Shown here piece after piece: positions 1 to 64,000 of a stretch of 64,000 nt of DNA (the stretch's first letter is position 1; each line of letters begins with the position of its first letter). A program made the translations under genes and the position numbers. Location: the NCBI GenBank assembly GCA_046331705.1, contig JAXLQJ010000006.1, forward strand, positions 62,001 through 126,000, read 5' to 3'. This DNA comes from a bacterium. Its GTDB lineage: Bacteria > JADJOY01. The notes beneath the pieces were generated by a model. The model was not told where the DNA came from, made no database searches, and was given only the letters and a program-made list of their open reading frames with translations.

Positions 1-246
1 GCCACGACCAACATCCTCGAGGATTGGTACTCGGGATCGAACGAGTCGGGCACCGAGCCCAACCCGGGCGACGTCTCGACCGCGACGCTCGTCACGGTGA
101 CGGCCGGCCAGACGACCAGCGGCAAGAACATCCAGGTGCAGACGGCGGCGGCGGTGAACGGCCTGGTGCCGATGGCCGCGCCCATCGGGCTCTTGCTCGC
201 GAGTCGGCGCGTGCGGCGTCGCCGCGTGCGCGCGCTCGACGCCTGA
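1..246 (+). CDS. 3' end of a secreted or surface protein (partial); C-terminal hydrophobic segment plus Arg-rich tail
   Basis: Frame +1 is open from base 1 to TGA at 244-246: ...EDWYSGSNESGTEPNPGDVSTATLVTVTAGQTTSGKNIQV...VNGLVPMAAPIGLLLASRRVRRRR. Not in the ORF track because the start lies outside the window. Confidence 0.75.
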   Translation, partial: ATTNILEDWYSGSNESGTEPNPGDVSTATLVTVTAGQTTSGKNIQVQTAAAVNGLVPMAAPIGLLLASRRVRRRRVRALDA

Positions 247-292
247 TCTCCTTCGAAGCGCAGGCGCGCGGCTCGTCCGCCGCGCGCCGCAA

Positions 293-329
293 AGAACGCC
301 CCGCCGGGATCGGCGGGGCGTTCTCGTTT
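293..329. terminator. Probable bidirectional intrinsic terminator
   Basis: 14-bp perfect stem AGAACGCCCCGCCG-ggat-CGGCGGGGCGTTCT between convergent genes, flanked by AAA and CGTTT. Confidence 0.75.
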
Positions 330-345
330 CCAGCGCGTGGGCGCG

Positions 346-909
346 TCAGCCGAAGCCGGGAAGCGTGAGCGTGGTCGCCGCTCGGGGTGCGGCACGGCTC
401 GCCGGCCTCGCGCCAGTGGCGGCGTCGGCTTCGGTGCGGCGCGCTTCGAGGTCGAGGAGCGTGCGTTTGCGCTCGAGCCCGCCGCCGTAGCCGGTGAGCG
501 AGCCGTCGGCGCCGATCACGCGGTGGCACGGGATGACGATCGCGATCGGATTGCGGCCGTTGGCGAGGCCGACGGCGCGCGTGGCCGTGGGCTGGCCGAT
601 GCGCTCGGCGAGGGTCCGGTAACTGATCGTGGCGCCGTAGGGGATCGCGCGCAGTGCTTGCCAGACGCGGCGCTGGAAGTCGGTCCCCGCCGGTTCGAGC
701 GGCAGATCGAATTCCCGGCGCGCGCCGGCGAAATACTCGGTGAGCTCGGCGCGCGCGCGCTCGAGCAGCGCGTCCGCCTCGCGCCGATCGTCGTCGGCCA
801 GCGGCTGATCGGGATCGTCGAGCATTTCAAGCGCCACCAGCGCGCGACCGTTGGAGCGCAGGCGCAGACGGCGGATCGGGCTATCCATCTCCACGACGTA
901 CGAAACCAT
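346..909 (-). CDS. ogt: Methylated-DNA--protein-cysteine S-methyltransferase
   Basis: GTDFQRRVW, IPYGATISY, RAVG and active-site IPCHRV motifs; ATG at 909 preceded by AGGAGG. Confidence 0.95.
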   Translation of the reverse strand: MVSYVVEMDSPIRRLRLRSNGRALVALEMLDDPDQPLADDDRREADALLERARAELTEYFAGARREFDLPLEPAGTDFQRRVWQALRAIPYGATISYRTLAERIGQPTATRAVGLANGRNPIAIVIPCHRVIGADGSLTGYGGGLERKRTLLDLEARRTEADAATGARPASRAAPRAATTLTLPGFG

Positions 910-1097
910 GATCGCGAGCCTCCTCGAAGCGTTCGATGGGCGCAACGTAGCGACTTCCGCGCCGGCGCGCTCGCCGGATTCGGACGTCGTAGAACCGGCC
1001 ACGTGGAACTTACGGAAGGTCTTTCGCGGCGCGCCCGCGTTCTGGCATCATCAACCTGCCGACCGGTAGGCGGCATTCTCTCCTCGCTGGAGGCCCC

Positions 1098-2147
1098 ATG
1101 GCCCGCGCAGCCTCGTCCCTTCGATCCAAGCCGTCGCCGCGAGCCCGCGCCGCGAAGCCGCGCGCCGCGACTGGAAAGCCCGTCGCCGCTACCGACGAAG
1201 CCGAGCACGTCGGCAGGCGCGATCTCGAGGCCACGCTCGCGGAGCTTCGCAGCCGGGTCTCCGACCCGCGCGCCGGGCTCTTCGGCCCGTCCAGCATGAT
1301 GTGGGAGATCGGCCGCGAGTCGGCGTGCTTCCTGGGTGGCGGACGCGCGGCGCTCTTGCAGCTCGCTCATCCGTACGTCGCGCACGGCGTCGATCAGCAC
1401 TCGAAGACCCGCACCGATCCATTCGGTCGTTTTCAACGCACGTTCGCGAACGTGTTCGACATGATCTACGGCGACCTCGACTCGGCGCTCGAGTCGGCGC
1501 GCCGCGTTCACCAGATCCACGCCCGCATCCATGGGCCGATCCGCGAGAAGGTCGGCCGATACGCCGAGGGCGACCGCTATCGCGCCAACGAGGTCCCGGC
1601 GTTGATGTGGGTCCACGCGACGCTCTGGGACTCGGCGGTGCAGGCGTTCGAGCTGGTGGTGCGGAAGCTCACCGCCGCCGAGAAGGACCGCTACTACGAG
1701 GAGACGAAGCTCTTCGCGCTGCTCTTCGGCATCCCGCTCGCGGCGTTGCCGCCCGACTGGGCGAGCTTCGCCGCCTACAACCGCCGCATGTGGGAGTCCG
1801 AGGACGTGGTGGTGGGAGACGCGGCGCGCGAGATCGCTTCGTTTCTGCTCACGCCGCCGGACCGCTTGCTCACGCCGGTGACCGCGTGGGCGAAGATCGT
1901 CACCGCCGGGCTGCTGCCGCCGCGCATTCGCGCGGGCTTCGGGCTGCGCTTCGGCGTGTCGGAGCGGCGAGTCTTCGACGCGACGATCCGCGCGCTCCGC
2001 GCGACCCATCGAAGCTGGCCGTACCGCGTGCGCTACGTGCCCGCGTACATCGAGGCACGCCGCCGCCTCACGGGGCGCACCGACCGGGACCGAATCGGCG
2101 AGCTGCTGACGCGCATCACCGTCGGCCGCGGGCGTGCCGCGGCCTGA
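1098..2147 (+). CDS. Oxygenase MpaB-like (DUF2236) family protein
   Basis: GLFGPSS..W, GGRAALLQLAHP.VA.GV..HS, WVHATL motifs; GGAGG RBS. Confidence 0.85.
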   Translation: MARAASSLRSKPSPRARAAKPRAATGKPVAATDEAEHVGRRDLEATLAELRSRVSDPRAGLFGPSSMMWEIGRESACFLGGGRAALLQLAHPYVAHGVDQHSKTRTDPFGRFQRTFANVFDMIYGDLDSALESARRVHQIHARIHGPIREKVGRYAEGDRYRANEVPALMWVHATLWDSAVQAFELVVRKLTAAEKDRYYEETKLFALLFGIPLAALPPDWASFAAYNRRMWESEDVVVGDAAREIASFLLTPPDRLLTPVTAWAKIVTAGLLPPRIRAGFGLRFGVSERRVFDATIRALRATHRSWPYRVRYVPAYIEARRRLTGRTDRDRIGELLTRITVGRGRAAA

Positions 2148-2156
2148 CCCGCGCCG

Positions 2157-2480
2157 TCACTGCGCTGGGCGGCGCACCAGGACCGCCTGGATCTCGTCGA
2201 GGCGAACCAGCGCGTCGTAGAACTCCATCCCGCCGATCTGCGTCAGGTGCACGGCGTTCTCGCCCACGGCGACGACGGTGCCGGTGATCTCCTTCTCGGT
2301 GCCGACGAGCCTGAGCGTGACCGATTGCTTGACGCGGCCCTTGAGGTTCTCGCGCACCGGCTGAGCGCCCTCGACGGTGAAGAGCGCGCCGTCCGCGCGC
2401 GCCGCTGGCGGCGTCGCGAGGAGCATTGCGCCGAGTGCGGTGGCGCCGAGACCGAATCGAATTGCACGCGTCGGGATCAT
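2157..2480 (-). CDS. Small exported hypothetical protein (possible Sm/LSm-like beta fold)
   Basis: Signal peptide ending ARA-D; VTLRL..ITGTVVAVGENAVHL..EFYDALVRLDEIQAV; GGAGG RBS. Confidence 0.7.
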   Translation of the reverse strand: MIPTRAIRFGLGATALGAMLLATPPAARADGALFTVEGAQPVRENLKGRVKQSVTLRLVGTEKEITGTVVAVGENAVHLTQIGGMEFYDALVRLDEIQAVLVRRPAQ

Positions 2481-2529
2481 CGATTCCTCCAAGGGGTCGG
2501 TGGGGGCGAGGACGTGGCGCGGCAGTCTC

Positions 2530-4380
2530 TCACGCATGCGACGCGGTTGCATCCGCCGCGTGCCGCTTGCAGGCGCGCCGCCCACGCGCGCGCCGGCTCG
2601 GTCGGCGCTCCTCCGCCATGCTGCGACGGTAGGCCGCGAGAATGTCGCTGCGCGTGAGGAAGCCGGTCACGCGGTGAGGATCGCGCCGATCGACCACCGG
2701 CAATCGTCCCACGTCGGCGCGCACCATGGTGGTGAGCGCCTCGGCGAGCGTGCTGTCCTCGAACGCCACCAGCACCGGCTCGCGCGCGATCTCTCCCGCG
2801 CGACGCGCGTGCGGGACGTCGACCCGGATCAGGTCCTTGCGCGTCACGACGCCCACCAGCGCGCCGTGCTCGTCGACGATCGGGAAGCCCTGATGCGCCG
2901 AGCCTGGCTCGCCCGAGTCCATCCAGCGCCGCAGCTCGGCGATCGGCCGATCCGCCGGCACCGTGCTGACGGCGCGACTCGCGACCTGCGCCACCTCGAT
3001 CGAGGCCAGCGGGTCGGACGTGTATTCGCCGCTCGCCCGCACGCCGCGGCGCGCCATCTTCTCGGTCATGATCGAGTTGCGCATGAGCAGCCACGAGACC
3101 AGCAGCGCCGCGGTTGCGCCCGCGAGCAACGGCACCAGGCCCATCGGCTGGCGCGTGGTCTCGAACGAGAACACCACCGAGGCGAGCAGCGCTCGCGAGG
3201 AGCCGGCGAACATCGCCGCCATGCCGACCAGCGCCGCGACCCGCGGATTCACCGCGGCGTGCGGCCACAGCGCCAAGAGCGCGCTCGCGAGCGCCGCGCC
3301 GAGCGCGCCGCCGATGGTGAAGAGCGGCGCGAGCGTGCCGCCGGAGGTCCCGCTGCCGAGCGCGATCGACCAGGACACGAGCTTGGCGATGGCGAGCACG
3401 GCGAGCGCGCCCCCCGCCAGCTCGCCGCCGAGCACGGCGTCGATGTTGTCGTAGCCGACACCGAGCGTCCGCGGCGCGACGAGCCCCACCAGGCCCACCA
3501 CGACGCCCCCCAGCGCCGGCCACCACATCCAATGGATCGGCAGCTTCTCGAAGCCGTCCTCGATCGCGTAGACGAGGCGGGTCGCGCCCACCGCAGCGAG
3601 CCCGACCAGCGCGCCGATGCCGGTGTAGACGGCGAGGCTCGCGAGACCGATGGCATCCGTCGGTTCCATCGCGAACATCGGCGCGGGGCCGAGCATCGCC
3701 CAGCGCGCCGCCGCGGCGGTCGCCGCCGCCAGCGCGACCGGGATGATCGAGCGCGGCTTGAGCTCGAAGAGCAAGAGCTCGATGGCGAGCAGCACCGCGG
3801 AGATGGGCGAGCCGAAGGTCGCGGTCATCCCCGCCGCGGCGCCCGCCGCCAAGAGCGTCTTGCGCTCGGCCGCCGAGGTCCGCAGCACCTGGCCGAGCAC
3901 CGAGCCCAGCGCGCCGCCGGTCGCGATGATCGGCCCCTCGGCGCCGAAGGGCCCGCCGGTGCCGATGCTGATCGCGGCGGAAAGCGGCTTGAGCCACGTG
4001 AGCCGCGGCTGGATGCGGCTCGCGTTGGTCAACACCTGTTCCATCGCTTCCGGGATGCCGTGACCGCGGATCGCCGGCGATCCCCAGCGCGCCATCCAGC
4101 CGACGATCAGCCCGCCAGCGACCGGAACGCACACGGCGAGCCAGCCCAGGTGGTTGGCGCCGGGCGCGACGGCCTCGCTCGACCAGCGCCCGAAGTACGC
4201 GACGTTCGTGACCGTTGCGATGAGCCAGCTCAGGGCGCGTGCGACGCCGGTGGCCACCAGCGCGAGCGAGATCGCGAGCGCGCTGATGCCGAGCACGCGC
4301 CCGTCCAGGGGGCGCGCCGTTCGCGGCAGCTCGAGCACGCGCGGCCGCGCGTTCGGGCGCGGCGGATCTTCCGGGTGCAT
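2530..4380 (-). CDS. ClC family chloride channel/antiporter with C-terminal CBS pair
   Basis: GHGIPE, GAEGP and GGTLAP signatures, many TM helices, CBS motifs HQGFPIVD and GRLPVVD. Confidence 0.92.
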   Translation of the reverse strand: MHPEDPPRPNARPRVLELPRTARPLDGRVLGISALAISLALVATGVARALSWLIATVTNVAYFGRWSSEAVAPGANHLGWLAVCVPVAGGLIVGWMARWGSPAIRGHGIPEAMEQVLTNASRIQPRLTWLKPLSAAISIGTGGPFGAEGPIIATGGALGSVLGQVLRTSAAERKTLLAAGAAAGMTATFGSPISAVLLAIELLLFELKPRSIIPVALAAATAAAARWAMLGPAPMFAMEPTDAIGLASLAVYTGIGALVGLAAVGATRLVYAIEDGFEKLPIHWMWWPALGGVVVGLVGLVAPRTLGVGYDNIDAVLGGELAGGALAVLAIAKLVSWSIALGSGTSGGTLAPLFTIGGALGAALASALLALWPHAAVNPRVAALVGMAAMFAGSSRALLASVVFSFETTRQPMGLVPLLAGATAALLVSWLLMRNSIMTEKMARRGVRASGEYTSDPLASIEVAQVASRAVSTVPADRPIAELRRWMDSGEPGSAHQGFPIVDEHGALVGVVTRKDLIRVDVPHARRAGEIAREPVLVAFEDSTLAEALTTMVRADVGRLPVVDRRDPHRVTGFLTRSDILAAYRRSMAEERRPSRRARGRRACKRHAADATASHA

Positions 4381-4418
4381 CGGGGTGGGGGGCGCGGCCA
4401 GCGAGGTCGGCGCGGCGC

Positions 4419-4847
4419 TCAGCCCGGAGCGGGCTCGAGCGCGGCGAGCCGGCTCCGCAGGTCGCGCTCCGTCTGCCAGCGGGCGGTGTCGTCGCGCAGG
4501 ATCGCGCCGATCGCGGTCACGGCGCCCGTGGCATCCGTGAGCAGCGCCACGGTGAACGCGATGGAGAGACGGCGCCCGTCCTTGTGGGTCGCCGGCACCT
4601 GCAGCAGCGCGCCCGCGTGACGGGTGTGCCCGGTCCGCATCGTGGCGTGGTACCCGTCCCAGTGGCGGGCGCGGAACCGTTCCGGGATGATCGGGTCGAG
4701 GCTCTGTCCGAGCATCTCCGCCTCGGAGAACCCGAACAACCGTTCGGCGCCTGCATTCCAGAGCAGCACGCGGCCGTCGGGATCGGCGACCACGATGGCG
4801 TCCGCTGCGGCCGCCACCAGCGCGGCGAGATCGATCGACGTCTGCAC
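4419..4847 (-). CDS. Stand-alone PAS domain protein
   Basis: DAIVVADPDGRVLLWNAGAERLFGFS..EMLGQ; IIPERFRARHWDGY; HKDG. GTG at 4847 with GAGGGAGG RBS. Confidence 0.88.
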   Translation of the reverse strand: MQTSIDLAALVAAAADAIVVADPDGRVLLWNAGAERLFGFSEAEMLGQSLDPIIPERFRARHWDGYHATMRTGHTRHAGALLQVPATHKDGRRLSIAFTVALLTDATGAVTAIGAILRDDTARWQTERDLRSRLAALEPAPG

Positions 4848-4877
4848 CCGGGCCTCCCTCGTCCTGCGACTGACCTC

Positions 4878-4899
4878 ATTGTATGGGAGACCATGCAAT
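4878..4899. promoter_or_regulatory. Candidate MarR operator (imperfect inverted repeat)
   Basis: ATTGTATGG-gaga-CCATGCAAT, 8/9 matched arms, AT-rich, between the marR gene and PAS-ClC. Confidence 0.5.
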
Positions 4900-4960
4900 T
4901 GTCCAGGCGATCACGGCCCGGGCCCCGCGCGGGGCTCCTGCGCGGAGGCGTGCCCGACGC

Positions 4961-5512
4961 TCAGGTCTCGGCCGCGCTCGCGCGCCGGGGGCGAGGGCGC
5001 GAACGGCGCGGCCGGGGGTCCTCGAAGAACATCGGCGCCGCTCGCGAGGCGCTCTCCAGGCCGTCCACGAGCCCGGTGAGCAGCCGTGCCAGCGCGGCGC
5101 GGTCGCGCGCCGGCATTCGCGCCAATCCGGCGATGATCCGAGCCTGAGCGATCTCCGGGGCGCGTCGTAGCAGCGCTCGCCCCGCGGGCGTGAGCACGAC
5201 TTCCATTCGGCGCCCGTCCGCGCGCGACCGGTGTCGCTTCACGAGCCCGCGTTCCACCAGTCGCGTCACGACCACCGAGACCGAGCTCTGGTCGGTGAGC
5301 GTGCGCGCCGCCAGCTCGTTGATCGAGAGCCCGGTCGTGGCGCCGACCTCGTGCAGCACGAAGAGCTGCGCGGTGCTGATGCCGAGCCGGTCCTCGGCCG
5401 TGCGCGCCGACTGACGCAGGCTGCGCACGATGCGCCGGAGCGCGTCCATGACGAGCTGGCCCTCGGATCGGGCGTGCGCGCCGTGCGCGGTGGCGTTGGC
5501 TTTCGCGGGCAT
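4961..5512 (-). CDS. MarR family transcriptional regulator
   Basis: GISTAQLFVL..LSINELA..DQSSVS.VV.RLVERGLV.R..DGRR..V.LT..GR winged helix. Confidence 0.9.
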   Translation of the reverse strand: MPAKANATAHGAHARSEGQLVMDALRRIVRSLRQSARTAEDRLGISTAQLFVLHEVGATTGLSINELAARTLTDQSSVSVVVTRLVERGLVKRHRSRADGRRMEVVLTPAGRALLRRAPEIAQARIIAGLARMPARDRAALARLLTGLVDGLESASRAAPMFFEDPRPRRSRPRPRRASAAET

Positions 5513-5652
5513 GGCGATGCCCCGGTATAGGTGCCGCGGAAATCGCCGTCCAGCGGGCGACTGCGGCGAATCGCGTGCCACGCGCGCGGTTGGTGCCGAG
5601 TGGGGCATCGGCCATGTTGCGCGCGCTCACGCTCGCCGCGAAGGGGGATGGC

Positions 5653-7500
5653 ATGCCGATCGCGCTGGATCGCCGCAGTCGTGGTTCCGCTCGCAGGCGC
5701 GTCCCGCTCGCGCCGCTCGTCGTCTGCTGCGTCGTCGCTCTCGATGGATTCGCCACCCGCGCGCTGGCGGAACCCACGTCGGGCGGGGGCTGGGTGGAGC
5801 GGAGCAACGCGAACGCGCAGCAGTTGCTCGCGGTCCAAGCCGCGTTCGACCCCGAGAGCGCGAGCCGCATCGGCGTACCCGGGATCGACGAGCAGGTGAT
5901 CGATCTCGCCGAGCGTTTCGACCTCCGTCACGCCGAGGCGCTCGCGCGCATCGCCGCCGAGCTCGAGCAGCGGCTGCCCACCGAGACCGACGCACGCGTT
6001 CGTCAGGACCTCGAGATCCTGGTGGAAGCGGCGCGTCGCGAGCAGCGGCAGCTCGAGGTGCGTCACCGCATGACGCTTCCTTTCCTATCGCCGAGCGCCC
6101 TCGTGTTCGCCGGCGTGCAGGCGTTGCTCGACGAGCAAACCGCGCCCGCGCGTCGCGCCGCCGCGCACGTTCGGCTGCGCCGCTACGTGGGACTCGAGCC
6201 GGGCTCGACGTCGGTCTTCGAGCTGGCCAAGCAGCGCTTTCGCGAGCGCGCGAACGAGGCCGATCTCCTCGCGCCGACGCGCACGGCGGTGGAGAAGGAG
6301 ATCGCCGATTCGGCGACCTACACCGACGGCGTGCGCCAGCTCTTCCAGCGCTGGAAGCTCGAGGGAGCCGACGCGGCGCTCGCCGCGCTCGCGAGCCAGG
6401 CGAGCGATCACGTGGCATTCATGCGCGACGAGGTGTTGCCGCGGGCGCGCGACGATTTCCGGCTGCCGCCCGAGCTCTACCAGTTGGCGCTCGAAGCGGT
6501 GGGCGTCGACATGCCCGCCGACGAGCTCGAACGCCGGGGGCGCACCGCGTTCGTCGAGATCCAGACCCAGATGCAGTCGCTGGCGCCGCGCGTCGCGCGC
6601 GAGAAGGGGTGGAAGCTCGGCGACTATCGCGACGTGATCCGCGAGCTCAAGAAGCACCAGCTCGGCGACCGCACGATCCTCGCGCACTACCAGAAGCGCG
6701 CCGCGGCGCTCGACGAGATCATCCGGCGCGGGCGCATCGTGACGCTGCCCGAGCGCCCGATGCTGATCGAGCTGGCGAGTGCCGCGGAGAGCGCCGCGAT
6801 TCCCGCGCCCCACGTGCGCACGCCGCGGCTGCTCGGCAACACCGGCGAGCGCGGCGTGTTCGTGTTGCCGCTTCGAATCCGATCGGGAGACGGCGACGCC
6901 TTGTCGTTCGACGATTTCAGCTTCGAGGCGGCCTCGTGGACGCTCACCGCGCACGAGGGCCGGCCCGGCCACGAGCTCCAGTTCGCGCGCACGATCGAGC
7001 AGGGCGTGTCCATCGCGCGCGCCGTGTTCGCCTTCAACAGCGTCAACGTGGAAGGCTGGGCGCTCTACGCCGAAGCCGAGGCGCAGCCCTACGAGCCGCT
7101 CGAGGGCCAGCTCATCGCGCTCCAGCACCGCTTGATGCGGGCCGCGCGCGCCATCCTCGATCCCGCGCTGCAGCGCGGCACGGTGACGAAGGACCAGGCG
7201 CACCGCGTGTTGCGCGAGGACGTGGTGCTCTCGGAGGCGATGACGCGACAGGAGCTCGACCGCTACACGTTCCTGGCGCCGGGTCAGGCCACCTCGTACT
7301 TCGTCGGCTACACGCGCTTGCTCGAGATCCGGGCCGGCGCGCAGCTGGCGCTGGGCGAACGCTTCGACAGGCTCGCGTTCAACGATTTCGTGCTGAGCCG
7401 CGGGCTCGTCCCGCCGCGCTTGCTGAGCAAGGCGGTCGAGGAGGAGTTCGTGCCGGAGCGGCGCGCCGTCAGCGAGAGCCGCGCGGCGGCCGATCCCTGA
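5653..7500 (+). CDS. DUF885 family exported protein (metallopeptidase-like)
   Basis: AHEGRPGHELQ, EGWALYAE and PGQATSY motifs; signal peptide. Start uncertain (5575, 5614 or 5653). Confidence 0.88.
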   Translation: MPIALDRRSRGSARRRVPLAPLVVCCVVALDGFATRALAEPTSGGGWVERSNANAQQLLAVQAAFDPESASRIGVPGIDEQVIDLAERFDLRHAEALARIAAELEQRLPTETDARVRQDLEILVEAARREQRQLEVRHRMTLPFLSPSALVFAGVQALLDEQTAPARRAAAHVRLRRYVGLEPGSTSVFELAKQRFRERANEADLLAPTRTAVEKEIADSATYTDGVRQLFQRWKLEGADAALAALASQASDHVAFMRDEVLPRARDDFRLPPELYQLALEAVGVDMPADELERRGRTAFVEIQTQMQSLAPRVAREKGWKLGDYRDVIRELKKHQLGDRTILAHYQKRAAALDEIIRRGRIVTLPERPMLIELASAAESAAIPAPHVRTPRLLGNTGERGVFVLPLRIRSGDGDALSFDDFSFEAASWTLTAHEGRPGHELQFARTIEQGVSIARAVFAFNSVNVEGWALYAEAEAQPYEPLEGQLIALQHRLMRAARAILDPALQRGTVTKDQAHRVLREDVVLSEAMTRQELDRYTFLAPGQATSYFVGYTRLLEIRAGAQLALGERFDRLAFNDFVLSRGLVPPRLLSKAVEEEFVPERRAVSESRAAADP

Positions 7501-8311
7501 GCTCCGCGGCGGCCGCCGCCGCGACCACCAGTCGCGTCAGACCTGGCGCGAGGCGGCTCAGCGCCGCCGTGAACCGCGCCCGCGCCGGCACGATGATGAG
7601 CGGCAGGTTCCGCTCGACGCCGCGGAGCGCCTCGTCTGCGAGCTTGGTGGGCGGATAGGGTTCGCCGCCGAGCTTCGTCAGGTAGCGGCGCACGTTCGGG
7701 CGCCACGCCACCCGCGGCAGGTCGCTCGGGTTGTCGCAGTCGATGATCGGCGTCTCGGTGGCCGAGGGGCAAAGCGCGCTCACGTGCACGCCGTGAGGTG
7801 CGGCTTCGAGGCGCAGGCTCGTGCTCAGGCCCACCACCGCGTGCTTGGTCATGGCGTACGGCGCGAGCAGCGGCACTGGCACCAGCCCGGCGGCGGATGC
7901 GGTGTTCACGATGTGGCCGCTGCGCTGGGCGACCATGATCGGATACGCGGCGGCGATCCCGTTCACGACGCCGCGGATGTTGATGTCGATGATGCGATCG
8001 TAGTGCTGCACGGCCAGGTCCTCGGCCGCGCCCGCGATGCCGATGCCGGCGTTGTTGAAGAGGTAGTCGATGCGGCCGCGATCGCGGGCGACGCGCTCGA
8101 TCACGGCTCGCACCGCCAGCGCGTCGCGGACGTCGAGCTTCGCCCAGCGGGCCTTGGGGCCGAGCGCCTCGGCGGCTTGCTCGACGCCGGGCGCGTTCAC
8201 GTCGGTGAGCCACACGTCGGCGCCGCGCTTCACCATCGCGATCGAGAGCGCGAGGCCGATGCCCGACGCCGCCCCCGTCACCACCACGTTCGCACCGTTC
8301 CATGCGCTCAT
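7469..8311 (-). CDS. SDR family oxidoreductase
   Basis: TGAASGIG, NNAGI and catalytic YAMTK; GAGGAGG RBS. Confidence 0.93.
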   Translation of the reverse strand: MSAWNGANVVVTGAASGIGLALSIAMVKRGADVWLTDVNAPGVEQAAEALGPKARWAKLDVRDALAVRAVIERVARDRGRIDYLFNNAGIGIAGAAEDLAVQHYDRIIDINIRGVVNGIAAAYPIMVAQRSGHIVNTASAAGLVPVPLLAPYAMTKHAVVGLSTSLRLEAAPHGVHVSALCPSATETPIIDCDNPSDLPRVAWRPNVRRYLTKLGGEPYPPTKLADEALRGVERNLPLIIVPARARFTAALSRLAPGLTRLVVAAAAAAELRDRPPRGSR

Positions 8312-8426
8312 CGTCCCGCCTCCTCGTCGTCGCCGCTGCGCTGAACCTCTACGGTCGCGGCAGGCTAGCGGATGACGGAATCCGCGTGCATGCCTCCGCC
8401 GGGCGTGGCAATCTGTCGCGCCCGCG

Positions 8427-10076
8427 ATGTCGAACGCCACGTCAACCGCCGCCTCGGAGCTCGGCCGCAATCTCGGCGAGCTTCTCGAGCGTCGCGCCGC
8501 CGAGCGCGGCGATGCCACGTTCTTGGTGTGGGACCCCGCGCACGGGCGCGATCCGAGCGCCGTGGGCCGCATCGGCTATCGCGGCCTCGCCGCGAACGTC
8601 GACTGGCTCGCGCGGGCATTCGCGGCGCGCGGCGTCGCGCGAGGCGATCGCGTCTGTGTCCACCTCGACAACCGCCCCGAGTTCCTGATCGCGTGGTGGG
8701 CGCTGGCGCGCCTCGGCGCGGTCTGCGTCTCGACCAACGCGCGCTCCGCCGCGGACGAGCTGCGCTTCTATCTCGAGGATTCGGGCGCCAAGGCGATCGT
8801 GACGTCGGCGGCACGCCGGGACGTCGTCGCGGCGGCGCTGTCGGCGAACGTGGAGCGCGTGGTGCTGGTCGACGACGACGCCGCGGAGATCGTCGGCGAG
8901 GGGTGCGAGACCGAGCGCTGGTCCGCGTTGATGCGCGAGGGCCAAGAATTGCCCGCGCTGGGTGCGTCGCCCGCCCAGCCGCTCGATCCGTGCGCGATTC
9001 TCTACACCTCCGGCACCACCAGCCGCCCCAAGGGAGTGGTGCTGACGCACGCGAACTACCTGTGGGGCGCCGGCCAGATGGCGCAGCACCAGCGGCTCGG
9101 CGCAGACGACGTCTACCTCGTGCAGATGCCGCTCTTCCACGTGAACGCGCAGATCTACTCGGTGCTCGCCTCGTGGGTGGCAGGTGCCACGGTGGTGCTG
9201 GTGCCGACCTTCTCGCGCAGCGGCTTCTGGCGCGCGGCCAGCGAGCACGGCGCCACCGCGAGCTCGATGATCCCGTTCTTCGTGATGGCGCTGTTGCGCA
9301 ACCCGGACGGCTCGCGCGTGCCGCGCGACGCTCTTCCGGAGCATTCGTTTCGGCTGTGGGGCTACGGCATCACCTCGGGCAAGGTCGAGTCGCGCTTTCG
9401 CCTCAAGACGCTCGGCTGGTACGGCATGACCGAGACGGTGTCGGCCGCGGTGATCGGACCCTGGGATGCGCCCGCGCCGGAAGGTGCGATCGGCCGACCG
9501 GCGCACGGTTACCAGGTACGGCTCCTCGACGACGAGGGCATCCCCGTTCCGCCGGGCGTGCCTGGCGCCGTCTTCGTGCGCGGCGAGCGCGGCGTCACGC
9601 TGGCGCTCGAATACCACGATCGGCCGCGCGCCACCGCGGCCGCCTTCGGTCGCGATGGCTGGTTCGCGACCGGCGATCGCATGCGCTACGACGAGGACGG
9701 CTGGCTCTACTTCGTGGATCGCGAGAAGGACATGCTCAAGGTGGGCGGCGAGAACGTCGCCTCCTCCGAGATCGAGCGCGTGCTGCAGGAGGTGCCCGGC
9801 GTCCTCGAGGTGGCCGTGATCGGCCTCGCGGACCCGTTGCTCGGCGAGGTGCCCGCGGCGTGCGTGATCGCGGCTCCCGGGGTCGAGCCCGGCGATCTGC
9901 GCGATCGCTTGCTCGCGCACAGCCGCGCCAAGCTCGCCGACTTCAAGGTTCCACGGCGGATCGAGCTGGTCGACGCGCTGCCCCGCGCCACCCTGGAAAA
10001 GGTGAACAAGGCGGCGCTGCGCGAAGCGCTCGTGCCGCGCGCGGAAGGCCTCGGCGCGGACGCCGCCGCGCGCTGA
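8427..10076 (+). CDS. AMP-binding acyl-CoA ligase (CaiC/crotonobetaine-CoA ligase-like)
   Basis: YTSGTTSRPKG, YGMTE, GWFATGD and DREKDMLKVGGENV motifs. Confidence 0.92.
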   Translation: MSNATSTAASELGRNLGELLERRAAERGDATFLVWDPAHGRDPSAVGRIGYRGLAANVDWLARAFAARGVARGDRVCVHLDNRPEFLIAWWALARLGAVCVSTNARSAADELRFYLEDSGAKAIVTSAARRDVVAAALSANVERVVLVDDDAAEIVGEGCETERWSALMREGQELPALGASPAQPLDPCAILYTSGTTSRPKGVVLTHANYLWGAGQMAQHQRLGADDVYLVQMPLFHVNAQIYSVLASWVAGATVVLVPTFSRSGFWRAASEHGATASSMIPFFVMALLRNPDGSRVPRDALPEHSFRLWGYGITSGKVESRFRLKTLGWYGMTETVSAAVIGPWDAPAPEGAIGRPAHGYQVRLLDDEGIPVPPGVPGAVFVRGERGVTLALEYHDRPRATAAAFGRDGWFATGDRMRYDEDGWLYFVDREKDMLKVGGENVASSEIERVLQEVPGVLEVAVIGLADPLLGEVPAACVIAAPGVEPGDLRDRLLAHSRAKLADFKVPRRIELVDALPRATLEKVNKAALREALVPRAEGLGADAAAR

Positions 10077-10177
10077 TCGATCGCCCCGCCGCCGAGAAGC
10101 GGCTCGCCTTGCCCCGGCTTCGGCGCGATCGGTAGCATGATTCGATTGCACCCACGATCCAGCCGAGGTCACCTCCC

Positions 10178-11296
10178 ATGTACCCGATCCTCATCGTCGG
10201 CGCAGGCAAGATCGGCGCCAGCATCGCCAAGCTCTTCGCCCATTCGGGGGACTACGACGTCTTGGTGGCGGACCGCGACGACGCCGTGCTCGAGCGCCTC
10301 GCCCGGCAGGCCCCGGTCAAGACGCAGTCGCTCAATGTCCGTTCCGCGGATCAGTTGAAGGACGCCCTCGCCGGCAAGCGCGCGGTGCTCTCGGCGACCG
10401 TCTACGACGTCAACCCCGCGATCGCGAAGGCGGCGCTCGACGCGGGCGCCAGCTACTTCGATCTCACCGAGGACGTCTCGACCACGCGCAAGATCAAGGC
10501 GCTGGCGAAGCAAGCGCGGGACGGGCAGATCTTCATGCCGCAGTGCGGGCTCGCGCCCGGTCTCATCGGCATCCTCGCCCACTCGCTCAGCAAGAAATTC
10601 GAGAAGCTCGACACCGTGAAGATGCGCGTGGGAGCGTTGCCGCAGTATCCCGCCAACCACATGAAGTACAACCTCACCTGGTCCACCGACGGGCTCATCA
10701 ACGAGTACTGCAACCCCTGCGAAGCGATCCACGCGGGGCGGAAGATGGAGGTGCTCGGGCTCGAGGGCCTCGAGCACTTCGCGCTCGACGGCGTGGAGTA
10801 CGAGGCGTTCAACACCTCGGGCGGTCTGGGCACGCTCTGCGACACCCTCGCGGGCAAGGTCGACGAGCTCAACTACAAGACGGTTCGCTATCCCGGCCAC
10901 CAGTACTTGATGCACTTCCTCATCCGCGGCCTCAAGATGGGAAGCAGCAAGGCGCGCCGCAAGCAATTGAAGGAGATCTTGGAGTCGGCGCTGCCGATCA
11001 CGCGACAGGACGTGGTGCTGGTCTTCTGCAGCGTGAGCGGCTGGCACGAGGGCCAGTACCTGCAGATCGTCGACGCGCGCAAGATCTACCATCAGGACGT
11101 GCTCGGTGAGCATTGGTCGTCGATCCAGCTCACCACCGCGGCGGGAGCGGCGGCGGTGGTGGATCTGCACCGCGAGGGACGCCTTCCGGGCAAGGGTTTC
11201 GTGAGCCAGGAGCGCGTCGACTTCGACGAGTTCCTGGCGAACCGTTTCGGTCAGTACTACGCCATCGATCGCCACGCCCAGAAAGTGCCGGTGTGA
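10178..11296 (+). CDS. Saccharopine dehydrogenase family protein (lysine 6-dehydrogenase-like)
   Basis: GAGKIG Rossmann motif, YFDLTED, CGLAPG, WSTDGLINEY, YKTVRYPGH. Confidence 0.88.
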   Translation: MYPILIVGAGKIGASIAKLFAHSGDYDVLVADRDDAVLERLARQAPVKTQSLNVRSADQLKDALAGKRAVLSATVYDVNPAIAKAALDAGASYFDLTEDVSTTRKIKALAKQARDGQIFMPQCGLAPGLIGILAHSLSKKFEKLDTVKMRVGALPQYPANHMKYNLTWSTDGLINEYCNPCEAIHAGRKMEVLGLEGLEHFALDGVEYEAFNTSGGLGTLCDTLAGKVDELNYKTVRYPGHQYLMHFLIRGLKMGSSKARRKQLKEILESALPITRQDVVLVFCSVSGWHEGQYLQIVDARKIYHQDVLGEHWSSIQLTTAAGAAAVVDLHREGRLPGKGFVSQERVDFDEFLANRFGQYYAIDRHAQKVPV

Positions 11297-11298
11297 GC

Positions 11299-12846
11299 AT
11301 GCTGCGCGACATCGCCGATCCGCTCGGTTTCGTGAGGTTCGAGGAGGAGGGACGGGTCGCGTCGGCGCTGATCGATGGCGAAGCGGCGTTCGCCGCGGGC
11401 GCGCCGCGCCCGATTCGCTCGCCGATCGACGGCTCGCGGCTCGCGCGCGTGGTGCCGGCGAAGCCGGATCTGGTGCGCAAGGCCGTGGCCGGCGCGCGCC
11501 GGGCCCAGGAGGCGTGGCGCGCGGTGCCGGCGCCGCGCCGCGGCGAGCTGGTGCGGCGGATCGCCGAGCGCGTGCGCGAGCGCAAGGTGGAGCTGGGCGC
11601 GCTCATCACCGCGGAGGTGGGAAAGATCCGCTCCGAGGCCGAGGGCGAGGTCCAGGAGTGGATCGACATGTGCGATTTCGCCGTGGGGCTCTCGCGCCAG
11701 CTCCACGGGCTCACCATCGCCAGCGAACGGCCGCAGCACCGCATGATGGAGCAATGGCATCCGTTGGGAGTGGTGGGGTGCATCACCGCGTTCAACTTCC
11801 CGATGGCGGTGTGGGCGTGGAACGCGATGCTCGCGTTCGTGTGCGGCGACTCGGTGGTGTGGAAACCTTCCGAGAAGACGCCGCTGGCGGGACTCGCCGC
11901 GGGCCAGCTCGTGCAGGACGTCATCGACGAGTTCTCGGATGCGCCCACCGGACTCTCGCAAGTCGTGATCGGGGACGCTCCGGCGGGGCGCGAGCTGGCT
12001 GCTTCGCCGTGGGTGCCGCTGGTCTCCGCCACCGGCTCGGTCGCCATGGGGCGCGCGGTGGGACAGGCGGTGGCGGCGCGGCTGGGGCGATCGCTGCTCG
12101 AGCTGGGTGGCAACAACGGCATGATCGTGGCGCCGAGCGCCGACCTGGAGCTGGCGATTCGGGCGATCGTCTTCGCTGCGGTGGGCACGGCTGGGCAGCG
12201 CTGCACGACGCTGCGGCGGCTGATCGTCCACGACTCGCTGGTGAAGCCGCTGGTGAAACGGCTCACCGCGGCGTTTCGCAGCCTGCCGATCGGCGATCCC
12301 CGCGATCCGGGCGTGCTGGTGGGTCCGCTCGTCGACCGCGCGGCGTTCGAGGCGATGGGTCGTGCGCTGCGCGAGGCGGCACAGCAAGGCGGCGAGCTCG
12401 TGCACGGCGGGACGCGCGTGACCGCGGGCGTGCCGAAGGGCGGCTACTACGTCACGCCGGCGATCGTGCGGATCGACGGCAATCCGCCCGTGGTTCAGCG
12501 CGAGACCTTCGCGCCGATCCTGTACGTGGCGACGTACCGCGAGCTCGACGAGGCCATCGCGCTTCTGAACGGAGTACCGCAAGGTCTCTCGTCGGCGATC
12601 TTCACCGGCAACCTCCGTGAGGCGGAGCGGTTCGTGAGCCCCGCCGGGTCCGATTGCGGCATCGCGAACGTGAACATCGGAACCTCTGGCGCCGAGATCG
12701 GTGGTGCCTTCGGAGGCGAGAAGGACACCGGCGGCGGCCGCGAATCGGGGTCCGACGCGTGGAAGGCGTACATGCGCCGCACCACCAACACCATCAACTA
12801 CGGCGACGCGCTGCCCCTGGCCCAGGGCATTCGCTTCGACGTGTGA
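11299..12846 (+). CDS. Aldehyde dehydrogenase, ALDH7 / piperideine-6-carboxylate (aminoadipate-semialdehyde) dehydrogenase type
   Basis: GEVQE, FNFP.AVW.WN, LELGGNN, GTAGQRCT, ETFAP, GAEIGGAFGGEK; starts 2 nt after the upstream stop. Confidence 0.93.
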   Translation: MLRDIADPLGFVRFEEEGRVASALIDGEAAFAAGAPRPIRSPIDGSRLARVVPAKPDLVRKAVAGARRAQEAWRAVPAPRRGELVRRIAERVRERKVELGALITAEVGKIRSEAEGEVQEWIDMCDFAVGLSRQLHGLTIASERPQHRMMEQWHPLGVVGCITAFNFPMAVWAWNAMLAFVCGDSVVWKPSEKTPLAGLAAGQLVQDVIDEFSDAPTGLSQVVIGDAPAGRELAASPWVPLVSATGSVAMGRAVGQAVAARLGRSLLELGGNNGMIVAPSADLELAIRAIVFAAVGTAGQRCTTLRRLIVHDSLVKPLVKRLTAAFRSLPIGDPRDPGVLVGPLVDRAAFEAMGRALREAAQQGGELVHGGTRVTAGVPKGGYYVTPAIVRIDGNPPVVQRETFAPILYVATYRELDEAIALLNGVPQGLSSAIFTGNLREAERFVSPAGSDCGIANVNIGTSGAEIGGAFGGEKDTGGGRESGSDAWKAYMRRTTNTINYGDALPLAQGIRFDV

Positions 12847-12857
12847 GCACGCGACCC

Positions 12858-14909
12858 ATGCACCCAACGGACTTCGGGGCTGCGCTCCGTCTCGGCCGCG
12901 TTGCGATCGCTCTGGCGCTGGCAACGATCGTGTTCCCGCTCGCCGGTTGCGACGGCGGCAACGACGACGGCTCGTTTCGCGACGATCCCACACCCTTCGT
13001 GAGCCAGCTCGACGAGCGCTACGCGGCCTTCCTGGACCAGTGCGCGCGCGACGCCGCGAGCCCGGGCAGCAGCATCCATGCGCAGATCTGCGCCCTCGAG
13101 AAGGGCTCCGGCTCGCTCGACGCGGTCTCGCTCGAGGCCACCTTGGCCAAGATGGACGCGCGCCAGGACACCGCGGATTTCGGGCTCGCCGCGCTGGTTC
13201 GCATGCTCGCCAAGTACCGTTCGAGCCCCGGGATCTCGGCGGAACAGCTCGCCCGCATCGAGCCCACGATCCGCAACTTCAAGTACTGGATCGACGAGCC
13301 GGGCGTCGACGCGATGGTCTACTGGTCCGAGAACCACTACGTGCTCTTCAACTCCGCGGCGTTCGTGCTCGGCCGGCTCTACCCGGACGTGGTCTTCACG
13401 AACTCGGGCCTCACGGGCACCGAGCTTCGGGCCAAGGCTCGCGTGAACCTCGACAAATGGCTCACGTGGCGGCTGCGCTGGGGCTTCAGCGAGTTCCACT
13501 CGGACGTCTACTACAACGAAGACGTGGCACCGCTGCTCAACCTGGCCGACTTCGGCGACGACGAGTCCATCCAGGTGCGCGCGCGCATGGCGGTGGATCT
13601 CTTTCTCTACGACATGGCGCTCAACAACCACGAAGGCTTCTTCGGCGTGGCGCACGGGCGGAGCTACGTGAAGGACAAGACGCGCCGCGACGACGAGGAC
13701 ACGCCGGGGATGATCTGGCTGATGAGCGGCAAGGGCTCGCCCGTGGGAGAGTCCGGCAGCATGTCGGCGGTGGCGATGGTCACCTCGGACACGTATCGGG
13801 TGCCGGCGGTGATCGAGTCCGTGGGCGGCGCGCGTCCGCGCGGGCTCGAATCGCGCGAGCGGCTCTCGATCCGCGTCGCCGACGGGCCATCGCTCGGTAT
13901 CAGCCACGACGACTTCGCCGACGGCGTGCTGTGGTGGACGATGGGTGCTTACGTGATGCCCGAGACCATCAACACCACGCTGCTCATGGCGAGTGCCTGG
14001 AATCTCTTCGACGATCCCGCGAGCTTCTTCTACTACTTCGCGTTCGCCGAGCCGTTCGCCGGCACCGCGCTGCCACCTCAGCTCAGTCGCGATGCGTATC
14101 CGCTCACCAGCGGCTACGCGCTCGAAGAGGTGAACACCTACACCTACCGCACGCCCGAGGTGATGCTGGCGTCGGCCCAGGCGTGGAAGCCCGCGACACT
14201 CGGCGCGCAGACCCACGCATGGCAGGCGACCCTCGGTGACACCGCCGCGGTGTTCACGACTTATCCCGGCGATCTGCTGGAGAACGAGTTCGCCGGCCAT
14301 TGGACCGGGGGTTGGCATCCGCGCATCGCCCAGAGCCGCACCGCGGCGATCATCCTCTACGACCAGCCCACCTACGAGAACGCGCTGGTGCAGCTCGTCT
14401 CGAACGCGCTTTTCCCCGAGTACACCCACGCGTTCTTCCCGCGCGGAGAGTTCGACGAGGTCCGCGAGATAGGCAAATGGGTGCTGGCGCGCAAGGGCGA
14501 CGGCTACGTGGCGCTCTTCTCGAACAACCCCGCGAGCTGGGTCGACGGCGACGAGTGGATCGACCAAGAGCTGCGCGCCGATGGCGTGCGGAACGCATGG
14601 ATCTGCGAGGTCGGGGACTCCACCCAGTACGAGAGCTTCGACGAGTTCGTCGCGCAGGTGACCTCTGCGCTGGTCGTCGTCGCCGGTGACCTCTCGGTGA
14701 AATACGACTCGCCAGGGCAGGGCTTGATGGATTTCTCGTGGACGGGTCCGTTGCTCGTGGACGGCGAGGAGGTCTCGATCGGCCCGTATCCGCGCTACGA
14801 GAGCCCGTACGCGGTGAAGGAATACGACGGCGCCGATCCCTACGTGATCCGCCGCGGCGGTCGCTCGCTCATGCTGGACCCAGCGACGCTCACACGCGCC
14901 GAAGGTTGA
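12858..14909 (+). CDS. Uncharacterised lipoprotein (WSENH family; possible heparinase II/III-like fold), paralog A
   Basis: Lipobox LAGC; FKYWIDEPG..WSENH, GFSEFHSDVYYNED, HGRSY. Colinear with 53856..55868. Confidence 0.8.
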   Translation: MHPTDFGAALRLGRVAIALALATIVFPLAGCDGGNDDGSFRDDPTPFVSQLDERYAAFLDQCARDAASPGSSIHAQICALEKGSGSLDAVSLEATLAKMDARQDTADFGLAALVRMLAKYRSSPGISAEQLARIEPTIRNFKYWIDEPGVDAMVYWSENHYVLFNSAAFVLGRLYPDVVFTNSGLTGTELRAKARVNLDKWLTWRLRWGFSEFHSDVYYNEDVAPLLNLADFGDDESIQVRARMAVDLFLYDMALNNHEGFFGVAHGRSYVKDKTRRDDEDTPGMIWLMSGKGSPVGESGSMSAVAMVTSDTYRVPAVIESVGGARPRGLESRERLSIRVADGPSLGISHDDFADGVLWWTMGAYVMPETINTTLLMASAWNLFDDPASFFYYFAFAEPFAGTALPPQLSRDAYPLTSGYALEEVNTYTYRTPEVMLASAQAWKPATLGAQTHAWQATLGDTAAVFTTYPGDLLENEFAGHWTGGWHPRIAQSRTAAIILYDQPTYENALVQLVSNALFPEYTHAFFPRGEFDEVREIGKWVLARKGDGYVALFSNNPASWVDGDEWIDQELRADGVRNAWICEVGDSTQYESFDEFVAQVTSALVVVAGDLSVKYDSPGQGLMDFSWTGPLLVDGEEVSIGPYPRYESPYAVKEYDGADPYVIRRGGRSLMLDPATLTRAEG

Positions 14910-14916
14910 GCCACGC

Positions 14917-16611
14917 GTGGTCGAGTGGCAGTCGCCGGTTCGCCTCGCGCCGATCGCGCTGCTCGCGGCGATCTTGCTGAATCTGTGGCTCGATCGACGC
15001 CGTCGTCGTTCGGCGGCGGCCAAGGCTGCGAGCTCCGCGGCGCCGCGAATCCACTCGGACCTGGACGTCGACCAAGCCGAAGGCCTCGCGCTCACGATCC
15101 GTGGCGTTCACGAGAACGTCGAGCCCATCGACGTGGCGCCGTGGTTTCGTCCCGGCGGCGACTGGTTGTTTCTCGACTGCCACGTCGCGGACGACGAGTC
15201 GGCTGCGATGTCGATCGGCATCGGGCCCGGGCCGGCTCTTCCGGGAGCACCCTTCGCGTTTGGACGAGCGGTCCTCGCGCCGGTGAGCCGGGAAGCCGGT
15301 CGCGCGGTCGTGGCGAAGTGGGCGCCCGCGTTCCAGACCGCGGCGCCCGCCGAGCATGAGGCGCGTAGCTTGCGGCCGCTGACGTTCGACATCGCCTTTC
15401 TGGGCAATCCCGCGCAACCCGGCACGGGCAAGACCAAGTGGTTCTTGACCTCCGACGCGACCGGCGAGGCCGAGGTCTACTTTCATTTCGACACGGCCAA
15501 GCGGCGCGCCGTCTTCTCTCCGAAGGACGCTGCGTACGCCGAAGACCTGCTCGCGATCGTGGCCGCCACGCTGCGCGACGGTCCCCCTCCCGAGCGCACT
15601 CCGGCAAACGATCCACGTCTCACCGACGTCGGGCCGCGATTCGTCGAGTGGCGGGAGCTCGCGATCGAGCGCGCCACCGTCGTCGCGCTCGCTGGCGATG
15701 GATCCGGGGTCTTTGCCGGCGTGCGTACCGGCGAGTCGAGCGTGCTGCATTGGTTTCCGTTGGTGGGTGACGCCAGTGCCAGCGACTTGCTGACCGTGGA
15801 CGGCACCATCGCCGACGTCGTACCGGCCGCGGATGGCCGCAGCGCGCTGGTGAGGTCCGTTACCCCCGGCGAGATCGCGCGCCTGATTCCCGGAGCCGTC
15901 GGCAGTGACGATCCCGCGCGAGTCTGGTTCGTCGATGCCACAGGCGCCGCACGGGCACTCGAGGGGCCGTGGGATCGCACGGCACTGTCGATCGGTGAAG
16001 CGGCGCTTTCTCCGGACGGCCGACTTGCCGTCGTGCAGCGCTCGACGGGCAGTCGCAAGACCGGCGACCGGCAGCGTCTGATGCACTTCGTAGACACCGA
16101 AAGCGGCGCGCTGACCACGCTCGAAGGCGCCGAGCGCTTCATGCACGTGGGTTGGTGGGGCAGCGGCGGGGGGCTGCGCGCGCGCCTCGCAACCGGCTGG
16201 AACTGGCTCGGCGGCAGCGAGGCGCTCTACGACTGTGATCCCACCACGGGAGCGCTCGAACGTGTCGCGGATGTGGCGTATGCGCCGTCGCCGAACGGAC
16301 GGAGAGCGATTCGTTCGGCGTCGCGTGGGTGCTTCGAGATCGTGGACCTCGCGAGCGGGGACGTTCGTCGCTTCGACGCTCATCCGGATGACGCGCGCTT
16401 CGTCGCCACCGGCAACCTTGCGTGGGTGAGCGACCGCTACCTCGCGTTCGCGACTCCGCGCTTCGCGTTCCTGGACGCCGACGAGCTGCGGATGTCGTAT
16501 CCCGAGCCGCGCGGCGCCATCGAGGGCCCGCCGCGCTTCGATTCCCGCTTCGGCGTGGTGCTCGCGAAGCGCGCCGGCCGTTGGCACGCCGGTCGCGTCA
16601 CGGTGCCGTGA
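14917..16611 (+). CDS. Hypothetical membrane-anchored protein with C-terminal TolB-like beta-propeller repeats
   Basis: N-terminal TM followed by an Arg cluster; ADGRSALV, LSPDGRLAV, PSPNGRRAI repeats. Confidence 0.65.
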   Translation: MVEWQSPVRLAPIALLAAILLNLWLDRRRRRSAAAKAASSAAPRIHSDLDVDQAEGLALTIRGVHENVEPIDVAPWFRPGGDWLFLDCHVADDESAAMSIGIGPGPALPGAPFAFGRAVLAPVSREAGRAVVAKWAPAFQTAAPAEHEARSLRPLTFDIAFLGNPAQPGTGKTKWFLTSDATGEAEVYFHFDTAKRRAVFSPKDAAYAEDLLAIVAATLRDGPPPERTPANDPRLTDVGPRFVEWRELAIERATVVALAGDGSGVFAGVRTGESSVLHWFPLVGDASASDLLTVDGTIADVVPAADGRSALVRSVTPGEIARLIPGAVGSDDPARVWFVDATGAARALEGPWDRTALSIGEAALSPDGRLAVVQRSTGSRKTGDRQRLMHFVDTESGALTTLEGAERFMHVGWWGSGGGLRARLATGWNWLGGSEALYDCDPTTGALERVADVAYAPSPNGRRAIRSASRGCFEIVDLASGDVRRFDAHPDDARFVATGNLAWVSDRYLAFATPRFAFLDADELRMSYPEPRGAIEGPPRFDSRFGVVLAKRAGRWHAGRVTVP

Positions 16612-16633
16612 GCGTGACGCGAGCGGCGCGCGT

Positions 16634-17764
16634 TCAGAACCGCGCCAGGCTGCACATGCCGGCGATCAAGAGCCCGAAGAGCAACAGGTAGCCGCCGAGC
16701 ACACGCCACGCCGTGGTCTCGTGGGCGCGTGCCTGCGCCAGGATCGAGATCACCAGCGCCCACAGGCTGCCGAGGCTCTGGCCCACTCCCGGCACGAGCT
16801 GGAGTGGCGCGGCGGACCCCGACGAATAGCAGAGCGCCCGGAACGTGGTCTCGAGCGAGTGGGCGGCGCCGACGAGCAACAATCCGCCGTGGATCACCAG
16901 GGTCCCGAAGAACAGGCTGAACAACGCCGATCCGAAGAGCAGGAGCGGCACGCCGATCATGAGGCCGACGGGGCCGAGCGCGAACTCCACGACGCGCGCG
17001 AGCGCCGTCGCGGGAGCGCTTCGCGGCAGGGTGCCGCCGCTGGTGGGAGACGCCGCATCGCGCGCCTGCGAGAGCCGGCGCTCGAGCTCCTCGGGCGAGA
17101 TCTCGCCGCGCTGCGATTGCGCCATCGCGTCGGCGAAGGCCTGGAGCTGCGCTTCGTTCATCGGGTCGGGCGAAACCTGACTCGACTGCTGACCCCAGGT
17201 GTGGGCCATCTGTCGGATCTCGCTGCCCGCGAGCCAGAACATCAGGATGTAGACGGGCAGGAACACCAGGTGCACGACCAGCACGTACATGAGCGGACGC
17301 ACCACGCCGCCCTCGCGGCGCATGTTCGAGAAGGTCACGTTGGGCGCGAGCAACGCCGAGCGCATGGTCGCGAAGAGCGCGCGCAGGTCGAAGTAGCCGT
17401 TCGCGGATTCCCATTCCGGCCCGCTACGCTCCGACGATTCCACCGTGCTTCCCGGCAGCTCGAAGCTCTCTTCGGGAAGGCGCGTGCCGCAGCTGCGGCA
17501 GAACGTGGCGTCGAAGACGTTGAGCGCGAAGCAGCTCGGGCAGCGCGGCGGTGAGCTACGGCGGCGCCCCGCGGGGCCGCTGCGTGGGGGCGAGGGTGGA
17601 AACGGCTCGGCGCCGGGCTCCACCGCAGGTGGCGGTGGCGCGGCCCCGGTTGCCGTGGGGGACGGGGCCGGCTCGGATGGCGGGGGAGTGGGTAGCACTC
17701 GCCCGCACATGCGACACATGCGATCCGCACGGGCGTTGAGGGTTCCGCAGTCGGGGCACTGCAT
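16634..17764 (-). CDS. Double zinc-ribbon + YIP1 family membrane protein
   Basis: CPDCG..CRMCG and CPSC..FCRSCG ribbons, Pro-rich linker, YIP1-like TMs (TFRALCYS). Confidence 0.8.
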   Translation of the reverse strand: MQCPDCGTLNARADRMCRMCGRVLPTPPPSEPAPSPTATGAAPPPPAVEPGAEPFPPSPPRSGPAGRRRSSPPRCPSCFALNVFDATFCRSCGTRLPEESFELPGSTVESSERSGPEWESANGYFDLRALFATMRSALLAPNVTFSNMRREGGVVRPLMYVLVVHLVFLPVYILMFWLAGSEIRQMAHTWGQQSSQVSPDPMNEAQLQAFADAMAQSQRGEISPEELERRLSQARDAASPTSGGTLPRSAPATALARVVEFALGPVGLMIGVPLLLFGSALFSLFFGTLVIHGGLLLVGAAHSLETTFRALCYSSGSAAPLQLVPGVGQSLGSLWALVISILAQARAHETTAWRVLGGYLLLFGLLIAGMCSLARF

Positions 17765-17812
17765 GGGGATGCCCTCCTCTCGACCGTGCGCCCACCCGTG
17801 GCGGGGCGGGAT

Positions 17813-19465
17813 TCAGTTCAACATGCCCGAGGTGTTGGCGGGCGAGCCGCCTTCGCTTGGATCTACCTCCGGCGTCGTCGATGGAGAAGGCGGTTCGAGC
17901 GTCTCGAGGCTGAGCGCGGCTTCGCGCTGGACCTCGGGGTCAGGGTCGTTGCACGCGTTCGCGAGCGCCTCCAGCACCTCGGGCGAGCGGACGCCGAGCT
18001 GTCGCAGCACCCGCGCGGCGCGCATGCGGAGCACGGGTGCGCCGCCCACCAGCGCGCCGAGCAGCTCGGGGGCGACGGCGGCGCTCATCGCCGAGAGCGA
18101 TTCCTCGAGGGTGCTCGCCACCTCGGCGTCCGGATCGCCGAGTGCCTCGATCAACGCCGCCGCGCTCGGCTCGGCTTCGCTCCCCATGCGCAGCAACACC
18201 ACCGCGGCGTGGCGGCGCGTTTGCGACTGGCCCGCCTTGAGCAGCGCGATCACGCTGGGCGCGGCACGGGCGCCGATCCGCGCCAGCGCGTGCGAGGCGT
18301 AGATGCGCGTCTCTTCGCGTTCGTCCTCGGACGCCATGCGATCACAGAGCGCGGTCACGGCGGCGCTCGCGGCGGGCCCGATCTGCTCGAGCGCCGCGAC
18401 GGCCCAGTAGCGCAGCTCCGCATCCGCGTCCTCGAGCACCTGCACCAGGCTCGGTACGGCACGCGCGCCCAGCTCGGCGAGGCCTTGGATCCCCGTGAAG
18501 CGCCGCTCCTCGTCGCTGTCGCGAAGCCGCGCGAGGTTCTTGTCGAGGGCGCGACGGATCTCGGCGAGGCCGAGGCTCTCGGCGGCGGCGTTGGGCTCGC
18601 TGCGCGCGCCTCGCGCGCGCTTCTCGCGAGCCTGTCTGCGCACGCGCGTGGCGACGAGCGCGAGCCCGAGCACCGCGCCCGCGCCGATCGACGTGGCCGC
18701 CGCCCAGCCGGTGGGGACGGGTAGCACCAGCCAGGTCGCCGTGGACGGCGGCGGAGCCGCCGGCGCCGCGACGGCCGCCGGTGGCGCTGGCGCGGGAGGT
18801 GCGGGCGGCTCGCCGACGACCTCGAGCGCAGCGCGCGCCGCTTGCTGCACGCTGGCGTTGGGATCGGCGAGCGCCTGGCGCAGCCGCTCGCGTGCCGCCG
18901 TGGCGTGGGGACCGATCGCGGCGAGCGTCAGCGCCGCGCCCTCGCGTCGCACCACCACCGGCGAGTCGAGCGCCGCGACGAGCTGCGGCACGGCCGCCTC
19001 GTTGCGACGGGCGATCTGCTCGATGACCGCGCGCCGCACGGTGGCGTCGGTATCGCCGAGCGCGTCGATGAGCCCCTCCGCCACGGACCACCACGGCGGA
19101 TCGAGGATGCCGATGGTTTGCGCCGCGGCGTAGCGCACGCGCGCATCCACGTCGTGAAGCGTGGCGATGAGCGCCGAGATCGCGATGCGGCGAGCGTCGT
19201 CGCCGTAGGCCGCGAGCGCCTCCGCGGCGATCTGGCGAACTCGCGGGTTCCAGTGATCGAGCTGCTTGAGCCGCTCGCCGATGGAGATGGTGGGGCGCTT
19301 CGTCGGCGACGGGGGCGACGCCGGCGCCGAGGGCGCGCTCAACGTGCCGCCGCGCCTCGGCTCGGCGGCCTGGGCTTTTCCGAGCGCCACTCCCCACACG
19401 AGTGCCGCGGCTGCGCCCGCGATCAGCGCCGCGCGCACGCCGAATCGTGCTCTCGTCGATCCCAT
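17813..19465 (-). CDS. HEAT-repeat protein with signal peptide and one internal TM helix
   Basis: Repeated L.D.D..VR..AA.AL..IG units on both sides of a Pro/Ala linker and TM segment. Confidence 0.82.
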   Translation of the reverse strand: MGSTRARFGVRAALIAGAAAALVWGVALGKAQAAEPRRGGTLSAPSAPASPPSPTKRPTISIGERLKQLDHWNPRVRQIAAEALAAYGDDARRIAISALIATLHDVDARVRYAAAQTIGILDPPWWSVAEGLIDALGDTDATVRRAVIEQIARRNEAAVPQLVAALDSPVVVRREGAALTLAAIGPHATAARERLRQALADPNASVQQAARAALEVVGEPPAPPAPAPPAAVAAPAAPPPSTATWLVLPVPTGWAAATSIGAGAVLGLALVATRVRRQAREKRARGARSEPNAAAESLGLAEIRRALDKNLARLRDSDEERRFTGIQGLAELGARAVPSLVQVLEDADAELRYWAVAALEQIGPAASAAVTALCDRMASEDEREETRIYASHALARIGARAAPSVIALLKAGQSQTRRHAAVVLLRMGSEAEPSAAALIEALGDPDAEVASTLEESLSAMSAAVAPELLGALVGGAPVLRMRAARVLRQLGVRSPEVLEALANACNDPDPEVQREAALSLETLEPPSPSTTPEVDPSEGGSPANTSGMLN

Positions 19466-19937
19466 CCGCCCAACCCTCGCTTCGCGCGCGAAGCCGCGGG
19501 GGGAGCACGCGCGCGCGATCATCATGCACGTGCCTCGGGCGCCGGTCCAGCAGCGGGCGCCGGCACGCGTTTCGCGAGCTTTCTCGTCGATGCGTCGTGG
19601 ATGCGGCCAGTGACCACCGTCACGAGCTCGCCGAATCTCGCTCCCGTGGTGCGCAGCGCGCGGTGCGTGCGTTGCTACCGGGGACGCCACCCGTGGTTAC
19701 CGGCTGGGACCCTGGGCGCTACCGGCCGCGACCGGTCGCCGCACGGCGACGATGCTCCGCCGGGGCGAGCCGCCGGCCACGGCGCCCGCAATCACGGTGA
19801 TCGTACGACTCTTGGCCCGGCCTCCCCCGCGGCGCAAGCCAACGAAAGGAATCCGCGCGTCCGGCTCGCATCTTGCCGCTCTCTTGCTCGAGAACGTCTC
19901 CCTTCCGCGGAGCGCGCGGCGCTCGATCGGGGGAGCC

Positions 19938-21674
19938 ATGAACCCTCGGCGTCTCGTCCTGCTGGTCTCGTTCGCGGGCGCGCTGTCGGCGCTCACTGCA
20001 CCGATCCCTTCGGCGCACGCAGCGGGGGACCGAGCCGTGGGCGACGCGCGGCTGGTCGACGACCTCGCGCCGAGCGGGCCGCCAGTCGCCACCACCTCCC
20101 TCGACTGGGTGAGCATCCCCGACCTCGGCGAGACCATCACGGTGGAGCTCACGAGTGACTTGATCGCGAGCCTGTGCGCCGAGGCCTTCGCCGCGCCCGA
20201 CGGCGCGCGCCTGTTCGCTCGCGTCGTGGTCGACGGCAGCCCCACCAGCCCGGCGGACGTCGTGCTGACGAACCGATACGTGGCCGAGACCCATTGCCAC
20301 TCGTTCGTGCTCGAGAGCGTGCTGCCGGGGACTCACACGATCCAGCCCCAGTGGTCGGTCGATGGCGGCGCCACGGCGTACCTGGGTGATCGAACCGCCA
20401 CGTACACCTGGGCCACGCGGAGCTCGAACGAGGTGCGGGTGAAGCAGGTCAGCATCGAGGGGCCTTACCTCTCGACCACGTCGACCTCGTTCGTCGACAT
20501 GCCGAACATGTCGCTCACGATCGATCCGAGCGTCACCAGCGATCTGGCGATCTCGTTCAGCGGGCGCGTCTACGGCATCGGGAACTCGCTCTGGATCCAG
20601 GCGTTGGTCGATGGCGTGACCGCCGGGCCGGGACAGGTGCTTGCGACGGACGTCGAGGTGTCGACGCTCCGCGCATTCAATTTCGTGGTCAAGGACGTTG
20701 CGCCGGGGACCCACACGGTCACGATTCAGTGGCGCGGCGGAAGCAACGGCACACCGGGAACGATGTACGTCGGGGACCGCTCCACCAAGGTGATCGCGGT
20801 CAAGGCGTCGAGCACCACCTACGCCGACTCGTTGATGCTCGACTCGAACGTGATCGGCTTCCCCACCGTGGTGTGGACGAACGTTCCCGGGATGAGCGGC
20901 ACGATCGATGTTTCTCAGGCGCCGGGACCGCCAGCGCCGACGCCGAAAGCGAACCTGGTGGTCCAATTCAGCGCGGCGGCCGCCGTCGCCGGAACCGACG
21001 CGATGTTCGCCCGCGCATTGCTCGACGGATCTCCGATGACCCCCGGCGACGTCGAGATGGCGTCCGTCGAGTCCGCGGGCGTCTACGATTTCGATTTCCT
21101 GCAGACGAACGTGTCCGCCGGCTCCCACACGATCGACGTCCAGTACCTCATGAACACGGCATCGGGCGGGCTCGTCGTCGTCGCCAACTCGACGCTCACC
21201 GCCTACGCGATCTCGACCAGCGCCGCGGGCGCCTGCACGCCGGCGCTGGCGCTCGCCTGCGAAGACTCCGACACGCGCGAGAACGACGACTACGGCAGCA
21301 CCGACAACCTCGACACCTACTCGTGCTCGACCTTCAGCTACGACGGCCCGGAAGTGGTCTACGAGTTCACCTCGCCTGGGCCGGCGAAGGTCACCGTCAC
21401 CATGACGCCGACCACCAACGACCTCGATCTGTTCGTGCTCGGGGCGGGCGAGTGCTCGGCGCAGGCGTGCGTCGGCTCGAGCACCCACGGGGGCATCGCG
21501 TCCGAGACGGTCACGCTGCCGGTGGCCGAGGGAGCGAAGCGCTTCTTGGCCGTCGACGGCTACCTCGGGCGCGTGAGCCCGTACACGATCTCCGTCCATT
21601 GCGAGTCGACGCTGATCTTCGCCGACGGCTTCGAGACCGGAAACGTGTTCCGCTGGTCGTCGCATCTGCCGTGA
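19938..21674 (+). CDS. Secreted protein: three tandem ~128-aa beta-sandwich repeats, PPC-like domain and IFADGFE C-terminal tag
   Basis: Signal peptide ending AHA; three repeats ending PGTHTIQ/PGTHTVT/AGSHTID; GPEVVYEF..DLDLFVL; ends LIFADGFETGNVFRWSSHLP. Confidence 0.82.
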   Translation: MNPRRLVLLVSFAGALSALTAPIPSAHAAGDRAVGDARLVDDLAPSGPPVATTSLDWVSIPDLGETITVELTSDLIASLCAEAFAAPDGARLFARVVVDGSPTSPADVVLTNRYVAETHCHSFVLESVLPGTHTIQPQWSVDGGATAYLGDRTATYTWATRSSNEVRVKQVSIEGPYLSTTSTSFVDMPNMSLTIDPSVTSDLAISFSGRVYGIGNSLWIQALVDGVTAGPGQVLATDVEVSTLRAFNFVVKDVAPGTHTVTIQWRGGSNGTPGTMYVGDRSTKVIAVKASSTTYADSLMLDSNVIGFPTVVWTNVPGMSGTIDVSQAPGPPAPTPKANLVVQFSAAAAVAGTDAMFARALLDGSPMTPGDVEMASVESAGVYDFDFLQTNVSAGSHTIDVQYLMNTASGGLVVVANSTLTAYAISTSAAGACTPALALACEDSDTRENDDYGSTDNLDTYSCSTFSYDGPEVVYEFTSPGPAKVTVTMTPTTNDLDLFVLGAGECSAQACVGSSTHGGIASETVTLPVAEGAKRFLAVDGYLGRVSPYTISVHCESTLIFADGFETGNVFRWSSHLP

Positions 21675-21782
21675 ATCGCGCGTGTGAGCGCAGCGGGCAT
21701 GCTCGCCGCGGCACTCGTCGGCGCCGCGAAACAGCCCGGATCCTCGGCGTCACGGGACGGTTCACGCAGGCTCGCTCGCCGG

Positions 21783-21812
21783 TTGACGCACCCGCGGACT
21801 GTCGCGGATAGT
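21783..21812 (+). promoter_or_regulatory. Putative sigma70 promoter of the tRNA
   Basis: TTGACG-N18-GATAGT, ending 15 nt upstream of the tRNA. Confidence 0.4.
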
Positions 21813-21827
21813 CCAGCCGTTCCACTC

Positions 21828-21902
21828 GCGCCTGTAGCTCAGCCCGGATAGAGCATCGGACTTCGAATCCGCAGGTCGGGGGTTCAAATCCCTCCAGGCG
21901 CG
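21828..21902 (+). tRNA. tRNA-Arg, anticodon UCG (CCA not encoded)
   Basis: Acceptor GCGCCTG/CAGGCGC, D-arm GCTC..GAGC, anticodon loop CT-TCG-AA, T-arm GGGGG-TTCAAAT-CCCTC. Confidence 0.95.
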
Positions 21903-22074
21903 CCCCTCGTACAGTCGTGTCACGGGTGTCTCGCGCATCGACGAGTCGGCACGTAGGCAGCCGGTCGGCGATCGTCGGAAGTTGCTCTCGTTTGGAAGAG
22001 GCGGAGCAAGCTTGCTCGCTGCAAGCGGTGGTTCCGAGTTTCCTCGAGCGGTATGATGGGGCCACGATGCCAAC

Positions 22075-22800
22075 GCTACGAGCGTCAGGACGTACTCGGC
22101 GTAGTTCAGGACACCCTCGACGTCGATCTCCGAAGTCGCGTCGCTTAGCTCCATGCGCGCGAGAGCCAGCTCCTCGCTCAGTCGGTTGCTCTCCTTCGTG
22201 TAGGCCGACTCGTCGATCTCCTTCGCGTAGATGAAGGCGTGCAAGAGCTTCGTCTTCCGATCCTCGATCGTGGCTACTCGCAGCTCGAGGCCGCGTCGGA
22301 TGATTCGCACATCCTCGTGCGTGGGATCCCAGGTCTTGATCACGAGGTCTTTGAAGATCCGCATGAAGGGCGCTTTCGGCTGCATGGCAAGTAGGTACGC
22401 CTCGAACAGACTCTCGAGCTCGTCGCGCCCGACGTTCACCGCGCGGCAGCCGATCTTCCGACAGCGGTAGTACGGGTAGACGCGAGAGCGTCCCGTTGAC
22501 CAGGCCGCGGTCAGTGGCTGGTCGCACGATGCGCATCTCACGAAGCGACGAAGCGGGAAGTCCGGATGGTCGTGCTGATTGCCGCGACCTTGCCGGCCGT
22601 ACCGACCAGCCAGGACGGCCTGCATGCGATCGAACGTCGCCTCGTCGACGATCGGGTCGAAGTCGCCTCGCGACTCTAGTCCCCACTTCGGGATGCGGAT
22701 GATCCCCTTGTGGATCGGGTTGGTGAGTAGGCGTTCTACGGCTTGACCGGAGAGGACCTTGCCCTTCCTGCCGCGGAGGCCCAGATGCTTGAACCGTGTC
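22075..22800 (-). pseudogene. Large serine recombinase remnant (recombinase domain end, zinc ribbon, coiled coil; no catalytic N-domain)
   Basis: LLTNPIHKG..DPIVDEATFDRMQ, FPLRRFVRCASC..YPYYRC..C, ELESLF. No resolvase domain upstream; homology is lost after VLNYAEYVLT. Confidence 0.82.
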
Positions 22801-23076
22801 TCGCCAGTCGTGGACACGACGACCCGAGCCGCCGAAGCCCGCGAACGGATTTCGCGGGTATTCAGCTACCTGACGGAGTACGGCTGCACGACGAATACCC
22901 ATCCCGAGGATCCATGCGTTCTTCGGGACAGACTGTTCGCGTCCAGTTCGCATTGGGCGCTTAGCCTCGCCCGTTGGGCCTCGTGCAGAGTGGCGGTGCT
23001 GGAAATTGCCTGATGCGGTACGCTTTTTCATCGAAGACCGTCCGGCAGGTTCTACCCGGCGGGATGCGCGGATCCG

Positions 23077-26073
23077 ATGGCTCGAACTCATCGCCCCACG
23101 GCCGGTTCCCGAGCGATCTACGTGGTGCTGGCCCTCCTATTGCTCGGTGGGCTGGCTACTTTCGTCGTCTGGCTGGCGGCATCGGGCGTCGCTACGCAGG
23201 TCGGGACGGAGCTGGCCCACAGGTGGCTGAACCTCTCGAGCACGGTGCGCAGCGCCATGTGGGCAACTTGCTGTGGTGCGGGCGTCGCCCTGACAGCCCT
23301 CGGGATTCGGCGTCGGCAGCGCAAGAAAGGCGTCGCCGCCGTTGCGGACCTGCGCACCGTTGGGCCACGCACAAGGCTCCGTCCCTCGGCTCATCCCCCT
23401 ACACCCGTTGATTCCTTCGAGGCGAAGCACCCACAACACGCCCACGATGGCAGTCGAGCGTGGCTTGCCGTCGAGCGCGAGAGGTACGGCCCGCAGCCGG
23501 AGAAGCACGCGGATCCCAAGCCGTCTCACGTCACGCGGCTCGCACAGGAGCCGCCTGACGAGGCGCGTGACCGAGGTAGAGAACAGCGCGGCGGTGACGC
23601 CGAGGAACGACGCTCAGCGCCCGAACAGGCGCGTGGCGCGGCCAATCCCCGGAAGCCGCCGCCGCTCTCGCTCCTCGACGTCCCTCGCGACCCAGCGCCT
23701 GCAACGATTCTCTCGCGCGCGGCGACGGATCAAGCGTCGGCCGTACTGACACCGGCTCCCCCGCCGCCGCCGAAGCGCGAGTTACCCGAACCGCCAGCGG
23801 CGCGGTCAGTCGTCGGTTCGAGCCCGGCGGCGGCGGTCCAGGGCCAGGATGCCGCTCAACAGGCCACGCCCCTGACAGCGCCGCTGGCTGCCATCCGACG
23901 ATTCGTGTTCGGTTCGGGGAGTCCATCGACAACATCCACGACGCCAACCGAGTTGGCTGATCGGCTCTGGTATCCACAGGGCCGGTCCGTGCGTGTCGGT
24001 TCCGACCTCATTCCGGACGGGATGCTCTACGTCGGCGAAGGACTCCCAAGCGTCAGCGGGGGCTTCGCCACGGAAGCAGCGCTCCTCGATCCGAAGCTGC
24101 CGCGAGCGCTCTCGCCAGCAGGCGTGGCGCCTAACATCCCCTACTGGCCGAACTATGCCGGGCTCAGCCCCGAGGCGCGCGGCTACTACGTCCGCTGGCT
24201 ACTCAACGGCCGCTGCGATCCCGCAACGCCGGTGGGCTACGTCTTCCTATTCTTCTATGGGATCGAGCGTCGGCTGCTTGCCGATTCAGAGTCATCGGAA
24301 TCGGCGCGATCCGAGACTCCGGCGCTTCTGGCGGAGGTGGAACGCCTCCTAACCATCTACGGCCAGAATGGATCGTTTCGCAGCTACGCCACCGACTTCC
24401 TCAACACCATCCGCGCCGAGCGTGGGCTCGAGGTGCCCCTCGATCTCACCTCCACGCTCAGCGGTCGTAGTCCAGAGCTTCCCCTCGGCATCCGGGTTGG
24501 TGTTGGGCGCTTCATCGCAGCCGCTCAACCAATCCCTGCGGACTGGGCTCTGGCGTGGGTATGTCGAGATCCCGAAACCCGGCTCGGCACGGTCGCGCGG
24601 CGATGCAGAGACGAGCTTCGCGAGCTCTTCAAGCACCGGTATCAAGCCGAGTTCGGTGCAGGGATGACGCTCGAACCCAACAAGACGAGGCTTGCGCTGG
24701 CGTACCGCTGCGCGAGCCCTTCGTTCGCCGGATCGACCGTCACGGTTCGAGTCGGCGATCTACCTGATATCGCTCCGCTCTCGAAGCCCGTGAATTCGTT
24801 GCGGACCTTGCTCGAAAGCTGCGCCGACGATCTCGAGGGGTTCTCACGCCTGCTCGGACGAAGCCCTGCCGAAGCGAGCTCGATCCGAGCGCTCGCGCTC
24901 CTTCCGAAGGAGCTTGTGCTGTCTCGTGAGACCCCTGAGCTAACGGAGCTCCGGGATTGGCTCGAGGGGCTCGTGCCTGCCGACGAGCCGAGGCTCGTGG
25001 TCGCCCGAGAGCTCTTCTCACGCCTCGCACTGGACTCGGCCGAAATCAAAAAAACAGACGCCACCGACACAGCGCGGCTTCTGGAACGCCTGGGAGTCGG
25101 CACGAGCCCGATGCGGTTCGGTACGCGGGGAGTACCCAAGCTCGATGAGCCAATCGCCTTCGCAGGCCTGCGAGCGAGGAAGGCGTTCCGACCGGCGCAT
25201 TCCACCTGCCGCCGCGGTGGTGTGTTACGGCTCGCCGCCGAAGTCGCGGCGTGTGACGACGAGATCAACGAGGCGGAACAGCAGGAGCTCGAGGCGCAGC
25301 TCGAACGAGCCCTCGATCTCGATCCTGGCGAACGCCGACGGCTTCGCGCTCACCTCAAGTGGTTGGTGGTCGCACGTCCGGGCTTCGCCGGCCTCAAGAA
25401 GCACCTCGAGCGTCTCGACGCCGGCGGGCGATCGCGGATCGCTCAGTACGCAGTCGCCATCGCGGCTGCCGACGGGCACGTGGATTCAGCCGAGATCAAG
25501 ACGCTGCAGAAAATCTATCGCGCACTTGAGCTCGAGCCGGACCAGGTGTTCGCCCATGTCCACGACGCGCAGGCGATGCCGACAAGAGTACCGACCGAGC
25601 CGGTCACGATCAGGGAGGCAGATCCTGCTCCGCCGGGTTTCCGCGTTCCAGACGCGTCCCCGATCTCGAGAGAGGGCGTGCTCCTAGACCGCCGCGCCAT
25701 CGAGCGCAAATTGGCCGAGACGGCTGAGGTGTCGAGCCTTCTGTCTCGGATTTTCGTCGATGACGAAGCTACCGCCGCACCTTCGAGTGTGTGTGGCCCA
25801 CATGACAGCGCGGCGCAAGCCCCGGATACTCCGGCGGCGGTTGTCGTGGCTGGACTCGATGGGGCAGGAACGGCCCTCCTTCGCGCACTCGCTGATCTTC
25901 AATCCATCGGTCGTTCCGATTTTGAGGCGCTTGCGGCCGAGCGTGGGATGTTGCCCGATGGCGCCATCGAGGCACTCAACGAAGCCGCCTTCCGGCGTTG
26001 CGACGAGCCGGCGCTCGAAGGCGACGATCCCATCGAGGTGAACGCAGCCGTGATCAAGGAGATGCTTCGATGA
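23077..26073 (+). CDS. Membrane-anchored TerB-N / TerB / TerB-C domain protein
   Basis: Two N-terminal TMs; TerB-N motifs IPDGMLYVG, YWPNY..LSPEARGYY, GYVFLFFYGIERR; TerB AAADGHVDSAE; TerB-C GMLPDGAIEALNE. Possible compensated frameshift near 25100-25230. Confidence 0.88.
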   Translation: MARTHRPTAGSRAIYVVLALLLLGGLATFVVWLAASGVATQVGTELAHRWLNLSSTVRSAMWATCCGAGVALTALGIRRRQRKKGVAAVADLRTVGPRTRLRPSAHPPTPVDSFEAKHPQHAHDGSRAWLAVERERYGPQPEKHADPKPSHVTRLAQEPPDEARDRGREQRGGDAEERRSAPEQARGAANPRKPPPLSLLDVPRDPAPATILSRAATDQASAVLTPAPPPPPKRELPEPPAARSVVGSSPAAAVQGQDAAQQATPLTAPLAAIRRFVFGSGSPSTTSTTPTELADRLWYPQGRSVRVGSDLIPDGMLYVGEGLPSVSGGFATEAALLDPKLPRALSPAGVAPNIPYWPNYAGLSPEARGYYVRWLLNGRCDPATPVGYVFLFFYGIERRLLADSESSESARSETPALLAEVERLLTIYGQNGSFRSYATDFLNTIRAERGLEVPLDLTSTLSGRSPELPLGIRVGVGRFIAAAQPIPADWALAWVCRDPETRLGTVARRCRDELRELFKHRYQAEFGAGMTLEPNKTRLALAYRCASPSFAGSTVTVRVGDLPDIAPLSKPVNSLRTLLESCADDLEGFSRLLGRSPAEASSIRALALLPKELVLSRETPELTELRDWLEGLVPADEPRLVVARELFSRLALDSAEIKKTDATDTARLLERLGVGTSPMRFGTRGVPKLDEPIAFAGLRARKAFRPAHSTCRRGGVLRLAAEVAACDDEINEAEQQELEAQLERALDLDPGERRRLRAHLKWLVVARPGFAGLKKHLERLDAGGRSRIAQYAVAIAAADGHVDSAEIKTLQKIYRALELEPDQVFAHVHDAQAMPTRVPTEPVTIREADPAPPGFRVPDASPISREGVLLDRRAIERKLAETAEVSSLLSRIFVDDEATAAPSSVCGPHDSAAQAPDTPAAVVVAGLDGAGTALLRALADLQSIGRSDFEALAAERGMLPDGAIEALNEAAFRRCDEPALEGDDPIEVNAAVIKEMLR

Positions 26074-27389
26074 ATTCCCCCGAACGGATTCGCCCCAAGG
26101 TGCGCGACGCGATCCTCCAGTCGCTCCGCGCCGGAGTCGTCCCGCGTGTGGGACAGGCTCATATCCAAGTGGGCCGAGCCGACGAGGTGAAGGCGCTCCT
26201 CCAAGACGTCGAGCGCATCGGTGATGGCGGTTCTGCGATTCGATTCGTGATCGGTCCTTATGGATCCGGCAAGACGTTCTTCCTTCATCTCGTGCGGTCG
26301 ATCGCGCTCGAGAAGGGGCTGGTGACGGTCCATGGTGATCTGAATCCCGATCGCCGTCTCCACGCGACCGGGGGACAGGCACGCGGTCTCTATCAGGAGT
26401 GGATGAGAAACCTCGCCACGCGCACCAAGCCCGACGGGGGTGCGGTCGCGAGCGTGGTCGAGCGTTTCGTGTCGACCGCCCTGGCTGAGGCCAAGACCCG
26501 CTCCGAATCGCCCGAAGTTGTGATCCGCGAGCGGCTCGGGGAGCTGACGGAGTTCGTGGGCGGGTATGACTTCGCCGAGGTGATCGCCGCCTACTGGCGT
26601 GCACACGATACGGGCGACGACAGCTTGAAATCGAATGCGATCCGCTGGCTCCGGGCGGAGTTCTCGACCAAGACGGACGCCCGTTCAGCCCTCGGCGTGC
26701 GAACGATCATCGACGACGACAACGGATACGACAGCCTCAAACTCATGGCGCGGTTTGTCCGCCTTGCCGGCTACGGGGGCCTCTTCGTCTGCGTCGACGA
26801 GTTGGTGAACCTGTTCAAGCTCGGGAGCGGTCGGGCTCGGTCCGCAAACTACGAGCAGATCCTGCGGATTCTCAACGACTCGCTCCAGGGGGTCGCCGTT
26901 GGCTTGGGCTTCATCATGGGCGGAACCCCCGAGTTCCTCCTCGACACCAGGAAGGGTCTCTACAGCTACGAGGCACTACGCAGCCGGCTCGCGGAGAACT
27001 CGTTCCTCTCGGGCGGCCTGGTCGATCTCTCCGGCCCGGTCTTGCGTCTGACGAACCTGGCCCCCGAAGACCTCTACGTGCTTCTAGGCAAGATCCGGCA
27101 CGTGTACGCCGGCGGTGAGCCCACGAGGTACCTGATCCCAGACGACGGGCTCACCGCCTTCATGCAGCACTGCTCGCAACGGATCGGCGAGGCCTACTTC
27201 CGCACACCGCGCAACACGATCACGGCCTTCATCAACCTCCTCGCGGTGCTCGAGCAAAACCCCGGAGTCCAGTGGCCCGACCTTGTTGGCCAGGTCAGTA
27301 TCGGCACCGAGGACAATCCGGATCTCGCCCTGCCAACGGGCGAGATCACCGATGATGCCGATGACGAGCTCGCCACCCTCCGGATCTGA
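26070..27389 (+). CDS. DUF2791 P-loop ATPase (BrxD-like)
   Basis: SLRAGVVPRVG, Walker A GPYGSGKT, Walker B VCVDE, SYEALRSRL; ATGA overlap with the upstream gene. Confidence 0.9.
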   Translation: MNSPERIRPKVRDAILQSLRAGVVPRVGQAHIQVGRADEVKALLQDVERIGDGGSAIRFVIGPYGSGKTFFLHLVRSIALEKGLVTVHGDLNPDRRLHATGGQARGLYQEWMRNLATRTKPDGGAVASVVERFVSTALAEAKTRSESPEVVIRERLGELTEFVGGYDFAEVIAAYWRAHDTGDDSLKSNAIRWLRAEFSTKTDARSALGVRTIIDDDNGYDSLKLMARFVRLAGYGGLFVCVDELVNLFKLGSGRARSANYEQILRILNDSLQGVAVGLGFIMGGTPEFLLDTRKGLYSYEALRSRLAENSFLSGGLVDLSGPVLRLTNLAPEDLYVLLGKIRHVYAGGEPTRYLIPDDGLTAFMQHCSQRIGEAYFRTPRNTITAFINLLAVLEQNPGVQWPDLVGQVSIGTEDNPDLALPTGEITDDADDELATLRI

Positions 27390-29595
27390 CGCGGGGACTT
27401 CGACCATCTTCGACCTTCTCCACGAGGGGGTCCGGCGATGGATCTACGAGCGACGCTGGCGGGAGCTGCGCCCGATCCAGGAGCGCACGGCCCGGCTCGT
27501 GCTTTCCGGTGATCAGGATGTGCTCGTCTCCGCTGCCACGGCCGGCGGCAAGACCGAGGCCGCCTTCCTGCCGATCGCCTCCCGTCTCGCGGAGGTGCGC
27601 GACCCCGGCTTCGCGTGCCTCGCGGTCATCCCTCTCAAGGCCCTCATCAACGACCAGCATCCTCGTCTCGAAGCACTCTTTGCTGGGGTCGGCATCGAGG
27701 TCCATCGGTGGCATGGCGACGTGTCCGCCAGCGCCAAGCGGAAGCTCAAGCTCAAGCCGGCCGGGGTCTTGCTGATCACGCCGGAGTCGCTCGAGGCCCT
27801 CTTCGTGCTGCAGGGGCCGAAGATTCCAGCGCTGTTCGCATCCCTTCGATTCGTGGTCGTCGATGAAGTCCACTCCTTCATCGGAACTGAGCGCGGGCGG
27901 CAGCTCCAGTCGCTACTCCACCGAGTCGAGCTCGGGATCGGCCGCCGCGTACCGCGGCTTGCCCTCTCCGCCACGCTTGGCGACCTGAGCCTTGCCGCGG
28001 AGTTTCTGCGCCCGGGCCAGGCGGCTGCGGTCGCGCGGGTCACCGATGACGGGGGCGGAACGGCGATCCGACTACTGATCAAAGGATACGAGCACCGTAC
28101 GCCGATGCCGCCGCCCCAGTCGGCGCTCACGGGGGAACCGAGTGCCGACGAAGTCGACGACCAGGCCGACATCCGGGACATCGCGCGTCACATGTTCGCC
28201 AAGCTCCGAACGACGAACAATCTGATCTTCGCGAACAGTCGCGCTCGCGTATACCGGGCCGACCACCCCGGCGGCTCTCGGAGACCGCTCGCGTTCCGAA
28301 CGAGTTCTTCCCGCATCACGGGAGCCTCGCTCGAGAGATCCGCGAAGAGGCCGAGCGACGGATGAAGAATGAGACTCTGCCGGCCAACACGTGCACGAGC
28401 ACGCTCGAGCTCGGGATCGACGTAGGCCTGGTCAGCGCAGTCGCGCAGGTCGGCTGCCCACCGAGCGTTTCGTCGATGCGACAACGGCTCGGACGTTCGG
28501 GGCGCCGAGGCAACCAGCCGGCCACGCTCTGGTTGTACGTCACCGAGCCCGAGATCGTGGCGACCTCCCGCCTGATCGACCGGCTGAGGCAGGAACTCGT
28601 TCAGGCGATCGCGATGGTCGAGCTCCTGAACGAGTCCTGGTGTGAGCCGCCCGATGTCGGGCGGCTACACCTCTCGACACTCGTCCAGCAGCTTCTCTCT
28701 CTCGTCGCCCAGCACGGTGGGATCCGACCGCGCGAAGCATGGGTTGCGCTCTGCGGAAACGGCGCGTTTCGACGGATCGACTGCAGTTCGCGACGCTCGT
28801 CCGCGAGCTCGGCCGCCGCGAGCTGCTGACTCAGACCTCGGATGGCGATCTGGCGCTCGGGCTCGTCGGTGAACGGATCGTAGACCACCAGCAGCTCTTC
28901 TCTGCGTTCAGCTCCCGAGGAATACCGGCAGGCTCGAGGCTCACGGCAGGCCGCTCGGCACGATGCCGATCACGCAGCCGGTCTACCCGGGGCTCTACCT
29001 GATTCGGCGGCCGTCGCTGGCGCGTCGAGACCGTCGACCCGCAGGCTCGATTCGTCCAGCTGGCGCCCGCCGGCGCGGGTTTCCGGAGCTGCCCAGCTTC
29101 GCTGGGGTGGGTGCACGAGTTCACGATCGCGTACGCGAGAAGATGCGACGGATCCTGAGTGGGGAGCGCTCGCCCCAGTACCTTGATTCGACCGCGAGTC
29201 GCCTGCTCGCTCAGGCGCAGACGACCTACCGTGATCACGCGCTGGCGCGCGAGACCGTTGTTGCCGATGGTTCCGACACGCTCGTATTCCCCTGGGCCGG
29301 CGATCGGGTCATCCACACGCTAATGGTGGCACTCGCGGATCGAGGCCTCGACGTCACGAGCGTCGGCCTGGCGCTATCGGTCACCGATTCCAGTCCGGAG
29401 GTTGTGCGCGCTGCGTCGCGAGCCCTGCTCGACGCGGGCCCACCCGAAGCAGTCTCCATCGCCCGGCGAGTCCAGAATCAGGTAGAGGAGAAGTACGATC
29501 AGTTTCTTCCAGCCGACCTTCTCGCGGTCGACTACGCATCCAGGGCACTCGACGTAGACGGCGCCTGGCGTCGACTCGCCGAAATCGCGCGGTAG
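27361..29595 (+). pseudogene. Lhr-like DEAD/DEAH helicase split by several frameshifts (pseudogene or read errors)
   Basis: Motifs spread across frames: AATAGGKT, DEVH, SAT; HHGSL, TSTLELGID, QRLGRSGR; then LFSAFS, GGRRWRV, EKYDQFLP. Shifts near 28250, 28780 and 28915-29090. Confidence 0.85.
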
Positions 29596-29682
29596 CGACG
29601 ACTCTCCCGCCCGTGTTGCGTACTGCTGTGGCACGACGCTATCGGGGTGCCGGGCAGCGAACGTGAGGGCGGATGCCAGCGC

Positions 29683-30495
29683 CTACGACTCGGGGTCAGG
29701 GGCGCCAGGGAGAATGCCGCCGCAGTGGGGACACGACGCTTGCTTCCTGCGTGCCGCGATCCCTTCCTCGATCAACCCCGCACCGAGAATGCCGGCTGGT
29801 AAGGCGAAGAATCCAATCCCCAGCACCGCGATCACCGACGCGACCAATTTTCCGAGGTCCGTCACAGGGTAGGTGTCGCCGTAGCCCACCGTCGTCAGGG
29901 TCATCACCGCCCACCACATCGACGCGGGGATACTCGTGAACACCTCCGGCTGAGCTTCGGACTCCGCGTGGTACATCAGCGACGCCGCGAGGATCAAGAG
30001 AACGAAGAGAACAGCGAACGTGAGCACCAGTTGCTCGCGTTGACGGCGGAACGCAGCAGCCATGTGCTGCATCGCTCTCGAATACCGACCCAGGCGGGCA
30101 AGGCGAAACGTGCGGAGGAGCCGGAACACCCGAACGAACCGCGCGTCGAGCGGCAGCGCCGCCAAGTAGAACGGGAGGATCGCGGTCAGGTCGAGAAGAG
30201 CCATCGGCGACAGCGCGAATCTGATCCGCCCCGCCACCGGGGACGACCATCGTGGATCCTCGACGCACGACCAAATCCTGACCAGGTACTCCGCCGAAAA
30301 GATGGCGACTGAAACCACCTCGAACCGGTCGAACGCGACCGGTGCCATCCGGTAGACGCTGCCCACGGTGCCGATCACGGCCGCCGCCACGTTGAGACCA
30401 ATCAGCATCATCAAGGCGCCGCCCACGGCCTGAGCCACCCGGTCTCCAGCCGGACGTGACTCCAGTAGGTCGAAGCAGCGTCGTCGAAGCGTCAC
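29683..30495 (-). CDS. 6-TM voltage-gated-type potassium channel (ion transporter)
   Basis: S4 RFVRVFRLLRTFRLARLGR; pore TLTTVGYGD; C-terminal CPHCG. Confidence 0.93.
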   Translation of the reverse strand: MTLRRRCFDLLESRPAGDRVAQAVGGALMMLIGLNVAAAVIGTVGSVYRMAPVAFDRFEVVSVAIFSAEYLVRIWSCVEDPRWSSPVAGRIRFALSPMALLDLTAILPFYLAALPLDARFVRVFRLLRTFRLARLGRYSRAMQHMAAAFRRQREQLVLTFAVLFVLLILAASLMYHAESEAQPEVFTSIPASMWWAVMTLTTVGYGDTYPVTDLGKLVASVIAVLGIGFFALPAGILGAGLIEEGIAARRKQASCPHCGGILPGAPDPES

Positions 30496-30614
30496 CTAGG
30501 GATCTCGCTAAGACCGAACCCGCCGGAAACACGCGCAGCGGCGGGTTGTGCGCAGGTAATCCTAGGAACCGGCGGCGGTCTGCGCAAGGCGAACCGCATG
30601 ACGGCGCTCCCGGC

Positions 30615-30707
30615 CTTGGCCAGGTTGGCGAGGATCTCGCGCGCTTCCTCGCACGTGATCTCGCGGCCGTACAGCGGGCTCCGGATCTTGATCGTGTAGT
30701 CGATGCC
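30615..30707 (-). pseudogene. Fragment of a small protein of the kind often found upstream of large serine recombinases
   Basis: Reads IDYTIKIRSPLYGREITCEEAREILANL, with no start codon (in-frame TGA just upstream). Family recalled from pattern only. Confidence 0.45.
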
Positions 30708-30930
30708 TGATGATCACGTTGTGGCACTGACGCGATGAGCGTCGGCGGCTCGGGTGGTGCGGTGTTAGCGGCGTTTCCATCGCCGCGGATCGCGGCTCGC
30801 GTGCATCACGCCAGCGACGACGATCGTCGCAACCGAAGACGACCGGCCTTCGTGTGGTCGGACCGTCGGTCTCCGCTCGTGAACCAATGGCCGCGGGTCG
30901 TGGCGGGTCGAGGGACGATCCGCGGAACCG

Positions 30931-32865
30931 TCACGGACGATCGCGCGCCCAGAACGATCGTCCGGCACCTTCCCACAGTCGCTGCGCCTGCCCGGTGGCG
31001 AGATCGACGAGGCCGAGCGCTGTGTTCCCCAACCCGGTGAACACGATCTGGCCGGTCGCCGTCACCGCGAGGTGCTCGATGTCGGGTTCCAGGACCGCGA
31101 CCTGCGTGACCTTGTGTGTGTGGAGGTTCATCGCGATCAACGAGTCGTAGACCGTCAGGAAGAGCAGCTGACCCGTCGGGTCGAGAGCGATGGCCGTGGG
31201 GCGGACGACGTCCGAGGCCCAGTCGCCGAGCGTGAGCTCACGCGCGCGATGAGCCGAGCGATCGACTTCGTAGACGCGATCGGCGAGCAGGTACGCCGCG
31301 CCGCATCGCGCAGCGAGCTCGACCTCGTAGGCGTAGTCGACGGAGGTCGGACCGTCGCGGCCGGCGCCGCGGACTTGCGGCGCTGGCTCGTGGCCGAATC
31401 CGATCGCGTCAGGCGGAATCACGGCGGTGGGGCTCGACGGCGCGTAGCTGGGGAATTCACCGGCGGCGACGAGCTCGCGGCCACCGTCACACGATGCGAG
31501 ATCGACCGCCCAGTCGTTCGATTGAGCGACACCCGGCGTCAGTGCCCCGGAGTCGAGATCGACGCGCGACACGTTGCTGCTGACCACGCGCGTCAGTCGG
31601 TCTTGGAACGAGTGCGCCGTGACGAGGACGAGCTCGTGCGGGGCGTCGAGCCACGCCAGCGAAAGCGCGTCCCACACGCCGAACGGGCGCTTCAGGGTTC
31701 CGGCGTAGGGCGGCGGAAGGTCGGCGCCGTTCGCCAGCTCGATCCGGCGAAGTCGATCGCTCGCTGGTCTCGGGTCCGCCACGATCGCGCTGCTTCCGTC
31801 GCCGTCGAGCGTGAGCGCTGCGGGCGCGCCCATTCCCGACACGAGCCGCGTGGCGCTGTGTGTGGTGGCGTCGTACTCGAAGACGTCGGACCCTGCGGCG
31901 AACCACATGTGATCGCAGCTCGCGTTGGTGGCGAGCGGCCCCACGGGATCGCCGAGGGAGAGGTCGCTCGGTACCTGGACCGTCGTGACGCGCTCGAGGG
32001 TCACGGGATCGAGACCGTCGAAGACGACCTGGTAGCCCGGCGCGGCCGCGTCACTCGCGACTCCGGGAGTGTGACCGCGGAAGAGCACGGTCCCGCCGCA
32101 CCCGAACGAAAGCGTCTCCGCGCGCCCGTCCGCAGCGCCGTCGACGAGCGAGCCGTCGGTGAGATCGCAGCGCCGCAGCGTTCCCTGAGGCTGGCTGATG
32201 TACGGAATGCTGAGCTCGCTGGTTTCGTAGAGCCAGCGGCCCGAGGGGTCGACGGCAGCCGGCAAGAGTTCCGCGCAGGTGTCGAGACGTTCGCGAGCGC
32301 CGGTCGCCACGTCGATGCGGTCGATGCCGCCGTTCCAGACGAAGAGATGCTTCGCGCCGGCATCGCCCAGGAATCCCCGTCCCGAGATCGAGGCCTCGAG
32401 AGTCGAGGAGTCGCCGGATGCGATGGTCACGCGGCGGACGAGCCCGCCCGAGATCATCGGCCCGGTGTACGTCGACGGCGGGTAGTCCTCGGGCGCGGCC
32501 TGTCCTTGAAGGGTGAGCGCCGTCGCACCGTTGCCCTCGCTCACGAGACCGACGAAGAATCCTGGGATGCGATTCAGCTCGCCGCTCGCGAGGTCGAGCA
32601 GCGCGAGCCGCCCGGCGCCGCGCTCCAAGATCAAGAGATGGCGTTCATCGCCCGACACCATGATCTCTTTCGGGTTCGAGAGCCCGCGCGCCGTCTCGGT
32701 GCCGAGGAGGATCGGCGTTGCCGGCAGTGGATACGGCGACTCGGAGGAGCTTCCGCCGCACGCCGCGGTGAATGCGAGCGCGAGCGTGAGCGAACGCGCG
32801 CACGCATGGATCCAGTGGTGCGAGCCACCGATCATGAGCACCCTCATCGCAGATGGACGGCACAC
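30931..32865 (-). CDS. Hypothetical lipoprotein with beta-propeller repeats
   Basis: Lipobox-like FTAAC-GGSS; repeats AVDPSGRWLY, IALDPTGQLLF, LTLDGDGSSAIV. Start uncertain. Confidence 0.7.
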   Translation of the reverse strand: MCRPSAMRVLMIGGSHHWIHACARSLTLALAFTAACGGSSSESPYPLPATPILLGTETARGLSNPKEIMVSGDERHLLILERGAGRLALLDLASGELNRIPGFFVGLVSEGNGATALTLQGQAAPEDYPPSTYTGPMISGGLVRRVTIASGDSSTLEASISGRGFLGDAGAKHLFVWNGGIDRIDVATGARERLDTCAELLPAAVDPSGRWLYETSELSIPYISQPQGTLRRCDLTDGSLVDGAADGRAETLSFGCGGTVLFRGHTPGVASDAAAPGYQVVFDGLDPVTLERVTTVQVPSDLSLGDPVGPLATNASCDHMWFAAGSDVFEYDATTHSATRLVSGMGAPAALTLDGDGSSAIVADPRPASDRLRRIELANGADLPPPYAGTLKRPFGVWDALSLAWLDAPHELVLVTAHSFQDRLTRVVSSNVSRVDLDSGALTPGVAQSNDWAVDLASCDGGRELVAAGEFPSYAPSSPTAVIPPDAIGFGHEPAPQVRGAGRDGPTSVDYAYEVELAARCGAAYLLADRVYEVDRSAHRARELTLGDWASDVVRPTAIALDPTGQLLFLTVYDSLIAMNLHTHKVTQVAVLEPDIEHLAVTATGQIVFTGLGNTALGLVDLATGQAQRLWEGAGRSFWARDRP

Positions 32866-33348
32866 GCTCCATCCGCCACATGCGAGCCCCCGTCACGCCG
32901 GGATCGGACGTGGACCGGCAACAACCACTAGCGTCAGCCACGAAAGCATGCGCATGACGAGGCGGCAAACGAGGCGAGGACGGGCGGCTCGCCGCAGGAG
33001 CCGCGGCACGAATCGTGGGCATGCACCCCTTTTCGATCAACGGCGTCACGGGCTCGAGCGCCGTCGCGATCGCGAGCGTCCCGCAGGCGAGCGTCGCGCG
33101 TCCGCGGGACGTTCCTCGCGGGCTGGTGGGGCGCCGATTGGCGTCGCTGCGACCGCAGTCCGTGCGCGAATCGTCTGCCGAGGGTGGATCGCGTGGGGAT
33201 GTGCGGCCTCTGCGCACGAGCTGCCTGGGCGAAGCCCGTAATGCGGGACGGGCTCCTGACGCGTGTTGCCGCAACGCCCATCGCGGCGCCTGCGCCGGTC
33301 ACAGCGCGCTGCGCGGACGCGCTCGATGACAGCGGCTCGTGCCCGCCT

Positions 33349-34059
33349 TCACGGTGCGGCGGCGGCTTCGAAGATTCGGGCGAAGCCTTCGACGAGCTGT
33401 TCGTCGGAGTAGAGCAGGGGATCGTCGACGCTCTCGACCATCCCCTTCATCGTGAGGAGCCCGATCGCGGCGAGGTTCGCGAGGAACGCCATGAGGCGGG
33501 GCTCGACGGGCGCTCGGCTCGGGCGCCTCTTCCGATCCTCGGTCAGCCGCTTCGCGGCGCCGGCGTACCAGAGGTCGTTGAGCGGGCGGATGCGCGCGAA
33601 CTGGTGGGCGTCGAAGTGGAGCGCGCCGTTGCCGGCGACCTGCCCCTGGAGGAACGCGAGTCGGAAGTCGTCGATGCGCGGTGCGAAGACGCGGACGGTC
33701 TCCTGGATGATCGCGCGTAGCGCCTGGCCGCCGTCCCGCGCCGCCTCGACGGCGTCGTGGACGGCGCGCGCATGGGTCTCGAGGGCGCGAAACACGAGCT
33801 CGAACAGGATCGCGTCCTTCGACGGGTAGTAGTAGTAGAGCGCGGTCTTCGTCACCCCGACCTCCTGGGCGACGGCGTCGAGGGTGGTGGCCGCGATGCC
33901 GTTGCGCATCAGCACGCGGCGCGCGCCCTCCAGGATCTCCTCGCGTGATTGCTCGCGGCGCCGCTCGCGGCGGGCGATTCTCGGGTTGGCGTCGGTGCGC
34001 GCTGGGGACGCGTTGCGGCGCTTGGCGGGGCTCGTGGCGCGTTTCGGTGCGGATCTCAT
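33349..34059 (-). CDS. TetR/AcrR family regulator
   Basis: ILEGARRVL..GIAATTLDAVAQEVGVTKTALYYYYPSK HTH. Confidence 0.93.
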   Translation of the reverse strand: MRSAPKRATSPAKRRNASPARTDANPRIARRERRREQSREEILEGARRVLMRNGIAATTLDAVAQEVGVTKTALYYYYPSKDAILFELVFRALETHARAVHDAVEAARDGGQALRAIIQETVRVFAPRIDDFRLAFLQGQVAGNGALHFDAHQFARIRPLNDLWYAGAAKRLTEDRKRRPSRAPVEPRLMAFLANLAAIGLLTMKGMVESVDDPLLYSDEQLVEGFARIFEAAAAP

Positions 34060-34108
34060 GATGGGAGTCTACCGTGATGCGTGTAATTTGACCAACGGTA
34101 GGTTTTTA

Positions 34109-34137
34109 TTGCGCACGGTCGATGATCGTGTTATCCA
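34109..34137 (+). promoter_or_regulatory. Putative sigma70 promoter with a palindromic operator in the spacer
   Basis: TTGCGC-N17-TATCCA; CACGGTC-gat-GATCGTG (6/7 arms) at 34114-34130; AT-rich divergent intergenic region. Confidence 0.45.
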
Positions 34138-34195
34138 TGGATTCACGAGCGCGCGCGAAGCGCCTCGCTCATGTCCCGACGAAAGGAGCCCAACC

Positions 34196-34915
34196 ATGAA
34201 GACCTCCACGCACGAGATCGCCGACCGCATCTACCGCATCTCCACCGTCGTCCCGGAGGCCGCCCCCGGCGGCTTCACGTTCAATCAGTTTCTCGTCGAC
34301 GCCGATCAGCCGCTGCTCTTCCACACCGGCCCACGCCGCATGTTCCCGCTGGTGTCGGAGGCGGTGGGGCGCATCGTGCCGCTCGAGCGGCTGCGATGGA
34401 TCACGTTCGGTCACGTGGAGTCCGACGAATGCGGCGCGATGAACCTGTTCCTCGCCGCCGCCCCGCGCGCCGAGGTCGCGCACGGCGCGATCGGCTGCAT
34501 GACCTCGCTCGAGGACCTGTGCGATCGGCCGCCGCGGAAGCTCGACGACGGCGAGGTGCTCGATCTGGGCGGCAAGCGAGTCCGCCACCTGGACACGCCG
34601 CACGTTCCGCACAACTGGGAGGCGCGCGTCCTCTTCGAGGAGACCACCAAGACGCTCTTCTGCGGCGATCTCTTCACTCACCTCGGCGATGGTCCGGCGC
34701 TGACCGAAGGCGACATCGTCGGCCCCGCGCTCGCCGCGGAGGATGTCTTCCACGCCACCTCGCTCACGGCCGCCACCGGCCCGACGATCCGCCGGCTCGC
34801 GGCGCTCGAGCCGCGGACGCTCGCGATCATGCACGGCTCGTCGACGCAGACGCGCTGCGCCGAATCGCTCGCCAGCCTCGCCGACGCCTACGACGCGATG
34901 CTCGCACGCGGCTGA
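34196..34915 (+). CDS. MBL-fold di-iron protein (flavodiiron N-domain/ODP-like, no flavodoxin domain)
   Basis: FNQFLV, HVESDECG (HxExD), HVPHNWE, GDLF, HGS; AAGGAG RBS. Confidence 0.87.
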   Translation: MKTSTHEIADRIYRISTVVPEAAPGGFTFNQFLVDADQPLLFHTGPRRMFPLVSEAVGRIVPLERLRWITFGHVESDECGAMNLFLAAAPRAEVAHGAIGCMTSLEDLCDRPPRKLDDGEVLDLGGKRVRHLDTPHVPHNWEARVLFEETTKTLFCGDLFTHLGDGPALTEGDIVGPALAAEDVFHATSLTAATGPTIRRLAALEPRTLAIMHGSSTQTRCAESLASLADAYDAMLARG

Positions 34916-34941
34916 GAACCGGGATCCACCACCCCGAAGTC

Positions 34942-34974
34942 GCCGTTGGCGAGAGCACGACTCTCGCCAACGGC
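34942..34974. terminator. Strong hairpin between convergent genes
   Basis: GCCGTTGGCGAGAG-cacga-CTCTCGCCAACGGC, 14-bp perfect stem, no U tract. Confidence 0.55.
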
Positions 34975-35034
34975 CCGAGTGCCGCCACGCTGGCCGGCCG
35001 GATCGCGGCACCGCTCGGCGGGTGCCGACGCGCC

Positions 35035-36150
35035 TCACGACGCGCAGCTTCGAAATGCGCGGCGCAGGGCTTCGAAGGCCGGCTTTCGCGATCCGTCGCT
35101 GCGCACCAATCCCCAGTAGGGCTCGATTCGCTCGAACAGCGTCTCGCCCTGGAACCAGCGCATCCGCCCCTCGGGCGAGCAGAGGTTGTAGTAGTAGTAA
35201 CCATTCGCGCCGCTGCGGATGGTGGCCTCGATCGCGCGCTCGATGTATCGAACCTGGCCTTCCTCGCTGAACCCGCGATAGGCCGGCGCGGTGGGATAGC
35301 CGGCCTCGAGCACCATCACGGGCTTGCCCGCGGCGACGTCCAGCGCGGTCGCGGTGGTGCGCGCAACCTTCGCGCCGCGGGACCAATGGCCGAGGACGTA
35401 GTCGGGGTAGGCGTCGATCCCGATGACGTCGAGACGGTCGCGCCAGCGCGCGATGTCGCGGGTCCAGTGCATCCCCGGCAGCAGTCGGATGTCGGTCACG
35501 AAGTTGTGCGAGACCCGGGCCGTCGGGCTCTCGGTCTTCACGGCCTCGCGCAGCGTGTCGAGGATCGCGGTGAGGAACGACCAGCTCCACCACGAGCCAC
35601 CGAGTCGCCAGCGAACGAACGTCCGGGTCTCGCCGGCGCCGTTGAGCTCGTTCTCGAGCTGCCACAGCGAGACGCGGTCGCGGTACCGCCGCACGACCGC
35701 TCGCGCGTGAAGCAGCAGGTGCGCGAGGTAGCCCTCGCGTCCCACGATCGACGGGATGAACTTCATTCCGCTGGTCGGGTGCTCGAAGCTCGGTAGCGCG
35801 AAGTGGTAGCCGCCCCCCAAGACCAGGTGCAGCTCGATGCCGGCTGCGGTACACGCGTCCACCAGGTGGTCGTAGGCAGCCCAGCCGTGATTCTCGTCGC
35901 GGGCGTAGTCTTCCACTCGCTGATCCGTCACCTCGTGCCTGCCGAGCAGCGGTTGGGCGATGACGGGCTCGACGACTCCCCAGTGGATCCACGGGCGCCA
36001 CGCGTTCGCGCCCAGCTCGACCAGATGAGCCACGGCCTGGTCGATGCGCTGCTGCACGGCGAGCCCGCGATTCCAGGGGTAGAGCGAGTGGAAGAAGTTC
36101 ATGTGGCTGAAGCCCAGCCGGACCTGGTTCCCGAGATCGACCACGGCCAC
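35035..36150 (-). CDS. Glycoside hydrolase, clan GH-A TIM barrel (family not resolved)
   Basis: WQLENE acid/base-like, DVIGIDAYP, VMVLEAGYP nucleophile-like, WGLVRSDGSRKPAF. Confidence 0.8.
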   Translation of the reverse strand: MAVVDLGNQVRLGFSHMNFFHSLYPWNRGLAVQQRIDQAVAHLVELGANAWRPWIHWGVVEPVIAQPLLGRHEVTDQRVEDYARDENHGWAAYDHLVDACTAAGIELHLVLGGGYHFALPSFEHPTSGMKFIPSIVGREGYLAHLLLHARAVVRRYRDRVSLWQLENELNGAGETRTFVRWRLGGSWWSWSFLTAILDTLREAVKTESPTARVSHNFVTDIRLLPGMHWTRDIARWRDRLDVIGIDAYPDYVLGHWSRGAKVARTTATALDVAAGKPVMVLEAGYPTAPAYRGFSEEGQVRYIERAIEATIRSGANGYYYYNLCSPEGRMRWFQGETLFERIEPYWGLVRSDGSRKPAFEALRRAFRSCAS

Positions 36151-36270
36151 CCTCCCACACCCTCCCGCCGCCTGTGTTGGCGGCAGCGGACACCGGTATA
36201 GCCGCCCGCCGGCGACGGTCGCGGCAGTCCGCTCGACCGCTGCCGATGGCGACGCGGTGCTAGGGCTGCG

Positions 36271-37011
36271 TCAGAAGCCGAGGCCGAGCGCGTGGGCGCG
36301 GTCGAGGTGCGCTCGGCGCGCACAATCGTCGGCGCCGTAGACCGCGTAGAACGTCTCGCGCTCCACCCGCTGGATGCCGGGATAGCGCAGCGCGTACTCG
36401 TCGATGAGCGCGGTCATCGCGTCCTTCAGGCCCGCTTGGTAGGCCTGCTCGTCGAAGATCGTCGTCTGGATGATCAGCGCCTTGGTGTGCTCGAGCAGTG
36501 GGATGCGGCCGTGGATGTCGCCGCGCCACCCTTGCGGCGTGAGACCGAACGCGAAGCCGAGCGTGAAGACGCGCTCGATCCAGCCTTTGAGGATCGCCGG
36601 AAAGCCCACGAAATAGACCGGCGCGATGAAGGCGAGCGCATCGGCTGCAGCGACCTTGGCTTGCTGCTCGGCCACGTCGCGTGGCGGGCCGAGGGCGCGG
36701 ATGCGGCGCACCAGCTCGCGATCGTTCCGGTCGCCCATCCAGCGTTTCACCATCCAACGGCGCAGCGGGTTCTGAGCGCCGTCGAGGATGGCCTGACGGA
36801 TGTGCATGTCGGCGAGCACGTCGTCCGGCACGCTGTCGTCGATCCAGCACGGGCGGTCGCGGTCGCGCAGCACGGGATCGAAACCGATCGCGTGCAGGTC
36901 CACGACATCCACGGCGTGCCCCGCCTCGCGCAGACCGTCGGTGAAGCGCCCCAGGATGGCGTGGCAGAACGAGCGCGGGTGATGGTGAGCATAGATGGTC
37001 AGGACGCGCAT
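36271..37011 (-). CDS. NAD(P)H-dependent oxidoreductase, flavodoxin-2 (NQO/KefF/MdaB) family
   Basis: IYAHHHPRSFC, DLHAIGFDP, PVYFVGFPAILKGWIERV; GGAGG RBS. Confidence 0.88.
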   Translation of the reverse strand: MRVLTIYAHHHPRSFCHAILGRFTDGLREAGHAVDVVDLHAIGFDPVLRDRDRPCWIDDSVPDDVLADMHIRQAILDGAQNPLRRWMVKRWMGDRNDRELVRRIRALGPPRDVAEQQAKVAAADALAFIAPVYFVGFPAILKGWIERVFTLGFAFGLTPQGWRGDIHGRIPLLEHTKALIIQTTIFDEQAYQAGLKDAMTALIDEYALRYPGIQRVERETFYAVYGADDCARRAHLDRAHALGLGF

Positions 37012-37147
37012 GGTTCCTCCCCGGATGTCGATCCCCGCTGCCGCGCGCGTGCGGCGAGCGGTGCGAGGCGACGGCGAGCGCACCGAGCACCGCCCGAAGG
37101 AGTGAAGCGGGCGGGCCCCGCCCTGCGCCGGGCGCGGGATGGATCGG

Positions 37148-37393
37148 TCACGTGGTGGATGGCTGGAACCAGCTTTCGACTTTCGAACGTGACGGCACAC
37201 CGCCCGCGTGGACCACCTGGCCGTCGATGACGACACCGGGTGTGGCGAGGATCCCGAAGCGAGCGATGTCCTGGATCTGATCGACCTTGCTGAGCGTGAT
37301 CGGCACCCCTTTGCGCTTCGCCACGTCCTCGACGAGCTGGATCGTCGCGCGGCAATTCGAGCAGCCGGTTCCGAGCACCTGGACGTTCTTCAC
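37148..37393 (-). CDS. Small thioredoxin-like redox-active disulfide protein (MTH895 type)
   Basis: VQVLGTGCSNC..GILATPGVVIDG.VVHAGGVP; GTG start with AAGGAGG. Confidence 0.9.
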   Translation of the reverse strand: MKNVQVLGTGCSNCRATIQLVEDVAKRKGVPITLSKVDQIQDIARFGILATPGVVIDGQVVHAGGVPSRSKVESWFQPSTT

Positions 37394-37404
37394 GAGCGCC
37401 TCCT

Positions 37405-38478
37405 TCACAGCACCGCGTTGAACACGTAGCCGACCAGCAGGATGCCGGTCGCGACGATGCCGACGAACGCGGCGATCAGCGGTGGCTTGAGCACCTTGCG
37501 CAGAATCACGATCTCGGGGAGCGAGAGCGCGATCACGCTCATCATGAACGCGAGCACCGTCCCGAGCGCCGCGCCCTTCGAGAGCAGCGCCTCGACCACG
37601 GGGATGATCCCCGCGGCGTTCGAGTACATCGGCACGCCGATCAGCACCGACGCCGGCACGGCCCACCAGGCGTCCTTGCCCATGAGCCGCGCCATGAAGT
37701 CGGCGGGCACGTAACCGTGGATGGCGGCGCCCACGGCGATTCCTGCTACGACGTACGGCCACACCCGCCCGACGATCTCACGCACCGCCGCGAAGCCCGC
37801 TCGCACGCGCGCGGCGAGCGCGACGTGCTCGTGGCTGGCCGCCGCCTTCACCCGCGGCATGTCGCGCACCCAGTCTTCCAGGTGGCGCTCGAGGTGGAGC
37901 CGGCCGATGGTCCAGCCCGCCACGATCGCCACCGCGAGGCCGAGCACGAGGTAGAGCCCCGCGATCCGCCAGCCGAAGAGTCCGAGCAGCAGCGTGAGCG
38001 CGACTTCGTTCACCATCGGCGCCGCGATCAGGAAGGAGAACGTGACCCCGAGCGGAACTCCGGCTTGCACGAATCCGATGAAGAGCGGCACGGCGGAGCA
38101 CGAGCAAAACGGCGTCACGACGCCGAGCGACGCGGCGAGACCGTTGCCCAATCCCTCGCGACGGCCCGCGAGCAGCGACCGCGTCCGTTCCGCCGTGAAG
38201 TACGAGTTGACCATGCCCATGACCATCACCACGCCAGTCAGGAGCAGGAGGACCTTGGGCGTCTCGTAGCAGAAGAACCGAAGCGATTGGCCCAAGTGAG
38301 TGCCGGGGCTGACTGGCAACAGGCCCACCAACCGATCCGCGGCGGGCTCGAGCGATCGGTAGGCGAGCCATCCGATCACGCTGGCGCACGCCAGGAAGAT
38401 CCGGGGATGGAGGTCGGGCCAGTCCGCGAGCGTCCGCGGGCGTGGCTCGAGCTCCGGGGAAACGCCATCGCGGCTCAT
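37405..38478 (-). CDS. arsP: DUF318 permease (ArsP-like)
   Basis: TPFCSCSAVPLFIG, FLIAAPMVNE, GVPMYSN, ALSLPE motifs; arsenic-cluster context. Confidence 0.85.
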   Translation of the reverse strand: MSRDGVSPELEPRPRTLADWPDLHPRIFLACASVIGWLAYRSLEPAADRLVGLLPVSPGTHLGQSLRFFCYETPKVLLLLTGVVMVMGMVNSYFTAERTRSLLAGRREGLGNGLAASLGVVTPFCSCSAVPLFIGFVQAGVPLGVTFSFLIAAPMVNEVALTLLLGLFGWRIAGLYLVLGLAVAIVAGWTIGRLHLERHLEDWVRDMPRVKAAASHEHVALAARVRAGFAAVREIVGRVWPYVVAGIAVGAAIHGYVPADFMARLMGKDAWWAVPASVLIGVPMYSNAAGIIPVVEALLSKGAALGTVLAFMMSVIALSLPEIVILRKVLKPPLIAAFVGIVATGILLVGYVFNAVL

Positions 38479-38727
38479 CTCCCGCGGGATGGAGCACGCT
38501 TCGTGCCGATGCGCCCGGTCTGGTCTCGGCCGTTCTCCCGCGGGGCCACTCGACCGCAAGCACTCCGACTTCCGGTCCGTGGGCGCGTCGGCCGACGGCG
38601 CTCGCTCGGAGGGACGGTCGTCGGGCCGTGACGTTCGCGAGCCGGCGGGGATCGCCGGCAACACCGGCCGGTAACGGCGCTCGCGGTGTGACCCCGCAGG
38701 CCGATGCGGATCCCGCGCGTCCGCATC

Positions 38728-38762
38728 TTGACCACGCTCGGACATGCAGATATCCATATGTC
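38728..38762 (+). promoter_or_regulatory. arsR promoter with overlapping candidate ArsR operator
   Basis: TTGACC-N17-TATCCA; palindrome GACAT-nnn-GATATC-nnn-ATGTC at 38741-38762, 3 nt before the ATG. Confidence 0.65.
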
Positions 38763-38765
38763 CCC

Positions 38766-39131
38766 ATGGCATCTCGATTGGCGGTCGACGACCTGCAGCC
38801 GATCTCGCGGCTCTTCCGTGCGCTGGGAGACGAGACGCGGCTCAAGATCGTGGCGCTCTTGGCCCACGGCGAGCTCTGCGTCTGTCACATCCAGGATGCG
38901 CTCGCGTTGTCGCAGCCGGCGGTCTCGCGGCATCTATCGGTGCTTCGTGCCGCGGGGATCGTGGAGCCGCACCGCGCCGGGACGTGGGTGTACTACCGCC
39001 TGGTCCGACAGGCCGACGCCGAGTCCGAGCGCCAGTTGCGGGCGCTGGTCACCGCGTTTCGCGCCAAGACCGGAATGAAGAAGGAGCTCGAGCGGCTCAT
39101 GAAGGTGCGGGGGCCGGACTCGTGTCGTTGA
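38766..39131 (+). CDS. arsR: ArsR/SmtB family As(III)-responsive repressor
   Basis: FRALGDETRLKI, ELCVCH, SQPAVSRHL, G.WVYY. Confidence 0.92.
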   Translation: MASRLAVDDLQPISRLFRALGDETRLKIVALLAHGELCVCHIQDALALSQPAVSRHLSVLRAAGIVEPHRAGTWVYYRLVRQADAESERQLRALVTAFRAKTGMKKELERLMKVRGPDSCR

Positions 39132-39160
39132 TCGCTGGAGATGCGGGGCGGCAGGCGGGG

Positions 39161-40270
39161 ATGAGTGAGAGAGCCGCAGTGGGAAAGCGCCGTCTCGGAT
39201 TCTTCGAGCGCTGGCTATCGCTGTGGGTCGGGCTCTGCATGATCGTGGGAGTGGCGATCGGGAAGCTCTTGCCCGGCGTCACCGACACGCTGCGCGGTCT
39301 CGAGCTCGGGAAGAACAGCCAGATCAACGGGCCGATCGCGGTGCTGATCTGGTTCATGATCTACCCGATGATGCTCAAGATCGATCTTCAGAGCGTTCTC
39401 GGTGTACGCCGCCGTCCGCGGGGCATCGTGGTCACGCTCGTCGTGAACTGGCTGGTGAAGCCGTTCTCGATGGCGTTCCTGGGCTGGCTCTTCTTCAAGC
39501 ATCTGTTCCGCCCGTGGATCGGTGCGGATCTCGCCGACCAATACCTCGCCGGGGTGATCATCCTGGCGGCGGCGCCGTGCACGGCGATGGTGTTCGTGTG
39601 GTCGTACCTGGTCGACGGCGACCCCGCGTACACGCTGGTGCAGGTGTCGGTGAACGATCTGTTGATGCTCTTCTTGTTCGCGCCGATCGTGAGCCTGCTG
39701 GTCGCCGGCGCCAGCGGCCTCACCGTGCCGTTCACGGTGCTGCTCGCGAGCGTGGTCGCGTTCATCGTGATTCCGCTGGCGCTGGGCAGCCTGAGCCGAG
39801 CCGTGCTCATTCGCTCCCGAGGCAAGGAGTGGTTCGAGGATCGCTTCCTGCCTCGCTTCGCGCCCATCACCATCGTCGCGTTGTTGCTGACGCTGGTGCT
39901 GATCTTCGCGTTCCAGGCGGAGAACCTCACCCGCCGCTTCTTGCACGTGGTGCTGATCGCGATCCCGATCCTGGTGCAGGTCTATTTCAACTCGGGCCTC
40001 GCGTACGGGCTCATGAAGCGCCTGCGAGTCGAGCACGCGGTGGCAGCCCCCGGTGCGCTCATCGGCGCGAGCAACTTCTTCGAGCTCGCGGTCGCGACGG
40101 CGATCGCCCTCTACGGCCCCCAATCGGGTGCGGCGCTCGCGACGGTGGTCGGGGTGCTGGTCGAGGTTCCGGTGATGCTCTCGGTGTGCGCCGTGTGCAA
40201 TCGGACGCGGCGCTGGTTTCCCGCCGCGCCGATGGTCGGGACGGCCGGGACGACGGCCGCGACGCCGTGA
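39161..40270 (+). CDS. acr3: Acr3 family arsenite efflux transporter
   Basis: FFERWLSLWV, NWLVKPF, AAPCTAMVFVW, SNFFELAVA, GVLVEVPVML. Confidence 0.95.
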   Translation: MSERAAVGKRRLGFFERWLSLWVGLCMIVGVAIGKLLPGVTDTLRGLELGKNSQINGPIAVLIWFMIYPMMLKIDLQSVLGVRRRPRGIVVTLVVNWLVKPFSMAFLGWLFFKHLFRPWIGADLADQYLAGVIILAAAPCTAMVFVWSYLVDGDPAYTLVQVSVNDLLMLFLFAPIVSLLVAGASGLTVPFTVLLASVVAFIVIPLALGSLSRAVLIRSRGKEWFEDRFLPRFAPITIVALLLTLVLIFAFQAENLTRRFLHVVLIAIPILVQVYFNSGLAYGLMKRLRVEHAVAAPGALIGASNFFELAVATAIALYGPQSGAALATVVGVLVEVPVMLSVCAVCNRTRRWFPAAPMVGTAGTTAATP

Positions 40271-40397
40271 CCTCGCCGAGCACGGCGGCGACGATCGGTT
40301 GCTCCACGCGCGCCACGGAATCGTCACGCACGACGGACACGCTCCGGAGGCGGGCGAGAGACGCGTCTTGCGTGGTGCGCGAACGGAGGTCGATCGG

Positions 40398-41036
40398 ATG
40401 AGCCAGTCGACGCGTCACGATCCTCAGCTGAAGCGAATCGCCGACGAGATCGGCCCGAAGTTCACCGGTGTCTTCTCGCGCGAGACGATCGAGCGTTTCG
40501 TCGTCGAATCCCACGACGAGCTGGCGAAGCGCGCGCGCATCACGACCCACCTCCTGGGGCTCACCCAACGATTCGCCATCGATCGATTGCGCGACCTGGC
40601 GCGCGTGGAAGGGAAGGCCATGGCCGAGAAGCCCGAGGTGCTCTTCGTGTGCGTTCACAACGCCGGCCGATCGCAGATGGCGGCGGGCCTGCTTCACCAC
40701 CACGCGCGGGACCGCGTGATCGTGCGCTCGGCGGGCAGCGCGCCGGTCGCGACCATCAACCCCGCGGTGGTCGAGGCCATGAAGGAAGTCGGGATCGACT
40801 TGACGCACGAGTTCCCCAAGCCGCTCACCGACGAGGCGGTGCGCGCCGCCGACGTGGTCATCACCATGGGTTGCGGCGACGCGTGCCCGGTCTATCCCGG
40901 GAAGCGTTACCTGAACTGGGAGCTCGCCGACCCCGCGGGGAAGGGGGTTGCCGACGTGCGGCCCATCCGCGACGCGATCGAGCGTCGTGTCCGCTCGCTT
41001 CTCGACGAGCTACTGACCGGCTCGGCAGCGCGCTGA
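40398..41036 (+). CDS. arsC: Arsenate reductase ArsC (LMW-PTP fold) with N-terminal helical extension
   Basis: CVHNAGRSQ P-loop, TMGCGDACP, DPAG. Confidence 0.92.
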   Translation: MSQSTRHDPQLKRIADEIGPKFTGVFSRETIERFVVESHDELAKRARITTHLLGLTQRFAIDRLRDLARVEGKAMAEKPEVLFVCVHNAGRSQMAAGLLHHHARDRVIVRSAGSAPVATINPAVVEAMKEVGIDLTHEFPKPLTDEAVRAADVVITMGCGDACPVYPGKRYLNWELADPAGKGVADVRPIRDAIERRVRSLLDELLTGSAAR

Positions 41037-41085
41037 GCGAGGTCTTGCCGCGCGGGCGGGGATCTTGCCTCGGTCCGAGAAGGCC

Positions 41086-42288
41086 TCAGCGAACGGCGGC
41101 CCGGCTCGCTCGCCGCAAGCGGCTCGCCGCCCACGCGATCCCAGCAACCAGCGCTGGCAGTGCAACAGGCGGCGCCTCGCCGCCGGGAACGGCGCCGCAC
41201 CCGGCCGGGGCTACGACGGTGAGGTTGAAGACCGTCGCGTGGCCGAGCGGCGCGGCCGAGACGGTGATCGGGTAGGTGCCGGCTTCCGTCGACGTCGTCG
41301 TGGTCACGGTCAGCTGGCTGGTGCAGTCGGGCTCGCACGAGAGCGCGTCGAAGGTCGCCGTCGCGCCCTCGGGAAGCCCCGAGATGGTGAACGACACGCT
41401 CTCGGTGAGACCGCTGCTGAGGGTCGCGGTGATCGTGTTGGAGCCGGATGTGCCCGCGGTGGCGGTGATCGTTCCCGAGTTGGCGAGCGCGTAGTCGAAG
41501 GGTGAGCAAGCCGGCGAAACGCAGTCGAGCGCAACGTCGAAGCCGCCCGTGCCCGTGCCGTCGTGGTCCCCCACGACGATGACGTGGCGACCGGAGGCCT
41601 CGAGGGTGCAGCCGAGCACGCCCGAGTCGCTCGCGCAGCGCGCGGATCCGTCGGGTCCGAAGACGGTCTCGGCAAGAACGAGCGAGCCGGACGTCGCCAC
41701 CGTGTCGATCTTCACGGCGTCGCCGGCGGTGCCGCGGAAGGAGTAGCAGGCGGTCTCGCCGGGTGCGCCGATCACTCCGGTGGCGGCGCCGCCGTACGCA
41801 ATGGAAGCGCAGCTGGTCTCGAGCAGCGCGCGATACTCGGTGCTCGACGGCTGCCCCGTGCTCAGCGTCTCTGGAAAATTCCCGGCGCCGTCGGTGGCCG
41901 TGTAGACGGCCGACGGATCGGCTCCCACCGGACACGGGATCGAGGGTTGCCCTTGCGCCCAGTGATTGGTCGCCAGCCATTGCTTGGATTCGATGATCCC
42001 ATCGTCGGCGAAGGTCACGCTCCAGCACGCGAGGTAGTACTGGTTCGGCGAGCCGCGTCCGCTGCCGTGGCACGTGGTGGCGACCTTCACCAGCGTCACC
42101 GCGTTCGCCGCGGCGTCGAATCCGGTGGCGATCTCGTTCACCGTCTGCCCGCCGCACCAGACGCTCAGGTAGTCCGTGCCGGGTCCAGGATCCAGCACGC
42201 GGGTTTCTGCGCGCCCCAGCGAGGCGAAGATCGTCAGGAAAGCGGCGGTCATCGGCACGATGAACGTGTTCGGTCGAATCATGGCCAT
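41086..42288 (-). CDS. Secreted Cys-rich protein with PPC-like and Ig-like domains and a MYXO-CTERM-like tail
   Basis: Signal peptide; YSFRGTAGDAV; GTYPITVSA; ends AGCGAVPGGEAPPVALPALVAGIAWAASRLRR. Start may be 42282. Confidence 0.75.
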   Translation of the reverse strand: MAMIRPNTFIVPMTAAFLTIFASLGRAETRVLDPGPGTDYLSVWCGGQTVNEIATGFDAAANAVTLVKVATTCHGSGRGSPNQYYLACWSVTFADDGIIESKQWLATNHWAQGQPSIPCPVGADPSAVYTATDGAGNFPETLSTGQPSSTEYRALLETSCASIAYGGAATGVIGAPGETACYSFRGTAGDAVKIDTVATSGSLVLAETVFGPDGSARCASDSGVLGCTLEASGRHVIVVGDHDGTGTGGFDVALDCVSPACSPFDYALANSGTITATAGTSGSNTITATLSSGLTESVSFTISGLPEGATATFDALSCEPDCTSQLTVTTTTSTEAGTYPITVSAAPLGHATVFNLTVVAPAGCGAVPGGEAPPVALPALVAGIAWAASRLRRASRAAVR

Positions 42289-42619
42289 TCCCTTTCGTCG
42301 CTCGCGAGGGCCGATTCCCTTGGACGCTCTGGAGGTGGGGGGCTATTCGACGAGCCGTGGGGCTTCTGTCGGTTTCGGCGTCGTGTGGCGCGCGTGGTGG
42401 AGGCATTGCTGGTTTCCGGTCGTGCCGGTGCGTGCTTCGCGCTGGCCGCAAGGTGCGTGGGACGTGCGATGACCGTGTTCGCGCTCGCCCGTGCGCCCCT
42501 CGGGAGCAGCTTCCCGCTCCGCGTCACGTCACGGCTGATCGCAGGCGGGGGGCTTTCTGGTGGCGGGGTACGATTTTCGGCCGGTCACGGTCGCGCCTGC
42601 GCTACAGGACCCGCCGGCT

Positions 42620-42955
42620 TGGCGCAGGTCGGCGCGCTCGTGCGTCTCGATGCCACCGGCAACGTGCTCGGATATCGCGACGACCCTAGGCGATCTCGCG
42701 CGCTGGGGCACCCTGGCGAGTGATGGCGGTGCGATTCTCACGGGTCGCACCGCGTACGGCGAGGTGACGCCCACCTCGGACGTGTTCTTGATGAAGACCG
42801 ACGTCGGCGGTGTGCCCGAGTGGACCCGCGTCTCCATTACTCTCAGCGAGGACGAAGGCCAGGACGTCCGCACCATGCCGGATGGCGGCTAGGCCCTCTC
42901 GGGTGACTACGCCGGCCACGCGTACCTCGCGAAGACCGACTCGACGGGTGACGCC
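42620..42955 (+). pseudogene. Decayed fragment of a DGG..G/KTD..G beta-propeller repeat protein
   Basis: VRLDATGNV; SDGGAILTG..DVFLMKTDVGGVPEW..PDGG*ALSG..AYLAKTDSTG with an in-frame TAG at 42890-42892 and frame changes. Confidence 0.6.
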
Positions 42956-42960
42956 GGCCC

Positions 42961-42983
42961 ACCACCTCCCTGAGGGTGGTGGT
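42961..42983 (-). terminator. Possible hairpin downstream of the nos operon
   Basis: ACCACC-T-CCC-tga-GGG-T-GGTGGT imperfect stem about 65 nt past the fasciclin stop. Confidence 0.3.
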
Positions 42984-43048
42984 GGAAGGGCGAATCTGGC
43001 GTGCCCGTGCGTGTGCGCGAGCGCTGCGCCGGCCGTGTGGCCAAGCGC

Positions 43049-43540
43049 CTATTTCGCTGGCGGCAGCAACACCTTGTCGATGACGTGGACGATGCCGTTC
43101 CCGGCTCGCGCCGAGCCGAGGATGGTCGCGTCGTTGATCATCGTCTTGCCGTCCTTGACGTGGAACGTGACCTTGGCACCGTTCGCCATCCCCAGGGTCT
43201 GACCGTCCTTCAACCAGCCCTTCTCGTAGGTCGAGACGGTGACGTGGTACTTGAGGACGTTTTGCAGGTCTCCCTTCTTCTCGGGCTTCAAGAGCTCGTC
43301 GAGCGTTCCCGGCGGCAGCGCGGCGAAGGCGGCGTTGGTGGGCGCGAACACGGTGAACGGCCCTGGATTCTGGAGCGACACCACGTAGTCCGCGGCCTTG
43401 AGCGCGGCCACCAACGTCGAGTGGTCCGCCGACGCGACGGCGATGTCCACCACCGTCTTCGGCGTGTCCTGCGCGCGCGCCGGCGCGCATCCGAGCCATG
43501 CGGTGAGCCCCACGACCGCCATCCAAACGATGCGCTTCAT
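43049..43540 (-). CDS. Fasciclin (FAS1) domain exported protein
   Basis: STLVAALKAA, GPFTVFAPTNAAF, LKYHV, NGIVHVIDKVLLP. Confidence 0.93.
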   Translation of the reverse strand: MKRIVWMAVVGLTAWLGCAPARAQDTPKTVVDIAVASADHSTLVAALKAADYVVSLQNPGPFTVFAPTNAAFAALPPGTLDELLKPEKKGDLQNVLKYHVTVSTYEKGWLKDGQTLGMANGAKVTFHVKDGKTMINDATILGSARAGNGIVHVIDKVLLPPAK

Positions 43541-43616
43541 GCACCCCGCCTCTGGGCTGGGCTCACGCCCCGCCGTTTCCTGGTTGCGTGATCGAGTGGC
43601 CCGCGCACGGCGCGGT

Positions 43617-44270
43617 TCAGCTCGCGGCGCTGATTCCTCGGATGGCGCGGCGGCGACCGTCCCACAGGTACCAGACCGTCAGCAGCGTGATCCCCGCCGC
43701 GTAGGCGAGGATCAGGAAGCCGCCGACACCGGGGTAGCTGTGCGTGGTGAAGTTCGCGATCTGCTTGGTGCCGAAGATCGCGGGCGTGAACGGTTGCACC
43801 TTGACCGGCGCGGTCGGGTCCAGGTCGTGGCCGTAGATGTAGAGCTTGTAGACGAAGCGCGCGAACGCGAACGTGCAGACGTAGAGGTTGAAGACGGTGA
43901 GGTCGATCAGCGATCGCACCGTGCCGATTGCCGCCACGCGCAGCGCCATCAACGCCAGCACGCCGAAGCCGAACGGCAGCCAATCCAGATCGGAGAGCTG
44001 CGCCCGATCCAGGTGCTTCATGCCGATGTAATGGTTGAGGGTGTTGATCTCCTGGAGGTGCTGGCCCTCGTTCCCGGCGGCGAGCTTGTAGGAGAAGATG
44101 TCGAGGACGAGCCCCTTCGGGTATTGGGGCGCGTACATCGAGATCCTCCACATCGGCGTCACGTAGCTGAGCGCCAGCGGGATGATCAGCGCGGCGAGCA
44201 CGAACCGCACCGGGATGCGCAGCGGCCGGTCGAGGTAGGCGTAGAACTTGTCGAGCATCAACGGGGCCAT
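43617..44270 (-). CDS. nosB: Clade II nos-cluster membrane protein (NosB-like)
   Basis: PMWRISMYAPQYPKGL..INTLNHYIGMK, YGHDLDP.AP, ~4 TMs; AAGGAG RBS; nos context. Confidence 0.72.
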   Translation of the reverse strand: MAPLMLDKFYAYLDRPLRIPVRFVLAALIIPLALSYVTPMWRISMYAPQYPKGLVLDIFSYKLAAGNEGQHLQEINTLNHYIGMKHLDRAQLSDLDWLPFGFGVLALMALRVAAIGTVRSLIDLTVFNLYVCTFAFARFVYKLYIYGHDLDPTAPVKVQPFTPAIFGTKQIANFTTHSYPGVGGFLILAYAAGITLLTVWYLWDGRRRAIRGISAAS

Positions 44271-44311
44271 GGCGAGGGTCTCCTTCCGGGATCGAGGCTC
44301 CGCGGCGGGAA

Positions 44312-45154
44312 TCAGACGACGTCGCCGCGGGTGAATCGGACGTAGGCGAGAAGCCACGACGCGAAGCCGGTGACGAGCGGCCACGCCACGCCCAGCGCGA
44401 GCAGCACGCCCGCGCCCACCCGCGTCGCCACGAAGAAGCCGACGGGACCGAGCGCGGAGAGATCGGGGTCCCCCGCGGACAAGAGCGCCATGCGCGCCGC
44501 TTGCACCGGGTTGAGCAACGCCAGCGCGAAGACACCCTGCGGCTGGAGCCGCCATTCGAGCATCACGCCGATCAGCGCGAAGTCGAGGAGCGCAACCGAC
44601 AGGATCCACACCAGGAGCGCGATCGTGGCGGAGCGCGCCTGGCTGGTGACGAAGGTCGAGATGAAGAGCCCCACGCCGAGGAAGCTCGCGAGCAGCGCCG
44701 CGCTCACCGCCACCGACTCGAGCAGGATGTTCCACGCGATCGTGCCGCCGAGGACCGTTCGACCGAGCACCGCCAGCGCCACGAAGAGCAGCGCCAACGG
44801 AACCGCCAGCACGACGTAGCGAGACGCGGTGACGCCGAGGAAGTAAGCGCCGCGGCGCACCGGGTGGCTGAAGAGCAGCTCGAGGGCGCCCTCGTCGCGA
44901 GCGCGGTTGATCACCTGCGACGACGCCGTGAGCGCGAGCAACGGCAGCACCAGCAGCAGCGCGTGGGTGAGGCCGACCAGCACCCGACCCATGCCGGTGA
45001 AGCCGAGCAGCGTCGACTCCCGGAGCCCGACGAACACGAACACCACCGCGAGCGCGGCGTAGAGCGAGACGCAGAAGAGCGCCCAGCGCGAGCGCACGGT
45101 CTCCGCGAGGTCGAGCCGGAAGATCGCGCTCCAGTCCCGGTTGCCGTGACCCAT
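44312..45154 (-). CDS. nosY: ABC transporter permease NosY
   Basis: Six TMs, EGALELLFSHPV, LLNPVQAAR; nos context. Confidence 0.88.
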   Translation of the reverse strand: MGHGNRDWSAIFRLDLAETVRSRWALFCVSLYAALAVVFVFVGLRESTLLGFTGMGRVLVGLTHALLLVLPLLALTASSQVINRARDEGALELLFSHPVRRGAYFLGVTASRYVVLAVPLALLFVALAVLGRTVLGGTIAWNILLESVAVSAALLASFLGVGLFISTFVTSQARSATIALLVWILSVALLDFALIGVMLEWRLQPQGVFALALLNPVQAARMALLSAGDPDLSALGPVGFFVATRVGAGVLLALGVAWPLVTGFASWLLAYVRFTRGDVV

Positions 45155-45172
45155 GTCCGCCTCCGTCGTGCC

Positions 45173-45634
45173 TCAGCGCGACGCGTGTTCCTTGGCCAGC
45201 GCGCGTTCGCGTGCTTGCTCGTAGCCGAGGCTCGCCGCTTCGCTCGCGTCGACGGCGGCGAGCCCGAAGTCCATCGGCGTCGCCGCGACCGTCACGAACG
45301 CCACGTCCGTGAGGCGCAGCCAGCGCTCCTCGCGCGCGTGGTGGAACCAGACTTCGTGGATCTCGGGCCGCTGCTGCTCCACGTACGCGAAGAAGCAGCC
45401 CGGGTCGTCGAAGTCGAGGACCTCGCCACCGGTGGTCTGAAGCTGCACGGCGAAGCGCGCTTCGCTCAGGTGCATGTGGCAATGGGCGCAGGCTTCCTTG
45501 CCCCAGGCGATCGGCACGGGGCCGTCGGCCAGCTGTTGCCCCAGTCGCACCTGCCAACCCACGATGCCCACGCCGACGGCGAGCACCGCGAGCACCAGCG
45601 GCAGCACGATGCGCGTGACGGCACGGTCGCTCAT
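45173..45634 (-). CDS. nosL: Copper chaperone NosL-like
   Basis: CAHCHM, FDDPGC, TPMDFG; N-terminal TM anchor; ATGA overlap with nosF. Confidence 0.85.
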   Translation of the reverse strand: MSDRAVTRIVLPLVLAVLAVGVGIVGWQVRLGQQLADGPVPIAWGKEACAHCHMHLSEARFAVQLQTTGGEVLDFDDPGCFFAYVEQQRPEIHEVWFHHAREERWLRLTDVAFVTVAATPMDFGLAAVDASEAASLGYEQARERALAKEHASR

Positions 45635-46533
45635 GGCGCGAGGCCTCCGTCGTCGTCCGCGCCAGCGCGGGTCGGCGAGAGCGTCTCCACATCGCGCACG
45701 AGCACGTTCTGCACCGAACCGTTCATCCGCGAGGTGAGCTCGCGGACCACGGCGAGCTTCTCGGCCTGCGGCAGCACGCGCCGCCACCAGCCGTTCACGC
45801 CCGCCTCGAAGCCGTGGGCGGTGAGATCGAGGTGAGTGGCCTCGGCGGCGACGCGGACGTCGACCACCGCCATCGCGGAGGCCCGCAGGTACTCCTCGGT
45901 CGGGCCGGAGAACTCGAGGATGCCGTCCCGCAGCGCCAGCACGTGGGTCGTGAGCTGGCGCAGCTCGTCGAGGCGGTGCGAGCACAGCACCACGGTCGCG
46001 CTCGTGGGGATGCGCGCGATCAGCCGGAAGAAATCCTGGCGCGCCTCGGCGTCGAGGCTCGCGGTGGGCTCGTCGAGGATGTAGAGCGAGGCGTCGACCG
46101 AGAGCGCGAGCGCGATCAAGAGCTTCTGGCGCATGCCGCCGGAGAGGTCGCGCAAGAGGCGCGGCGCGATCTCGGCCAGATCGAGATCCATGGCCCGCGC
46201 CGCCGCCGCGATCCGCTCCGCGTCGAGGCCGCGCACGTGGGCGGTGGCGCGCACCAGATCGCGCACCGGAACCGCGAGGCGCGGTGCCACCTGCGGAACG
46301 TACGCCAATCGGTCCGCGAGCCGCGTGCGGTCGCGAAACGGCGAGAGCCCGTCGATGCGCACCTCGCCCGAGCTCTTGAGCATCCCGAGCAGGATGCGGA
46401 GCAGCGTCGACTTGCCCGAGCCGTTGTGGCCGATCAGCGCCACACGCGCGCCCGCGGGAACCGAAGCGGTGATGCCCTTGAGTGCCGTGACGCGCCCGAA
46501 GGAGCGCCGCACGTCCACGAGGTCAATCTTCAT
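45631..46533 (-). CDS. nosF: ABC transporter ATPase NosF
   Basis: GHNGSGKS, LSGGMRQK, ILDEPT, SH. Confidence 0.9.
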   Translation of the reverse strand: MKIDLVDVRRSFGRVTALKGITASVPAGARVALIGHNGSGKSTLLRILLGMLKSSGEVRIDGLSPFRDRTRLADRLAYVPQVAPRLAVPVRDLVRATAHVRGLDAERIAAAARAMDLDLAEIAPRLLRDLSGGMRQKLLIALALSVDASLYILDEPTASLDAEARQDFFRLIARIPTSATVVLCSHRLDELRQLTTHVLALRDGILEFSGPTEEYLRASAMAVVDVRVAAEATHLDLTAHGFEAGVNGWWRRVLPQAEKLAVVRELTSRMNGSVQNVLVRDVETLSPTRAGADDDGGLAP

Positions 46534-47933
46534 CGAAGTTGCCTGCGAGCGCCGCGTCCGAGGCCTCCGGGCGCATGCGCGGCCGGGGGTCGACGAGCAG
46601 CGTGGTGGGCTGGAAGAGCGGCAGGACGTGGTTGACGGTGTCGACGGCGAAGAGCGCGAGCCCGCCGCGGAAGTACGCGAGGCCGGGATGATGGCCGATC
46701 AAGCTGGCGGTCATGCTGCGCAGCTCGTAGGGGACGTCGCCGTAGCCGTCGCCGTCGAAGTCGTAGCCGGCGTAGTCGTCGAAGTCGTTGCCGAGCCACT
46801 CGGCGTCGCGGGCGTTGGTGCCGCCACGGCACTCCACCTGGACGAGGTTGTCGCGGAAGCTGTTGGCGACGAAGTGGTTGCGGCTGGCGCGGCCGTGGAA
46901 GACCACGGCGGAGCCGCCCAGGCGGACGACGTTGTGCTCGAAGTGGTTCTGGTCCGAGTCGTTGAGCGGCGAGGTGTCGATGTAGACCCCCACCGTGTCG
47001 CGCAGCAGCGCGTTGCCGACGACGCGGATGTTGCCGGACTCTTGAGGCCGATGCCCATGCCCGCGGCGCCACCGCTGCCCGCGAGGACGTTGCCGTCCAG
47101 CGTCACGCCGCGGCTGTACATGATGAAGATGCCGACGACGTCGTCGACGTACCGGTTGCGCACCACGAGGTTGTCGTGGCTGTACATGAAGTGCGTGCCG
47201 TAACGCCCGCGCACCACGAGGTTGTGCTCGATCTCGTTGCCGCGCGAGTACCACACGACCATGTCGCGGGAATCCGTCAGCCGGTTGTGCTCGACCACCG
47301 AGTCGTAGGTTTCCCAGAGCCGGATGCCGTCGCCGCGCAGCCCGAACGCGAGCTTCGGATCGCCGACCACGTCGTTGCCGCGCACCACGATCCGGTGGGA
47401 TCTCTCGACGAGGATGCCGAACGTGGCGTGGCGGACGACGAGCCCCTCGATCGTCACGTCGTCGCCGGCCACGCGCACCGCCGCATCGACGGTGTCGAAG
47501 CGGCCTCCGCTGCCGTCGATGGTGAAGCCCAGCAGCCGCACGCCGACGCCCGCGACGCGGATCGTCGAGCCGACCTTGGTGGAGACGATCACGGACTCGG
47601 GCGTCCCCCAGATCGTGAGGCCGCGGCTCACGTTCAGATCACCGGGATAGTTTCCCGCTGGCAGACAGAGCGCGGCACCGTCGGGAAGCGCGTCGAGGAC
47701 GGGCTGCAGGGCGCTACCGGGGTGGCCTCGGCGCAGCTCGCGGGACGGGCCGGCTCCGCGCGCCGCCAACGGGTGGCCGACGCGTTCGGGCTCGCGCCGC
47801 GGTGCACGGGCTCGTAGACGACGTCGTGGGGGTCGGCGGCCAGCGCGGCGGTGAGCGCGACGAGCGAGCAGCACGCGCCCATCCACGCTGCTCGCGTCCA
47901 GCGCGGCATCCCCTTCGATTCGGTGGCTCTCAT
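46523..47933 (-). CDS. nosD: Nitrous oxide reductase maturation protein NosD (two apparent single-base deletions)
   Basis: GDGIRLW, RYGTHFMYS, GNDFDDYAGYDFDGDGYGDVPY, VDPRPRM spread over three frames. Restoring one C at ~47720 and one G at ~47041 gives one continuous frame. Confidence 0.88.
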
Positions 47934-47994
47934 CGGCGTGACCGCTGCGCGAGGAAGTCGGTGCGAGTCAGGAGCGTCCGGTGGGCGGGGAGGT

Positions 47995-48023
47995 GGCGGG
48001 TGCGAGCAGCGCTCGCACCCGCC
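47995..48023 (-). other. Intra-operon RNA stem-loop between nosZ and nosD
   Basis: GGCGGGTGCGAGC-agc-GCTCGCACCCGCC, 13-bp perfect stem, no U tract. Confidence 0.65.
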
Positions 48024-48054
48024 GGAGCAAGAGGAGGAAGAGAGGGCTCTCGGC

Positions 48055-50088
48055 TCAGCCGCCGGCGCGCTTCGCCGGTTTTGCCGGCGCGGGCTTCGTC
48101 TCGGCGACCTTCGGCTCGACCAGGAAGTAGCCCGCCATCTCGAGGTGCAGCGCCGAGCAGAACTCGGTGCAGTACATCGGGAAGACGCCGGGCTTGTCGG
48201 CGACGAAGTCCACGTTCGCGTGCTCGCCGGGCTCCAGGCTGAGCTGGATGTTGTGCGAGTCGAGGGCGAAGCCGTGGGTGGCGTCCTGGGCCTGCTCGAG
48301 ATTGGTGATGTGCAGGTGGACCTGGTCGCCCTCCTTCACGTGAACGATGTCGGGCGTGAAGTGGCTGCGGATCGCCGTCATGTAGATGTGCACGCCGTCC
48401 GGCTTGCGCTCCACGCGTTCCTTGCCGCCTTCCACCGCGAACGGATCCTTCTGATCCGTGAGCGGGTTGGTGCCCGCCGGCTTGTAGATCTCCTCGGCGT
48501 GGATCTTGTCGGCCTTGATCATCTGGGCGTAGTGCGGCTCACCCAGGGGCAAGGGCATGTCGTAGAGCAGTTGCAGCTTGTCCTGCGACAGATCGACGAG
48601 CTGGAAGTTCTGGGGAAGCAGCGGACCCACCGGCGCGAAGCGGTCGATCGCCCACTTGTCCATCATCACCAGGAACCGGCCGTCGGGGCTGACGGTGTCG
48701 CCCTCGGCGGCCGCCAGGTGCCCGATGTTGTAGTGAGCGGGCAGCTTCTCGATGAGCTTCAGGTCCTTCAGGTTCCACTTCGCCACCACGGACTCGATGA
48801 ACACCGAGGTGTAGGCGTTGCCCTGATCGTCGAACTGGGTGTGCAGCGGGCCGAGACCGATCTCCACCTGACCGCGAATGGATTCCTGGAAGGAGAGGAT
48901 CGGCACGCCGTACGGGTCCTTGCCTTCGTATTTCTTGTCGGCGATCAGCTTCTTGATCTTCTCGATCGAGTAGACGGTGGCGTGGGTGTCGAGCTTGCCG
49001 CCGACCACGATGTCCTTGCCGTCCGGGCTCACGTCCACGCCGTGCGGGCTCTTGGGCTCGGGAATGAAGTGCAGGATGTCGTTCTCGATCGCGGTCGCGA
49101 GGCGGATGACCCGGAAGCCCTTGATGGTCTCGGTCTTGCCCGCCTTGGCGAGCTGCTCGGCTTTTCGCCAGTCGACGACGTGGAGGTAGTCCATGTCGTT
49201 CTGCGAATAGCTCGACTCCATCGGCGGACGGCCTTCCATGTCGCCGCCGTAGGCGCGCTCGGTGTTGATCGAGTTGCAGAACGCGAAGCCGTCGCTCACC
49301 AGCTTGCCGGCGTCGGCGAGGTCTTGCGTGTACGGCGGCAGCTCGACGGCGAACGACTCGGCCGGGACGATGCGCCCCTTCTCCCGGTCGAACTTCCAGA
49401 AGATCATCGCGCCACGGTAGGCCTCGTCGAATTTGTCGAGCGGCACGTACTCGCCGCCGAACGGCGACGGATACTGCGACGTCTCGATGACGTAGTCGGT
49501 GTTGGGCGTGACGAACGTCCCGCCGTGGTCCGACTCGATGAGGTTGGATTCGACGATCTGCTTGGTGACGAAATCCTTCAGGTCGACGACCGCCACGCGC
49601 GCGTTGGCCTTGTCGCCGATGAAGAGATAACGCCCGTCGTAATCGCCCTTGGTCTCGCTCAATGCCGGGTGATGGGTGTCGGCCCAGCTCAGCGTGTGTC
49701 CGTGGCGGTTGCCGGACGCGAGGATGTCGTCGCTCTGGTCGCCGTAGCCGTAGCCCTGCCAGGGCTCGGGTGTGAACACGGCGACGTATTTGAGGATGCG
49801 CATGCTCGGCACACCGATGACGATGACGTTCCCGCCGTGCCCGCCCGACGCGAAGAGGTAGTACTCGTCGTGGCGTCCGGTGGGCGTGTACGTCTTGAGC
49901 GCCGCCGTGACGTCCGCCTCGCTCAGGTTGCGGTCCTTCATGAGCTTCTGAAGCCCAGGACCGCCCGCGTCCGCCGCCCGCGCCACTCCTGCCGAGCCCA
50001 GATCGCAACCGCCCTGGGAAAGCACCGTCGTCGTCAGCGCGAGCGCTGCCACGACCATCCGTGCCGCGTGTGATCTCCTCCGATCCAT
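48055..50088 (-). CDS. nosZ: Nitrous oxide reductase, clade II (Sec-type, possibly lipoprotein)
   Basis: SGGHGG, DTHHP, SDHGG, PKSPHG, GPLHT, HYNIGH, GEPHY CuZ histidines; CuA CTEFCSALHLEM; no Tat FLK motif; leader ends QGGC. Confidence 0.97.
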   Translation of the reverse strand: MDRRRSHAARMVVAALALTTTVLSQGGCDLGSAGVARAADAGGPGLQKLMKDRNLSEADVTAALKTYTPTGRHDEYYLFASGGHGGNVIVIGVPSMRILKYVAVFTPEPWQGYGYGDQSDDILASGNRHGHTLSWADTHHPALSETKGDYDGRYLFIGDKANARVAVVDLKDFVTKQIVESNLIESDHGGTFVTPNTDYVIETSQYPSPFGGEYVPLDKFDEAYRGAMIFWKFDREKGRIVPAESFAVELPPYTQDLADAGKLVSDGFAFCNSINTERAYGGDMEGRPPMESSYSQNDMDYLHVVDWRKAEQLAKAGKTETIKGFRVIRLATAIENDILHFIPEPKSPHGVDVSPDGKDIVVGGKLDTHATVYSIEKIKKLIADKKYEGKDPYGVPILSFQESIRGQVEIGLGPLHTQFDDQGNAYTSVFIESVVAKWNLKDLKLIEKLPAHYNIGHLAAAEGDTVSPDGRFLVMMDKWAIDRFAPVGPLLPQNFQLVDLSQDKLQLLYDMPLPLGEPHYAQMIKADKIHAEEIYKPAGTNPLTDQKDPFAVEGGKERVERKPDGVHIYMTAIRSHFTPDIVHVKEGDQVHLHITNLEQAQDATHGFALDSHNIQLSLEPGEHANVDFVADKPGVFPMYCTEFCSALHLEMAGYFLVEPKVAETKPAPAKPAKRAGG

Positions 50089-50161
50089 GCTCACTCCCTC
50101 CTCGGTGCTCCGGGTGTTGCGGGGATGGTGCGGACGCTCGTTCCGCCACCCGCGCGTTCGC

Positions 50162-50539
50162 TCACTTCTTGAAACCGCGAATGATCTGGCGCAGCGCGGA
50201 GACCACGTCCGGCTTGGCCATCAGGTCTGGGTTCGAAGGCATCGCGGGGCTCTTGCCGACGGCGGCCCCGCCGAACTTGATGATCGTCTCGATGTGGTTG
50301 TCGTTCACCGACTTCTGCCACTCGGCGTCGGTGAAGTTGCGTGGCTTGGGCGTGAGGCCCGCGGACCCGGGACCGTCGCCGGCACCCTTCGGTCCGTGGC
50401 AGGGAGTGCAGCGCAGCTCGAAGATGCTCTGCGCTTCCTGCTTGGCCGCGTCCGCGTCCGCCCGGCTCGCGGTGGGGGAGACGAGCGCGAGCGCGGCCGC
50501 CGCGGCGGAAGCCAGCACCATCCTTTCCATTCGATTCAT
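50162..50539 (-). CDS. Monoheme c-type cytochrome
   Basis: Signal peptide, CTPCHG..GAGDGP, PKPRNF, distal Met in SPAMP; AAGGAA RBS. Confidence 0.92.
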   Translation of the reverse strand: MNRMERMVLASAAAAALALVSPTASRADADAAKQEAQSIFELRCTPCHGPKGAGDGPGSAGLTPKPRNFTDAEWQKSVNDNHIETIIKFGGAAVGKSPAMPSNPDLMAKPDVVSALRQIIRGFKK

Positions 50540-50601
50540 GACCGTTTCCTTTCGCTTCGCGTGCTGCGAGGGCTCGCGTGAGCCCGGGTATGAGTCGTGG
50601 C

Positions 50602-51051
50602 TCAGCTCTCGCCGCGCAACGCGCGCGGGAAGAGGACTTCGTTCTCGAGTTGCATGTGCTCGCGGACGTGGGTGTCGAGACGGCCGAGCCCCGTTGCGAC
50701 CTCCGCCACCAGCCCGCTCGGCTCGCGACTCGCGTCGAGGGCCTCGGTGAGGGTCCGCACGCGATTCAGGAGCTCGAGCGTCTCGCGGTGCTCCATCACC
50801 ATCACCTGGATCGGCGCGTGCGCGAGGTCGCCGCGCCCCGAGCGAATCCACGGGAAGAGCACGGTCTCTTCCTTCTCCATGTGCGCTTCCAGCTCGTCCT
50901 TGAGGTGGGTGAACGCGGCGCCGACGGCGGCGAGCCGCGGAGCGAGCCGCGGTGGCGTCCGGCGCAGCAGGTCGTCGAGGCGTTGCATCTCGTGGTGCTC
51001 GATTCGGTGGAAGCGCGATTGGATGTGGTCCACCAGCTCGGCGACCGTCAT
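50602..51051 (-). CDS. Hemerythrin-domain di-iron protein (Ric/YtfE/NorA C-terminal-like, no ScdA_N domain)
   Basis: HIQSRFH, HMEKEETVLFP, PIQVMVMEH, HMQLENEVLFP. ATG 51051 chosen because it lies downstream of the sigma54 promoter. Confidence 0.88.
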   Translation of the reverse strand: MTVAELVDHIQSRFHRIEHHEMQRLDDLLRRTPPRLAPRLAAVGAAFTHLKDELEAHMEKEETVLFPWIRSGRGDLAHAPIQVMVMEHRETLELLNRVRTLTEALDASREPSGLVAEVATGLGRLDTHVREHMQLENEVLFPRALRGES

Positions 51052-51099
51052 TTCCTCGGCGGGAGCCGTCGCGTCGCTTGCAGGCACGTGCGCCAGCAA

Positions 51100-51116
51100 A
51101 GCAAGGTCCGCACCAG
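51100..51116 (-). promoter_or_regulatory. Sigma54 (-24/-12) promoter facing the hemerythrin-cyt c-nos operon
   Basis: Minus strand CTGGTGCGGACCTTGCT vs consensus YTGGCACGNNNNTTGCW: exact GG-N10-GC spacing, two mismatches. Confidence 0.8.
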
Positions 51117-51158
51117 GGTGCGACATTCCGTCGCACTTGAGTTTTTTGGCCTTACGTA

Positions 51159-51215
51159 GTCAAATCGACTCCAGTCGACGGGAGTCGTAATGACCTCTGG
51201 TGGAGTCCAAAACAC
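51159..51215. promoter_or_regulatory. Three NorR enhancer sites (GT-N7-AC)
   Basis: GTCAAATCGAC 51159-69, GTCGTAATGAC 51184-94, GTCCAAAACAC 51205-15; each preceded by A and starting GTC. Confidence 0.82.
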
Positions 51216-51225
51216 TCGCCGCCAC

Positions 51226-52776
51226 GTGGAGGCGGTGGCCCCGTTCCTGGCCGCCGTCACGGCGCTGGTCGGCGATCTCGACGAGACCGAGCGGTATCGC
51301 CGACTGCTGCTCCACATCCACGACGTGGTGCCCTACGACGCCGCGGCCTTCCTGCGGCTCGGTCCCGATGGCTGGCTGGTGCCCGTCGCTGTCGTGGGCT
51401 TGGTGCCCGACACGCTGGGGCGTCGCTTCCGCGCGGACGATCACCCGCGCTTGCACCAGATCCTGAGCTCGCCGACGCCGGTGAAGTTTCCGCAGGCCTC
51501 GGAGCTGCCCGACCCCTTCGACGGCTTGATGCTCGCGGACCACTCGGGCGCCGCCCGCGTCCACGCGTGCATGGGCTGCGCGCTACGCGTGCAGGGCGAG
51601 ACGCTGGGGCTGCTCGCCGCCGACGCGCTCGATCCGCGCGCCTTCGATGGCATCGACGCCGGCGCGCTCGAGAGCTTCGCCGCGGTGCTGTCGCTCGCGT
51701 TTCGCGCGGCGAGCCTGCTTGCGGCCGTGGAGGCGAGCGCCAGCCGCGAGCGCAGCGTCTCGCGTCAGCTCACCTCCGAGGCCCACGAGCGGGTGGGCTC
51801 GGAGTTCCTCGGCGCCAGCACCGCCGCCGAGCAGGTGCGCGCGGACATCGCGCTGCTGGCGCGCTCCGACCTGCCGGTGCTCATCAGCGGCGAGACGGGT
51901 GTGGGGAAGGAGGTGGCGGCGCGGGCCCTCCATCGTCAGTCGGCGCGGCGCGACCAGCCGCTCATCTACCTCAACTGCGCGGCGCTGCCGGAATCGATCG
52001 CGGAGAGCGAGCTCTTCGGTCACACCCGCGGCGCCTTCACCGGTGCCACCGACGCACGTCCCGGCAAGTTCGAGGTCGCCAATCGCGGCACGCTCTTTCT
52101 CGACGAGATCGGCGAGATGCCGCTCTCGCTGCAGCCCAAGCTCTTGCGCGTGCTGCAAACCGGCGAGATCCAGCGGGTGGGCTCGGACGCGGCGCTCTTC
52201 GTGGACGTGCGGGTGATCGCCGCGACCAACCGCAACCTGCCAGCGGAGGTGGACGCGGGGCGTTTCCGAGCCGATCTCTTTCACCGTCTCAACGTCTACC
52301 CGATCGCCATCCCACCGCTGCGCGAGCGTCCCGCCGACATCGGGCTGCTCAGCGGTTACTTCCTCGACCACGTGCGCATCCGTCTGGGCTTGGGCCCGCT
52401 GCGCGTCACGGCCCAAGCGCGCGATGCGCTGCGGGCCTACGACTGGCCGGGCAACGTCCGCGAGCTCGAGCACGTCTTGCTGCGCGCGGCGTTGCGCGCC
52501 GCCGCCGGCAAGCGCGGCGGCAGCGTGGCGATCGGGATCGAGCATCTGGCGCTCGATGCGTCCCAGACACCGGCGGGGCCGAGCGTCGAGAAGGCCGTGC
52601 CCGCCATCGGAGGCGGCACCAGCCTGCGCGCCGCCACCGACGACTACCAGCGCGCGCTGATCCGCCAGGCGCTCGCGGCGAACGGTGCCAGTTGGGCCGC
52701 GGCGGCACGCGCCCTCGGCCTCGACCGCGGCAACCTGAGGCGACTCGCCGGGCGGCTCGGCCTGCGCGAGTCGTGA
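51226..52776 (+). CDS. norR: NO-responsive sigma54 activator NorR (GAF-AAA+-HTH)
   Basis: GAF motifs [68 protein letters not shown]. Start GTG 51226 or ATG 51190. Confidence 0.92.
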
Positions 52777-52813
52777 GCGCTGCGCGCGTCCCGCGGCGCG
52801 AGTCGCGCGTCGA

Positions 52814-53848
52814 TCAGCGCGGGACGGTCGTCGCGTCGAGCGCCCGCAGGCCTTCGGCGATGGCGCGGATCGCGTCGAGGTGCACGGGAAACGGCGAGGC
52901 GATCGAGACCCGCGCGGCGATGGACCCGTAGCGCTCGACGAGCAAGCGCGGGATCTCCTCCGGCGCACCCCGAATGGCGACCGCATCGAGCAGCGCGTCG
53001 TCGATGCGCTCGCCCAGCTCGCCCCATCGTCCCTCGCGTGTGAGCGCTTGCAGCTCGGCTTGCAGCGCGCCCGCGCCCTCCGCCTCCAGCACCGAGCGAT
53101 ACGCCGGAGTGGACGCGTAGAAGCCGATTTGCTGGCGGGTCAGCTCGCGCGCCTGGGCGAGGTCTTCTTCGGTGCGGCCCGTGACGATCAGCGCCTGCAC
53201 GTCGATCTCGAGCTCGTCCTGCGTGCGGCCCGCGGCGGCGAGGCCGCGAGCGATCGCCGGCAGCGTCACGCTCTCGAGCGAGCGACGGGTGTGGAATGGG
53301 TGCACGAGCATCCCGTCGCCGAGCTCCGCGGCGACCTCGGTCATGCGCGGGCCCACGCCGGCGATCAACACTTTGGGGAGGCCGAACTCGCTCGCCCCGG
53401 GATTGAAGAGCGGCGGCAGGAGTGTGTGGGTGTAGAACTCGCCCTGGAACGCGAGGCGAGTCCCGTCCTGCCAGCTTCGCCAGATGGCACGCAGCGCCCG
53501 CACGAACTCGTGCATTCGCTCCGTGGGACGCGACCACGCCGCTCCGAAGCGCCGCTCGATGTGCGCTTTCACCTGCGAGCCGAGCCCGAGAACGAAACGG
53601 CCCTTCGAGAAGGCGTGGAGGTCGTAGGCGAGCTGCGCCACGATCATCGGATTACGCGCCAGCGCGATCGCCACCTGCGTGGAGAGCGTCGCGCGGCGGG
53701 TGTGCTCGGCGGCGAGCGCCAAGCGCAGGAAGGGCTCGCGCGGCCCCTCGAAGACGAAGAGCCCGTCGACGCCGGTGTCCTCCACGGCGCGCGCGACCTC
53801 CGCCACGTCGCCCAGCTCGAGCGCGAGAATCGGCGCGTCCAGCTTCAT
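52814..53848 (-). CDS. LLM-class putative F420-dependent oxidoreductase (TIGR03617-like)
   Basis: EGPREPFL, IALARNPM, GRFVLGLGSQVKAHIERRF, FYASTPAY. Confidence 0.88.
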   Translation of the reverse strand: MKLDAPILALELGDVAEVARAVEDTGVDGLFVFEGPREPFLRLALAAEHTRRATLSTQVAIALARNPMIVAQLAYDLHAFSKGRFVLGLGSQVKAHIERRFGAAWSRPTERMHEFVRALRAIWRSWQDGTRLAFQGEFYTHTLLPPLFNPGASEFGLPKVLIAGVGPRMTEVAAELGDGMLVHPFHTRRSLESVTLPAIARGLAAAGRTQDELEIDVQALIVTGRTEEDLAQARELTRQQIGFYASTPAYRSVLEAEGAGALQAELQALTREGRWGELGERIDDALLDAVAIRGAPEEIPRLLVERYGSIAARVSIASPFPVHLDAIRAIAEGLRALDATTVPR

Positions 53849-53855
53849 GGCGCGA

Positions 53856-55868
53856 TCAGCCGCCGGTCGCGCGGCGGCGGGGGCGGGCGAAGTCGAGCTC
53901 GAGCGCTTGGCCGCCGAGGGTGATGGTGGCGCGGTCGGTGCCGAAGGGCTGCACGACGTAGCGATCGTTCCAGCGGTCGTGAGGGCCGATGTCCACCGCG
54001 GTGCCGTCCACGGTCATCGGGCCGGTCCAGCCGACCTCGATGACTCCCTGGCTCGGCGACTCGTAGCGGACGGTGTCGTCGATGGCGACGCGCGCGCTCG
54101 AGATCGCGGCCACGAAGTCCCCGAAGGTACCGTTGGCCGTGGCATCGCCCAGCTCGACGATCCACACGTTCTCCTTCGCGTCGGCGATGAGCTCGAAGTC
54201 GTTCTCGGTCGACCACGCCGTGGGATGCTCGGAGTAGAGCGCCACGTAGCCGTCGCCCTTGCGGCCGATCACCCAGTGGCCCAGCTCGGCGACCTCGTCG
54301 AACGCCGCACGCCGGAAATACGCGTGCGAGTAATCGGTGAAGAGCACCTGATCGAGGATCGGGATCTTGGGGCGCCGGTACTGGATCACGCCGACGTTCC
54401 GGTGCAGCGTGGCGCGCGGCATGAAGCCACCGGTCCACGAGCCGCCTGCGTAATCGCCGCTCGATCCGCCGGGATACGTGGTGAACACGTACGCCTGGGC
54501 ATCCAGGGTTGCCTGCCAGATGTGGATCTGACCGGTCCAGTTGCCCGGCTTCCAATCCTGCGCGCCCGACAGCTGATAGTGCGGGGTGCGGTAGGTGTAG
54601 ATGTCGGCGCTCTCGAGCATGATGCCGCGGCTCATCGGTTCGAGCGCCTGCGAGACCTCTTGCAGCAGCGGGCTTCCCACGAACGGTTTCAGGAACCCGA
54701 GACCGTCCCACGGCGGGCCACCGTTCCAGAGATCGTAGGTGTCGATGAGCTGGAAGCTGCCTTCGATCACAGGCGGAGCCACGTACCCGGTGAGCCCCCA
54801 CCAGAACATCACGTCCCGCAAGTCCTCGTAGCCGATGCCGCGGCTCGGGCCCTCGTCGAGGGTGATGCTGTCGCGCTGGCGATGCTCGAACGACGCCGCC
54901 GCGTCGGCGGCGATCGCCTCCAGGATGGCCGGGGGTGCATAACGCTCGCTGGTGGCGAGCTCGGTGCCGGAGAAGTCGCCGCCGTCGAGCTCCTCGATCG
55001 AACCGGGGGCCGCGATGCCGAGCAACAGGTACGCGGCCTCGCGGGTGGAATCGTTGAGCCCACCCAAGAGCTTCGAGTCGTAGGTGCGACCGTGGGTGGA
55101 CGCGAGCAATCCGCGGTACGAGTTGCAGGCGAGGTCGAACGCGATCACGTCGAGGAGCATCGCCGCCTTGGTGGCGATGGCCTCGTCCTCGGCGAAGTCG
55201 ACCAGGTTGACGAGCGCGCCGATGTCCTCGTTCCAGTAGACGTTGGACTGCCATTCGGAGAAGCCGAAACGGCCGCGAGTGTCGAGCCAGCGGTTCAGAA
55301 GCTCTCGAGCGTGCTCGACGTGCTCGCCCCCGGTCATCCCGGAGTTGCGGAACACCTGGTCCGGCAAGAACTGGCCGGCGAGAAGCTCGGCGGCGTGGAA
55401 GAGGATCTGGTGGTTCTCGGACCACCAGACGAGATCGTCGGGGCCGGGCTCGTCGAGCCAGTACTTGAAGCCGACGAGCGCGTCGATCATCGCGGCCCGT
55501 AGCTCGTCCGGCAGCGTCGGGTTGTGACGGTCGAAGTAGAGCACCCGCAGCACCGGCGTGATGTGGAAGTCGACCGAGCCGTGTCGGGAGTTCAGCTCGT
55601 CGACGATCCCGAGCATGTCGTCGACGTGGTAGTCGCTTTGGCCCGCGTAGGCCGTGCAGGCCTGCGCGTAGATTCCGCCGTTGCTCGCGTCGGTCCGATT
55701 GAGGCAGTGCTGCAGGTACGCGGCTTGGCGCTCCCGGTAGGCCGGCGTCGGCGCGATCTCGCCGTTCGAACCATCGCCGGTCTCGCCGCCGCAGCCTGTG
55801 CCGAGCGCCAGGGCCGTGGCGCAGACGACGAGCGCCGTCGAGAGGTGTCGTCGGTCGAGGATGCTCAT
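53856..55868 (-). CDS. Uncharacterised lipoprotein (WSENH family), paralog B
   Basis: Lipobox GTGC; FKYWLDEPG..WSENH, GFSEWQSNVYWNED, HGRTY. Colinear with 12858..14909. Confidence 0.82.
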   Translation of the reverse strand: MSILDRRHLSTALVVCATALALGTGCGGETGDGSNGEIAPTPAYRERQAAYLQHCLNRTDASNGGIYAQACTAYAGQSDYHVDDMLGIVDELNSRHGSVDFHITPVLRVLYFDRHNPTLPDELRAAMIDALVGFKYWLDEPGPDDLVWWSENHQILFHAAELLAGQFLPDQVFRNSGMTGGEHVEHARELLNRWLDTRGRFGFSEWQSNVYWNEDIGALVNLVDFAEDEAIATKAAMLLDVIAFDLACNSYRGLLASTHGRTYDSKLLGGLNDSTREAAYLLLGIAAPGSIEELDGGDFSGTELATSERYAPPAILEAIAADAAASFEHRQRDSITLDEGPSRGIGYEDLRDVMFWWGLTGYVAPPVIEGSFQLIDTYDLWNGGPPWDGLGFLKPFVGSPLLQEVSQALEPMSRGIMLESADIYTYRTPHYQLSGAQDWKPGNWTGQIHIWQATLDAQAYVFTTYPGGSSGDYAGGSWTGGFMPRATLHRNVGVIQYRRPKIPILDQVLFTDYSHAYFRRAAFDEVAELGHWVIGRKGDGYVALYSEHPTAWSTENDFELIADAKENVWIVELGDATANGTFGDFVAAISSARVAIDDTVRYESPSQGVIEVGWTGPMTVDGTAVDIGPHDRWNDRYVVQPFGTDRATITLGGQALELDFARPRRRATGG

Positions 55869-55914
55869 CGTTTCCCTTCCTCGATCTCCGCCAGATCGCG
55901 CACGCCGCTGTCGT

Positions 55915-56136
55915 GACCAATCGCGCCTCGCGTGTTCGCGTCGTGGATCACGACGAGCCGCGTCGCCCCGCCCTCCGGCAACGTCACGGTCTCGGGCCCC
56001 ACACCCTGGCCGTAGTAGCCGTAGGGGTCGTGGAAGGGCGACCCAAGATCGACCGGCTCTTCACGATGACGATCTCGTCGTCGCGGGTGAGATCCGCCGC
56101 TGCCCGGATGAGATGCTCGAGCCGATCGCGCATCAT
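55915..56136 (-). pseudogene. DUF6036-like nucleotidyltransferase remnant
   Basis: MMRDRLEHLIRAAADLTRDDEIVIV..SILG, then after a frame change GSPFHDPYGYYGQGVGPETVTLPEG..RLVVIHDANTRGAIG; internal and C-terminal parts missing. Confidence 0.7.
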
Positions 56137-56382
56137 GGTTGAGCTCTCTCGAAGCGTTCGCGGACCTCGCGCCAGATGCGCCAGCGCTCGCGCGGGTCGA
56201 TGAAACCGGCGAATGGAGTCGCCTGGCGCAGCGCTCGCGCGCCCGGCCTCGGCACACCCGGCCTCCGCCCGCGCCAGTGCCTTCCCGATCGCCGCCGGAT
56301 CGCGTCGCCGGCGCTCGGCGACCGCGCGGTGATACGCGAGGCTGCGTTCTTCCGCGAGGGCGTGCAGGTCAGGCCGCGGCAT
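56133..56382 (-). pseudogene. Small partner protein upstream of the DUF6036 gene, frameshifted
   Basis: AEERSLAYHRAVAE..., then another frame RALRQATPFAGFIDPRERWRIW ending in an ATGA overlap with the DUF6036 start. Confidence 0.6.
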
Positions 56383-56569
56383 GCGCCGATGATAACGCTG
56401 CGCCAGCCATTCGCGGCGAAGCGCGTTTCACCTCGTACGCAGGCGACGCCGGCTGTGCCCTCGGTTACGCCTTGGTCTTGTACGGGGCAGCAGCGATTCC
56501 AATCGGGGATCGCGGACGTAGCCGCGCAACGGCCGGGCGGTCACGTCCTTGGGAGCGCTCGACCAGCGC

Positions 56570-57031
56570 TCAGGGGCGGGCTGTGCCCGCCGTCCCCGCT
56601 GCCGGCACCTTGATCGTGGGTGCGATCGGGCGGGCGGGTGTCGGCGTCGGGATGGGTTTGGCGGTCGGGACGCTCCCCGGAAACGGCTTGAGAATCACGA
56701 CGCAGTCGTTGGCCTTGAGGACGCTGCAGCATTCCAGTCCCTTCACGGTACCGGGAATCTTCAGGCCGTCGCGGTCGATGGTGCAGCTATCGCCATCCGC
56801 GTGGGTCCCCGCCGAGTCGACGGCCATCGCGTCCGATCCCACGAGGAGCAGCGCACCGCCGAGCAAGACTGCAGCCAGACGAGTCGCATTCCTGTGATGA
56901 GTGCCGAGCTGCGCGCTCGCATCGCGAGTCTTCAGGGGATCGAGCACGGCGACCTCCGGTGTCGGGTGAAGCACCAACATACGCCAGCGTTCGTCCGAGC
57001 CGCGAGCGGTGGCGATTGCCCGGCCGCTCAC
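56570..57031 (-). CDS. Small exported Cys-containing protein with Pro/Thr-rich tail
   Basis: Hydrophobic signal-like segment, four Cys, PTPTP tail; GTGA overlap with the upstream gene. Start uncertain. Confidence 0.5.
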   Translation of the reverse strand: MSGRAIATARGSDERWRMLVLHPTPEVAVLDPLKTRDASAQLGTHHRNATRLAAVLLGGALLLVGSDAMAVDSAGTHADGDSCTIDRDGLKIPGTVKGLECCSVLKANDCVVILKPFPGSVPTAKPIPTPTPARPIAPTIKVPAAGTAGTARP

Positions 57032-58911
57032 GGAGGCAGCACGCTCGGTGTCGCCGGATTGCAGTCGTCGTCGCGGCCGTTCCGCGGGATCTCCGGCCGG
57101 CCCGGGTTCGCGCGCGAATCCGAGTCACTGCAGTCCAGCGCGACCTTCGCACAGCTCTTCGAGGCAGGGCGGCCGTATCCGTCTCCGTCGCGGTCCTTGC
57201 AGTCGCTGGTGGCCGCGTTGCAGTCGTCGTCGCGGTTGTTGCCGGGCACTTCTTTGCGACCGGGCCAGATCAGCGGATCGAGATCGTTGCAATCGAGCTG
57301 CGGATGCGCGCATCCCGCGGAAGCCGGGCTGCCCCACCCGTCGCGGTCGATGTCCGCACACGGATCACAGGCGTCACCCACGCCGTCGCCGTCACTGTCG
57401 GTCTGATCGAAATTCGGCACGCTCGGGCAGTTGTCACACGCAGGGCCGAAGCTATCGCCATCGTCGTCGGGTCCACCGCAGCGCGCCTCGAAGGCGCCGC
57501 GGTCGCAGCGGGCAATCGTGTCGCCGTCCCCGTCGAAGGGCCGCGCCAGACCGGTTTGATCGGTGGATGGACAGAGCGCGTCGACTGCGGAGTCGATCGC
57601 CGGGCTGCCTGGCAAGAGTGTTGCGACCTGAGCGTCGCTACCGATCGCCACCAACGGCCCGACTCCCGCGTTCGCCACCGACACGAGGTCGCTCGGTTGA
57701 TCGAACAGACACGAATTCCCCGGGCTTTCGAGATTGCCGCCGCCCGAGTGAATGCGTCCCGCTTCCGCGTCGAGGCAAACTCCGGCCAGCAGCGTATTGG
57801 TGAGCGTCAGGTGAGAGGTCGGTTCATGAACCTCGACATCGCGTCCGGTGCCGAGGATCGTGACGTTGAGAAGCGCCAGTGCCCCCGGCAGCGGCGCTGG
57901 GAACCATGCTCCCAAGTAGATGGCCTGGCCGGCATAAGCACCATTCCCAGCGAAGGTGGTATTCGTGATCGTTCCTGAAGCCACGTCGAGCGCGCCGCCC
58001 TCGTCCACATCGTAGTCGCCGTTTCTGCTGAACTCCGAGTCCCGGATGGTGACGTTGCGGGCGTATGCCCCGCCTCCTCGCCATGCTTTGTTGCCGGTGA
58101 CCCGGCAGCGCGCCAATTCGAGTGAGGTGCTCGCGTAAATGCCACCGCCGGCGACCGCACGGTTGTTGTCGATCCAACTGTCGGTGAGCGCCACGACGGC
58201 GCCATCGATGCCGCCGCCTTGACCGGAGCTGTCGAACCCGATGCCGCCGTTATTGCGAGCAAGCACGTTTCGTCCGGTGATGGTACCGGCCGTCAGCCCG
58301 TGACCGTTAGGACACCAGCTGCAGCCGTCACCTTGGTTGTTGGTGACCTCCACGTCCTCCAGGTCGAGGTTCGAAGTCTCGATGCCGATCGTGTTTCCGT
58401 AGGCCTTCACCCGGGAAAGATGCAGGCTTGCTCCCCCATGAATGCCGGCCCGGCCCTTGGTGACGGCGAGATCGAAGAAGTCGGCCTCCACTCCCGACGC
58501 GACCTCGAACGCGTTGGTACGCGATGAATAATGGTCGCTGGGCTGAGCCCCTTCGAAGACAGTCTCGTCTCGCGATGCGCCCCGGATGTTCGCGGAAGCG
58601 GTGATCGCCAAGCTCATGGCCTTCACGGGAACGAAGCGTCCAGCCGGGAACGCCACATCGTCCACACCCGACCCGGCGACGCAGTTGTCGACTTGAACGT
58701 CGCCATTCGCGGCTTCTAGCGCCTCGCGCACGCTGCAATTGCCGTTGGGCGGCAGGCCGTACTCGTCGACCATCGCGTCGACGACGATGGTGGCCGCGCT
58801 GGACGGGGCCGGCGCTGCGATCCTCGTCATCGCCACGAGGGCGATCGCGGCGGCGACACGCGGCCCACTGGCAGGGGACCTGCGCTCGCGAGAGTTTCCG
58901 TGGCGGAGCAT
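57028..58911 (-). CDS. CSLREA-domain secreted protein: beta-helix, choice-of-anchor Q, TSP3 and two putative metal-binding motifs
   Basis: NCSVREA; GGGI repeats; LLPGSPAID..DQTG..CDRGAFE; DNCPSVPNFDQTDSDGDGVGDACD; DCND..PG..E...N.RDDDCN twice. Confidence 0.87.
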   Translation of the reverse strand: MLRHGNSRERRSPASGPRVAAAIALVAMTRIAAPAPSSAATIVVDAMVDEYGLPPNGNCSVREALEAANGDVQVDNCVAGSGVDDVAFPAGRFVPVKAMSLAITASANIRGASRDETVFEGAQPSDHYSSRTNAFEVASGVEADFFDLAVTKGRAGIHGGASLHLSRVKAYGNTIGIETSNLDLEDVEVTNNQGDGCSWCPNGHGLTAGTITGRNVLARNNGGIGFDSSGQGGGIDGAVVALTDSWIDNNRAVAGGGIYASTSLELARCRVTGNKAWRGGGAYARNVTIRDSEFSRNGDYDVDEGGALDVASGTITNTTFAGNGAYAGQAIYLGAWFPAPLPGALALLNVTILGTGRDVEVHEPTSHLTLTNTLLAGVCLDAEAGRIHSGGGNLESPGNSCLFDQPSDLVSVANAGVGPLVAIGSDAQVATLLPGSPAIDSAVDALCPSTDQTGLARPFDGDGDTIARCDRGAFEARCGGPDDDGDSFGPACDNCPSVPNFDQTDSDGDGVGDACDPCADIDRDGWGSPASAGCAHPQLDCNDLDPLIWPGRKEVPGNNRDDDCNAATSDCKDRDGDGYGRPASKSCAKVALDCSDSDSRANPGRPEIPRNGRDDDCNPATPSVLPP

Positions 58912-58929
58912 GGCGGATCTCCGGATCTC

Positions 58930-58961
58930 GAATGGGGCGTGTGAACATGTTCACCCCATTC
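58930..58961. promoter_or_regulatory. Perfect 14-bp palindrome with flanking inverted repeat upstream of the CSLREA gene
   Basis: GTGAACATGTTCAC at 58941-58954 inside GAATGGG...CCCATTC. Confidence 0.45.
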
Positions 58962-59080
58962 GCCACGTGCGGTCTAGGCGCGCGTACATCGACTCCTGCT
59001 GAATCGCGAACGATCTCGTGAATTGGGACCGCGTACGCGTGGTCGCGCCGTGTGGATCTCGTCTCTTCCCAAGAGCGAGA

Positions 59081-61399
59081 TCAGCCGCCCACGCTCGTGC
59101 TCCAGGTGCTCGTGCCACCGCTCTCGAAATCGCCGACGAAGAGCACGGAGCCGCTCTTCCATCTCTGCAGCAGCGACTTCAGGGCCTGGGGTGAGTTGGT
59201 CGGCGCGGTATGGCCGGCCTGATCCAGTGACGATGCGCCGTGGCACGAGCCGCAGACACGGATCTCACCGGGCTGGAAGGTCACCCAATAGCGCTCGCGA
59301 ACGACCGGAACGCCCGCGGGATCGGTGAGCTGCCAGGTCATCGCGCGCCGCGCCGGAACGAACGCGGCGATCGAGCCGTCGGATTCCACGGCGACGCTCG
59401 CGACCGGACCGGTGTGGCTCGCGTTGGATGCTTGCGACCAGGTGTCGTGCAGCGCCCGCGCCAGCACCCGCCTTCCGGCCTGGGGCGTGGTGCTCGCGTT
59501 GGTGCCCGTGGTGCCGCGCACCAGGTCGCCCTGGAAGATCTGCAGGAACGCGATGTCGTAGATCTTCCCGCCCTTGCCGATCGTCTGCGCGCCGCCGCCG
59601 GGGACCCGCAGATTGAAAGGCTGCTGTAGGTCGAAGTCGTCGCGCGTGGTGGCGTTGCGGACCACGGCGAGCGCCAGGTCGTGGCTCACGAGGTAGTTGG
59701 TCAGCTCTTGCTCGGTGACGCCGGCGGCAGCGAGCATCGCTTGCTCGGGTGCGGCGAGGGCGGGAGGCGTGCGGCTCGGGGGAGTGCGCACGCGTAGCTC
59801 CACGGGATTGAGCTCCCAGAGCGTGCCGTTGAACGAGACCAGGTTGTCGGGGTCCCAATAGCTGAGCTGCTTGGTGATCCCCGACGTGAGCGTGGTGCCC
59901 GCCACCTGGTAGCCATTGGCGCCGGCGGTGAGCGTCTTGAGGCGGAACTCGTAGCTCGAGGCGAGCGGTCCGCCGGAACCCGATTCCGTGCTGGTGTCGT
60001 CGGTGTGTACCACGACGACGGTACCGTTCGTGAGCGGCGTGGGCTCGCGATAGTGCCCCGAGTGGTTGGCGGTGGCGGTGCTGCCGGCGGTGTCGCGGTG
60101 GGTCACGTAGGTCACCGCCATGTGATCGGCATCCGTCGACGGCGGAGCGTCCATCGACACCACCTGTCCCGAGGCATGGGTGTAGAACTCGGGTGCGTCG
60201 ACGCCGTAGTAGCGGCCCGGTGTGGTCGGGTCTTCCTCGATCTGGAAGAAGTTGTCGATGCGGCGTGGGTTGAAGCGTGTGTACTGGCCGTAGAACTCCT
60301 CGACGTTGGGGTCGTCGTCGATGGAAGCGGGGATGTAGCCGTGCAGCTCGTGGCGCCCGATGTGGTTCAACGTCTCGCCGCCCGTGCCGTTCTCTTCGAT
60401 GGTCCACGGGAAGAAGTGGTTGAACGAGTGCCCCACGAGGTTCGTGCCCGCGAGCAGGTCGCCGCGACAGGAACGCGGCTCCGGGAAGACCTCGCTCAGC
60501 ACGCCCGTGGTGACGTGCGCCTGCGGTGATTCCGATTCGAAGTCGATCGAACCGTAATCGCCGCCCGAGTCGCAGTTCTGGCCGGTGCCGGCGTTCTCGT
60601 CGGCGTCGGCGAGCTGGTCGCGCTGGAGGTGATCCCATTGCGTGAAGACCACGCGTCCGAAGCTGTCGATGGTGGGCGTGAAATCTCCCGAGGGCGCGTG
60701 GTTCAAGAGCTGGAGGTCACCGCTCGTGGGATCGAGGCGCCACAGCCCGCTCACCACGTACGCGCGCTCGTACTCGTCGCGCTGCGGATAGAGGTGCGCG
60801 AAACCGGCGCGCGGTCGATCGCTGGTGAAGAGGATCCTGTCGTCGGTGCCGTAGATCGGGCTCACGTTGTTCGCGTTCGCGGGCTGGTTCGGCACCTTGG
60901 TGATGACCGGCGTCTCGGCGGCGCCGAGCCCGGTGATCTCGTACATCTGCCAATAGTAGGTCTCGTACTCGTAGCGCTGGCCGGCGCCGCCCACGACCAT
61001 GCTGAAGAGCGCCTTGGTGCCGGACCAGTGCGGCGAAGGGTCGCGCACAGCGATGGCGGTGTTGCCCTGGAAGCCGCTCGCCACGCCGTAGCCCGCGGCG
61101 AGGGTGAGGTTCTTGAGCGTGCCGTCGCCGTAGCGAATCCACAGGTCGCCGCCGCGGCCGACCGATTGGAGGCTGGCGAGGTGGTTGCCGAAGGTCGACC
61201 CGATGGTGGTGAAGTCGGCGCGGATCGGCACCTGGGTGACGAAGAGGATCGGGTTGGGCAGCACCAGCGGTGCCTGCGGGGCGAGTGGCTGCTCGGCGGC
61301 GGCGCGCGCGTTCGAGGCGACCAGGACGGCGGTCAGCGTCACAAGGACTGCCCACCGCGCGAGTCGCGTGAATCGCACGTCCGTGTTCGCTCGCGTCAC
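59081..61399 (-). CDS. Secreted HzsA-related protein (TolB-like propeller, HZS-alpha-like domain, CxxCH)
   Basis: VRDPSPHWSGTKALFSM; DGSIAAFVPARRAMTWQL..ERYWVTFQPGEIRVCGSCH; tail LFVGDFESGGTSTWS. Confidence 0.8.
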   Translation of the reverse strand: MTRANTDVRFTRLARWAVLVTLTAVLVASNARAAAEQPLAPQAPLVLPNPILFVTQVPIRADFTTIGSTFGNHLASLQSVGRGGDLWIRYGDGTLKNLTLAAGYGVASGFQGNTAIAVRDPSPHWSGTKALFSMVVGGAGQRYEYETYYWQMYEITGLGAAETPVITKVPNQPANANNVSPIYGTDDRILFTSDRPRAGFAHLYPQRDEYERAYVVSGLWRLDPTSGDLQLLNHAPSGDFTPTIDSFGRVVFTQWDHLQRDQLADADENAGTGQNCDSGGDYGSIDFESESPQAHVTTGVLSEVFPEPRSCRGDLLAGTNLVGHSFNHFFPWTIEENGTGGETLNHIGRHELHGYIPASIDDDPNVEEFYGQYTRFNPRRIDNFFQIEEDPTTPGRYYGVDAPEFYTHASGQVVSMDAPPSTDADHMAVTYVTHRDTAGSTATANHSGHYREPTPLTNGTVVVVHTDDTSTESGSGGPLASSYEFRLKTLTAGANGYQVAGTTLTSGITKQLSYWDPDNLVSFNGTLWELNPVELRVRTPPSRTPPALAAPEQAMLAAAGVTEQELTNYLVSHDLALAVVRNATTRDDFDLQQPFNLRVPGGGAQTIGKGGKIYDIAFLQIFQGDLVRGTTGTNASTTPQAGRRVLARALHDTWSQASNASHTGPVASVAVESDGSIAAFVPARRAMTWQLTDPAGVPVVRERYWVTFQPGEIRVCGSCHGASSLDQAGHTAPTNSPQALKSLLQRWKSGSVLFVGDFESGGTSTWSTSVGG

Positions 61400-61685
61400 G
61401 TTTCACCCTCCACTGGTGGCTTCCCCCCGGGGCGCCATCCGCTGGCGGCGAGCGATGCACGCAATTGTCGAGCCCGACCGCGAATTGTCACGGTCGCGGA
61501 CGAATCGCCTGTCGCGCCGCGGACATTCCTTTCCGCCATCGCGGCGGATGCGGCGCAAGACGCGCGCTTTTCGTCACTTCCCGTGTCAGAGCGTCGGGCG
61601 TGCGCGGAGCGGGGGTGCGCCTCCCGAGTGATGGGGCTCGCGGTGTGGTGGGCGCTCGCGGGTCACGCCATCGCGTGCCCGAGCG

Positions 61686-62759
61686 TCAACCGAGCTTGTC
61701 GATGCGGCGAAGCTGGATGGCGCGGTCGGCCATCTGGGCGAGCATGCGCACCAGGTGGATCATCATCGCGAAGCGCTCGTCCTTCGAGAACCCGGTGACG
61801 TAGCGCTTGTAGATCTGCTGGAGCACCACGGCCATCTTGAAGAGGCCGAACACGAAGTAGTAGAGCGGATCGTCGACCGGCCGTCCGCTCGCCTGCGCGT
61901 AGCGCTCGACCACGCCCACGCGGTCGAGGCCGCCCTCGAGGAGTGTGGGCCCGAAGGCCGCCATCTGCAGCGGCTCGGGATCGTCGCGATCCACCCATAG
62001 GCTCAGGCTCGTGCCGAGGTCCATCCACGGGTCGCCGATGGTGGCCATCTCCCAGTCGAGGACGGCGACGATGCGCGTGACGTCGGCGGGGTCGAGGACG
62101 ACGTTGTCGTACTTGTAGTCGTTGTGGATCAGCGCCGCGCCGGATTCGGGCGGCATGCGCTCGGCGAGCCACGCGGCCGCGCGCTCGATCTCCGGGATGT
62201 CGTCGGTCCGGGAGTTGGCGTAGCGCTCGGTCCAGCCCTTCACTTGCCGTCCGACGTAGCCCGCCGGCTTGCCGAGGCTGGCGAGACCGGTGGCGTCCAG
62301 GCTCACGCCGTGAATGGCGGCGAGGTTGTCGACCAGCGCCTCGGACATTCGCCGTGCCTGGTCCGGCGCGATGGCGAGATCGCCGGCGGTGCGATTGCGC
62401 AGGATCACGCCGCGCACCCGCTCCATCACGTAGAAGGGCGCCCCCATCACCGCGCGGTCCTCGCAGTAGAGCAGCGGGCGCGGCACCTTCGGATACTCGC
62501 GGATCAGGCCCGAGAGGATGCGGTACTCGCGGCCCATGTCGTGAGCCGTCTTGATCTCCGGGCCGAAGGGCGGACGCCTGAGCACCAGCTCACGCTCGCC
62601 GATGCGCAGCGCGTAGGTCAGGTTCGAGTGGCCGCCGGGAAATTGCTCGATGGTGAGCGCGCCGCCGAGCTCGGGCAGCGCCGTGCGCAGGTATGCCTCG
62701 AGCTTGGCGGCGTCGAGCTCCTCGCCTTTGCGGACGGGCCTCGTTCCGTCGACGTTCAT
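61686..62759 (-). CDS. Phosphotransferase family protein (APH-like, ACAD10/11 N-terminal type)
   Basis: QFPGGHSNLTY, LRRPP..AHDMGRE, HNDYKYDN, LDWEMATIGDP; ATGA overlap with the upstream gene. Confidence 0.92.
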   Translation of the reverse strand: MNVDGTRPVRKGEELDAAKLEAYLRTALPELGGALTIEQFPGGHSNLTYALRIGERELVLRRPPFGPEIKTAHDMGREYRILSGLIREYPKVPRPLLYCEDRAVMGAPFYVMERVRGVILRNRTAGDLAIAPDQARRMSEALVDNLAAIHGVSLDATGLASLGKPAGYVGRQVKGWTERYANSRTDDIPEIERAAAWLAERMPPESGAALIHNDYKYDNVVLDPADVTRIVAVLDWEMATIGDPWMDLGTSLSLWVDRDDPEPLQMAAFGPTLLEGGLDRVGVVERYAQASGRPVDDPLYYFVFGLFKMAVVLQQIYKRYVTGFSKDERFAMMIHLVRMLAQMADRAIQLRRIDKLG

Positions 62760-63958
62760 CGCACGTCCAGCCCGTGGGCACGTAGCGCACGCCGCGCCAC
62801 GACGGTCTTGTGGACCTCGTCGGGGCCATCGTAGATGCGGGCGCCACGCTCGTGGCGGTACCAGTAGGCGAGCGGCGTCAGGTCGGTGATGCCCATGGCC
62901 CCGTGGACCTGGATGGCGCGATCGAGCACCCGTTGCAGCACGTTGGCGACGTAGTACTTGATGATCGAGATCGCCTCGCGCGCCTCGACGAGCCCGTGCT
63001 TCTCGATGCGCTCTGCTGCATCCAGCACCATGAGTCGCGAGGCGTGGATCTCGGCGCGGCTGTCGGCGATCCATTCCTGCACGATCTGGCGGGTGCCGAG
63101 CGCCTTGCCGGGCGAGAGCTCGCGTCGCGCCGCGCGCTCGCACATGAGCGAGAACGCGCGCTCGCAGATCCCGATCCAGCGCATGCAGTGATGGATGCGG
63201 CCCGGGCCGAGGCGGTGCTGCGCGATCGCGAAGCCCGCGCCCTCGGCGCCCAGCAGGTTCCCGTAGGGCACGCGGCACTCCGCGAGCTCGACCTCGCCGT
63301 GGCTCGTGAACTCGGCGCCCGGCTCGCCCATCACGGGCAGATTGCGGATCAGCCGGAAACCTGGCGTCGTCGTGGGTACGATGATCTGGCTGGCGCGCGC
63401 GTGGGGGCTCTCGGCCTCGGGCGCGGTGACGGCCATGCAGATCGCGAACGCGGCGCCGTCGGCGGCGGTGGTGAACCATTTGCGGCCGCTCAAGACCCAC
63501 GAATCGCCGTCGCGGCGCGCGCGCGTCTGCAGCCACGTGGGGTTGGATCCCGGGGAGTCGGGCTCGGTCATCGCGAAGCAGCTGCGGATCTCGCCGCGCG
63601 CCAGCGGCTCGAGCCAGCGCTTCTTCTGCGCCTCGTTCCCGAAGGCGAGGAGCACTTCCATGTTGGCGATGTCGGGCGCCTGGGTGTTGAAGAAGTAGTG
63701 GCCGAGCGGGCTCGTTCCCAGGATCTCGCTCACGTGCGCGAAGTCGGTGAGCGAGAGCTCGAGCCCACCCATGGCCTTCGGCATGTGGGGCGAGAAGAGC
63801 CCCAGCGACTTCACCTTCTTGCGCTTGAGCTCGAGGGTGGGCTTGAGCTCGGCGAAGGGCTTGGCCAGCGCCTCGGCCTCGAACGGATAGACCTCGTCGC
63901 GCATGAAGGCGCGGATGCGATCGAGCACGGGGACGAGGGCGGCGCTGGGTTCGTGCAT
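62756..63958 (-). CDS. Acyl-CoA dehydrogenase
   Basis: FAMTEPD, GRKWFTT, RLGPGRIHHCMR, IQVHGAMG, RIYDGPDEVH; GGAGG-type RBS. Confidence 0.95.
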   Translation of the reverse strand: MHEPSAALVPVLDRIRAFMRDEVYPFEAEALAKPFAELKPTLELKRKKVKSLGLFSPHMPKAMGGLELSLTDFAHVSEILGTSPLGHYFFNTQAPDIANMEVLLAFGNEAQKKRWLEPLARGEIRSCFAMTEPDSPGSNPTWLQTRARRDGDSWVLSGRKWFTTAADGAAFAICMAVTAPEAESPHARASQIIVPTTTPGFRLIRNLPVMGEPGAEFTSHGEVELAECRVPYGNLLGAEGAGFAIAQHRLGPGRIHHCMRWIGICERAFSLMCERAARRELSPGKALGTRQIVQEWIADSRAEIHASRLMVLDAAERIEKHGLVEAREAISIIKYYVANVLQRVLDRAIQVHGAMGITDLTPLAYWYRHERGARIYDGPDEVHKTVVARRALRAHGLDVR

Positions 63959-64000
63959 GGAGGACCTCGGGTCAGCGGGAGCGAGGGAGCGTGGAGGGTG

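Follow-up and report, generated by a model that had tools for sequence, protein, structure and literature searches.

A candidate NorR- and sigma-54-dependent promoter facing a hemerythrin–cytochrome c–nosZ operon

The window, 64,000 nucleotides of DNA, derives from an uncultured wastewater bacterium with a genome of 8.17 Mb (8,174,981 bases). Gene calls and profile matches bear out the layout given in an earlier note on this DNA, in which norR is divergent from a run of genes for a hemerythrin, a cytochrome c, NosZ, NosD, NosF, NosL, NosY, a membrane protein (labelled nosB in the note) and a fasciclin-domain protein, the match to NosL being weak (Table 1). The N2O reductase scores 401 bits against the TAT-type model TIGR04244, under the cut-off of 625. 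The product of the first gene of the run aligns with RIC/YtfE models over their C-terminal two thirds, with scores short of the cut-offs. It lacks the N-terminal domain of YtfE and is 37% identical to residues 73–218 of the YtfE from the same genome, in an alignment that begins at the methionine of ATG 51051. This start is conserved in three species; the longest reading frame, from ATG 51126, would engulf the promoter described below. Cytochrome c homologues precede nosZ in most related loci, the position of the nosL-like gene is kept, and fasciclin homologues adjoin many related nosZ loci. A Pfam search matched no family to the membrane protein, and its structural neighbours in the Atlas include fusions to NosL and NosD. 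Two frame breaks interrupt nosD in the window, one near 47040 and one near 47721. DNA contigs carry one extra base after 47040 in runs X1 and X5 and after 47721 in X5; independent assemblies read through the gene, and in genome G003 nosD lies in a single frame.

Table 1 Features of the norR–nos locus, in window coordinates.
Feature	Position	Strand	Basis or remark
norR (paralog 1)	51190–52776	+	longest reading frame from ATG 51190; alternative in-frame start GTG 51226
Box C, GTCCAAAACAC	51205–51215		GT-N7-AC; within longest norR ORF; 8/11 columns invariant in three species
Box B, GTCGTAATGAC	51184–51194		GTC-N5-GAC; norR ATG inside; 8/11 columns invariant in three species
Box A, GTCAAATCGAC	51159–51169		GTC-N5-GAC; 10/11 columns invariant in three species
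A6/T6 tract	51142–51147		boxes on one side, promoter on the other; conserved in three species
Palindrome TGCGAC-N5-GTCGCA	51119–51135		abuts −24 element upstream; arms invariant, loop variable in three species
Sigma-54 type promoter, TGGTGCGGACCTTGCT	51115–51100	−	TGGTGC-N5-TTGCT (GG-N10-GC); points at hemerythrin, cytochrome c and nosZ
Hemerythrin-only, RIC/DnrN-like di-iron protein, 149 aa	50602–51051	−	PF01814, 8.6e-19
Small periplasmic cytochrome c, 125 aa	50162–50539	−	PF00034; signal peptide and CxxCH motif
nosZ, Sec-type (clade II) N2O reductase	48055–50088	−	TIGR04246, 852 bits (cut-off 625)
G+C-rich 13-bp hairpin 3′ of nosZ stop	47995–48023	−	folding against shuffles; without U-run
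nosD	46523–47933	−	TIGR04247 positions 1–227 and 218–377, split over two frames
nosF, ABC ATPase	45631–46533	−	PF00005 and place in cluster
nosL-like, weak match	45173–45634	−	PF05573, E = 0.074, 13.8 bits (cut-off 24)
nosY, ABC-2 permease	44312–45154	−	PF12679, 9.9e-17
nos-associated membrane protein, 217 aa (putative nosB)	43617–44270	−	structural neighbours
Fasciclin-domain protein	43049–43540	−	PF02469, 4.5e-33; signal peptide

The regulator, NorR1, is a NorR equivalog (NF003451, 658.2 bits; cut-off 476) in which Pfam finds GAF, Sigma54_activat and HTH_8 domains, and it shares 48% protein identity with E. coli NorR. As in the E. coli protein, the GAFTGA motif and the residues of the GAF iron centre, which are named in PMC2941729, are conserved. 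The GAF iron-ligand motifs were correctly read as intact in the earlier note: R75, D96, D99, H111, C113 and D131 (E. coli numbering) are kept, with Y98 replaced by F. The equivalent of E. coli R81 is Ser or Ala here, as in Pseudomonas NorRs; this change speaks against the account favoured below. The genome encodes RpoN (453 bits; cut-off 277). A tree of NorR proteins resolved no nos-linked clade.

A GG-N10-GC sigma-54 promoter facing the nos genes, as had been proposed, is present and is conserved in two sister species. It scores 9/11, a level reached genome-wide once per 11.6 kb of strand; on the same scale the promoter of genome G002 scores 7/11. The three GT-N7-AC boxes that were reported to lie upstream are present, and the reverse complement of box A differs from the E. 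coli site GTCAATTTGAC at one of 11 bases. Boxes B and C overlap the norR reading frame from ATG 51190, so that their description as intergenic requires norR to start at GTG 51226 instead.

The arrangement resembles that of E. coli norR–norVW, for which NorR, three GT-N7-AC enhancer sites along with a promoter for sigma-54 are described in PMC2941729 and PMC1274295. Both have a divergent layout with GTC-N5-GAC sites, then an A/T-rich stretch, then GG-N10-GC. The boxes come close to identity with the three norV enhancer sites. They are spaced 25 and 21 nt apart here and 21 and 24 nt in E. coli norV, and their centres lie 62, 87 and 108 nt from the −12 G, compared with 74, 98 and 119 nt, which places the enhancer about 11 bp, or one helical turn, nearer the promoter. 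E. coli norR–norVW differs in that here the start of norR lies under the boxes, the −24 element has an additional palindrome next to it, and the target is an operon of RIC-type hemerythrin, cytochrome c and nosZ rather than flavorubredoxin.

Because each GT-N7-AC box is low in information, with 18,341 single words in the genome, the motifs might be chance matches and the adjacency of norR and nos might carry no regulatory meaning. We consider this very improbable. A rule requiring three GT-N7-AC boxes 18–27 nt apart, at least two of them GTC-N5-GAC, matched once in the 8,174,981-base genome, at this norR–nos site. The same rule recovers the E. coli norV enhancer, two Pseudomonas loci, Paludibacterium and genomes G002 and G003, and it matched none of 76 non-NorR activator loci (0.99 Mb). 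Against a diverged background (DNA identity of roughly 80% among three species), 17 of the 18 positions of the box cores, all five of TTGCT and both of GG are invariant, compared with 38 of 108 among the other columns of 51052–51225. In addition, the linkage of norR with nosZ recurs in independent loci.

Upstream sequence exceeds 2 kb in 46 related metagenomic nosZ loci; in nine of them a co-directional activator stands immediately 5′ of cytochrome c and nosZ, and all nine activators pass the NorR cut-off (513–688 bits). In eight of these nine, a (T/C/G)GGCA(C/T)-N5-xTGCT site lies between norR and the cytochrome c gene. More broadly, a sigma-54-like site precedes cytochrome c or nosZ in 35 of 75 related loci (about 6 expected), and in loci L118 and L129 it stands immediately 5′ of nosZ between divergent transcripts. 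No GT-N7-AC box was found near the sigma-54 site of cytochrome c in the metagenomic norR–cytochrome c–nosZ loci, where a palindrome, GCGCA-N5-TGCGC, is found instead. A different activator could thus serve the nos promoters there.

These observations bear on whether NorR1 is the activator here. The boxes may act only in autoregulation of norR, with the sigma-54 promoter fired by another activator, for example through TGCGAC-N5-GTCGCA or a site farther away. In this genome and in all the metagenomic loci the boxes extend over the start of norR, and in Pseudomonas, too, a box covers the norR ATG, so that they probably serve in part to autoregulate norR. The genome contains 48 matches to the activator model, and elsewhere the sigma-54 sites close to nos genes come without NorR boxes. 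The same contig carries look-alikes of the TGCGAC palindrome before four other genes, with recurrences before genes for a histidine kinase and for a regulator of NtrC type; its conservation and its place against the −24 element point to a second input besides NorR. The end of the palindrome, however, is 3 nt from the −24 TGG, which is probably too near for a looping enhancer, and the spacing of boxes and promoter is that of E. coli norV shifted by one helical turn. In E. coli and Pseudomonas, moreover, the same boxes overlap norR and activate the divergent target. On balance, replacement of NorR1 by another activator appears improbable. The A6/T6 tract may form an intrinsic DNA bend between the NorR boxes and the promoter.

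A further question is whether the promoter reaches nosZ. NorR1 and the sigma-54 promoter could mainly serve the hemerythrin, following the known pattern of NorR-controlled RIC, DnrN or NorA genes (described in PMC1274295), with nosZ expressed chiefly from a promoter that escaped recognition, located in the hemerythrin or cytochrome c gene or beyond it. Elsewhere nosZ or cytochrome c has its own sigma-54 site, and a hairpin follows the hemerythrin stop at a conserved position, with its stem changed in G003. This hairpin folds no more strongly than shuffled sequence (z = −0.2, −0.1 and −1.1) and lacks a U-run, and the same is true of folding strength for hairpins in the gaps generally. Hemerythrin and cytochrome c are separated by 63 nt, and cytochrome c and nosZ by 73 nt. 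A scan of 42500–53200 found no sigma-70-like promoter or T-run terminator in either gap, nor do these gaps hold an FNR-type box or a sigma-54 site scoring at least 9.

RNA-library contigs, which do not reveal starts, strands or single transcripts, cross both junctions. X17 record 24 (50480–50640, 0 differences) spans the hemerythrin stop, its hairpin and the cytochrome c start; it is the single RNA contig at this junction and comes from one study. X16 record 15 (49996–50227, 0 differences) spans cytochrome c and nosZ, as does X17 record 22. Depth over the norR bins 51112–51599 is 0 in both RNA runs, which speaks against plain DNA carry-over. If nosZ had its own promoter, the junction contigs would represent minor read-through; RNA depth is indeed much greater over nosZ than over hemerythrin and cytochrome c, though other organisms contribute to this measure, which does not allow genes to be ranked. 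We regard a separate main promoter for nosZ as unlikely, though less so than another activator. Downstream, the hairpin at the end of nosZ folds more strongly than shuffles, both in the window (z = −3.1) and in G002 (z = −3.9, with a compensatory change), and was not found in the folded stretch of G003.

We therefore favour, as a reasonably likely account, an NO-switched NorR1/sigma-54 promoter that drives hemerythrin, cytochrome c and nosZ together. NorR1 would bind the three GTC-N5-GAC-type sites straddling its own start codon and, with NO on the iron of its GAF domain, would activate sigma-54 RNA polymerase at TGGTGC-N5-TTGCT. The transcript, predicted to begin near 51089, would encode the RIC-type hemerythrin, the small cytochrome c and NosZ, with partial read-through beyond the nosZ-end hairpin into nosDFLY. 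NorA buffers NO, and the hemerythrin may do likewise and feed back on NorR.

In Ralstonia eutropha norR–norAB and Pseudomonas stutzeri dnrN, NorR and sigma-54 drive a first gene for a di-iron hemerythrin-type protein of the NorA, DnrN or YtfE family (PMC1274295). A RIC-type hemerythrin is first in the target operon here as well, but it is followed by cytochrome c and nosZ instead of norB. The earlier wording of a rewired NO sensor is better replaced by an ordinary divergent NorR–RIC pair that has probably become fused to cytochrome c and nosZ. DNR boxes lie upstream of nosZ in classical denitrifiers, according to PMC1274295. As with DNR and NnrR/NNR at nosZ, NO, an upstream intermediate, would turn on N2O reductase, but through a non-haem-iron GAF activator and sigma-54 rather than a Crp/FNR activator and sigma-70. 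In contrast to classical denitrifiers, nosZ is of clade II and not clade I, and no FNR/DNR-type box with up to two mismatches occurs in 50001–51260. Literature searches turned up no report of nosZ being controlled by NorR or sigma-54, and the NorR–nosZ wiring, supported in silico, is probably a real new regulatory variant. If so, an NO sensor switches on N2O reductase, a greenhouse-gas-consuming enzyme.

N2O respiration would then be switched on by cytoplasmic NO, coming probably from the cell's own NirK-like enzyme, which the genome encodes, or from outside. The absence of an NO reductase, claimed earlier, is true of the operon and not of the genome: a second NorR, 53% identical, adjoins full-length ytfE and a qNOR gene (947 bits to solved qNOR chains), and this norR2–ytfE–qNOR locus has the gene order of the Ralstonia eutropha norR–norAB type. 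The cell is probably able to make and remove its own NO, so eavesdropping on the NO of neighbours, as the earlier note had suggested, is not needed.

To our knowledge, N2O reductase is the sole known biological N2O sink, and we know of little on how expression of its clade II form is controlled. The most likely reading of this locus in genome G000 (8.17 Mb, 118 contigs, 95.7% complete; window DNA 70% G+C), which we hold with moderate confidence from computational evidence, is that a NO-sensing NorR would drive a hemerythrin–cytochrome c–nosZ operon through sigma-54. The phylum is represented by only six species genomes in the collection searched, so class and phylum searches could not serve as a wider in-lineage survey. 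Gene and family calls bear out the gene order of the earlier note, with norR1 facing away from hemerythrin, cytochrome c, nosZ, nosD, nosF, nosL, nosY, membrane protein and fasciclin genes. An open reading frame at 43537–44535 considered as "nosB" is an arginine-rich wrong frame of the membrane protein gene.

Features of the norR1–nos locus, listed in the nos direction, and of related loci elsewhere in G000
Feature	Position	Strand	Description
norR1	51190-52776	+	528 aa, GAF + sigma-54 AAA+ + HTH
Box C	51205-51215		GTGTTTTGGAC
Box B	51184-51194		GTCATTACGAC
Box A	51159-51169		GTCGATTTGAC; followed by A6 tract
Palindrome	51119-51135		TGCGAC-N5-GTCGCA
Predicted sigma-54 promoter	51100-51115	-	TGGTGC-GGACC-TTGCT; then ~48 nt, GAGGAA and ATG 51051
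Hemerythrin-only RIC/YtfE/DnrN relative	50602-51051	-	149 aa
Cytochrome c	50162-50539	-	125 aa, signal peptide
nosZ	48055-50088	-	Sec-type (clade II); 852 bits vs cut-off 625
nosZ 3′ hairpin	47995-48023		13 bp, G+C-rich, after stop
nosD	46523-47933	-	Broken over frames in window
nosF		-	After nosD
nosL-like gene		-	Between nosF and nosY; 13.8 bits, call rests mainly on position
nosY		-	After nosL-like gene
Membrane protein (putative "nosB" of the earlier note)	43617-44270	-	217 aa; NosL and NosD fusions among its structural neighbours
Fasciclin protein		-	Last in listed order
norR2-ytfE-qNOR locus	C22:51351-56065 (L015 5351-10065)		Second NorR
NirK-like gene	C12:107810-109591 (L191 592-2373)		593 aa
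Heme-copper oxidase subunit I	C6:29463-30995 (L016 5464-6951)		Divergent, beside MbnP-like and YtkA-like genes

NosZ, whose N-terminus reads MDRRRSHAARMVVAALALTT..., scores 852.1 bits on the Sec-dependent model TIGR04246 (cut-off 625) and 401 bits on the TAT-type model TIGR04244, under its cut-off of 625. The accessory genes nosD, nosF and nosY are present, and the nosL-like match is weak. The window copy of nosD has frame breaks near 47040 and 47721 and is read through in other assemblies: short-read DNA contigs of two further studies have an additional base after 47040, those of one study also after 47721, and a metagenome contig (L110) otherwise identical to the window differs at about 47721. 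Frame breaks of the sister species lie in different genes, in nosZ and nosY of G003, or elsewhere in nosD (G002). The nosD breaks are probably assembly indels or minor variants, not signs of a dead gene.

The hemerythrin carries an HHE domain and resembles RIC, the YtfE/DnrN-type di-iron protein, while scoring under the cut-off of every RIC family model (TIGR03652, 95.2 of 204.7 bits; YtfE, 90.2 of 254; DnrN, 75.2 of 300). Because its match is limited to profile positions 58–216, the N-terminal ScdA_N domain is absent, and neither its scores nor its architecture, which is not the two-domain form, make it a RIC/YtfE/DnrN equivalog.

NorR1 scores 658.2 bits on the NorR equivalog model NCBIfam NF003451 (cut-off 476), with NifA the runner-up family at 327.6 bits, under NifA's own cut-off. 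Consistent with the GAF iron motifs described in the earlier note, six iron-centre positions are identical to E. coli NorR, namely R75, D96, D99, H111, C113 and D131, of which D96 and D131 are presumably also non-haem iron-centre positions in E. coli; Y98 is replaced by F. This pattern is common to 18 of 18 NorR-family rows, and in the alignment the residues are missing from two other GAF activators of G000. According to PMC2941729, the iron centre is disrupted by substitutions at R75, Y98, D99, H111 and C113. NorR1 has Ser at the position of E. coli R81; as Pseudomonas NorRs also have Ser or Ala there, this position was not counted as defining. The AAA+ domain matches PF00158 at 3.3e-67 and contains the GAFTGA motif, and the C-terminal helix-turn-helix, at 21 bits on HTH_8 (cut-off 22), aligns with E. 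coli NorR to the domain end.

Three tandem GT-N7-AC words lie upstream of a predicted sigma-54 promoter, the arrangement of a NorR target. These boxes and the GG-N10-GC promoter towards nos, both noticed before, are conserved in three species (G000, G002 and G003). The earlier description of the boxes as intergenic holds for box A; the longest norR frame, with its ATG inside box B, extends over boxes B and C, and Pseudomonas norR loci likewise have a box overlapping the norR start. The candidate promoter (TGGTGC-N5-TTGCT) scores 9 of 11 on the sigma-54 scale, a quality reached once per 11.6 kb of strand, with box centres 62–108 nt upstream, and rpoN is encoded in G000. The longest hemerythrin frame (ATG 51126) would include the promoter. 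We place the start at 51051 because the alignment of G000's own YtfE begins at this methionine, the ATG is kept in all three species and the sequence ahead of it shows little conservation.

The NorR enhancer comprises three sites, according to PMC2941729. In the E. coli K-12 norR–norV spacer these read GTCAATTTGAC, GTCATATCGAC and GTCATTTTGAC, with spacings of 21 and 24 nt and TGGCAC-N5-CTGCA after them. The window boxes, at spacings of 25 and 21 nt, depart from them at 1, 2 and 3 of 11 positions. Box centres lie 62, 87 and 108 nt from the −12 G in the window; the E. coli distances are 74, 98 and 119 nt, an offset of one helical turn. In the three-species alignment (about 80% overall identity), 17 of 18 box-core positions are invariant, as are all five of TTGCT and both of GG, against 38 of 108 in the remainder of 51052–51225.

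A cluster rule of three GT-N7-AC words 18–27 nt apart, at least two being GTC-N5-GAC, has a single match in the whole G000 genome, the nos site (13 for a loose version). The rule recovers the E. coli enhancer, two Pseudomonas loci, Paludibacterium, the orthologous sites of both sister species and six of nine nos-linked norR loci, and matches none of 76 non-NorR activator loci (0.99 Mb). These negative controls came from a genome-collection scan with NorR1 that returned mostly unrelated sigma-54 activators; since none of its 80 loci carries nos or hemerythrin genes at E ≤ 1e-8, that scan is uninformative on linkage. The NorR regulon comprises norVW, norAB/norB, hmp, hcp, dnrN and nnrS, and nosZ has DNR boxes, in the section of PMC1274295 available. 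Our full-text literature searches returned no description of NorR or sigma-54 control of nosZ, and the accessible portions of PMC6446978, PMC8979117 and PMC11526790 contain nothing relevant.

Gaps of 63 nt between hemerythrin and cytochrome c and 73 nt between cytochrome c and nosZ separate the proposed operon genes. Across the scanned 42500–53200 no sigma-70-like promoter was found, nor any T-run terminator in either gap, and 50001–51260 holds neither an FNR-type box with two or fewer mismatches nor an additional sigma-54 site scoring at least 9. A hairpin after the hemerythrin stop is conserved in position, has no U-run and folds no better than shuffled sequence. The strong hairpin 3′ of nosZ has z = −3.1 in the window; in G002, whose copy carries a compensatory change, z is −3.9. 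It may have a role in separating nosZ from the accessory genes, and could either attenuate the transcript at the nosZ–nosD junction or stabilise it.

Public runs from 13 studies, most of them labelled as activated sludge, sludge or wastewater, contain DNA near-identical to the window, and two DNA and two RNA runs were analysed as contigs. One RNA run (X17) yields a 161-nt contig with no differences (50480–50640) that spans the hemerythrin stop, the gap and the cytochrome c start, and a 204-nt contig across the cytochrome c–nosZ gap; the other (X16) yields a perfect 232-nt contig (49996–50227) from cytochrome c into nosZ and a further contig at 50830–51046. Depth is 0 in the norR bins 51112–51599 in both RNA runs, which makes simple DNA carry-over less likely. 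The contigs themselves show neither a single transcript nor strand nor start, and regions lacking them (norR, most of nosDFLY) are not to be taken as silent.

The absence of a NO reductase, as stated in the earlier note, is correct for the operon and incorrect for the genome. A second NorR (658 bits, 53% identical to NorR1) is encoded divergently from a full-length YtfE and from a qNOR, which scores 947 bits against solved qNOR chains. The norR2 spacer has a single GT-N7-AC word, together with GTTAT-N7-ATAAC-type repeats and the site CGGCAT-N5-CTGCG, a composition that suggests a site specificity other than that of NorR1. The search for nirS, nirK, norB and hcp that had been proposed returned qNOR and a NirK-like protein. 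The latter is under the TIGR02376 cut-off; its C-terminal 290 aa match the two-domain copper nitrite reductase 4KNS, its best solved match (340 bits), preceded by about 300 additional residues, with a second partial cupredoxin match just upstream. With the models used on this 95.7% complete genome, nirS and narG gave only partial matches (28 and 100 bits), and hcp and napA none. Given qNOR and the NirK-like protein, the cell can probably make NO from nitrite and also reduce it, and no external NO source, such as the neighbouring denitrifiers suggested in the earlier note, is required.

A metagenome scan with a NosZ alignment gave 80 loci, one identical to the window. Among the 46 whose upstream sequence exceeds 2 kb, nine carry a full-length activator directly upstream of cytochrome c–nosZ on the same strand, and all nine score above the NorR cut-off (513–688 bits) and keep the iron-centre residues; norR–nosZ linkage, a check set out in the earlier note, recurs. 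A RIC-type gene is divergent from norR in five of these nine, a three-box cluster overlaps the norR start in six, and eight have (T/C/G)GGCA(C/T)-N5-xTGCT between norR and cytochrome c. Ten of the 80 loci have RIC-type genes near nosZ. A functional tie is supported by the co-occurrence of the NorR–RIC module and this nos cluster type in different arrangements. Being a basal polytomy, the NorR tree says nothing on one versus several recruitments. In the nearest outside nosZ (G040, 58% identity), the cluster is mfd, nosZ, two cytochromes c, a membrane protein, nosD and ferredoxin, with no NorR nearby. A 57-aa upstream fragment of L119, read by eye as a NorR N-terminus, gave a BLASTP E of 0.24 and is uncounted. 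More widely, sigma-54-like sites scoring at least 9 of 11 occur on the nosZ strand in 35 of 75 scanned loci (about 6.1 expected from the loci's own density), 17 before cytochrome c and 18 directly before nosZ, and sites scoring at least 10 in 13 loci (0.9 expected), a hint that clade II nosZ may commonly be under sigma-54 control.

An activator other than NorR could act at the nos promoters of the metagenomic norR–cytochrome c–nosZ loci. Their nos-proximal promoters carry no GT-N7-AC box and have instead a GCGCA-N5-TGCGC palindrome, about 75–85 nt upstream, in the norR–cytochrome c spacer (L138, L142, L171, L179, L150). The palindrome also lies between divergent sigma-54 sites in L129 and, in a looser form, in L118; over all these loci its distance to the nos-proximal sigma-54 sites is about 70–85 nt, and it is a candidate enhancer of another activator. 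The window has its own invariant palindrome, TGCGAC-N5-GTCGCA, which abuts the −24 element and which we count as weakening the case for NorR. Look-alikes occur at four intergenic spots of the same contig outside the window (C6:10082, 13119, 28894 and 31023): one precedes a histidine kinase gene, one an NtrC-type response regulator gene, one adjoins an MbnP-like gene, and one separates a YtkA-like gene from a divergent heme-copper oxidase gene. A common, perhaps copper-related regulator is possible. Against solved oxidases this oxidase subunit I reaches only about 75 bits, and against PF00115 152 bits. Read on the plus strand, the window palindrome and a T6 run (51116–51147) resemble an intrinsic-terminator hairpin just upstream of norR.

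Control of the operon by NorR1 is still the reading that we favour, and the proposal that a NO sensor induces N2O respiration gains partial computational support from the boxes, the promoter, the RNA contigs and the norR–nosZ linkage. A broader reading, tentative and on balance doubtful, would place nosZ under sigma-54 and NorR across a whole branch of environmental clade II N2O reducers that is common in activated sludge: NO, and not oxygen or N2O, would be the master switch, a second, possibly copper-linked input would act via the palindrome beside the promoter, and NorR–RIC would be joined to nos in at least two ways, with nos behind norR or behind hemerythrin. Emission of N2O is a practical problem in activated sludge and wastewater, where NO transients are also frequent. 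Should NorR control nosZ, induction by a NO pulse would offer a simple, testable handle on N2O consumption, the NorR regulon would widen from detoxification to respiration, and sigma-54 would be tied to the last denitrification step.

Further sigma-54-like words recur among the metagenomic loci. In L138, L142, L144, L150, L171, L179 and L159, a plus-strand TGGC-N8-GTGCT lies 18–25 nt upstream of the three boxes and points towards norR, an order in which the enhancer would be downstream of that promoter. A second group, with a divergent fasciclin gene, has a near-fixed TGGC(T/G/C)T-N5-ATTGCA directly before nosZ in the cytochrome c–nosZ spacer (L115, L116, L125, L127, L128, L133, L134, L140, L145, L146, L148 and L161).
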